A DNA stretch of 50,212 bases from Escherichia coli (lineage in GTDB: Bacteria > Pseudomonadota > Gammaproteobacteria > Enterobacterales > Enterobacteriaceae): the NCBI RefSeq assembly GCF_003334315.1, contig NZ_QOWR01000032.1. The stretch is one strand, 5' to 3'. Positions 1 through 50,212 of this stretch are shown here, piece by piece. How positions within the stretch are numbered: position 1 is the first letter of the stretch; each line of letters begins with the position of its first letter. The notes below the pieces were generated by a model that did no database searches, was not told the origin of the DNA, and saw only the letters and a program-made list of their open reading frames with translations. Made by a program: the position numbers and the translations under genes.

Positions 1-438
1 AGGCCGCAGTCGGTAACCTCGCGCATACAGCCGGGCAGTGACGTCATCGTCTGCGCGGAAATGGACGAACAGTGGGGCTATGTCGGGGCTAAATCGCGCC
101 AGCGCTGGCTGTTTTACGCGTATGACAGTCTCCGGAAGACGGTTGTTGCGCACGTATTCGGTGAACGCACTATGGCGACGCTGGGGCGTCTTATGAGCCT
201 GCTGTCACCCTTTGACGTGGTGATATGGATGACGGATGGCTGGCCGCTGTATGAATCCCGCCTGAAGGGAAAGCTGCACGTAATCAGCAAGCGATATACG
301 CAGCGAATTGAGCGGCATAACCTGAATCTGAGGCAGCACCTGGCACGGCTGGGACGGAAGTCGCTGTCGTTCTCAAAATCGGTGGAGCTGCATGACAAAG
401 TCATCGGGCATTATCTGAACATAAAACACTATCAATAA
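1..438 (+). CDS. insB: IS1 transposase InsB, 5'-truncated by window edge
   Basis: Frame 1 is open from base 1 ([20 protein letters not shown] then [24 protein letters not shown]...HYLNIKHYQ, stop 436..438); this is the C-terminal portion of IS1 InsB as I remember it. Confidence 0.9.
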
Positions 439-453
439 GTTGGAGTCATTACC
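1..453 (+). mobile_element. IS1 insertion sequence, 3' portion (window begins inside the element); right terminus ends at 453
   Basis: InsB-frame translation runs from base 1 through 438; element ends ...ATCAATAAGTTGGAGTCATTACC at 453, which matches the IS1 right inverted repeat as I recall it. Confidence 0.9.
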
Positions 454-1153
454 CACTTGCGTTATCGCGGTGAAAAACGACGTGTTGTTTATCATCTTCA
501 ATGAACGAACCATGCTGAATAGCCACTGCCATTGCCGCATCCAGTCCGCTCAAGGATGTTCCCATAATACCCACGTTACACGCATCGACCTTTGCTTCCA
601 TCAGGCCTGACCACGGGCTGGGAAAATACGTTCGGGTTGCTTCTTCTTCATCAGGCCAGACGTGACCCGTGGCAATCACCGCTAAATCAAACGTCTCGCT
701 GGGTAAATCCTGATTTGTAGCGAGCATGACGCCAGCATTTGTAATTTGCAGATCGGTAACCTGGCATGATTCATAAACAGCCACTGCAAATTTTTGCTTT
801 CGTGCCTGGTCTACTAATCGTAAAAATTGATCGCGGAAATATTCGCCCAGCAGAATTCGCGGTAAAAACTGACGATCGTGCAAGGTTTCTTTTTTAACGC
901 CATAACGCTGGAGATGGCTGGCTTCTTGCTTTTGTAGCCATTCGAGATACGTACAATAAATCGGCGGTATTTCAATACTGGCAATATTTGCCAGCATCAT
1001 TTTTGAGTTTTCCTCATCACTGTATGGCATCCCGACACCGGCCTCGTCAGCCTGCTCGAAGATAGAAATAGAAAGTGGAGTTTGTTGCTGTAGAAGCGAG
1101 AATAAGGTGTAGATCCCCGTAGGCCCGGCACCCACAATAGCAATTTTTTTCAT
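454..1153 (-). pseudogene. ydhS: ydhS (FAD/NAD(P)-binding oxidoreductase) 5' fragment, truncated by IS1 insertion
   Basis: Minus-strand ORF 449..1153 (234 aa) begins MKKIAIVGAGPTGIYTLFSL (Rossmann GxGxxG motif). Recalled YdhS is about 534 aa; here the frame runs into the IS1 terminus and stops at 449..451 inside IS1. Confidence 0.7.
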
Positions 1154-1244
1154 TGTTACTTACCTGTACGCATTCTTTCGAATTTAGTGTTATCAGATAA
1201 GTTTGGTTGAAATTTTTAGAATTTGAGAAATTTCAGACAGGGAT

Positions 1245-1266
1245 GAAAAGGGCGCTAACCGCCCTT
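1245..1266 (-). terminator. Hairpin downstream of ydhR (putative intrinsic terminator)
   Basis: Inverted repeat AAGGGCG-CTAACC-CGCCCTT just past the ydhR stop; on the minus strand it is followed by a modest T-rich stretch. Confidence 0.35.
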
Positions 1267-1278
1267 GATTAAATTCTG

Positions 1279-1584
1279 TCAGGCGAGTTTTGCCTGATTG
1301 ATTTGACTCAGTGGCTCATTGACATCGAAAACTTTGGCGACAACTTCCTCAACGCCGAGATTTTTCAGTCGGGCAGTGTGTTTTTCCAGATAGGCAAGGG
1401 CGCTTTTTTCATCAGTGAAAAGGTAGATCCCACCGGCTTCGTGGTTCTTTTCACTTTCGGTCCATACCTTCCACAGAAAACCAGGTTCCTGATTAATCGA
1501 CTCAGCAAGCGGTTTAAGCTGCTCAGCCATTGTGTCGCCAAATGGGCCATTGAAAGAAAAATGAAGTTGTAACAAAGTTGCCAT
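1279..1584 (-). CDS. ydhR: YdhR, putative monooxygenase (101 aa)
   Basis: ORF track 101 aa [22 protein letters not shown]...; length and position (next to valVW and ydhS) match K-12 ydhR. Confidence 0.85.
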
Positions 1585-1691
1585 AGCGATTCTCCTTCTG
1601 ATAACGCATACGAAGACAGTGTAAATCTTTTAACGTATTGGATACAGAGAAGAAACAGAGGGAAAAAGGAGAAGACCAGATTAAGAAAATC

Positions 1692-1768
1692 TGGTGCGTC
1701 CGAGTGGACTCGAACCACCGACCCCCACCATGTCAAGGTGGTGCTCTAACCAACTGAGCTACGGACGC
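1692..1768 (-). tRNA. tRNA-Val (anticodon GAC), 77 nt, distal copy of tandem pair
   Basis: Reverse complement reads GCGTCCGTAGCTCAGTTGGTTAGAGCACCACCTTGACATGGTGGGGGTCGGTGGTTCGAGTCCACTCGGACGCACCA: cloverleaf with GAC in the anticodon loop and 3' CCA. Corresponds to the valV/valW pair of K-12. Confidence 0.9.
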
Positions 1769-1772
1769 AGGA

Positions 1773-1849
1773 TGGTGCGTTCAATTGGACTCGAACCAAC
1801 GACCCCCACCATGTCAAGGTGGTGCTCTAACCAACTGAGCTATGAACGC
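1773..1849 (-). tRNA. tRNA-Val (anticodon GAC), 77 nt, proximal copy of tandem pair
   Basis: Reverse complement reads GCGTTCATAGCTCAGTTGGTTAGAGCACCACCTTGACATGGTGGGGGTCGTTGGTTCGAGTCCAATTGAACGCACCA; differs from the other copy only by compensatory changes in acceptor and T stems. Confidence 0.9.
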
Positions 1850-2156
1850 AACGTTGTAGGTGACAACGGGGACGAATATTAGCGGCAGAGTGGGAAGGTG
1901 GCAAGAGGCAAAACGTAATTTTCTGCGCTATTTCGACCGTTTGCAGAGCTTTTAAGCAAATTGGCTATATTTTGTTGATTTGCAAGGGCGATTTTTATTC
2001 AGGATCGCATTTACATCTGATACAACCCAATAATTCGTGTATCAGAGTTTAAACAGAGTTGTTTGCCACCATCTCAAATCTGTCGTGGATAAATCCTCCG
2101 TAGCCTTTACACTTAGGTAGCAATAAAGGCACACAGATGCAGCAAAGGAATAAATC

Positions 2157-3413
2157 ATGGGATCTGATGCGAAAAACTTGATGAGCGACGGGAATGTGCA
2201 AATTGTTAAGACCGGCGAGGTCATTGGCGCGACGCAACTTACTGAAGGCGAGTTGATTGTTGAAGCTGGCGGAAGAGCCGAAAATACCGTGGTCACGGGG
2301 GCTGGCTGGTTGAAAGTGGCAACCGGTGGGATCGCCAAATGCACACAGTACGGTAACAATGGCACGCTATCGGTCAGCGACGGTGCCATTGCCACAGATA
2401 TTGTTCAGTCCGAGGGAGGCGCAATTAGTCTCTCTACGCTCGCTACGGTTAATGGCCGCCATCCCGAAGGTGAATTCAGCGTTGATAAAGGTTATGCCTG
2501 CGGTTTGTTGCTGGAAAATGGCGGTAACCTGCGTGTACTGGAAGGCCATCGCGCGGAAAAAATCATTCTCGATCAAGAGGGCGGCCTGTTGGTTAATGGG
2601 ACAACCTCAGCGGTCGTGGTAGATGAAGGTGGTGAATTGTTGGTGTATCCAGGTGGGGAAGCCAGCAATTGTGAGATTAATCAGGGCGGCGTTTTTATGC
2701 TGGCCGGGAAAGCCAGTGATACGTTGCTTGCTGGTGGCACCATGAATAATCTCGGTGGTGAAGACTCTGACACTATTGTTGAGAATGGATCCATTTATCG
2801 TCTGGGGACGGATGGCCTTCAGCTCTACAGTTCCGGTAAGACGCAAAACCTGTCCGTGAATGTGGGTGGTCGGGCTGAAGTGCATGCCGGTACGCTGGAA
2901 AATGCGGTAATACAAGGTGGAACAGTGATCCTGTTGTCACCCACCAGCGCGGACGAAAATTTTGTCGTAGAGGAAGATCGCGCACCGGTTGAACTGACCG
3001 GGAGTGTTGCATTACTGGACGGCGCTTCAATGATTATTGGTTATGGCGCAGAGCTGCAACAATCAACGATTACTGTACAGCAGGGCGGTGTGTTGATTCT
3101 CGACGGCAGTACGGTAAAAGGTGACAGTGTCACTTTCAGTGTTGGTAACATCAATCTGAATGGCGGAAAACTGTGGCTGATCACTGGTGCGGCAACGCAT
3201 GTGCAACTGAAAGTGAAACGCCTGCGCGGAGAGGGAGCGATTTGCCTGCAAACCAGTGCGAAAGAAATTTCACCTGACTTCATCAATGTGAAAGGGGAAG
3301 TTACCGGTGATATACACGTTGAGATAACAGATGCCAGTCGGCAAACTCTGTGTAACGCACTGAAACTACAGCCAGACGAAGACGGGATTGGCGCAACGCT
3401 CCAGCCTGCGTAA
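2157..3413 (+). CDS. ydhQ: YdhQ, autotransporter-passenger-like / adhesin-related protein (418 aa)
   Basis: ORF 418 aa MGSDAKNLMSDGNVQIVKTGEV..., Gly/Thr/Val-rich repeats typical of beta-helical passenger domains; length matches K-12 YdhQ. Confidence 0.85.
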   Translation: MGSDAKNLMSDGNVQIVKTGEVIGATQLTEGELIVEAGGRAENTVVTGAGWLKVATGGIAKCTQYGNNGTLSVSDGAIATDIVQSEGGAISLSTLATVNGRHPEGEFSVDKGYACGLLLENGGNLRVLEGHRAEKIILDQEGGLLVNGTTSAVVVDEGGELLVYPGGEASNCEINQGGVFMLAGKASDTLLAGGTMNNLGGEDSDTIVENGSIYRLGTDGLQLYSSGKTQNLSVNVGGRAEVHAGTLENAVIQGGTVILLSPTSADENFVVEEDRAPVELTGSVALLDGASMIIGYGAELQQSTITVQQGGVLILDGSTVKGDSVTFSVGNINLNGGKLWLITGAATHVQLKVKRLRGEGAICLQTSAKEISPDFINVKGEVTGDIHVEITDASRQTLCNALKLQPDEDGIGATLQPA

Positions 3414-3419
3414 AAATAC

Positions 3420-3453
3420 AGGCGCAACCCGTGAAGGTTGCGCCTTGTCTTTA

Positions 3454-3455
<2 letters not shown>
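3420..3455. terminator. Bidirectional rho-independent terminator between convergent ydhQ and mdtK
   Basis: GGCGCAACC-CGTGAA-GGTTGCGCC stem-loop (3421..3444) followed by TTGTCTTTATT on the plus strand and preceded by TAAAAATACA (T-run for minus-strand reading). Confidence 0.6.
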
Positions 3456-4848
<1,393 letters not shown>

Positions 4849-5041
4849 TTATATGAGAGACTAAAAAGCCGCCTGAATGGGCAGCAAAAAGAAGAAGCAG
4901 GGGAAATTCAGTCTATTGTAGCGAGGATTTATTAATTCTCCAGTGAAAAAATAGCCATTCTTACCCCTTCACTGGTAAGGGCGTTTTCCACCTGCTATTG
5001 TGCTGAACAGAATGTCTTAACTGATTTCAGGAGTTGTAAGT

Positions 5042-5683
5042 ATGTTTACGGGGATTGTACAGGGCACCGCAAAACTGGTGTCGATTGACGAGAAACCAAA
5101 TTTTCGTACGCATGTGGTGGAGTTACCCGACCACATGCTGGACGGCCTGGAAACCGGTGCTTCCGTGGCGCATAACGGTTGCTGCCTGACCGTGACGGAA
5201 ATTAACGGCAACCATGTCAGTTTTGACCTGATGAAAGAAACGTTACGCATTACCAATCTTGGCGATTTAAAAGTGGGGGATTGGGTAAACGTTGAGCGTG
5301 CGGCGAAATTCAGTGATGAAATTGGCGGACACTTAATGTCAGGTCATATTATGACCACTGCTGAAGTGGCGAAAATATTAACCTCAGAAAATAATCGCCA
5401 GATCTGGTTTAAAGTCCAGGATAGTCAGTTGATGAAATATATTCTGTACAAAGGATTTATTGGCATCGACGGTATTAGCCTGACCGTCGGCGAAGTCACG
5501 CCAACGCGTTTTTGCGTCCATTTAATTCCGGAAACTCTGGAACGCACGACTCTTGGGAAGAAAAAACTCGGCGCACGCGTCAACATTGAAATTGATCCAC
5601 AAACTCAGGCAGTGGTAGATACGGTAGAACGTGTGCTGGCGGCACGAGAAAATGCCATGAATCAACCAGGTACAGAAGCCTGA
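5042..5683 (+). CDS. ribC: Riboflavin synthase (alpha subunit), 213 aa
   Basis: ORF 213 aa [29 protein letters not shown]...; classic riboflavin synthase N-terminus; AGGAG-like RBS upstream. Confidence 0.92.
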
Positions 5684-5691
5684 TCTGAAAT

Positions 5692-5710
5692 CGCCCCCGG
5701 AGAGGGGGCG
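5692..5710. terminator. GC-rich hairpin between convergent ribC and cfa (likely shared terminator)
   Basis: CGCCCCC-GGAGAG-GGGGGCG perfect 7-bp GC stem located between the ribC stop (5683) and the cfa stop (5723). Confidence 0.5.
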
Positions 5711-5722
5711 ATAGAATAGCCT

Positions 5723-6871
5723 TTAGCGAGCGACTCGAAGGCCGTTTTCAACACCGCGTGAGAACACGACCTGCCAGAGCTGAATATCACGGGCGCGGAA
5801 AGCACCTGCACAGGCATTCAGATAATAGGTAAACATTCGTTTAAAGCGTTCACTGTAGTTATCCGCAATTTCTGGCCATGCGGCGAGGAATCGTTCATAC
5901 CACGCCATCAACGTAGTATCGTAATCAGCACCGAAGTTATGCCAGTCTTCCATCACAAAGTGGGGTTCGCTGGATTGAGCAATCTGGCGTACAGAGGGCA
6001 GGCAACCGTTTGGAAAAATATATTTGTTAATCCAGGGATCAACATTCAGATCGGTTTTTTTCGAACCGATAGTATGGAGCAGGAATATGCCTTCCGGTTT
6101 CAAATTACGATCCACCACCGCAAAATAGGTATCGTAATTTTTCGGTCCGACGTGCTCGAACATCCCCACAGAAACAATACGATCAAACTGGTCGTTCAGG
6201 TCACGATAATCTTGCAGCAAAATGGTGACATCCAGGCCTTCACAGCGTTCCTGAGCCATTTTTTGCTGTTCGGCAGAAATGGTGACGCCCACCACGCTTA
6301 CGTCATAATTAGATGCCATGTAGTGTGCCAGTCCGCCCCAGCCGCAGCCAATATCCAGTACGCGCATCCCTGGTTTTAACTGCAATTTTTCACAAATCAT
6401 TTTGAGCTTCGCCTGCTGGGCAGATTCCAGATTATCGGCATCTTTCCAGTAAGCGCAGGAATATTGCATGAAGGGATCAAGCATGCGGCTGAACAAGTCA
6501 TTACCCAAATCGTAATGCTCTTTGCCGACTATCCAGGCACGTTTTTTACTCTGCAGATTGAAGAGACGAGCGCCGGCAATACGCAGCGTGTCTTTGAAAT
6601 GATGGGGGAGTTGGTTCTCGAGACCTGCGCGTAAGACTTTGCTAAAAAACATATCCAGTCGGTCACATTCCCACCAGCCATCCATATAACTTTCGCCTAA
6701 CCCCAAAGAGCCTTCTTGCAGAACGCGTTTAAAAAAATCGGGGTTTTTCACACGAATATCCGCCGGGGCAGAACCGTTAATGGCTATACCGGCACGGCTA
6801 AGTAATTCGTTGGCGATACGGTACCAGTTGTCATCCGGTACGCTGACTTCTTCTATACACGATGAACTCAT
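5723..6871 (-). CDS. cfa: Cyclopropane-fatty-acyl-phospholipid synthase (382 aa)
   Basis: ORF 382 aa MSSSCIEEVSVPDDNWYRIANELLSRAG... with SAM-methyltransferase motif VLDIGCGWGG; length matches Cfa. Confidence 0.92.
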   Translation of the reverse strand: MSSSCIEEVSVPDDNWYRIANELLSRAGIAINGSAPADIRVKNPDFFKRVLQEGSLGLGESYMDGWWECDRLDMFFSKVLRAGLENQLPHHFKDTLRIAGARLFNLQSKKRAWIVGKEHYDLGNDLFSRMLDPFMQYSCAYWKDADNLESAQQAKLKMICEKLQLKPGMRVLDIGCGWGGLAHYMASNYDVSVVGVTISAEQQKMAQERCEGLDVTILLQDYRDLNDQFDRIVSVGMFEHVGPKNYDTYFAVVDRNLKPEGIFLLHTIGSKKTDLNVDPWINKYIFPNGCLPSVRQIAQSSEPHFVMEDWHNFGADYDTTLMAWYERFLAAWPEIADNYSERFKRMFTYYLNACAGAFRARDIQLWQVVFSRGVENGLRVAR

Positions 6872-7161
6872 AGTTTCTCCATCACTGGTCGGTGATCAGA
6901 ACCTTAAAACAGCGTAGACGCTTTTTGGGCTTTGTGAGAAATCTCGCAGAAAAAACCGCGAGTCTATAATCCGACGTAGAACAGAGGGAAAGGAGGAACC
7001 CTTGCCGAAATGACCATCCATAGTGAGTCGGGAGCGATCCTGTCCCCGTAAAAACATAATATTTATCGTAGCTTTAACAACTCGAAATTAGTATAGGCCG
7101 CTAATTTCAATCATACAACAAAATTTTGTTAGCAGCCTAAGTATAAGTATATCGATATAGA

Positions 7162-8373
7162 TCAGTGTGATTCGCTATGAGCGACTTCGGCATTGCCATG
7201 ATTCTGGCAGCCAACTTCTTCACAACGTTGCATCATGTAACCCAGCGCGACCAGCACTACTGTTGATAACATCACGCTGGTGGTGGTGAGCAATGGCGTG
7301 CTGATACTGATCAGCCAGGAAACTACCAGACTTGCGAGGAAGCACAGACCCAGTTGTAGAGTGTTCTGCAAAGCTGCGGCGCGACCAGTTGCGTGTGGGA
7401 AGGGACGCAGCGCCTGGGCGACAACAATAGGGTAGATCGCGCCATTGGCAATCGCCATCACACAGAATGGGATCAGGATTTCGACCAGCGACACATGGCT
7501 AATGAAGCCTGCAGCCCAGGTCGCAATGACGCTGACAGCAAACAGCACCAGCAACCACGGTAATAACTGCTTGCCTTGCCATTTCTGCAGTGCGGCGCGA
7601 CAGCCATAACCACCAATCAGAAACGCGATAGTTTGCGGGACATAACTTAAACCAATAACTGCCGGGCTGTAGCCCATTTCACTAAGGATGAACGGTGAAC
7701 CGGTCAGCCATGCAAAAAAACTGGCTGAACAGGCCGCATATATCAGCACGTTGCCGCGATAGGTTTTAGAACGTAGCAGGTCGGTAAAGGTCAGACCATC
7801 CTGACTATTGTTACGGGCCTTCGTCGTGGGTTTGAGCCAGAAAATAGGCAGAATCAGCACCACGGTAATGGCAAACAGGGTGGCGAAAATCGCCTGCCAG
7901 GAAAAATGGACCAGCAGCCAGCTTCCTAACAGGGGAGCAAGTGCCGGAGACAGACCCACCAGCGGCATGATGGTCGCAAAAATACGGTTGACTTTCTGTG
8001 AAGGATAATAATCCGTCACTAACGCTTGCCAGATAACCGCCGCGGCGCAGACCCCCACAGCCTGTACAAAACGCAATACCAGCAGCGTAGCGGCGTTTTC
8101 TACCCACAGCATCCCCAGACTACCTAACGCAAAAATTGTCAGGCCGATTAATAACACCGGTTTACGACCATAACGGTCGGAGAGTGGCCCCCACAGAAGC
8201 TGGGCTGCGGCAAAACCGGCAAGGAACAGACTAAGGCTGGCACTGACAGCAGACGCAGGCGTTTGCAGGTCGGCCTGTATGGCGGCGAAAGCAGGCAGAT
8301 ACATATCGGTTGCCAGAAAACCGAGTACGCTCAAACCCGCCAGCCAGACTAAAAATCTTTTCCCAGGTTGCAT
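7162..8373 (-). CDS. ydhC: YdhC (PunC) MFS transporter (403 aa)
   Basis: ORF 403 aa [29 protein letters not shown]...; 12-TMS MFS pattern; divergent from LysR-type ydhB as in K-12. Confidence 0.88.
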
Positions 8374-8485
8374 GTATATTCTCTAAATCTCTCAATTAAA
8401 CACCGCCGCAAAGTGTAGGGAGTGAAATTAGTGTTGTGAAACGGTAATATTTGATGACTGGTTTCAAAAATTTTGTAGGCAGACT

Positions 8486-9418
8486 ATGTGGTCAGAATAT
8501 TCACTCGAAGTTGTTGATGCGGTAGCGCGTAATGGTAGTTTTAGCGCTGCGGCACAGGAGCTGCATCGCGTTCCTTCTGCGGTCAGCTATACCGTGCGTC
8601 AGCTGGAAGAGTGGCTGGCGGTGCCGCTCTTTGAACGACGGCACCGTGATGTGGAGCTGACCGCTGCTGGAGCGTGGTTTCTCAAAGAAGGGCGCTCTGT
8701 TGTCAAAAAAATGCAGATCACCCGCCAGCAATGTCAGCAGATAGCGAACGGCTGGCGCGGTCAGTTAGCTATCGCAGTGGATAATATTGTCAGGCCAGAA
8801 CGTACACGGCAGATGATCGTTGATTTTTATCGCCATTTTGATGATGTCGAACTTCTTGTCTTTCAGGAAGTGTTCAACGGTGTCTGGGATGCGCTTTCCG
8901 ACGGGCGCGTGGAACTGGCGATTGGCGCAACACGCGCGATTCCGGTAGGCGGTCGTTATGCCTTCCGGGATATGGGGATGCTAAGCTGGAGTTGCGTTGT
9001 TGCCAGCCACCACCCGCTGGCGTTGATGGATGGCCCATTCAGCGATGATACGTTGCGCAACTGGCCGTCGTTGGTGCGCGAAGACACCTCGCGAACGCTA
9101 CCTAAGCGTATTACCTGGTTGCTGGATAACCAAAAAAGACTTGTCGTGCCTGACTGGGAATCATCGGCAACCTGTATCTCGGCAGGATTATGCATAGGGA
9201 TGGTGCCAACACATTTCGCCAAACCGTGGCTTAATGAGGGGAAGTGGGTAGCATTAGAACTGGAAAACCCCTTTCCGGATTCGGCATGTTGTCTGACATG
9301 GCAGCAAAATGATATGTCGCCTGCGTTAACCTGGTTGCTTGAGTATCTCGGCGATAGTGAGACGCTGAATAAGGAGTGGCTGCGGGAGCCGGAAGAGACT
9401 CCCGCAACGGGTGATTAA
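8486..9418 (+). CDS. ydhB: YdhB (PunR) LysR-family transcriptional regulator (310 aa)
   Basis: ORF 310 aa; N-terminal LysR helix-turn-helix ([27 protein letters not shown]); divergent from ydhC. Confidence 0.88.
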
Positions 9419-10440
9419 CGACGATAGTCGCGGAACGGGCCGTCAGCCACGGAGCGGCGTTCAATCAAGCGCGGATGCACTTCAATGGACTGCGGTTCTT
9501 CACGTTTGTTGACGATACGATCCAACAGCATGTTGAACGCTGTTTCACCCAGCGAGTCTTTTGGCTGATGGATCGTGGTCAGCGCCGGCGTAAAATAGCG
9601 GGCGTTGCGCACGTTATCATAACCGATCAGCGAAACATCCTGCGGGACGCGCAGGCCCATTTCATCAGCAGCACAAAGTGCGCCCATTGCCATGATATCG
9701 CCACCACAGAAGACGGCAGTAGGGCGATGCGGCTGCGACAGGATTTGCTGCATGGCGCGATAACCGGATTCAGGTTCAAAATCACCCTGCACAATCCAGC
9801 TTTCCGGCACCTTGATCATTGCTTCTTCCATCGCCTTCATAAAACCGGCAAGGCGGCCTGCGCCAGTGTTACGTTCCAGCGGGCCGGGGATAACGCCGAT
9901 TTCGCGGTGACCGCGTTCAATCAGATAACGCCCGGCCATGTAGCCGCCTTCGAACGCGTTATCAATGACCGCATCGGTGAAGTCAGCTTTTGCTTCACCC
10001 CAGTCCATCACCACCATTGGGATATGGCGATACTCTTCCAGCATCGCCAGCAACGGCTCTGGGTACTCAGAACACATCACCAGCAGACCATCGACGCGTT
10101 TTTGCGCCATCATCGACAGATAAGCCCGCTGTTTCTCAAGATTGTTCCACGCATTACCCAGAATCAGGGTGTAACCTTTCTGGAAGCAATTTTTTTCAAC
10201 CGCTTCAATGATCTCGGCAAAATAGGCCGCTTCGCTGCTGGTCGCCAGCAAACCGATAGACTTGGTGTGGTTAACCTTCAGGCTACGCGCCACCGCGCTA
10301 GGGGAGTAGTGTAATTCTTTAATCGCTGCCCACACGGCGTTGCGCGTTTCTTCAGCGACGAAACGTGTTTTGTTGATCACGTGTGACACAGTTGTAGTGG
10401 AAACGTTTGCTCGTTTCGCTACATCTTTTATTGTTGCCAT
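9415..10440 (-). CDS. purR: Purine repressor PurR (341 aa), LacI family
   Basis: ORF 341 aa [33 protein letters not shown]...; stop codon overlaps the ydhB stop (TTAA at 9415..9418). Confidence 0.95.
10397..10412. promoter_or_regulatory. PurR operator (pur box) inside the purR 5' coding region
   Basis: GTGGAAACGTTTGCTC, close to the pur box consensus centred on AAACGTTT; purR is known to be autoregulated through operators downstream of its transcription start. Confidence 0.6.
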
Positions 10441-10484
10441 TCCATTTCACTCCAGACCCTAACTTCAGCTCCTGCAAAATCGCA

Positions 10485-10500
10485 AGGTAAACGTTTGCCT
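10485..10500. promoter_or_regulatory. PurR operator (pur box) in the purR 5' leader
   Basis: AGGTAAACGTTTGCCT, about 45 bp upstream of the purR start codon; second copy of the AAACGTTTGC core. Confidence 0.6.
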
Positions 10501-10738
10501 TTACACACCTTACGCACAACAAAAGTGTTGCGGTACGCCGGAAAAACGACACGGAGCGTCAGGAAGGGGTCAATGGCCAGTACGCAAATAGTGTAAGCGT
10601 GGAATTTTGGCCGATCTTGACGAAAAGGGGAAGTGGTAAAAACACTTATCATTATAAATGACGGGAGATTTTTTCATCACAGTGTGTAAAAATGCGTAAT
10701 ATCACTTTTTGTGTGGTAATAAAAAAGGAGAAAACTTG

Positions 10739-10828
10739 ATGAGCACCGACCTTAAATTTTCACTGGTAACAACGATTATCGTCCTCGGTTTGATCGTAGC
10801 CGTGGGTTTGACTGCCGCGCTGCACTGA
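10739..10828 (+). CDS. ynhF: YnhF small membrane protein (29 aa)
   Basis: ATG at 10739 preceded by AAGGAG RBS; translation MSTDLKFSLVTTIIVLGLIVAVGLTAALH (single TM helix); matches my memory of K-12 YnhF. Absent from the ORF track because it is below the length cutoff. Confidence 0.65.
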   Translation: MSTDLKFSLVTTIIVLGLIVAVGLTAALH

Positions 10829-10993
10829 TTTCCTCTCGAGGGAGCGCGTTCTCCCTCGCATCTCCTTCCTGTTTGTTAGCAAAATGGCAAAAGTGTTTTC
10901 TCTTTTTGTTATTTTCATTTTTTTGTGATTGCTGTCATGCTTTCGCCACTTTAATGAATATCGCGTAATGACGCGAAGAGGTGGAGATAAGGC

Positions 10994-12163
10994 ATGAAAA
11001 TTAACTATCCGTTGCTGGCGCTGGCGATTGGCGCGTTTGGTATCGGGACAACGGAGTTCTCGCCAATGGGCTTGTTGCCCGTCATTGCGCGCGGTGTGGA
11101 TGTCTCGATTCCCGCTGCCGGAATGTTAATCAGTGCCTATGCAGTTGGCGTAATGGTGGGCGCGCCGCTGATGACGCTTCTACTTTCTCATCGTGCCCGC
11201 CGCAGTGCGTTGATTTTCCTGATGGCAATTTTCACGCTCGGCAACGTTCTTTCCGCCATCGCGCCGGATTATATGACCCTGATGCTTTCACGCATTTTGA
11301 CCAGCCTGAATCACGGAGCATTTTTTGGTTTGGGTTCAGTCGTGGCCGCAAGCGTGGTGCCAAAACATAAACAGGCCAGCGCAGTTGCCACTATGTTTAT
11401 GGGGTTAACCCTGGCAAATATCGGTGGCGTGCCGGCGGCGACCTGGTTGGGTGAAACCATCGGCTGGCGGATGTCATTTCTGGCAACGGCGGGGCTGGGA
11501 GTGATTTCAATGGTAAGTCTGTTCTTCTCATTACCTAAAGGTGGTGCAGGGGCACGACCTGAAGTGAAAAAAGAGCTGGCGGTATTAATGCGTCCGCAGG
11601 TGCTGTCTGCATTGCTGACGACGGTACTGGGAGCTGGTGCAATGTTTACTCTCTACACCTATATCTCTCCGGTACTGCAAAGTATTACCCACGCAACACC
11701 GGTGTTCGTCACGGCAATGCTGGTGCTGATTGGTGTCGGATTCTCTATCGGTAACTATCTCGGCGGCAAACTGGCAGATCGTTCAGTTAACGGCACGTTG
11801 AAAGGCTTTTTGTTGCTGCTGATGGTGATTATGCTGGCAATCCCGTTCCTGGCCCGCAATGAGTTCGGCGCAGCTATTAGCATGGTGGTGTGGGGCGCAG
11901 CAACCTTTGCGGTCGTACCGCCGTTACAGATGCGCGTGATGCGTGTCGCCAGTGAAGCGCCGGGTCTGTCTTCATCAGTCAATATTGGTGCCTTTAATCT
12001 TGGAAATGCGCTGGGAGCAGCTGCTGGTGGTGCGGTAATTTCCGCTGGGCTGGGATACAGCTTTGTGCCAGTGATGGGAGCGATTGTCGCGGGACTGGCA
12101 TTATTGCTGGTGTTTATGTCAGCCAGAAAACAACCTGAAACAGTTTGCGTTGCTAACAGCTAA
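10994..12163 (+). CDS. ydhP: YdhP MFS transporter (389 aa)
   Basis: ORF 389 aa MKINYPLLALAIGAFGIGTTEFSPMGLLPVIA...; GGAG RBS upstream; length matches YdhP. Confidence 0.88.
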   Translation: MKINYPLLALAIGAFGIGTTEFSPMGLLPVIARGVDVSIPAAGMLISAYAVGVMVGAPLMTLLLSHRARRSALIFLMAIFTLGNVLSAIAPDYMTLMLSRILTSLNHGAFFGLGSVVAASVVPKHKQASAVATMFMGLTLANIGGVPAATWLGETIGWRMSFLATAGLGVISMVSLFFSLPKGGAGARPEVKKELAVLMRPQVLSALLTTVLGAGAMFTLYTYISPVLQSITHATPVFVTAMLVLIGVGFSIGNYLGGKLADRSVNGTLKGFLLLLMVIMLAIPFLARNEFGAAISMVVWGAATFAVVPPLQMRVMRVASEAPGLSSSVNIGAFNLGNALGAAAGGAVISAGLGYSFVPVMGAIVAGLALLLVFMSARKQPETVCVANS

Positions 12164-12197
12164 TTAAACAAAAACGCAGAAGGATAACCTTCTGCGT
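12161..12197. terminator. Terminator hairpin at the ydhP 3' end (T-run on minus strand, so likely terminates sodB-direction transcripts)
   Basis: ACGCAGAAGG-ATAA-CCTTCTGCGT perfect 10-bp stem; minus-strand reading is followed by TTTTTGTTTAATT. Confidence 0.45.
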
Positions 12198-12226
12198 TAC
12201 AGTTGCTGACAACGTGCGATTTATCT

Positions 12227-12374
12227 TGCCGGATGCGGTGTTAACGACTCATCCGCGTTGACATGAAAAGACGCGTTAGGCGTCGTATCATGCAGCGCTT
12301 GTCGGATGCGGCGAGTGCCTTATCCGACCTACATCGATGATCCGCGTAGGCCTGATAAGCGTAGCGCTTCAGGC
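12227..12374. repeat. REP/BIME cluster (at least three REP-like palindromic units) between ydhP and sodB
   Basis: GCCGGATGCGG..., TGTCGGATGCGGCGAGTGCCTTATCCGACCTAC and GTAGGCCTGATAAGCGTAGCGCTTCAGGC resemble the E. coli REP consensus (GCCGGATGCGGCG...TTATCCGGCCTAC) in alternating orientation. Confidence 0.7.
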
Positions 12375-12397
12375 AATGCTGCATTTGCCATCAGTTA

Positions 12398-12979
12398 TTA
12401 TGCAGCGAGATTTTTCGCTACGAATTCCCAGTTCACCAGCGCCCAGAAGTGCTCCAGATAGCCAGGACGTGCATTGCGATAGTCGATGTAATAAGCGTGT
12501 TCCCAGACATCAACGGTCAGCAGCGGAGTCGCATCGGTGGTCAGCGGAGTACCCGCGTTAGAGGTTGAAACGATAGCCAGTTTGCCATCGCTGTTTTTCA
12601 CCAGCCAGGTCCAGCCAGAACCAAAGTTTTTGATCGCTGCATCAGTAAACTGCGCTTTGAAATCGGCAAAGCTGCCAAAAGATGCGGCGATAGCTTCAGC
12701 GACTTTTCCAGTCGGTTCGCCACCGGCGTTCGGTGCCAGGCAGTTCCAGTAGAAAGTATGGTTCCAGACCTGAGCTGCGTTGTTGAATACGCCACCTTCA
12801 GAGCTGCGAATAATCTCTTCCAGTGATTTACCTTCAAACGCGGTACCTTTAATCAGGTTGTTCAGGTTAGTGACATAAGTCTGATGGTGCTTGCCGTAGT
12901 GATACTCGATGGTTTCCGCAGAAATGTGCGGTGCCAGAGCATCTTTAGCATATGGTAGTGCAGGTAATTCGAATGACAT
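12398..12979 (-). CDS. sodB: Superoxide dismutase [Fe] (193 aa)
   Basis: ORF 193 aa [46 protein letters not shown]...; canonical Fe/Mn-SOD sequence. Confidence 0.95.
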
Positions 12980-13106
12980 TGCTACTCTCCTTTATTATTA
13001 ATTTGCATACGTACAATAGCCTTATTGTGCGTATGGATAGGGTAGCAAATTAAAAGGTGAGACAAAAGATGAACTTACCCTGTTGCCGTAACAACAGGGT
13101 AAAGTT

Positions 13107-13922
13107 TTAGCGAAGTGTTTTTGGGGTCATTACCCGACGAGCGCCAACATAGTGGCGCTGCCAGTAGTCTTCACTGAGAGAAGTGATTTGAATTTCCTGA
13201 CCTGTGCGCGGTGACTGAATAAATTTGCCGTTGCCGACATACACGCCGACATGATCGGCTGTGCCGCGTCCCTGAGTACGGAAAAAGACCAGGTCGCCGT
13301 TTTTCAGTTCACTACGTTCGATTGGCGCTGCATCACGCAGGTGATACATTTCATTCGCCGTACGCGGAATACGAATTTTCACCAAATCTTTATAAGCGTA
13401 ATAAACCAGGCCGCTGCAATCAAAACCGGTACGCGGTGAGCTGCCACCCCAACGATATGGCTTACCAATTTGCTGCATCAGTTTATTCATTGCCACTTTC
13501 GTAGCTTTTTGCACCTTCGCTTTGTGCGCGTCGGCAAGAGTTCCTGACGCGGCATTTTTGACTTTCACACAATGCGATTTATAGCCCTTACGTTTGGTAC
13601 ACTTTTCGGTAAAGCTGGCTGAGGCCGTTTTATTGACGGCGTGTTTGCTGCGAGTTTTGGCGTTTTTAGAAGCGGTAATGGAAGATTTTTTAACGGAAGA
13701 AGCGGTTTTGCTTTTGGTCGTACTTTTACTGGCGGCTTTTTTCGCTGTTTTCTGGGTCTTTTTGGTGGTTGCCGTGCTTTTCTTTTTATCTGCTTTTTTG
13801 GTGATATGAGTGGTAGCAGAACTCTCCCTGGCTTGCTTTGAAGCATGGGCCATAGGCGTTAAAGGCAGGGTGGTAAAAAGTAAAGCACAGAGCGTGATCG
13901 AAATACGGTTTATCCGCGCCAC
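13107..13922 (-). CDS. mepH: MepH (YdhO) NlpC/P60 peptidoglycan DD-endopeptidase (271 aa)
   Basis: ORF 271 aa with signal peptide, Lys/Ser/Thr-rich low-complexity linker, and C-terminal NlpC/P60 domain (RWGGSSPRTGFDCSGLVYYAY...GDLVFF...HVGVYVGNGKFIQSP). Confidence 0.88.
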   Translation of the reverse strand: MARINRISITLCALLFTTLPLTPMAHASKQARESSATTHITKKADKKKSTATTKKTQKTAKKAASKSTTKSKTASSVKKSSITASKNAKTRSKHAVNKTASASFTEKCTKRKGYKSHCVKVKNAASGTLADAHKAKVQKATKVAMNKLMQQIGKPYRWGGSSPRTGFDCSGLVYYAYKDLVKIRIPRTANEMYHLRDAAPIERSELKNGDLVFFRTQGRGTADHVGVYVGNGKFIQSPRTGQEIQITSLSEDYWQRHYVGARRVMTPKTLR

Positions 13923-14255
13923 TGAGCGTCCCTCTGTTAAGGCAGGTCTATCATGCCTGCGTCTGATTTACAAAACTTGATGATTCTAATGCATAGAAGA
14001 AGAGAAAGTTAATAGCTTTTATTGTTAAAAAATACGTTTCGTTGGCGAGCGCAAAAAAATGCAGCAGTGAAAGCTAAAAATGGTTATAAATACGCCAGTT
14101 TGCCGGCATCAGAGAAGAAACGAATATTTGAAATGCAACAAATAGAGCAAAGGGATAAAATAGCAAAAGCGTGATGAAAATGTTATTTTCCGATGCCGCA
14201 CTGACCCGCTACAATGTCAGATTACTGCCGTAAAGAAGTTTGAGGAAGCAAGACA

Positions 14256-14603
14256 ATGAGCACCACTATCGAAAAAATCCAACGCCAGATTGCTGAAAAC
14301 CCGATCCTGCTGTACATGAAAGGTTCACCGAAACTGCCGAGCTGCGGTTTCTCTGCCCAGGCAGTCCAGGCGCTTGCCGCATGTGGCGAACGTTTTGCCT
14401 ATGTTGATATTCTGCAGAATCCGGACATTCGTGCGGAACTGCCGAAATATGCTAACTGGCCGACCTTCCCGCAACTGTGGGTTGACGGCGAGCTGGTCGG
14501 CGGTTGTGATATCGTGATCGAAATGTATCAGCGTGGCGAACTGCAGCAGCTGATCAAAGAAACTGCCGCTAAATACAAGTCTGAAGAGCCGGACGCGGAA
14601 TAA
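14256..14603 (+). CDS. grxD: Monothiol glutaredoxin Grx4 (115 aa)
   Basis: ORF 115 aa MSTTIEKIQRQIAENPILLYMKGSPKLPSCGFSAQAV... with CGFS active-site motif. Confidence 0.95.
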   Translation: MSTTIEKIQRQIAENPILLYMKGSPKLPSCGFSAQAVQALAACGERFAYVDILQNPDIRAELPKYANWPTFPQLWVDGELVGGCDIVIEMYQRGELQQLIKETAAKYKSEEPDAE

Positions 14604-14619
14604 TCCGTCCTGCAATACT

Positions 14620-14652
14620 GACGGATGCGAACGGGCATCCGTCAGTCCTTTC
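14620..14652. terminator. Hairpin between convergent grxD and lhr
   Basis: GACGGATGC-GAACGG-GCATCCGTC 9-bp stem directly after the grxD stop, followed by AGTCCTTTCTC. Confidence 0.5.
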
Positions 14653-14653
14653 T

Positions 14654-17600
14654 CTATCCCCAATCCAGCCCTTGTGGCGAACTTGAAAATCCCGCCTCAC
14701 GCAGCAGCATAAACATCGGCGTTTGCCGGACCGGTAGATCATTCACTTCTGTTAGCGTAAAGCGCAGCCGTGGTTCGCGACGCAGTGCGGTAGTCAGCGC
14801 GTGGAAAACCTCTGGGGCGAGTAATTCCTCTTTTTCCTGCCAGACCAGCATTTTTTTGCCACCTTGCGCCAGATAGAGTAACAATTTGCCGCCAGAAACG
14901 ACCACCAGCGCACCCGCCCGACGCGTTGGAACCAGCGTTGCCGGATGTGCAGGCCAGGGCAGAAGATTTCCCCACACATTAGCCGGATCGTTGGCAGAGA
15001 GCGCCACTGGTGTATAGTGGCGCGTTTGCGTGGCTTGTGTCGCCAGATCGCGCAATCGGTCAATAGTCAGACGTTCAGCGAATTGCGCGCCACCCAGACC
15101 TTCTACAAAACGACCTCGCATAATTCGCCCGGAGTCTTCCATACTTCGACAAAGCGTTTGCATCGATGGAAACCCGCCAGGGATATTTTCGGCTATCACC
15201 GCCTGACGACTGATGATGCCGTAGCGGTCGAGCATATTTTCCGCCAGCGCCAGCATCCTTTCGGTATCGTTTAGTGGCTCCACCTGCAATAACGACCAGC
15301 GTCCAGCCAGATTTGGTGTGTTGTAAGATACCCGCGGCGAGACGGGTTGCGCATAGACAGGACGTCCACGACGAGCCCGGTGACTGCGGCGAGTTGAGGT
15401 GCGTGCGTTGGAACTGCTGCGGGTGAGGGCGCGTAACGGTGCCCAAATGTCGCTGGTGATGACGCCTTGCCAGACCAGCGCCCATAACGCCTCTTGCAGG
15501 GCAGAGAGATCAACCGATTCGCCGATTTTGTCGCGTATCCGTTGGCTGATTTGTTGTGCAAACCAGGCTCCTCCGTCAGCCAGAACAGCGACTATCGCTT
15601 GTTGCAGCGCCGAACGATTCGCCTGATCCGCTTCGGCGGGAGTGAACGATTCTGCAGCATATTCCTGTAGATGCAGTGCCACCAGGCCGTCATCTTCACC
15701 CAGTTTTTTTTGCCCCGACCAGATAACCGCACCGGTTGCCAGTAATTCATCGAGCATTTCTGACGAATAGTCGCGTACGCGGGCAGGCAGGATCTGGCTT
15801 TCCCAGAGTGAGGCGGGTAAACCGACTCCGGCAAGCTGTTCGATCACCCGCATCACGCCATCTACGCCCTCATAAACGCCTGGCGATGTTGAGGCAAAGA
15901 GCGCCGGGCTACCATCGGTGGCGGGTAATACGCCCTGACGTTCCAGCAGCAATCGCGCATAGGTCGTGGCTGCAACGGGACGCGTCGCTTCTCTGGCGGC
16001 TTGCAGCGAGCGCAAACGCAGACGACGAAATACTTCATCGCTCACCCAGATGTCTTGTTGCAGATTCATCACCAGACCCTGTTCACGCAGTTGCTGAAGC
16101 TGCTCTTCGACAATGGCAATACCGAGACTAAACTCATGAGCCAGTTGTTCAGCCGTGACCAGAGCATGAGCCCGGAGATAGCGCAGAAAGAGGTCGCGAA
16201 GCGGGTAACTGACTCTATGTAAATAAATCTCTGGCAATGACTCTGGTAGTCGTACGCCGAGGGCATCACGCAGCCTGGCGGCATCATCCATACAGGCAAG
16301 ACGCTCCTGTCCGCTAATCATCGCTGGGAAGATTCGTTTTACTGCAAGAAGATTTTCCAGATACGACGCAACCTCTTCACTGCTGCCTGTATGCCGTTGC
16401 GCCAGGTCTTCAACGGTCATTGGCCCCAGTTCGCGCAGCAGGTCGAACAATCCTTCTTCACCTTTCGCTCTTCTGCCAGGAGCCAGTCGTTGCAACTCTT
16501 CTTCCACCTGGCGAATGACCTGCGGGTCGAGTAATTCCCCCGGATCGACCTGTCCGAGTAGATTGCGCAGTAACTCGCTGTCCAGCGACAGTACGGATGC
16601 CCGGCGCTCTGCCAGCGGGGCGTCGCTCTGGTACATAAATTCCGCGACATAGCCGAACAATAAACTTGTGGCGAAAGGCGAGGGCGTAGTGGTCGTTACA
16701 TCGGATATTTGAATTTCGCCACCGTTCAGGCGACGCATCAAACGTTCCAGTGCGGGAAGATCATAAACATCTTGCAGACATTCGCGTAGGGTTTCGAGAA
16801 TGACCGGAAAATCCGGATATCCCTGAGCGATTTCCAGCAACTGACTGGCGCGCAGCCGTTGTTGCCAAAGCGGGGTGCGATGGCCCGGAGTGCGCCCCGG
16901 CATTAATAATGCCCGCGCGGCGCATTCGCGAAAACGGGCGGCGAAAAGTGCCGAGCTGCCTACCGCCTCGCGGACAATTTGCAGCAACTTTTCTGGTTCA
17001 AACAAAAAAATCGCGGCATCGGGCAATTTACCATCGGTGTCAGGAATACGTGCAACAATGCCGTCATCACTGGCGACCACCGACGCGTCAGCGCCCCATA
17101 GCGCATGTATTCGCCCGGCAATCGCCAGCGCCCAGGGTTCATGCACCCGTCTTCCATAGGGAGAGTGCAAAATAATACGCCAGTCACCAATTTCATCACG
17201 GCACCGTTCGAGGACCAGATGGCGACTCCCCGGAACGATGCCCGTCGCGTTGCGCTGCTCCTCAATCAACCCCTGAATATTGGCGATCGTATTTTCTTCT
17301 GCCAGCCACGGGGGAATAGTCCCGGAAAAGAACGCGCCATCCGCCAGCAAATGAAGAAAATCGCCGATCATCTCGCCTAATTCAGCCGGACGTCCGTTAC
17401 CTTCACCACGCCAGAAGGGGAGCCGGGCAGAACGACCCGGAGCAGGAGTCACAATCACCTGATCGCCGGTGATTTGCTGGATCCGCCATGAGGTAGCGCC
17501 GAGAGTGATAATGTCGTTCACCCGCGACTCATATACCATCTCCTCATCCAGTTCACCCACCCGCCGCGAACCGGCCTTTTCTTCACCTTCGGGTAATAAC

Positions 17601-19270
17601 ACGCTATACATGCCACGATCCGGAATGGTGCCGCCGCTGGTAACCGCCAACAATTGAGCGCCAGGCCGGGCGGTCAATATCCCGGTCTCCCTGTTCCAGA
17701 CCAGTTTGGGGCGAAAAGCAGAAAAATCGCCAGAGGGATAGCGCCCGGAAAGCATATCCAGCGTGGCGTCAAAAACACGTCTTGGCAGATCTTTCCACGG
17801 TGCGGCACGGCGTACGCGGGAGTACCATTCGTCTACCTGTAATGCATCCATCGCCGCGGCGGCAACGGTTTGCTGCGCAAGGACGTCGAGAGGATTATGC
17901 GGTGGTGTCAGGTTTTCCAGCCTGCCTGCGAACATACACTCTACAATGACTGCGGAATCGACTAAATCACGCCGGGTACGGGGGAAAAACAGCCCTTTAG
18001 ATACACCGCCAACCTGATGTCCGGCGCGACCAATGCGTTGTAACCCACTGGCAACAGAAAGCGGCGTTGCCACCTGAATCACCAGATCCACCGCGCCCAT
18101 ATCAATCCCCAGTTCAAGACTGGAGGTTGCGACCACGCAGCGTAATTCACCCGATTTCAGCGCCTGTTCGGTGATTGCTCGTTGTTCTTTAGAGACGGAG
18201 CCGTGGTGTGAGCGGGCAATAAAAACGTCGCTACTTTGTACACGGTTAGAGGTTGCGCCGGAGGTCGACTCGAAATGGGCCGCATCAACGGCGATAGACG
18301 GGGAACGCTGTAAGCGTGCGGCGTAAAGCTCATTTAATCGTGCTGTCAGTTTTTCCGCCAGCCCCCGCGAATTAGTAAAGACAATGGTCGAGCGATGGCG
18401 CAACACTTCATCAAGGATACCCGTTTCAATATATGGCCAGATGGAGCCTTCCCGGCCGGCATGGCTGTCTTCGCCGGTGCCGCTGGCGACCGATGAGACA
18501 TCATCCATATTGGCGACCGGTACGACAATTCGTATCTGCGGATGGTGCATTGCGGGCGGGTTGACTACCGTAACCGGGCGATCGCCACCAAGAAATGCTG
18601 CCACATCGCTGGCTGAGCGCACAGTGGCAGAAAGGCCAATTCGCTGTGCTGAGGTGTGGAGCAGCGCATCGAGCCGCTCCAGACTTAACGCCAGATGCGC
18701 ACCACGTTTACTGCCCGCTACCGCGTGGACTTCATCAATAATTACCGTTTCGACGCCGCGTAGCGTTTCGCGCGCGCGGGAGGTCAGCATCAGATAGAGT
18801 GATTCGGGTGTGGTGATCAGAATATCCGGCGGATTACGGGTGAGTTTGCTGCGTTCCTGTGCAGGCGTATCGCCAGTACGGATCCCTACGCGAAGATTGA
18901 CTTCCGTTTCGCCGCGCCGCCGCCGTTCATCGGCAATACCCTTCAACGGGATCTGCAAGTTGCGCTGAACGTCGGTGCCCAGGGCTTTTATCGGTGAAAT
19001 ATAGAGGATGCGTGAGGTTTTACGCTTATGCGCCTCGCGGGTATCTTCGCCGCCTTCGCGGAAGAGCCGATCGAGGGCGTAGAGAAATGCTGCCAGCGTT
19101 TTCCCGGAGCCGGTCGGTGCAATCACCAGCGCATGTTCGCTTCGCGCCGCCACATGCCAGGTTTGCGGCTGGACAGCGGTCGGCTGTTTAAAGGCGCGAA
19201 GAAACCAGTCGCGGGTCGCCGGTGAAAACACGTCCGGCAGGAGCGATGAAGGGTCTGGATTATCTGCCAT
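14654..19270 (-). CDS. lhr: Lhr, large ATP-dependent helicase (1538 aa)
   Basis: Single 1538-aa ORF; N-terminal superfamily-2 helicase motifs (PTGSGKT Walker A, DEVH box); length equals K-12 Lhr; immediately downstream of rnt. Confidence 0.93.
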   Translation of the reverse strand: MADNPDPSSLLPDVFSPATRDWFLRAFKQPTAVQPQTWHVAARSEHALVIAPTGSGKTLAAFLYALDRLFREGGEDTREAHKRKTSRILYISPIKALGTDVQRNLQIPLKGIADERRRRGETEVNLRVGIRTGDTPAQERSKLTRNPPDILITTPESLYLMLTSRARETLRGVETVIIDEVHAVAGSKRGAHLALSLERLDALLHTSAQRIGLSATVRSASDVAAFLGGDRPVTVVNPPAMHHPQIRIVVPVANMDDVSSVASGTGEDSHAGREGSIWPYIETGILDEVLRHRSTIVFTNSRGLAEKLTARLNELYAARLQRSPSIAVDAAHFESTSGATSNRVQSSDVFIARSHHGSVSKEQRAITEQALKSGELRCVVATSSLELGIDMGAVDLVIQVATPLSVASGLQRIGRAGHQVGGVSKGLFFPRTRRDLVDSAVIVECMFAGRLENLTPPHNPLDVLAQQTVAAAAMDALQVDEWYSRVRRAAPWKDLPRRVFDATLDMLSGRYPSGDFSAFRPKLVWNRETGILTARPGAQLLAVTSGGTIPDRGMYSVLLPEGEEKAGSRRVGELDEEMVYESRVNDIITLGATSWRIQQITGDQVIVTPAPGRSARLPFWRGEGNGRPAELGEMIGDFLHLLADGAFFSGTIPPWLAEENTIANIQGLIEEQRNATGIVPGSRHLVLERCRDEIGDWRIILHSPYGRRVHEPWALAIAGRIHALWGADASVVASDDGIVARIPDTDGKLPDAAIFLFEPEKLLQIVREAVGSSALFAARFRECAARALLMPGRTPGHRTPLWQQRLRASQLLEIAQGYPDFPVILETLRECLQDVYDLPALERLMRRLNGGEIQISDVTTTTPSPFATSLLFGYVAEFMYQSDAPLAERRASVLSLDSELLRNLLGQVDPGELLDPQVIRQVEEELQRLAPGRRAKGEEGLFDLLRELGPMTVEDLAQRHTGSSEEVASYLENLLAVKRIFPAMISGQERLACMDDAARLRDALGVRLPESLPEIYLHRVSYPLRDLFLRYLRAHALVTAEQLAHEFSLGIAIVEEQLQQLREQGLVMNLQQDIWVSDEVFRRLRLRSLQAAREATRPVAATTYARLLLERQGVLPATDGSPALFASTSPGVYEGVDGVMRVIEQLAGVGLPASLWESQILPARVRDYSSEMLDELLATGAVIWSGQKKLGEDDGLVALHLQEYAAESFTPAEADQANRSALQQAIVAVLADGGAWFAQQISQRIRDKIGESVDLSALQEALWALVWQGVITSDIWAPLRALTRSSSNARTSTRRSHRARRGRPVYAQPVSPRVSYNTPNLAGRWSLLQVEPLNDTERMLALAENMLDRYGIISRQAVIAENIPGGFPSMQTLCRSMEDSGRIMRGRFVEGLGGAQFAERLTIDRLRDLATQATQTRHYTPVALSANDPANVWGNLLPWPAHPATLVPTRRAGALVVVSGGKLLLYLAQGGKKMLVWQEKEELLAPEVFHALTTALRREPRLRFTLTEVNDLPVRQTPMFMLLREAGFSSSPQGLDWG

Positions 19271-19322
19271 TAACGCTATTCCCCGTGAATATCATGCAGG
19301 ATGCGTGGAATAGCCTCACTAT

Positions 19323-19356
19323 AGATGCCTGAATCATTGCATGTCATCAGGCATCG
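19323..19356. other. Inverted-repeat hairpin in the rnt-lhr intergenic spacer
   Basis: GATGCCTGA-(14 nt)-TCAGGCATC, a 9-bp perfect stem between the rnt stop (19363) and the lhr start (19270). Confidence 0.4.
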
Positions 19357-19362
19357 ACTCGA

Positions 19363-20010
19363 TTACACCTCTTCGGCGGCAGATAGCGGCCAGCCTCCCA
19401 GACGTTTCCAGCGGTTGACGATTTCACAAAACAGCACAGCAGTGCGTTCGGTGTCGTACAGCGCGGAGTGCGCCTGGGTGCTGTCGAAGTCCATGCCAGC
19501 GGTCTGGCAAGCCTTTGACAATACGGTTTGTCCGAGTGCCAGCCCGGCCAGTGCAGCAGTGTCAAAAGTGGCGAAAGGGTGGAACGGGTTACGTTTCAGT
19601 GAGGCGCGTTCTGCGGCGGCCATCATAAAGCTGTGATCAAAATTGGCATTGTGCGCCACCATAATGGCGCGGTTACAGCCGCTCGCTTTAATACCTTTAC
19701 GTACAACTTTAAAAATTTCGTGCAGCGCCTCGTATTCGCTGACCGCGCCGCGATCGGGATCGTTCGGGTCAATGCCGTTGAAGGCGAGGGCTTCTGGTTG
19801 CAAATTTGCGCCGACAAATGGTTCGACGTGGAAATGTAATGTGGTGTCCGGCATCAGCCAGCCTTGTTCATCCATTTTCAGGGTGATGGCGGCAATCTCA
19901 AGCAGCGCATCGGTTTTGGCGTTAAATCCGGCTGTTTCAACATCGATCACAACAGGATAAAAACCACGAAAACGGTCGCACAGACCGGTAAGTTGAGCGT
20001 TATCGGACAT
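19363..20010 (-). CDS. rnt: Ribonuclease T (215 aa), DEDDh exonuclease
   Basis: ORF 215 aa [44 protein letters not shown]...; length and N-terminus match RNase T. Confidence 0.93.
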
Positions 20011-20112
20011 CTGATTCTCTTAATACGGATAAATTGCAGCGCGCATTATGACAAATATTACTTGTCGATGCAGTAAAGATGCGGGCGCGATGAGTTCACG
20101 CCCGGCAGGAGA

Positions 20113-20520
20113 TTAGTTGCCCAGACCGCGACCGGCGTCTTTCTCTTCGATTAACTCAATTTTGTAACCGTCCGGATCTTCCACAAACGCGATAACCGTA
20201 GTACCGCCTTTTACCGGACCCGCTTCACGGGTCACGTTACCCCCGTTTTGACGGATTTTTTCGCACGCTTCAGCGGCGTTATCTACGCTAAGCGCGATGT
20301 GACCATAAGCAGTGCCGAGTTCGTATTTATCCACGCCCCAGTTGTAGGTCAGTTCAATCACCGCTTCTTCGGTTTCCGGGCCGTAGCCAACAAACGCCAG
20401 TGAGTATTTGTATTCCGGGTTTTCGCTGGTACGCAGCAGTTTCATGCCCAGCACTTTGGTATAAAAATCGATGGAGCGTTGCAAATCGCCAACGCGCAGC
20501 ATGGTATGAAGAAGACGCAT
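20113..20520 (-). CDS. gloA: Glyoxalase I (lactoylglutathione lyase), 135 aa
   Basis: ORF 135 aa [47 protein letters not shown]... Confidence 0.95.
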
Positions 20521-20600
20521 CTTTTTATCCTCAAAATGGCTAACAGATTCAAAATGTTGTTTTAGTATAGCGGCGGCTTTACGCCGCTCGCAATGTTGGA

Positions 20601-21698
20601 TTACAACGTCGGGTAATCGGTATAGCCTTCCGCGCCGCCACCGTAGAAACTTTCGGCACGCTGTGGGTTAAGCTCAGCTTTGCGCTGCAAGCGGGCGACC
20701 AGATCCGGGTTCGCAATCCAGTCACGACCAAATGCCACCGCATCAATTAACCCTTTGCCGATCAGCGTTTCAGCTTTTTCTACTGTGTATGCACCTGCGC
20801 CGATAATCGGACCGTGGAAACGGGCGCGTACTTTTTCGCGGAACGCATCAGTATACGGTTCACCCCCCGCCCAATCTGGTTCTGACATATGCAGATAAGC
20901 AATGCCGCGTTTACCCAGTTGTTCAATCAGATACAGTGCATCGGCTTCTTCATTCGGGCCGTTATCTGTGTTCTGGAAAGTACCGATTGGTGAAACGCGA
21001 ATGCCAATGCGATCGGCACCCCATTCTTCAATCCCGGCATCGACCACTTCCAGTACCAAACGTGCGCGATTTTCCACGCTGCCGCCGTACTGATCGGTAC
21101 GATGGTTTGAAGAAGGAGAAAGGAACTGATGCAGCAAATAACCGTGAGCAGAGTGGAGCTCTACCAGATCAAAACCGGCTTCACGCGCGTTAGCAATGGC
21201 CTGACGGAAATCATTGACGATACCTGGAATCTCTTCCAGTTCAAGCGCACGCGGCATGGATGTTTCAACACGGATCGCCTGACCATTTTCATCGCGCAGA
21301 GAAGTACGTGTTCCCGCGCTAAGTGCTGAAGGCGCTACCGGTGCCTGACCGCCAGGTTGCAGGCTGGCGTGAGAAATGCGTCCGGTGTGCCACAGCTGCA
21401 CGGCCATATGACCATTTTCAGCATGAACGCCAGCGGTGATTTTTTTCCATGCGGCAATTTGCTCCGGACTATGGATGCCAGGCGCACCTGCATATCCTTT
21501 TGCCTGGGCAGAAATTTGCGTGGCTTCACTAATAATCAAACCGGCACTGGCACGTTGGCGATAGTATTCCGCCATCAACGGGGTAGGAATGTCACCCGGT
21601 TCAATACTGCGCAGACGCGTCAGCGGTGCCATAAAAATACGGTTTGCCGCCGTGATCGCGCCCACTTTCAGTGGGGAATACAGTTTTTCAGATGACAT
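20601..21698 (-). CDS. nemA: N-ethylmaleimide reductase NemA (Old Yellow Enzyme family), 365 aa
   Basis: ORF 365 aa [31 protein letters not shown]...; OYE/FMN reductase signature; located between nemR and gloA as in K-12. Confidence 0.93.
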
Positions 21699-21734
21699 AA
21701 AGGCTCCCGGTCGTCTGGTGATAAAAAATGCCTG

Positions 21735-22334
21735 CTAAACGGCAGGCGTCGCAATAATGTTTTTTACATGGGCCAGCGCGTTTTCCAGTGGCTCGAAACT
21801 GCGCGAAATTTTGGCCTGCAGATTCGCGCCAAGCCACAGTGCGTAAAGCACTTGTGCCTGTTGCAGCGGTTCGCCACAAAAGGTTAAACAATGGTTCTCA
21901 CGGCCATTTTCCAGCGCCTGAGAGAGCAGGGCGATCACGCCGCGAGCACCTTTATCCATCGCGCTGCGCATATCTTCTGACAGATCGCACACTTCGGCAG
22001 AGAGTTTTACTGTCAGGCAACCACTGATGGTTCCATGTTGGCAAAACTGGTTCAGTGTTTGCTGGTAATAAGCCAGTATGCGGTCGCGGTAGTTACCTTC
22101 GCCGGATTGCAGCAACTCAGTCAGTCGCTGGTGATATGCGGCGTAATGACGCTCAAGCATGGCAACGCCAAACGCTTCTTTAGAGCGAAAGTAGTGATAG
22201 AAGGACCCTTTCGGCACTTCAGCGGTTTTTAGTAATTCGCTTAGCCCCATCCCGGTGAATCCACGTTGCAGGCAAAGTTGCTCGCCCGTCGCCAGGAGAT
22301 GTTCGCGAGTATCATGTTCGGTGTGTTTGTTCAT
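21735..22334 (-). CDS. nemR: NemR, TetR-family electrophile-sensing repressor (199 aa)
   Basis: ORF 199 aa MNKHTEHDTREHLLATGEQLCLQRGFTGMGLSELLKTAEVPKGSFYHYF (TetR HTH). Confidence 0.92.
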   Translation of the reverse strand: MNKHTEHDTREHLLATGEQLCLQRGFTGMGLSELLKTAEVPKGSFYHYFRSKEAFGVAMLERHYAAYHQRLTELLQSGEGNYRDRILAYYQQTLNQFCQHGTISGCLTVKLSAEVCDLSEDMRSAMDKGARGVIALLSQALENGRENHCLTFCGEPLQQAQVLYALWLGANLQAKISRSFEPLENALAHVKNIIATPAV

Positions 22335-22348
22335 GCGTTGGAGTGTAG

Positions 22349-22364
22349 TAGACCAGTCGGTCTA
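22349..22364. promoter_or_regulatory. Palindromic NemR-box-like operator in the nemR/ydhL divergent promoter region
   Basis: TAGACCAGTCGGTCTA, a perfect 6-bp-arm inverted repeat (TAGACC/GGTCTA) 15 bp upstream of the nemR start codon. Confidence 0.55.
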
Positions 22365-22436
22365 GTGCAAGCAAAGTTGCTACTTTGGACATTAACAGCT
22401 TCAATAATGGTAATAATCTTATCTGAGGAGGGCGAA

Positions 22437-22676
22437 GTGGCGGAGCAATTAGAGTTCTTTCCCGTCCAGAGCCCGTGCCGGGGAATTTGCCAGTCTGACG
22501 AACGCGGGTTTTGTCGCGGCTGTTTTCGTAGTCGTGATGAGCGTTTTAACTGGAATAAAATGAGCGATGGCGAAAAACAAGAGGTGCTGCGCCTTTGTCG
22601 GCAGCGATTAATGCGCAAATTACGCGCAAATAAGCCAGCGTCATCAGACGAACCGGAGCAACCATCACTCTTTTGA
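22437..22676 (+). CDS. ydhL: YdhL (DUF1289, Cys-rich, 79 aa)
   Basis: Chosen GTG start gives (M)AEQLEFFPVQSPCRGICQSDERGFCRGCFRSRDERFNWNKMSDGEKQEVLRL...; the longer ORF-track version (136 aa from 22266) would overlap nemR and is rejected. Confidence 0.75.
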   Translation: MAEQLEFFPVQSPCRGICQSDERGFCRGCFRSRDERFNWNKMSDGEKQEVLRLCRQRLMRKLRANKPASSDEPEQPSLF

Positions 22677-22724
22677 ACCTAATCTTGCGTATACTCCTCT
22701 CATATCTGATAAGAGGAAGCGATT

Positions 22725-23621
22725 ATGGTTCAGCGTATTACTATTGCGCCGCAAGGCCCGGAGTTTTCCCGTTTTGTGATGGGCTACTGGCGATTGATGG
22801 ACTGGAATATGTCCGCCCGCCAGCTGGTCAGTTTTATTGAAGAGCATCTGGATCTCGGCGTGACCACCGTGGACCATGCTGATATTTATGGTGGCTATCA
22901 GTGCGAAGCGGCGTTTGGCGAGGCACTGAAACTGGCACCTCACCTGCGTGAACGGATGGAAATCGTCAGTAAATGCGGTATCGCGACGACCGCGCGTGAA
23001 GAAAACGTCATTGGTCATTACATCACTGACCGCGATCACATCATTAAGAGCGCCGAACAGTCGCTAATTAATCTCGCGACCGATCATCTGGATTTGCTGT
23101 TAATCCACCGACCAGACCCGTTAATGGATGCCGATGAAGTGGCGGACGCGTTCAAACATCTGCATCAGAGCGGCAAAGTGCGTCATTTTGGCGTATCGAA
23201 CTTTACGCCTGCGCAATTTGCCCTGTTGCAATCACGTCTGCCGTTTACCCTTGCCACTAATCAGGTGGAAATATCCCCGGTGCATCAGCCGTTACTGCTG
23301 GATGGCACGCTCGACCAACTACAACAACTGCGTGTTCGTCCGATGGCGTGGTCCTGCCTTGGTGGTGGTCGTCTGTTTAATGATGATTATTTCCAGCCGC
23401 TGCGTGATGAACTGGCTGTGGTGGCAGAGGAGTTAAACGCGGGCTCGATTGAACAGGTGGTTTACGCCTGGGTATTACGTTTACCATCGCAGCCGCTGCC
23501 AATTATCGGTTCAGGTAAAATTGAGCGCGTACGGGCAGCTGTCGAAGCAGAAACACTGAAAATGACCCGTCAACAATGGTTTCGTATCCGTAAAGCGGCA
23601 CTGGGGTACGACGTACCGTAA
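22725..23621 (+). CDS. ydhF: YdhF aldo-keto-reductase-family oxidoreductase (298 aa)
   Basis: ORF 298 aa MVQRITIAPQGPEFSRFVMGYWRLMDW...; AKR-like (DHADIYGGYQCE...). Confidence 0.88.
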   Translation: MVQRITIAPQGPEFSRFVMGYWRLMDWNMSARQLVSFIEEHLDLGVTTVDHADIYGGYQCEAAFGEALKLAPHLRERMEIVSKCGIATTAREENVIGHYITDRDHIIKSAEQSLINLATDHLDLLLIHRPDPLMDADEVADAFKHLHQSGKVRHFGVSNFTPAQFALLQSRLPFTLATNQVEISPVHQPLLLDGTLDQLQQLRVRPMAWSCLGGGRLFNDDYFQPLRDELAVVAEELNAGSIEQVVYAWVLRLPSQPLPIIGSGKIERVRAAVEAETLKMTRQQWFRIRKAALGYDVP

Positions 23622-23701
23622 GCACTTTTAGGAATAGCCGCCGTTCAAAAATGTGTCACTGGTTTACACTTATTCAGGAATGCACAATGAACGGAGGTCC
23701 T

Positions 23702-24223
23702 ATGAAACGTTTTAGTCTGGCTATTCTGGCGCTGGTTGTTGCAACCGGCGCACAAGCTGCCAGTGAAAAAGTCGAGATGAACCTCGTCACGTCGCAAGGG
23801 GTAGGGCAGTCAATTGGTAGCGTCACCATTACTGAAACCGATAAAGGTCTGGAGTTTTCGCCCGATCTGAAAGCATTACCCCCCAGTGAACATGGCTTCC
23901 ATATTCATGCCAAAGGAAGCTGCCAGCCAGCCACCAAAGATGGCAAAGCCAGCGCCGCGGAATCCGCAGGCGGGCATCTTGATCCACAAAATACCGGTAA
24001 ACATGAAGGGCCAGAAGGTGCCGGGCATTTAGGCGATCTGCCTGCACTGGTCGTCAATAATGACGGCAAAGCTACCGATGCCGTCATCGCGCCTCGTCTG
24101 AAATCACTGGATGAAATCAAAGACAAAGCGCTGATGGTCCACGTTGGCGGCGATAATATGTCCGATCAACCTAAACCGCTGGGCGGTGGCGGTGAACGCT
24201 ATGCCTGTGGTGTAATTAAGTAA
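23702..24223 (+). CDS. sodC: Periplasmic Cu/Zn superoxide dismutase (173 aa)
   Basis: Start chosen at MKRFSLAILALVVATGAQAASEK (signal peptide) within ORF 23651..24223; Cu/Zn-SOD motifs (GFHIHAKGSC, HVGGDNMSDQPKPLGGGGERYACGVI). Confidence 0.9.
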   Translation: MKRFSLAILALVVATGAQAASEKVEMNLVTSQGVGQSIGSVTITETDKGLEFSPDLKALPPSEHGFHIHAKGSCQPATKDGKASAAESAGGHLDPQNTGKHEGPEGAGHLGDLPALVVNNDGKATDAVIAPRLKSLDEIKDKALMVHVGGDNMSDQPKPLGGGGERYACGVIK

Positions 24224-26236
24224 TTAAGAGGCCAGCGTACCTTGCGGTGGTGCTTGCTCAAGTTGCGAAAGCGAGCAGTACAGCCGCCAGACAATTGCCG
24301 CCAGCTCACGGGCGGCAGGTTGATGATGACGGGCAAGGCTGTCGCAAATCCGCTGTAATTCTTCAAGTGTGGCCGCCAGTGATTTTTGCTGAACGCCACG
24401 CTCACTCATCACTCCCCGCAACAGTGAAATACAGTTATCCCGTACTCGCGATAACGGATCGGAACGCGATTCCCAGTCGCGCAATTGCCAGACAACATGA
24501 GAACAGTTCAGCAGCACTACACCCCAGCGTAATAACCAACGGCGAGCCAGCGCATCCTGGCTGTTACTCAACTGACTGACGTGATGATAAGTGAGCGATT
24601 CAAATTCGCTTTCACTCAGTGTTGGATGGCGGCTTAGCTGATCGACAAAATCCCGGCGCAGCGCGCGAATATGGCGGCGGCTTTTACGAGCATCCGATCC
24701 TGGACGCAGAATGGCGAACGCTAACCACGCCAACGCGACGCCAACGATTTTTGCCAGATTATCGTTAAGAAAATCAGCAAAATCATACACCGGGGGATTA
24801 GTGACAGCGATAAAAGAACCCATAAAAACAATCAGTTGCCCCCACAATGCGGCAAATTTTGGCATCTGCAATTTAAGAAGCTGCATTGTCGCCAGCAGTG
24901 GAAAGAGAAACAGTAAAAATTGCCACAGATCGCTAATCTGGACCATCAGACCAAATTTGACCACAAAGCTGAATAGCGAAAGTAACACCAGCGTGCGCAT
25001 CAGAAGTGACAACGACTTAAACGGTGCTGCGACGGCGGAGTAGAGTACGCAGCTAATTGCTGCCAGCGTTAATGCATTGGCACCGGCATCCCATTGCGAA
25101 GCAATACTCCATGCGCCAATCATCATCAACGTACAAAATGTACGCAGCCCGCTCCACATAGCTTCGGCGTTATCGGTTTGACGAGCCAGGCCGGATGTCC
25201 GTGGGAGTCTGGTATGATCATCTACACCGCTTTGCAGACGATGTAATTCCTGACTACTTTGCAGATAAAGGCGGCAAAAATAACGTAGTCGCTGCCAGAA
25301 GGCGACGTGCCGATAGTCGGCGACGTTGGTCGGGCGTAGCGGGGCGATAATACGTGCGACGGTGTAAACATCTGTTTGCGAACTGGCGAGCGCCGTCAGC
25401 AACTGTTCGAGAATTTCTCGTGTGGCACCTGGCGGTGAGGGCCAGTTGAGCAACATACGTCGCAGGCTGGAGATGACACTGGTCATACGTAATTGCTGGT
25501 GGAGCAGCGCATTAAGGCGCGCGTTTTGCTGGCGAAAACGATAGTGGCTCCAGAAAGCCTGGATACGCAGCAAATTCATGGTCAGTATCTGCCCAATCAC
25601 CCCTTCATGTGCTGCACGAATGGCATCGGTTGTTTCAGGCTGCCAGAGTAAACTGGCATGTTCCAGTAATCGGGCGTGCATGTTTTTCAATGCGGTTAAA
25701 AGGGCAGTAGCATCGGAACTGCTCGGCAGGATCATCATCATCATGCCGCCGCACAAAATACCGACTATTACCTCGCAAACGCGCGCCTGAGCGATATCCC
25801 ACAGCTGGCTGGCCTCAGTAATATTAACCATCGGAAAGGCGATGATGGCAGCCGTGTAGCCCGCCAGTTGAAATGCATACGCGACGTTATTCGTGAAGTG
25901 CGCACAGGCCCAGGTACAAAAGCCAAGCCACGCCGACATGCTCAATAGAAAAAACCACGGCTCATTGAGCGTATGCCCGGCAAGAAGCAGTGCCGCAATG
26001 GCTCCGAGCAAACTGCCAGCGATGCGTCCGAGGCTTTTGCTGATAACACCGCCAACGGTGGGAAAGCTAACCACTGCAGCCGAGGTCATCGCCCAATAGG
26101 GTTCATCCAGATTTAAATAATAGGCAACCGTCAGCGCCAGACACATGGCAATGGTATTGCGTAACGCATAACGCCATTGCGCCAGCGTGGCCCTGAACCA
26201 GGGCAAATTGCGCAAGGACCATGACGATGCGTTCAT
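24224..26236 (-). CDS. ydhK: YdhK, AaeB/fusaric-acid-resistance-family inner-membrane efflux protein (670 aa)
   Basis: ORF 670 aa; two hydrophobic multi-TM blocks separated by a soluble region; start overlaps ydhJ stop at 26236. Confidence 0.85.
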
Positions 26237-27093
26237 TATTGACCTACGGCAATGCTACAGGTGGTGCCCGACACCAACGTGACATCGCCTGGGACTTTAT
26301 CCAGCGCAAAGCGGACGGGAACGCGTTGGGCGAGTCGAACCCAGGGGACGTTAGGTTTAACATCCGGAATAAGGCTTGAGTCACTTTCAACGCTCTGATC
26401 ATAAATCGCCCGACCGATACTGGAAACGTGACCCTGTAACGTTTTGTTATCACTATAGAGGGTAATTTGTGCTGGTGCACCTTCGCGGATATGGCGCAAC
26501 TTGGTTTCTTCAAAATAACCAATGACGTAAAACGAGTGGCTGTCGACAAGGGCAAACAGCGGTTTCCCGGTATCAGCGTAATCGCCGATGCGGGTAGTAA
26601 GGTTAGTCACCCATCCACTCACCGGGGCGCGAATTTCCGTTTGCGCCAGTTGCCATTGTGCCTGTTTCAGCGTCGCCTGTGCGGCATCAACACTGGCCTG
26701 CATCGCTTTAACATTGAGGTTAGCGGTATCGAGTTCTTCGGCAGAAATAAAATTTTGTGAGAGATGACGACGACGATTCGCTTCGTTATTGGCTTTTGCG
26801 AGGTCAGATTGCGCTTTCGCCAGCTGAGCCTGTGCGTTCAGCTCGGCGATCTGAAAGGGCGTTTTATCGATCGTGAGCAGAAGATCCCCCGCGTTAACCA
26901 GCTGGTTGTCTTTTATATTCAGCTCAACAATACGTCCCGACACCTGTGGGGTGATAGAAACCTGTTCTGCGCGTATTTTCCCGTCGCGTGTCCACGGAGA
27001 TTGCATGTAATAATTCCACAGCCACCATCCGGCAAGAACCGCAACTACCGCTACAATGATTGTTGAGAAATACTTAATTGTTTTAATTGACAT
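26236..27093 (-). CDS. ydhJ: YdhJ, HlyD/AaeA-family membrane-fusion protein (285 aa)
   Basis: Start chosen at [24 protein letters not shown] (ATG at 27091..27093, immediately after the ydhI stop); coiled-coil middle region typical of periplasmic adaptor proteins. Confidence 0.85.
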
Positions 27094-27095
27094 AG

Positions 27096-27332
27096 TTACC
27101 ACGCAATCAGTATTGCCAGAGCAAGGCAAACGCAAATCGCAAACAGCGATAAATCCATTAACAAGGGATGCCAGATGTCACCGGCGTAGATCCAGCCACG
27201 AAGCAGGCGGTGTACGACAAGCCAGATGACGAATCCAAACGCGAATGCTTTGAAAAACGGAGGAAAGTAGACGGACGCACCGAACACCAGATCTTGTAAG
27301 GGCAATCCTGTTGCATTGAGCATAAACTTCAC
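27096..27332 (-). CDS. ydhI: YdhI (DUF1656 small membrane protein, AaeX-like), 78 aa
   Basis: ORF 78 aa [40 protein letters not shown]...; first gene of the ydhIJK operon. Confidence 0.85.
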
Positions 27333-27504
27333 AAAGTAGATTCCTTTACGACCGAATATATTGCGTTAGATTAATAAATATTCTTTAAGTGCGAAAAATT
27401 TACGCGCAATTTCTGAAAAATATGTCTGACGGTAACCAAATGCAGCAATACATTTGTTTTAGCAATACAATTGCTGCACACTATTCTAAAAGCCGCATAA
27501 TATC

Positions 27505-27516
27505 TTAGCAAGCTAA
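27505..27516. promoter_or_regulatory. SlyA recognition palindrome in the slyA / ydhIJK divergent intergenic region
   Basis: TTAGCAAGCTAA, a perfect palindrome matching the reported SlyA consensus, about 15 bp upstream of the slyA start. Confidence 0.6.
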
Positions 27517-27526
27517 TTATAAGGAG

Positions 27527-27967
27527 ATGAAATTGGAATCGCCACTAGGTTCTGATCTGGCACGGTTGGTGCGCATATGGCGTGCTCTGATAGACCATCG
27601 CCTGAAACCGCTGGAGTTAACACAAACCCATTGGGTTACGTTACACAATATCCATCAGTTACCTCCAGACCAGTCGCAAATTCAACTGGCAAAAGCGATT
27701 GGCATCGAGCAGCCATCACTGGTCCGTACTCTGGACCAACTGGAAGAAAAAGGGTTAATTTCGCGTCAAACTTGTGCCAGCGATCGTCGGGCTAAACGTA
27801 TTAAACTGACGGAAAAGGCAGAGCCGCTGATCAGCGAAATGGAAGCTGTTATTAACAAAACCCGCGCGGAAATATTACATGGCATCTCCGCAGAGGAACT
27901 GGAGCAACTGATTACGCTCATCGCAAAACTTGAGCATAATATCATTGAGTTACAGGCCAAAGGGTGA
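27527..27967 (+). CDS. slyA: SlyA, MarR-family transcriptional regulator
   Basis: [45 protein letters not shown]...; the annotated K-12 start may be the TTG two codons later (27533), giving 144 aa. Confidence 0.92.
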
Positions 27968-28013
27968 AATGAAGGGGGCGTGTGGTCAGTAACCTGACCA
28001 CACGCAAACTTAT

Positions 28014-28481
28014 TTAGCGCGGAGAAACGGTCACCTGACTGCCATTGCTGGCCAGTACGACACGTTGGCCCGGAGAGAAACGAGTGTTGCCTTGTTTCTG
28101 TACCACCATGATGGTATTACCATCGTCTTTACGAATTTCCAGCTCGACACCCTGCGTTTTGTTCATTGCACTCTGTACGCCCTGACCAGCTACGCCACCT
28201 GCAACAGCGCCTGCTGCAGTAGCCAGAGAACGCCCGGTTCCGCCACCAACAGTATTCCCCAGGAAACCACCAAGAACAGCACCGCCAATTGCACCGATAA
28301 CGTTGGAATCATCACCGCCCTGAATCTGTACCGGACGTACGTTAACGATGGTGCCATAGCTGACATTCTGTACTTGTTTCGCTTCAGAAGCGGTATAAAC
28401 ATCCCCTGACAGGGTGTCGTTATTAACACAACCGACAAGAGACAGACCTACCATTGAAACAACCAATACGCGTTTAATCAT
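28014..28481 (-). CDS. slyB: SlyB outer-membrane lipoprotein (155 aa)
   Basis: ORF 155 aa MIKRVLVVSMVGLSLVGC (lipobox) followed by a Gly-rich region. Confidence 0.92.
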   Translation of the reverse strand: MIKRVLVVSMVGLSLVGCVNNDTLSGDVYTASEAKQVQNVSYGTIVNVRPVQIQGGDDSNVIGAIGGAVLGGFLGNTVGGGTGRSLATAAGAVAGGVAGQGVQSAMNKTQGVELEIRKDDGNTIMVVQKQGNTRFSPGQRVVLASNGSQVTVSPR

Positions 28482-28754
28482 TGAAAAATCTCCTGTTCAC
28501 CATGAAACGCCACGCAAGCATCCCTCATGGTCAAAGTATATGGCATATGTGAATCCATGGTTACATGTTCTACCAAATATGAGCAAATCATAATGAAAGT
28601 AGGATCAACCAATTATAAACAAAACATTCATGATGATTATTGATTTGAAGATAATGTTTTACTACCAACGGTAAAAATCGGTCATTCCGCATGGTATTCA
28701 CGAAAAGTTTATGTTTGAGTGGTGCGCAAACGTCAGATTGAAAAAGGATGAACT

Positions 28755-29864
28755 ATGAAATCGGGCCGCTTTATTGGCGTTATGTCAGGCACCAGCCTTG
28801 ATGGTGTTGATGTTGTGTTGGCGACAATTGATGAACACCGGGTCGCACAGCTGGCAAGTTTGAGTTGGCCGATCCCGGTATCTCTGAAACAGGCTGTACT
28901 GGATATTTGCCAGGGCCAGCAGCTTACACTTTCGCAGTTTGGACAGCTTGATACTCAACTCGGGCGACTTTTTGCTGATGCGGTCAATGCCTTGCTTAAG
29001 GAACAAAATCTGCAGGCAAGAGATATAGTTGCGATCGGTTGTCACGGTCAAACCGTCTGGCATGAACCGACGGGCGTGGCACCACACACTTTACAGATTG
29101 GCGATAACAATCAAATTGTGGCACGCACCGGAATTACGGTTGTCGGTGATTTTCGCCGTCGCGATATTGCCTTGGGAGGACAAGGCGCACCGCTGGTACC
29201 TGCGTTCCATCATGCGCTGCTGGCTCACCCAACCGAGCGACGAATGGTGCTCAATATTGGCGGCATCGCCAATCTGTCACTGCTCATTCCTGGGCAGCCG
29301 GTTGGGGGCTACGATACCGGTCCTGGTAACATGCTGATGGATGCCTGGATCTGGCGTCAGGCCGGTAAACCTTACGATAAAGATGCCGAGTGGGCACGGG
29401 CGGGTAAAGTTATTCTCCCACTGCTGCAAAATATGCTCAGCGACCCGTATTTCTCGCAACCTGCACCGAAAAGCACCGGACGCGAATACTTTAACTATGG
29501 TTGGCTGGAGCGCCATTTGCGCCATTTTCCGGGTGTTGATCCCCGAGATGTGCAGGCGACACTGGCAGAACTCACCGCCGTGACCATTTCTGAACAAGTT
29601 TTGTTGAGCGGTGGCTGCGAACGATTGATGGTATGTGGTGGAGGTAGTCGTAATCCGCTACTCATGGCGCGTCTGGCGGCATTACTGCCAGGCACAGAAG
29701 TCACCACCACCGATGCCGTTGGCATTAGTGGCGATGACATGGAAGCATTGGCTTTCGCCTGGCTTGCCTGGCGGACGCTGGCGGGATTACCAGGAAATCT
29801 GCCTTCCGTCACTGGCGCAAGCCAGGAGACGGTACTGGGGGCTATTTTCCCCGCTAACCCGTGA
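28755..29864 (+). CDS. anmK: Anhydro-N-acetylmuramic acid kinase (369 aa)
   Basis: ORF 369 aa [27 protein letters not shown]... Confidence 0.92.
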
Positions 29865-29961
29865 TATCAGAGTTAACTGAATTTTTCTTACCGCGTCTGC
29901 CGTTACACTTGGAACGTTAGGGAGGGCGTATTGCCCTCCAGACCAGGAAAGTCTTCGGGAT

Positions 29962-30291
29962 ATGACTATGAAAAAACTGTTAATTATCATTTTGCCGGTC
30001 CTTCTCTCCGGCTGTAGCGCCTTTAATCAGCTGGTTGAGCGCATGCAAACCGATACGCTGGAATACCAGTGTGATGAAAAACCGTTGACGGTCAAACTGA
30101 ATAATCCGCGCCAGGAGGTCAGTTTTGTTTACGATAATCAACTACTGCATCTCAAACAGGGCATTTCAGCCTCTGGCGCGCGTTACACTGACGGAATCTA
30201 TGTTTTCTGGTCGAAAGGCGATGAAGCGACTGTCTATAAACGCGACCGCATCGTCTTGAATAACTGTCAGTTACAAAATCCACAGCGTTGA
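29962..30291 (+). CDS. mliC: MliC, membrane-bound lysozyme inhibitor of C-type lysozyme (109 aa)
   Basis: ORF 109 aa [21 protein letters not shown] (lipoprotein signal)... Confidence 0.9.
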
Positions 30292-30349
30292 GATTTTTCC
30301 AGGGGCGGCGCACAATAGCGTCACCCACTGACAATCCGTAAAGAAAACC

Positions 30350-31006
30350 ATGTCTGATAACGACGAATTGCAGCAAATCGCGCATCTGCGCCGTGAATAC
30401 ACCAAAGGCGGGTTACGCCGCCGCGATCTTCCCGCCGATCCATTAACCCTTTTTGAACGTTGGCTCTCTCAGGCTTGTGAAGCCAAACTGGCGGACCCTA
30501 CCGCGATGGTGGTCGCTACCGTGGATGAACATGGTCAGCCTTATCAGCGCATCGTTTTACTCAAACATTACGACGAAAAAGGCATGGTGTTTTACACCAA
30601 CCTCGGCAGCCGTAAAGCACATCAAATCGAAAATAATCCGCGCGTTAGCCTGCTGTTCCCGTGGCATACCCTTGAGCGCCAGGTGATGGTGATCGGTAAA
30701 GCAGAACGACTTTCGACTCTCGAAGTGATGAAATATTTTCATAGCCGCCCGCGTGATAGCCAGATTGGTGCATGGGTTTCGAAGCAGTCCAGTCGCATTT
30801 CTGCCCGCGGTATCCTTGAAAGTAAATTCCTGGAGCTGAAGCAGAAGTTTCAACAGGGCGAAGTGCCATTGCCGAGCTTTTGGGGCGGTTTTCGCGTCAG
30901 CCTTGAACAGATTGAGTTCTGGCAGGGTGGTGAGCATCGCCTGCATGACCGCTTTTTGTACCAGCGTGAAAATGATGCGTGGAAGATTGATCGTCTTGCA
31001 CCCTGA
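30350..31006 (+). CDS. pdxH: Pyridoxine/pyridoxamine 5'-phosphate oxidase (218 aa)
   Basis: ORF 218 aa [39 protein letters not shown]... Confidence 0.93.
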
Positions 31007-31134
31007 AAAGATGCAAAAATCTTGCTTTAATCGCTGGTACTCCTGATTCTGGCACTTTATTCTATGTCTCTTTCGCATCTGGCGAAAAGTCGTGTACCGG
31101 CAAAGGTGCAGTCGTTATATACATGGAGATTTTG

Positions 31135-32409
31135 ATGGCAAGCAGTAACTTGATTAAACAATTGCAAGAGCGGGGGCTGGTAGCCCAGGTGACGGACGAG
31201 GAAGCGTTAGCAGAGCGACTGGCGCAAGGCCCGATCGCGCTCTATTGCGGCTTCGATCCTACCGCTGACAGCTTGCATTTGGGGCATCTTGTTCCATTGT
31301 TATGCCTGAAACGCTTCCAGCAGGCGGGCCACAAGCCGGTTGCGCTGGTAGGCGGCGCGACGGGTCTGATTGGCGACCCGAGCTTCAAAGCTGCCGAGCG
31401 TAAGCTGAACACCGAAGAAACTGTTCAGGAGTGGGTGGACAAAATCCGTAAGCAGGTTGCCCCGTTCCTCGATTTCGACTGTGGAGAAAACTCTGCTATC
31501 GCGGCGAACAACTATGACTGGTTCGGCAATATGAATGTGCTGACCTTCCTGCGCGATATTGGCAAACACTTCTCCGTTAACCAGATGATCAACAAAGAAG
31601 CGGTTAAGCAGCGTCTCAACCGTGAAGATCAGGGGATTTCGTTCACTGAGTTTTCCTACAACCTGTTGCAGGGTTATGACTTCGCCTGTCTGAACAAACA
31701 GTACGGTGTGGTGCTGCAAATTGGTGGTTCTGACCAGTGGGGTAACATCACTTCTGGTATCGACCTGACCCGTCGTCTGCATCAGAATCAGGTGTTTGGC
31801 CTGACCGTTCCGCTGATCACTAAAGCAGATGGCACCAAATTTGGTAAAACTGAAGGCGGCGCAGTCTGGTTGGATCCGAAGAAAACCAGCCCGTACAAAT
31901 TCTACCAGTTCTGGATCAACACTGCGGATGCCGACGTTTACCGCTTCCTGAAGTTCTTCACCTTTATGAGCATTGAAGAGATCAACGCCCTGGAAGAAGA
32001 AGATAAAAACAGCGGTAAAGCACCGCGCGCCCAGTATGTACTGGCGGAGCAGGTGACTCGTCTGGTTCACGGTGAAGAAGGTTTACAGGCGGCAAAACGT
32101 ATTACCGAATGCCTGTTCAGCGGTTCTTTGAGTGCGCTGAGTGAAGCGGACTTCGAACAGCTGGCGCAGGACGGCGTACCGATGGTTGAGATGGAAAAGG
32201 GCGCAGACCTGATGCAGGCACTGGTCGATTCTGAACTGCAACCTTCCCGTGGTCAGGCACGTAAAACTATCGCCTCCAATGCCATCACCATTAACGGTGA
32301 AAAACAGTCCGATCCTGAATACTTCTTTAAAGAAGAAGATCGTCTGTTTGGTCGTTTTACCTTACTGCGTCGCGGTAAAAAGAATTACTGTCTGATTTGC
32401 TGGAAATAA
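31135..32409 (+). CDS. tyrS: Tyrosyl-tRNA synthetase (424 aa)
   Basis: Start chosen at [23 protein letters not shown]; contains HLGH and KFGKT class-I aaRS motifs. Confidence 0.93.
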
Positions 32410-32424
32410 TGCATTAAGTGGAAA

Positions 32425-32457
32425 GGGGGAGTGAGAAATCACTCCCCCTGGTTTTTA
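32425..32457 (+). terminator. Rho-independent terminator-like hairpin between tyrS and pdxY
   Basis: GGGGGAGTGA-GAAA-TCACTCCCCC perfect 10-bp stem followed by TGGTTTTTA, 15 bp after the tyrS stop and about 10 bp before the pdxY start. Confidence 0.55.
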
Positions 32458-32467
32458 TACAGGGAAC

Positions 32468-33331
32468 ATGATGAAAAATATTCTCGCTATCCAGTCTCAC
32501 GTTGTTTATGGTCATGCGGGTAACAGTGCGGCAGAGTTTCCGATGCGCCGCCTGGGCGCGAACGTCTGGCCGCTGAACACCGTTCAATTTTCTAATCACA
32601 CCCAATACGGCAAATGGACTGGCTGCGTGATGCCGCCCAGCCATTTAACCGAAATTGTGCAAGGCATTGCCGCCATTGATAAATTACACACCTGTGATGC
32701 CGTATTAAGTGGCTATCTGGGATCGGCGGAGCAGGGTGAACATATCCTCGGTATCGTCCGTCAGGTGAAAGCCGCGAATCCGCAGGCGAAATATTTTTGC
32801 GATCCGGTAATGGGTCATCCGGAAAAAGGCTGTATCGTTGCACCGGGTGTCGCAGAGTTTCATGTGCGGCACGGTTTGCCTGCCAGCGATATCATTGCGC
32901 CAAATCTGGTTGAGCTGGAAATACTCTGTGAGCATGCGGTAAATAACGTCGAAGAAGCGGTTCTGGCAGCGCGCGAACTCATTGCGCAAGGGCCACAAAT
33001 TGTGTTGGTTAAACACCTGGCGCGAGCTGGCTACAGCCGTGACCGTTTTGAAATGCTGCTGGTCACCGCCGATGAAGCCTGGCATATCAGCCGTCCGCTG
33101 GTGGATTTTGGTATGCGCCAGCCGGTAGGTGTTGGTGATGTGACGAGCGGTTTACTGCTGGTGAAACTGCTTCAGGGGGCAACGCTGCAGGAGGCGCTGG
33201 AACATGTGACCGCTGCAGTCTACGAAATCATGGTGACCACCAAAGCAATGCAGGAATATGAGCTGCAAGTGGTGGCTGCTCAGGATCGTATTGCCAAACC
33301 AGAACATTACTTCAGCGCAACAAAGCTCTGA
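32468..33331 (+). CDS. pdxY: Pyridoxal kinase PdxY (287 aa)
   Basis: ORF 287 aa [34 protein letters not shown]... Confidence 0.92.
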
Positions 33332-33343
33332 AATATCTCATTT

Positions 33344-33368
33344 CGGCCCACAACGACCTGTGGGCCGA
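33344..33368. terminator. Hairpin between convergent pdxY and gstA
   Basis: CGGCCCACA-ACGACC-TGTGGGCCG 9-bp stem; flanking T/A runs are weak. Confidence 0.35.
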
Positions 33369-33374
33369 TGGCTA

Positions 33375-33980
33375 TTACTTTAAGCCTTCCGCTGACAGCG
33401 CGTCTTGTACTTCCGGACGTTCAGCCATACGTTGCATAAATGCTGCAATGTGCTCTAACCCTTCCAGATTCAGTTTCACCGCGTATGCCCAGCGCAGAAC
33501 CGTAAACAGATAGGCATCAGCAATTGTAAATCTTTGCCCGCAGATCCAGTGCTCATCCTTCAGTGCCTCGTTCACATATTGCAGCTTCTTCTCCAGCTGC
33601 GCGCGAACTGTCGTTTTGTACTCTTCCGGTGTATCAGGGCGAAACAGAGGTGTGAAACCTTTATGCAGCTCGGTGGCGATGTAATTCAGCCATTCGATGG
33701 TTTTATAGCGGGAAATACTGTTTACCGGTGCCAGCAACTGGCGGTCGGGGACGCTGTCGGCAAGATACTGCATAATCGCTACGCCTTCCGTCAGCAAAGT
33801 ACCGTCATCCAGCAGCAATGCAGGCACCTGCCCCTTAGGGTTAACGGCAAAGTAATCGTCACCGTTTTCGAGACGTTTTTTCATTAAATCCACACTGACG
33901 AGGGTAAAATCCTTTCCGCTCTCACGCAGGGTGATATGGGAAGCGAGAGAGCAGGCACCCGGTTTGTAGAACAATTTCAT
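33375..33980 (-). CDS. gstA: Glutathione S-transferase GstA (201 aa)
   Basis: ORF 201 aa [60 protein letters not shown]... Confidence 0.93.
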
Positions 33981-34030
33981 CGGTAACTCCTTTTGTCTGT
34001 GGTTTAAAGTATGGTAGTGCGTTGCTGAAC

Positions 34031-34063
34031 AAAAAAAAAGCCGCTAACGAAAAGTTAGCGGCT
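34031..34063 (-). terminator. Rho-independent terminator of dtpA
   Basis: AGCCGCTAAC-GAAAA-GTTAGCGGCT 10-bp stem; on the minus strand it is followed by a 9-nt T-run (plus-strand AAAAAAAAA at 34031..34039). Confidence 0.65.
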
Positions 34064-34085
34064 TGTAAAAGAGTTTCCCTGAATT

Positions 34086-35588
34086 TTACGCTACGGCTGC
34101 TTTCGCCGCTTTGTCTGCAGCGTCATCCTGCGTCATGCGGTGCAGTTTCGGCGCGGTCAGCAGCATCAGTACTGCAATAACGGCAGTAGCGACACCAATC
34201 TGCAAGAATACGCGACCATAGACTTCCAGTGACATCAGCGGATCGGTAACGTTATCCGGCACAGCCATCATACCCGCAACATAACCACCAATCAGGTTTG
34301 CACCGGCAGTGGTCAGGAACCAGCTACCCATAATGAAGCCCATCAGACGCTGCGGAACGAGTTGAGCAACCATTGCCAGACCCAGACCAGAGATCATCAG
34401 TTCCCCGATGCTCTGCAGGCCATAGCTTGCGACCAGCCAGCTTACAGACACGATACCAGCGTCAGACGCGAATTTCGCACCCAGCGGCAGAATCAGGAAC
34501 GCACCAGAACACATCACCATGCCGATTGCAAACTTGGTTGGCATCGGCAGGGTATCGCCCATCTTGTTATAGATAGCGGCCAGAATCGGACTACCGATGA
34601 TGATCCAGAACGGGTTCAGTGCCTGATACTGCTCAGGTTCTACGGCCAGACCCAGAATGGAGTGCTCAACGTTACGAATCGCAAAGAAGTTCAGTGACGT
34701 TGGCATCTGGCTGTACAGCACGAAGAAGATAATGGCTTCGAGCATCAGGATGAAGGCAACGATCATTTTACGACGCGCAGCACCTTTCATCGCGAAGGCT
34801 TCTTTACCGAAGATAACCACGATACCGAAGGCAACAACGCCCAGCGCCATACGCGCAACTTCCTGATTGTGCAGCAGCCAGGTGGCGATAGCGATCAGTG
34901 CCACAACACCAATAATGGTCAGCAGCAGGTTACGGTAGTTGATAGGCTCGAAGTCTGGTTTTGAACCGTACTGTTTAACCCAGCGTTGGCAGAAGGCGAA
35001 GTTAACGATAGTGATCAGCAGGCCTACAACGCTCAACGCAAACGCAACACTCCAGCCGTATTTCGCGGCCAGCCACGGCGTAGCAATCATAGAGAAGAAA
35101 GAGCCGATGTTGACGGACATGTAGTACATGGTGAATGCACCGTCCAGACGCGGGTCGTTTTTCTCATAGCATGTAGAAAGCAGAGAAGACGGGTTAGCTT
35201 TAAACAGGCCGTTACCGACCGCAATAGCCGCCATACCCATATAAACGATACCGGCGTCGTGACCAGACCAGGCAACCAGAGCATAACCAATCGCCAGCAC
35301 AATAGCGCCGAGCATAATTACGCGTTTAGTACCCAGTACCTTGTCACCTAACCAGCCGCCGATAGCGACCAGACCATAAACCAGGGCACTAAAGGAAGAG
35401 AAAAGGGTGATTGAATCCGCTTCAGACATACCCAGTTGTTTAACCAGGTAAACAGCCATAATTCCTTGTAGGCCGTAATAACCAAAACGTTCCCATAACT
35501 CAATCGAGAAGATGAGATAGAACGCCTTCGGTTGTTTGAAAGCGTTCAAACTGACGCTTTCAGTTGGTTTTTGGTTTGCAGTGGACAC
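34086..35588 (-). CDS. dtpA: DtpA (TppB) proton-dependent di/tripeptide permease, POT family (500 aa)
   Basis: ORF 500 aa [49 protein letters not shown] (POT signature). Confidence 0.93.
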
Positions 35589-36172
35589 TTTTACCTCTTT
35601 TTTTACATCCCATATTAACGGGGGTGCTTTCTCGCGTTATGTATAAAAAACATACGCGCAATTGTTATAGTGGGAGGGGAAACAGCAGGTAATGTTCACT
35701 ATCTTGCACTTTCAGACAAGTCCTTTGTAATAATCTGTTACATATAACTGAGGCGGGGAATTCAACCATTCCGGGAAATGTTATCCAGCGTTAAATTTTT
35801 CAAAAAACGTAACGGCAGATTTTTTCACTGCACTGAGAGGGGGGTGATGGCTTAACGGCGATATGTTCTGCTATTTAGCGTTTTTACTAGTGAGATAGTC
35901 CAGTTTCTGAAAAATAGCCAGTGTAATGTTTTGTAGGTCAATATTTGTTGCGTGTGTAAATTTAAATGATTTTAACCTGATTCTTGCAATGTTTTTACAT
36001 TGCGACAGCATCGTGATCTTGATCACGAATGAATAGAAAATTTCGCTATTAAAAAAACAATTAACCTGCATTTTTGGTTATCCGCAAACGGATTACCTGA
36101 TGATAACGCTAAGCAATGGCATCATTGACGTTAAAAAGATGTTTTAAAAGAGGATAAAGAAAGGTTATCAAT

Positions 36173-36192
36173 GGGGTAATCGGTGTTACCCC
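36173..36192 (-). terminator. Hairpin immediately downstream of nth (end of rsx-nth operon)
   Basis: GGGGTAA-TCGGTG-TTACCCC 7-bp stem about 7 bp after the nth stop; moderately T-rich downstream on the minus strand. Confidence 0.4.
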
Positions 36193-36198
36193 TTTTCT

Positions 36199-36834
36199 TC
36201 AGATGTCAACTTTCTCTTTGTATTCACAAAGATCTTCAATAATACAAGAGCCACAGCGGGGCTTGCGGGCAATGCAGGTATAACGCCCGTGCAGGATCAA
36301 CCAATGGTGGCAGTCGACTTTAAACTCTGCTGGAACCACTTTCAGTAGCTTTTCTTCTACCTGTTCGACGTTTTTCCCCGGCGCAAATTGAGTACGATTA
36401 CAAACGCGGAAAATGTGCGTGTCGACAGCAATAGTCGGCCAGCCGAATGCAGTGTTTAATACGACGTTGGCTGTTTTACGACCTACGCCGGGCAGGGCTT
36501 CAAGCGCAGCACGATCTTCCGGAACCTCGCCATTATGCTGCTCCAGCAAGATACGGCAGGTTTTGATGATATTTTCTGCTTTGCTGTTATAAAGCCCAAT
36601 CGTTTTGATATAGGTTTTCACCCCTTCAACGCCCAGTTCAAGCATCGCTGCAGGCGTATTCGCCACCGGGTAGAGTTTCGCCGTCGCCTTATTAACACTG
36701 ACATCGGTCGCCTGAGCGGAAAGCAGTACGGCAATCAGCAATTCAAAAGGCGAACTGAAATTAAGCTCGGTGGTGGGATGAGGATTGTTCTCACGCAGGC
36801 GAGTGAGGATCTCCAGGCGTTTTGCTTTATTCAT
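36199..36834 (-). CDS. nth: Endonuclease III (211 aa), [4Fe-4S] DNA glycosylase
   Basis: ORF 211 aa [44 protein letters not shown]...; C-terminal Cys cluster (CIARKPRCGSCIIEDLC). Confidence 0.95.
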   Translation of the reverse strand: MNKAKRLEILTRLRENNPHPTTELNFSSPFELLIAVLLSAQATDVSVNKATAKLYPVANTPAAMLELGVEGVKTYIKTIGLYNSKAENIIKTCRILLEQHNGEVPEDRAALEALPGVGRKTANVVLNTAFGWPTIAVDTHIFRVCNRTQFAPGKNVEQVEEKLLKVVPAEFKVDCHHWLILHGRYTCIARKPRCGSCIIEDLCEYKEKVDI

Positions 36835-37529
36835 CAGACATTCCCTGTTTCACCGTTTGGCAATGCACGTTCTGCAGCTGCTTCAGCACGGCGCTTTTTC
36901 ATTCTTTCATCAATCAGGTATTTTCCTGCCAGCATCAGTCCCAGGCCAATAAATGCACCTGGTGGCAGCATCGCCAGCAGGAAAGGGGAGTCGGTGTGGA
37001 AAATCTCCACGCGTAATACTTTTGCCCAGCTACCTAACAGCGCATCTGCACCGTCAAACAACGTGCCATTGCCGATAATTTCGCGTAGTGAACCCAGCAC
37101 GAACATGGCGCAGGTTGCGCCCATACCAATTGAAAAGCCGTCCAGTGCCGAAAGCGCCGGACCTTTTTTGGCGGCGAAGGCTTCAGCGCGGCCCACCACG
37201 ATACAGTTAGTGACAATCAGCGGAATAAAAATCCCTAATGATTGATACAGGCCAAAGGCGTAGGCGTTGATCAGCATCTGTACAGCGCTGACCACCGAGG
37301 CGATGATCATCACGTAAATGGGAATGCGGATCTCGGCTGGCGTCCAGTGACGCAGCGTCGAAATGGTCAGGTTAGTCAGCGTCAGTACCAGCGTAGTCGC
37401 AAGTCCTAAACCCAGAGCGTTAGTGGCAGTGGACGTGACCGCCAATAGCGGACAGAGGCCGAGCAGCTGGACCAGCGCAGAGTTGTTTTTCCACAACCCC
37501 TGAACAATAACGTCTTTAATTTCGCTCAC
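36834..37529 (-). CDS. rsxE: RsxE (RnfE) ion-translocating oxidoreductase complex subunit (231 aa)
   Basis: ORF 231 aa [42 protein letters not shown]...; stop overlaps the nth start. Confidence 0.92.
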
Positions 37530-37532
37530 GCT

Positions 37533-38153
37533 TTATTCTCCACAGGCAGGAAGTTGAGAAAGTTGTGACGGTAACGTCTGAGCGTACAATCCGGCGCGTT
37601 TTACCGCATTAACCACCGCGCGGGGAGTAATCGTTGCGCCGGTGAACTGGTCGAAATCACCACCATCTTTCTTCACCGCCCAATGCGCATCATCCGCACC
37701 ACTGATTTTTTTACCCGCAAAATGGGTGATCCAGTCAGAAAGGCGCAGTTCGATTTTATCGCCAAGCCCTGGCGTTTCGTGGTGCTCTGTCACGCGCGTG
37801 CCAAGTACCGTGCCGTTAAAATCGGCTCCCACCAGCAGCTGAATCGCACCGGAATAGCCATCTGGCGCGGTTGTTTCCAGAACGGCGGCTACCGGTTTGT
37901 CATTCTGTTTGGCGATGTAAACCCGATGCTCACCTTTACCTAACTCTGGCGCAGTTACCAGATAGCAACTCTGTGCCAGCGCATTGTTATAGCGTTCGGC
38001 TGGCAGCACCTGATCAAATAACGCCTTTTGTTGCAGACTGGCCTGTTCAGCAATCGTCGTTTTGGTCATCTGGTTGATGGCCGCAGTTAACCCTGTTGAA
38101 CCCGCTGCAAATAGCGCCAACGTAATGCCGTGTTTTCGGATAGTTTTCAGCAT
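37533..38153 (-). CDS. rsxG: RsxG (RnfG) subunit, FMN-binding (206 aa)
   Basis: ORF 206 aa [37 protein letters not shown]... Confidence 0.92.
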
Positions 38154-38156
38154 GGT

Positions 38157-39215
38157 TTACCCTTTGCGATGGCCGTAGACGCGCGGACGCGTGTAGTAAT
38201 CGATCAGAGGAACCGTGATGTTCGCCAGCAGGACGGCAAAAGCCACGCCGTCAGGATAGCCGCCGAAACTGCGGATCAACCAGACTAATAAGCCCGCCAG
38301 CGCGCCGAAAATAAGACGACCACGATTGGTCGTAGAAGCGGTAACCGGGTCAGTCAAAATAAAGAATGCGCCGAGCATGGTCGCACCAGACAGCAGATGA
38401 ATTTGCGGTGCTGCCAGTGTTTCTGGTGAGAACAACCAGCCCAACGTTGCGCATAACGCCAGCGTTACTAAGAAGCTGAGGGGAATATGCCAGCGAATCG
38501 CTTTCTGCCATAGCAACCACAGGCCGCCAGCCAGCCAGGCGAGATTTACCCATTGCCAACCAGCGCCCGCCAGAATACCGCTGTAGATCGGATATTGCAT
38601 AATCTGTTCAACCGAATGACCGGCACGGACAGAGGTTTTAAATGTATCCAGCGGTGTCGCCTGACTAATGCCATCAATACCTAAGCGTAGTGTGTTCATA
38701 TCACCACCACTGGCGGTATGTCCGCTGAAAATAACCTGTATGGCGTCGATAAAACCAGGGATGTTGACCGCAATTTCATGTGGCGGTAACCAGCTGGTCA
38801 TCTGCACAGGGAAGGAGATCAGTAAGACCACATAACCAATCATTGCCGGATTAAACGGGTTTTGCCCCAGACCGCCATACAACTGTTTAGCGATGATCAC
38901 CGCAAACACCGTACCCAGCACGACCATCCACCATGGCGCGAGGGGGGGAATACTTACCGCCAGCAATAAGCCTGTCAGCAATGCTGAGTTATCTTTCAAC
39001 GTTGCGGCTACCGACTGCTTGCGTAGTTTGAGTACGAGAGCTTCGGCTAACAGAGCACTAACCGATGCCAACAGGATCTGAACGAGAGTACCCCAACCAA
39101 AAAACCACAGTTGCGCTGCGATTCCTGGCACGGCTGCGAGCAACACCAACAGCATAATGCGCGATGTCTGGCGCTGGTTATGGGTATAAGGGGAGCTAGC
39201 TATTCTGAATACCAT
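38157..39215 (-). CDS. rsxD: RsxD (RnfD) membrane subunit (352 aa)
   Basis: ORF 352 aa [42 protein letters not shown]... Confidence 0.92.
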
Positions 39216-41912
<2,697 letters not shown>

Positions 41913-41913
<1 letters not shown>

Positions 41914-42494
41914 TACAACTTCACCAAACCACTAAAGCCCATAAAGGCCAGAGACATAAGACCTGCGGTAATTAACGCAATGGCATTACCGCGAAAAGGT
42001 GCCGGGACATCAGCCACAGCAAGGCGTTCGCGGATGGCGGCGAAGAGCACCATCACCAGCGAGAAACCGACAGCGGCGGAAAAACCGTACAGCGCCGACT
42101 GCAAGAAATTGTGCCCGAGATTGATATTCAGCAACGCCACGCCGAGCACTGCACAGTTGGTGGTGATAAGCGGCAAAAAAATCCCCAGCAGACGGTAAAG
42201 CACCGGGCTGGTTTTGCGCACCACCATCTCGGTGAACTGCACGACCACAGCAATCACCAGAATAAATGCCAGGGTGCGCAGGTAAATCAGATTAAGTGGG
42301 ATCAAAATCCACGTATCGATAAGCCAGGCGCAAATAGACGCCAGCGTCATCACAAACGTTGTTGCCAGCCCCATGCCCATCGCGGTTTCCAGTTTTTTGG
42401 AAACCCCCATAAACGGACAGAGACCGAGAAACTTGACCAGTACAAAGTTATTGACCAGTACAGTTCCGACAAACAGTAACAGGTAGTCAGTCAT
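41913..42494 (-). CDS. rsxA: RsxA (RnfA) membrane subunit (193 aa)
   Basis: ORF 193 aa [48 protein letters not shown]... Confidence 0.92.
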
Positions 42495-42570
42495 TTTTCG
42501 GCCTGAAATAAAAAAGCCGCCTATTATCCGTTAATCCAGAGCAGGCGACAACAGGTTAACTGTAAGGTTA

Positions 42571-43011
42571 TTACGGATTCACAAACGTCGCTTTTACCCG
42601 CGACGAGCGTTTGAAATAGGGGACGATCAATGCGGTTGCCAACAAAGTAAACAGCAACTGGCGAACGGCTATGCCATCTTCCACGGGTGAAAAAGCGAAT
42701 GCTTTTACTGCCAGCAATACGGAAATAAGCAGCCAGATAATATAGTGTTTAGGAACACAACGCCGACGTTTAAAGAAAGCGATGGTCAACCACAGTGTGT
42801 AATACCACATGGCGATAGCGGTAATAAAAGAAACGCCCCATAAGATTTGTGTCGTCAGTGCTTGTCCGCCGAGCGTTTGAAATGTTTGCGGAGAAGATAA
42901 CGCAGCGGTATACAGCAACAACGCCAGCGTCGTACTCAACAGAGCGACTAAAAGCCAGGCCAACGGGCCAAGCAACCAGCCTCCAATACGTTGTGGCGTT
43001 GTGGTGGTCAT
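42571..43011 (-). CDS. ydgK: YdgK inner-membrane protein (146 aa)
   Basis: Start chosen at MTTTTPQRIGGWLLGPLAWLLVALL within ORF 42571..43035; hydrophobic small membrane protein upstream of rsxA. Confidence 0.8.
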   Translation of the reverse strand: MTTTTPQRIGGWLLGPLAWLLVALLSTTLALLLYTAALSSPQTFQTLGGQALTTQILWGVSFITAIAMWYYTLWLTIAFFKRRRCVPKHYIIWLLISVLLAVKAFAFSPVEDGIAVRQLLFTLLATALIVPYFKRSSRVKATFVNP

Positions 43012-43096
43012 AGGTTCTCCAGAATAGCGACGCAAACAGGCAAATCTAATTTTAGGGGCGTTATTATAAGGCTTTTATAACCGATCGCTACTTTCT

Positions 43097-43312
43097 TTAT
43101 TGGACATAGTGCCAGACGGACTTCGGTACCTGGCCGAGGTCAAACAAACGTCCGCCAGAAACCAGCTCTGCGCGACGGTGATCGGCAGCACGATACATAT
43201 TGATCAGTTCCTGATCGTCCGTCAGGGTGTAATTAAGATGGTCGTAGAGTTTTTCCAGACTTTCGAGTGAACTGATTTTGCGAAATTTTAATAAGTAGTC
43301 CTGAACAGTCAT
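43097..43312 (-). CDS. cnu: Cnu (YdgT), Hha-family oriC-binding nucleoid-associated protein (71 aa)
   Basis: ORF 71 aa [71 protein letters not shown]. Confidence 0.9.
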
Positions 43313-43532
43313 AAAAGGTCCATAAAATAATTAATACCAAAGGGGTAGGTATTATTAGTGATGATAAAATTTCACCAAAAGTGAACGCTTGTGTTATTAC
43401 AATAATAAGAATGCGCTGATGGCAAATATTCAGGGATGAAAAACTGCTCTGAAAAGAGTAACGCGCTTTACTATCCCTGACAATCACCAACAACATCGAA
43501 CAAGATAATAAATTCCTGGTTTAATATCCGAC

Positions 43533-43565
43533 AAGTGAAAACATGCACCCGGACGGGCAGCATGT
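43533..43565 (-). terminator. Hairpin downstream of blr
   Basis: ACATGC-(loop with internal CCCG/CGGG)-GCATGT followed on the minus strand by TTTTC; weak call. Confidence 0.3.
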
Positions 43566-43584
43566 CGCTCCACAAGTGCAGAGC

Positions 43585-43710
43585 TTACTTGTGTTGTACC
43601 GAAGCACTCTGTTCAGGTGGCTGATAGTTGTCAATGTGACTCGCCACGCCAAGAAGAATGACTGAAACGACAAGAACGATCCAACCTGTTAATTCAATAA
43701 GACGATTCAT
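43585..43710 (-). CDS. blr: Blr small membrane protein (41 aa)
   Basis: Internal ATG of ORF 43585..43785 gives MNRLIELTGWIVLVVSVILLGVASHIDNYQPPEQSASVQHK, matching recalled K-12 Blr (41 aa). Confidence 0.75.
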   Translation of the reverse strand: MNRLIELTGWIVLVVSVILLGVASHIDNYQPPEQSASVQHK

Positions 43711-43952
43711 TACAGCCCACATCTCTCTTGATTGATCCATTAACTTCAGGGGGTAAATGTTACTTAGCAATAATAGCTCCAGCAAGATTTTTACTGAGGT
43801 TTTTGCGATATTTAGCTTTTGTCGTTGGAAAATTCGCTATTTTTTTGACTTAAGTTAAACAACATCCCTTATTGCTGGCAGGTTATTAAACTGTTGAGCG
43901 TGGGTAAAGGATAGTGTCAAATAGCCATCATACTTCAATGAGAGGCAATGAC

Positions 43953-44993
43953 ATGAGCGACAACATCCGTGTTGGGTTGATTGGGTATGGTTATGCGAGC
44001 AAAACCTTCCATGCGCCCCTGATTGCGGGCACGCCCGGGCTGGAACTGGCGGTAATCTCCAGCAGTGATGAAACAAAAGTAAAAGCCGACTGGCCAACGG
44101 TTACGGTTGTCTCTGAGCCGAAGCATCTGTTTAACGATCCCAACATAGACCTGATTGTCATTCCTACACCCAACGATACCCATTTCCCGTTAGCCAAAGC
44201 GGCGCTTGAGGCGGGTAAACATGTGGTCGTTGATAAACCCTTTACCGTGACACTGTCACAAGCGCGAGAGCTGGATGCGCTGGCAAAAAGCCTGGGGCGT
44301 GTGCTGTCTGTATTCCATAACCGTCGCTGGGATAGCGATTTCTTGACGCTAAAAGGTTTACTCGCGGAAGGCGTGCTGGGTGAAGTTGCTTACTTTGAGT
44401 CTCATTTTGACCGCTTCCGTCCGCAGGTGCGCGATCGTTGGCGTGAACAGGGCGGCCCAGGCAGCGGTATCTGGTACGATTTAGCACCACATCTTCTTGA
44501 TCAGGCCATTACGCTTTTTGGTTTACCGGTCAGCATGACGGTAGATTTGGCACAGTTACGGCCCGGAGCGCAGTCGACCGATTATTTCCACGCCATCTTG
44601 TCCTATCCACAGCGGCGAGTCATTTTACACGGTACCATGCTGGCAGCCGCTGAGTCAGCACGGTATATCGTGCATGGATCCCGAGGCAGTTATGTGAAAT
44701 ATGGCCTCGATCCACAGGAAGAACGTCTGAAAAATGGCGAGCGTCTACCGCAGGAAGACTGGGGCTACGATATGCGTGATGGCGTACTTACCCGCGTGGA
44801 AGGTGAGGAACGTGTCGAAGAAACGCTGTTGACGGTGCCTGGGAATTATCCGGCTTACTATGCGGCTATTCGTGATGCGTTAAATGGCGATGGTGAAAAT
44901 CCGGTTCCGGCAAGCCAGGCAATCCAGGTAATGGAGTTGATTGAGCTGGGCATCGAATCCGCCAAACATCGCGCGACTTTGTGCCTTGCATGA
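43953..44993 (+). CDS. ydgJ: YdgJ Gfo/Idh/MocA-family oxidoreductase (346 aa)
   Basis: Start chosen at MSDNIRVGLIGYGYASKTFHAPLI (Rossmann fold) within ORF 43914..44993. Confidence 0.88.
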   Translation: MSDNIRVGLIGYGYASKTFHAPLIAGTPGLELAVISSSDETKVKADWPTVTVVSEPKHLFNDPNIDLIVIPTPNDTHFPLAKAALEAGKHVVVDKPFTVTLSQARELDALAKSLGRVLSVFHNRRWDSDFLTLKGLLAEGVLGEVAYFESHFDRFRPQVRDRWREQGGPGSGIWYDLAPHLLDQAITLFGLPVSMTVDLAQLRPGAQSTDYFHAILSYPQRRVILHGTMLAAAESARYIVHGSRGSYVKYGLDPQEERLKNGERLPQEDWGYDMRDGVLTRVEGEERVEETLLTVPGNYPAYYAAIRDALNGDGENPVPASQAIQVMELIELGIESAKHRATLCLA

Positions 44994-45025
44994 AAAATGG
45001 ATGGTGCATTTGCACCATCCATTTT
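44994..45025. terminator. Long inverted repeat between convergent ydgJ and add
   Basis: AAAATGGATGGTGCA-TT-TGCACCATCCATTTT, about 15-bp near-perfect stem with built-in A/T runs on both sides (bidirectional terminator geometry). Confidence 0.5.
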
Positions 45026-45026
45026 G

Positions 45027-46028
45027 TTACTTCGCGGCGACTTTTTCTCGCAGTGCGCGTTTTTCCTCAGCGCTGAGGAAAGCCATTTCCAGACCATTAA
45101 TCTGTGCCTGGCGGATTTGCTCGCGGGATAACCCAGCAGCTGGCGCGGCAACGGTATATTCGTGAATGATATCCACTCCCTGTACGCCGGGATCGTCAGT
45201 GTTAATGCTGGCACGAATGCCATGCTCAAGGAACGTTTTCAGCGGATGTGCAGCCAGCTCTGCTACGGTGCTGGTCTGAATATTGGAGGTCAGACAGGAT
45301 TCAATACCAATTTGTTGCTCGGCGAGAAAATCCATCAGCGCCCGATCTTCAATGGCTTTTACGCCATGTCCAATACGCTCCGCACCCAGTTCACGAATCG
45401 CCTGCCAGATGCTTTCCGGCCCGGCAGCTTCGCCTGCATGGACGGTAATATGCCAGCCCGCATCACGCGCGCGGTTGAAGTGAGAAAGGAACAGACTTCC
45501 CGGGAAACCAAGTTCATCACCGGCTAAATCAAGTGCGGTAATCTGGTCACGGTGGGCTAAAAAGGCCTCCAGCTCTTGCTGACAGGCGGCTTCGCCGAAG
45601 GTCCGGCTCATAATGCCGATAAGCTTCGCCTGCACACCAAAGGTGCGGCAACCTTCACGTACGCCATCGATCACCGCTTCGACAACACCCGCTACAGGCA
45701 GCTGATGTGCCATTGCCATGTAGCCTGGTGAAAAACGCAGCTCGACATAGTGCAGGCCGTGACGGGCTGCATCTTCAATGTTTTCAAATGCCACGCGGCG
45801 ACAGGCATCAAGAGAGGCGAGAACTTTAACGCCCCAGTCAAGTTTGGTCAGAAAGCTCACCAGATCGGGTTCGTTGGCAATGACCTGAACGTGGGGAATC
45901 AGTGTTTCCAGGGATTGTGCAGGAAGCGAGATATTATACTGGCGGCCAAGTTCAAGAATGGTCTGGGGACGAATGTTGCCATCAAGGTGGCGATGGATAT
46001 CAGTTAATGGCAGGGTGGTATCAATCAT
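45027..46028 (-). CDS. add: Adenosine deaminase (333 aa)
   Basis: ORF 333 aa [43 protein letters not shown]... Confidence 0.95.
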
Positions 46029-46131
46029 GGTCGCACTCTTTTTCTGGATATAAAAGTGCGCACCATTATAAAAACAAAGCAGGGTAAAAATCCACGATTG
46101 CGCAACGATTTTTTACGTTGCGCAATTGGGG

Positions 46132-47304
46132 TTAACGAACAGCGCGGATGGCGTTAATTAATCCAGCCACACCTTTTTCCAGTTTCGAACGTGGGCAGCC
46201 GGCATTGAGACGGACAAAACCACGACCTTCTTCACCGTAGGTATACCCCGGCATGATCGCGACTTTTTCTTGTTCGATAAGTGCTTTTTGCAACGCGTTG
46301 TCGTCAATATTCAACGGACGTAAATCAAGCCATGCCAGATAAGTGGATTGTGGGATCTGCCAGTTGAGTTCAGGAAACGCGGCGTTCATTTTATCTGCGA
46401 TATACGTCAGGTTATCTTTCAGATAGATGCGTAAGGCATCCAGCCACGGCGCGCCTTGCTGATAGGCGGCGATATGGGCAGTTAACGCCAGTACCGAAGG
46501 GGAAGAAAGCCCATCACGGCCTTTCAGTGCCGATAAATAGGCATCGCGGCTACTGCTATTTTCTATAATCCCGTAAGCACCGGTCAGGGCGGGAATATTG
46601 AAACTTTTCGAGCCCGACGTTAGCAACGCCCAGTCTCCGCGAGCCACATTACTCCAGGGAATATGCGGCTGCTCGCCCCAAACCATATCCATATGGATTT
46701 CATCGGAAATAACCCGCACACCATGACGCTCGCACAGGTCAGCCATGATCTCCAGCTCATCGCACGTCCACACTTTCCCGGTAGGATTCTGTGGGCTACA
46801 CAGGAGCATAATTTTACATTCTGGTTTCGCCAACACGGCTTCCAACTTGCCCATATCGCAAAACCAACCATCAGCCTGCTTCTCTAAAGCAACGGGCATT
46901 ACTGTGCGCTGGTTACCTTCAATGGCCTTGTAAAATGCGTCATAGGCGGGTGTGTGGATCACCACGCCTTCACCTGTTTCAGACCACTGACGAATCAGTT
47001 CTGAAACCATATAGATGACAGAAGGGCCATACACCACCGTCTGAGAATCGATGGCGGTGTAATGCTGGGTGGAAAACCAGTGGGCAATAGCCGCGAGAAA
47101 CTCATCGTTTTTCCAGCGGCTGTAGCCAAATACGCCGTGCATCAGGCGCTGATTCAGCGCCTCGATAATGCAGGGGGCAGTGGCAAAATCCATGTCTGAA
47201 ATCGTGAACGGTAACAGGTCAGCAGTGCCGAAACGGTCAGCGACATAATCCCACTGTGTACACCATGTGCCATGACGATCCACGACCTTTGAAAAATCGA
47301 ACAT
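46132..47304 (-). CDS. malY: MalY, PLP-dependent cystathionine beta-lyase / MalT antagonist (390 aa)
   Basis: ORF 390 aa MFDFSKVVDRHGTWCTQWDYVADRFGTADLLPFTISDMDFATAPCIIEAL... Confidence 0.93.
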   Translation of the reverse strand: MFDFSKVVDRHGTWCTQWDYVADRFGTADLLPFTISDMDFATAPCIIEALNQRLMHGVFGYSRWKNDEFLAAIAHWFSTQHYTAIDSQTVVYGPSVIYMVSELIRQWSETGEGVVIHTPAYDAFYKAIEGNQRTVMPVALEKQADGWFCDMGKLEAVLAKPECKIMLLCSPQNPTGKVWTCDELEIMADLCERHGVRVISDEIHMDMVWGEQPHIPWSNVARGDWALLTSGSKSFNIPALTGAYGIIENSSSRDAYLSALKGRDGLSSPSVLALTAHIAAYQQGAPWLDALRIYLKDNLTYIADKMNAAFPELNWQIPQSTYLAWLDLRPLNIDDNALQKALIEQEKVAIMPGYTYGEEGRGFVRLNAGCPRSKLEKGVAGLINAIRAVR

Positions 47305-47313
47305 ATCTTATCC

Positions 47314-50109
<2,796 letters not shown>

Positions 50110-50136
50110 TCCTCTCTTTATCTGCTATACCTGGTA

Positions 50137-50212
50137 GGTAATGGTGCCAACTTACTGATTTAGTGTATGATGGTGTTTTTGAGGTGCTCCCGTGGCTTCC
50201 ATCTCCATCAGT
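50137..50212 (+). mobile_element. IS1 insertion sequence, 5' end (left inverted repeat and start of insA), running off the window
   Basis: GGTAATGGTGCCAACTTACTGATTTAGTGTATGATGGTGTTTTTGAGGTGCTCC matches the IS1 left terminus; a GTG at 50192 opens an insA-like frame (VASISIS...). Same orientation as the IS1 copy at 1..453. Confidence 0.85.

Follow-up and report, generated by a model that had tools for sequence, protein, structure and literature searches.

The window analyzed here, a stretch of 50,212 nucleotides of Escherichia coli DNA (contig NZ_QOWR01000032.1), ends inside an IS1 element that begins shortly downstream of the malI gene. What is this element, how did it come to lie there, and what became of the native DNA that normally follows malI? 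At both edges the window cuts into an IS1 copy, 453 nt of it being visible on the left and 76 nt on the right. The two are in direct orientation, and the interval looks like either a Tn9-style composite unit of ~51 kb or a contig bounded by repeats.

The insertion site itself can be placed to within one base. The malI gene is identical to its K-12 counterpart at 1029 of 1029 positions in the nucleotide comparison, and its stop codon occupies 50107-50109. Native-type BLAST matches to complete E. coli genomes end at 50137; the native spacer continues with a G there too, which leaves a one-base ambiguity of the junction. The initial annotation had placed a second IS1 27 bp 3' of malI, and this is what we find: the spacer at 50110-50136 is native and IS1 starts at 50137. 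The last 9 nt of the spacer before IS1, TACCTGGTA, would be the expected target-site duplication of the right-hand IS1, as in strain EC291 (Table 1). The native malI-hdhA spacer is 111 nt long, and downstream of the insertion site it contains the terminator-like hairpin GGCACACAGGCGGTGCC and, after it, a T-run; together these form a predicted, probable terminator of malI. The element thus lies past the stop codon of malI but ahead of this putative terminator, where insertions are likely tolerated.

Table 1. Features of the window and comparable IS1 insertions in the malI-hdhA spacer of complete E. coli genomes
Feature	Position	Strand	Remarks
IS1A-type right part (IS1 nt 316-768), cut at window edge	1-453	+	453/453 to K-12 IS1A
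ydhS truncated by left IS1, 234-aa ORF	449-1153	-	stops inside IS1 end
malI ORF, intact, 342 aa	49081-50109	+	upstream of insertion; annotated malI in matching genomes
Native malI-hdhA spacer, first 27 nt, TCCTCTCTTTATCTGCTATACCTGGTA	50110-50136		identical to K-12 and ~5400 E. coli genomes
IS1X4-type IS1 left end (IS1 nt 1-76), cut at window edge, GGTAATGGTGCCAACTTACTGATTTAGTGTATGATGGTGTTTTTGAGGTGCTCCCGTGGCTTCCATCTCCATCAGT	50137-50212	+	76/76 to full-length elements
Left terminal inverted repeat (IRL), 23 bp, GGTAATGGTGCCAACTTACTGAT	50137-50159	+	compare IS1A IRL GGTGATGCTGCCAACTTACTGAT
insA, first 7 codons, GTG start, VASISIS	50192-50212	+	start = IS1 nt 56, per MG1655 IS1A annotation
IS1A in ET220	malI TAA+16	+	9-bp duplication TTTATCTGC
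IS1A in EC291	malI TAA+27	opposite	9-bp duplication TACCTGGTA; exactly the window's site
IS1A in VTB97420v	malI TAA+28	+	9-bp duplication ACCTGGTAG
IS1A in strain 81	malI TAA+50	+	9-bp duplication AGGTTAATG

The visible 76 nt open with a hallmark of the IS1 family, an outer inverted repeat of ~23 bp that starts with GGT(A/G)ATG, the right inverted repeat lying outside the window. The GTG start and the seven insA codons are the same as in intact elements, the zinc-finger cysteines lying beyond the window. Compared with K-12 IS1A, 68 of the 76 positions agree (89.5%), the differences falling at IS1 nt 4, 8, 55, 64, 65, 67, 70, and 76. Two of them (nt 4 and nt 8) are the mismatches between the window IRL and that of IS1A (21/23), and the visible insA codons yield a single substitution in the protein, V4I, besides three silent changes. 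The same 76 nt are found without mismatch (76/76, E = 3e-31) in IS1 copies of many E. coli chromosomes and plasmids; among 9,383 matching E. coli records, 884 carry this end at an identity of at least 99%, and most of the others have IS1A-like ends at 90-95%. Given this identity, E value, and number of records, the IS1 match is far beyond chance. The initial annotation had read this end as that of a divergent isoform, from several departures from the canonical left end and from an insA frame opening with VASISIS instead of VASVSIS. The canonical IS1A terminus on which it relied proved correct against the K-12 sequence, as did its coordinates and its count of 76 nt, translation confirms both openings, and the eight departures from IS1A, together with full identity to a widespread variant of the IS1X4 family, uphold the reading of a non-IS1A isoform.

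Isoforms of an insertion sequence are grouped by nucleotide identity of about 95% or more, or amino-acid identity of about 98% or more. The right copy is not nearly identical to K-12 IS1A, with 89.5% identity over its visible part and 93.2% for the full-length elements that serve as its proxies. These proxies were drawn from nine sampled loci with the exact 76-nt end, of which eight are full-length and the ninth is cut after 248 nt by the start of the record. The eight full-length loci agree with each other at 764-768 of 768 positions, the frameshifted transposase being intact in most of them, and the partial ninth matches the same isoform at 248/248. The full-length variant shares 716 of 768 nt (52 mismatches) with IS1A and 733 of 768 (95.4%) with IS1F, the nearest K-12 isoform. 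It encodes an intact 91-aa InsA, with V4I and D15E relative to IS1A, as well as an intact 232-aa InsAB' that depends on an A6C programmed -1 frameshift motif (nt 307); this motif and insB, which for the window copy lie outside the visible part, occur in every full-length element with the 76-nt end. InsAB' reaches 247 bits against the IS1 family transposase model NF033558, and the identical WP_223216367.1 is named "IS1-like element IS1X4 family transposase" by NCBI. We take the label IS1X4 from NCBI's name for this protein. It denotes an ISfinder isoform of IS1, listed in the literature as an IS1-family element of 768 bp (PMC5001619), and another genome paper uses the name as well (PMC10383658).

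Comparison with the known elements leads to the same assignment. With the IS1X4-type elements of E. coli 4/4, FDAARGOS_497, AR_451, E41-1, and ATCC 43886 the window copy shares the IRL, the base preceding the GTG, and the VASISIS codons, a comparison limited to the 10% of the window copy that is visible; the malI TAA+27 site was not found for this isoform in the collections searched. K-12 IS1A (NC_000913.3, 19796-20563) shares with the variant the family, the length, the IRL, the insA start at nt 56, the A6C motif at nt 307, and insB. It also makes the same 8-9-bp duplications and occupies the same malI-hdhA spot in EC291 and VTB97420v, but differs from the full-length variant by V4I and D15E in InsA and by more changes in the InsB part. 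IS1F, the divergent IS1 located near fecI in K-12, resembles the window copy in carrying A at nt 4 and in an InsA start that reads ASISI, but its insB is a defective pseudogene (the fused frame stops at 162 aa), in contrast to the intact 232-aa InsAB' of IS1X4-type elements. As the identity of the right copy, K-12 IS1F is ruled out by a match of only 69/76. IS1 classes with ~96% identity to this isoform and an IS1X2-family element were rejected as well, their left ends differing from that of the window (68-70/76). Thus, as to the visible 76 nt, the right copy can be assigned to the IS1X4 type with high confidence, and a full-length IS1X4-type element is very likely. Judged by its sequence, it is a known, catalogued isoform whose visible part is identical to hundreds of copies, at a site that is new but unremarkable.

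Mosaic IS1 elements occur as well. The identity between IS1A and the variant is patchy, with 226/229 positions shared in nt 128-356 and 158/182 in nt 357-538, which suggests past exchange between isoforms. In E. coli WCHEC005237 (NZ_CP026580.3, 637259-638026) we observed a mosaic IS1, 96.6% identical overall to the IS1X4 type, that combines an IRL of the IS1X4 type (GGTAATGGTG) with an insA start of IS1A (VASVSIS); this combination points to recombination among IS1 isoforms.

The copy at the left edge is of the IS1A type. Its 453 nt match K-12 IS1A throughout, the IS1X4-type element at 418 positions, and IS1F at 410; this holds for IS1 nt 316-768, nt 1-315 lying outside the window. It ends with the right inverted repeat at position 453, native ydhS homology begins at 454, and its orientation is that of the right copy. 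The window shows IS1 nt 316-768 of the left copy and nt 1-76 of the right one, which leaves no shared stretch to compare; judged from full-length proxies, the copies very probably represent different isoforms, and if both are full-length they would be ~93% identical (716/768).

The ydhS insertion is shared with other strains. An exact-protein look-up in public assemblies found the truncated YdhS on 13 contigs of close relatives. Two long contigs of 95 kb, with 1 mismatch in 10.8 kb relative to the window, have the ydhS::IS1A junction in common with it, and in draft relatives the contigs break off after 73 and 125 nt of the left IS1. The junction is present in several Logan assemblies and in the drafts GCA_958329015.1 and GCA_023276455.1, and this recurrence marks a small lineage. 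In E. coli 042, an IS1B element lies in ydhS at another position. The 95-kb contigs of the relatives are unbroken and malI is 49.7 kb from the ydhS junction; these relatives therefore lack an IS1 in the malI-hdhA spacer. From this comparison, the right-hand insertion is probably a later, strain-specific event than ydhS::IS1A.

Between the two elements the window is ordinary chromosomal DNA. Its body (454-50136) follows the order of complete genomes of the commensal, K-12-like type such as 2017.13.01CC at ~100% identity; these genomes have neither IS1 copy, and the equal coordinate offset in both halves relative to 2017.13.01CC means that the body contains no net insertion or deletion. Neither IS1 junction was detected among 5,426 complete E. 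coli genomes or in PLSDB plasmids, and an exact 30-mer across the right junction was absent from JGI metagenome contigs. We considered whether the window could be chromosomal DNA copied onto a plasmid or into a composite transposon, and rejected this because no PLSDB plasmid has either junction and the body runs collinear with that of chromosomes. The variant itself occurs in abundance on plasmids from Escherichia, Klebsiella, and other genera, and a plasmid origin of the right-hand IS1 is plausible.

Several RNA features were observed in the body of the window. The minus strand carries a tandem pair of tRNA-Val(GAC) genes at 1692-1768 and 1773-1849. A match to the Rfam antisense family 'HPnc0260' (plus strand, 1568-1730) overlaps one of them and, because of this overlap, is probably a reflection of the tRNA and not a separate RNA. 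A full-length match to the enterobacterial sRNA family STnc550 (396 bits) occupies 10441-10831 on the plus strand and starts directly after a 341-aa LacI-family (purR-like) ORF on the opposite strand.

Did the insertion remove native DNA? Other genomes with IS1 in the same spacer allow a comparison. Among the 5,426 complete genomes, four contain independent simple insertions of a 768-bp IS1A in the 111-nt spacer (Table 1), and in all four the rest of the spacer and an intact hdhA follow the element. The initial annotation had held that the insertion replaces the sequence normally found after malI. This part of it is not supported, since the 27 nt after malI are native, the window shows nothing on the far side of the IS, and the four comparable spacer insertions are simple, with hdhA intact.

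The best overall explanation, with a probability of roughly 0.8, is that an IS1X4-type element transposed into the malI-hdhA spacer of a commensal-type E. coli. The element would have entered past the stop codon of malI and ahead of the predicted terminator hairpin, as a full-length 768-bp copy in which insA is intact and the A6C frameshift site and insB are present. The resulting structure would be TACCTGGTA-IS1(768)-TACCTGGTA-GTGTCC...hdhA, that is, the 9-bp duplication, the rest of the spacer, and hdhA. This insertion would be separate from the IS1A insertion in ydhS and, in its most probable order, would have followed it.

Another scenario is that the IS1 marks a rearrangement boundary, formed by an adjacent deletion, an inversion, or recombination with another copy, and that the native DNA after malI is no longer adjacent. 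The window shows nothing past IS1 nt 76, and the malI-IS1 junction is absent from every collection searched. IS1 is, moreover, known for adjacent deletions and replicative rearrangements, reportedly described by Turlan and Chandler in 1995 (cited in PMC5001619). Simple insertion, however, is the default outcome of IS1 transposition, and it is the outcome in four of four independent spacer insertions, each with a 9-bp duplication and hdhA intact. The close relatives are contiguous across the region on their 95-kb contigs, and comparison with complete genomes shows no indel in the body of the window. Taken together, these observations make a rearrangement unlikely.

A further reading is a right copy that is mosaic or truncated, either joining the IS1X4-type left end to IS1A-type or other sequence or being partial; its identity to the left copy could then depart far from 93%. 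The mosaic left end in WCHEC005237 and the patchy identity described above show the kind of element that would be involved, and a partial IS1X4 copy has been reported from a Klebsiella plasmid (PMC5001619). Moreover, the full-length variant at an identity of at least 99% occurs in 750 E. coli records, as against the 884 with the 76-nt end, so that ~15% of the records with this end lack such a full-length copy. Against this, all eight full-length loci with the exact end are one isoform, and we regard a mosaic or truncated copy as improbable, somewhat more so than a rearrangement. Finally, the terminal 76 nt could be an assembly artefact, the contig having ended in a collapsed IS1 repeat with the isoform taken from another genomic copy. 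The window does start and end inside IS1 copies, a de Bruijn assembly with k=77 would give a k-1 close to the 76 nt seen, and the draft relatives also break off a short way into their left IS1. Yet the 453 nt of IS1 at the left end do not fit a k-mer overhang, in a graph assembly the bases beside the unique flank come from junction-spanning reads, which anchors the first tens of bases to the site, and the eight diagnostic positions are scattered over the whole visible end, the first at nt 4 and the last at nt 76. An artefact is thus highly improbable. Transposition of an IS1X4-type element remains the preferred explanation.

If both copies are as proposed, the strain carries two direct repeats ~49.7 kb apart that differ in sequence. 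The mismatches between IS1A and the IS1X4-type element are clustered in nt 1-127 (14), nt 357-538 (24), and nt 609-678 (10), and the longest identical blocks are 94, 83, 71, 70, and 46 bp. In bacteria, the minimal efficient processing segment is at most ~30 bp, and mismatch repair aborts strand exchange that meets mismatches (PMC8918686). Because the blocks of 94, 83, 71, and 70 bp exceed the ~30-bp minimum, recombination between the copies would be lowered, not abolished. It is plausible, as the initial annotation proposed, that the ~7% divergence lowers RecA-mediated, mismatch-repair-edited recombination between the copies. Homologous recombination between these direct, ~93% identical copies could nevertheless delete or duplicate the ~49.7-kb interval, at a reduced rate.

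The recurrence of insertions in one short spacer also bears on how IS1 selects its targets. Positions TAA+27/28 have been hit independently at least three times (in the window, EC291, and VTB97420v), by two isoforms and in both orientations, and two more insertions lie within ~25 nt. The target at +27/+28, GGTAGTG, resembles the IS1 end GGTAATG. In older work, target choice of IS1 was described as a regional preference for AT-rich DNA with some homology to the element ends, and a literature search on hot spots and isoforms of IS1 brought up nothing specific. We tentatively consider that TAA+27/28 may be a sequence-directed IS1 hot spot, a suggestion to which we give appreciable weight but somewhat less than even odds.

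In summary, the strain has at least two IS1 isoforms, the chromosomal IS1A type and the IS1X4 type common on plasmids, the latter hinting at traffic from plasmid to chromosome. The 49.7 kb from ydhS to malI lie between direct repeats that differ by ~7%, which bears on the prediction of deletions and amplifications and on the assembly of such genomes. If the hot spot in the malI-hdhA spacer is real, it would provide a natural test site for target choice by the IS1 transposase.
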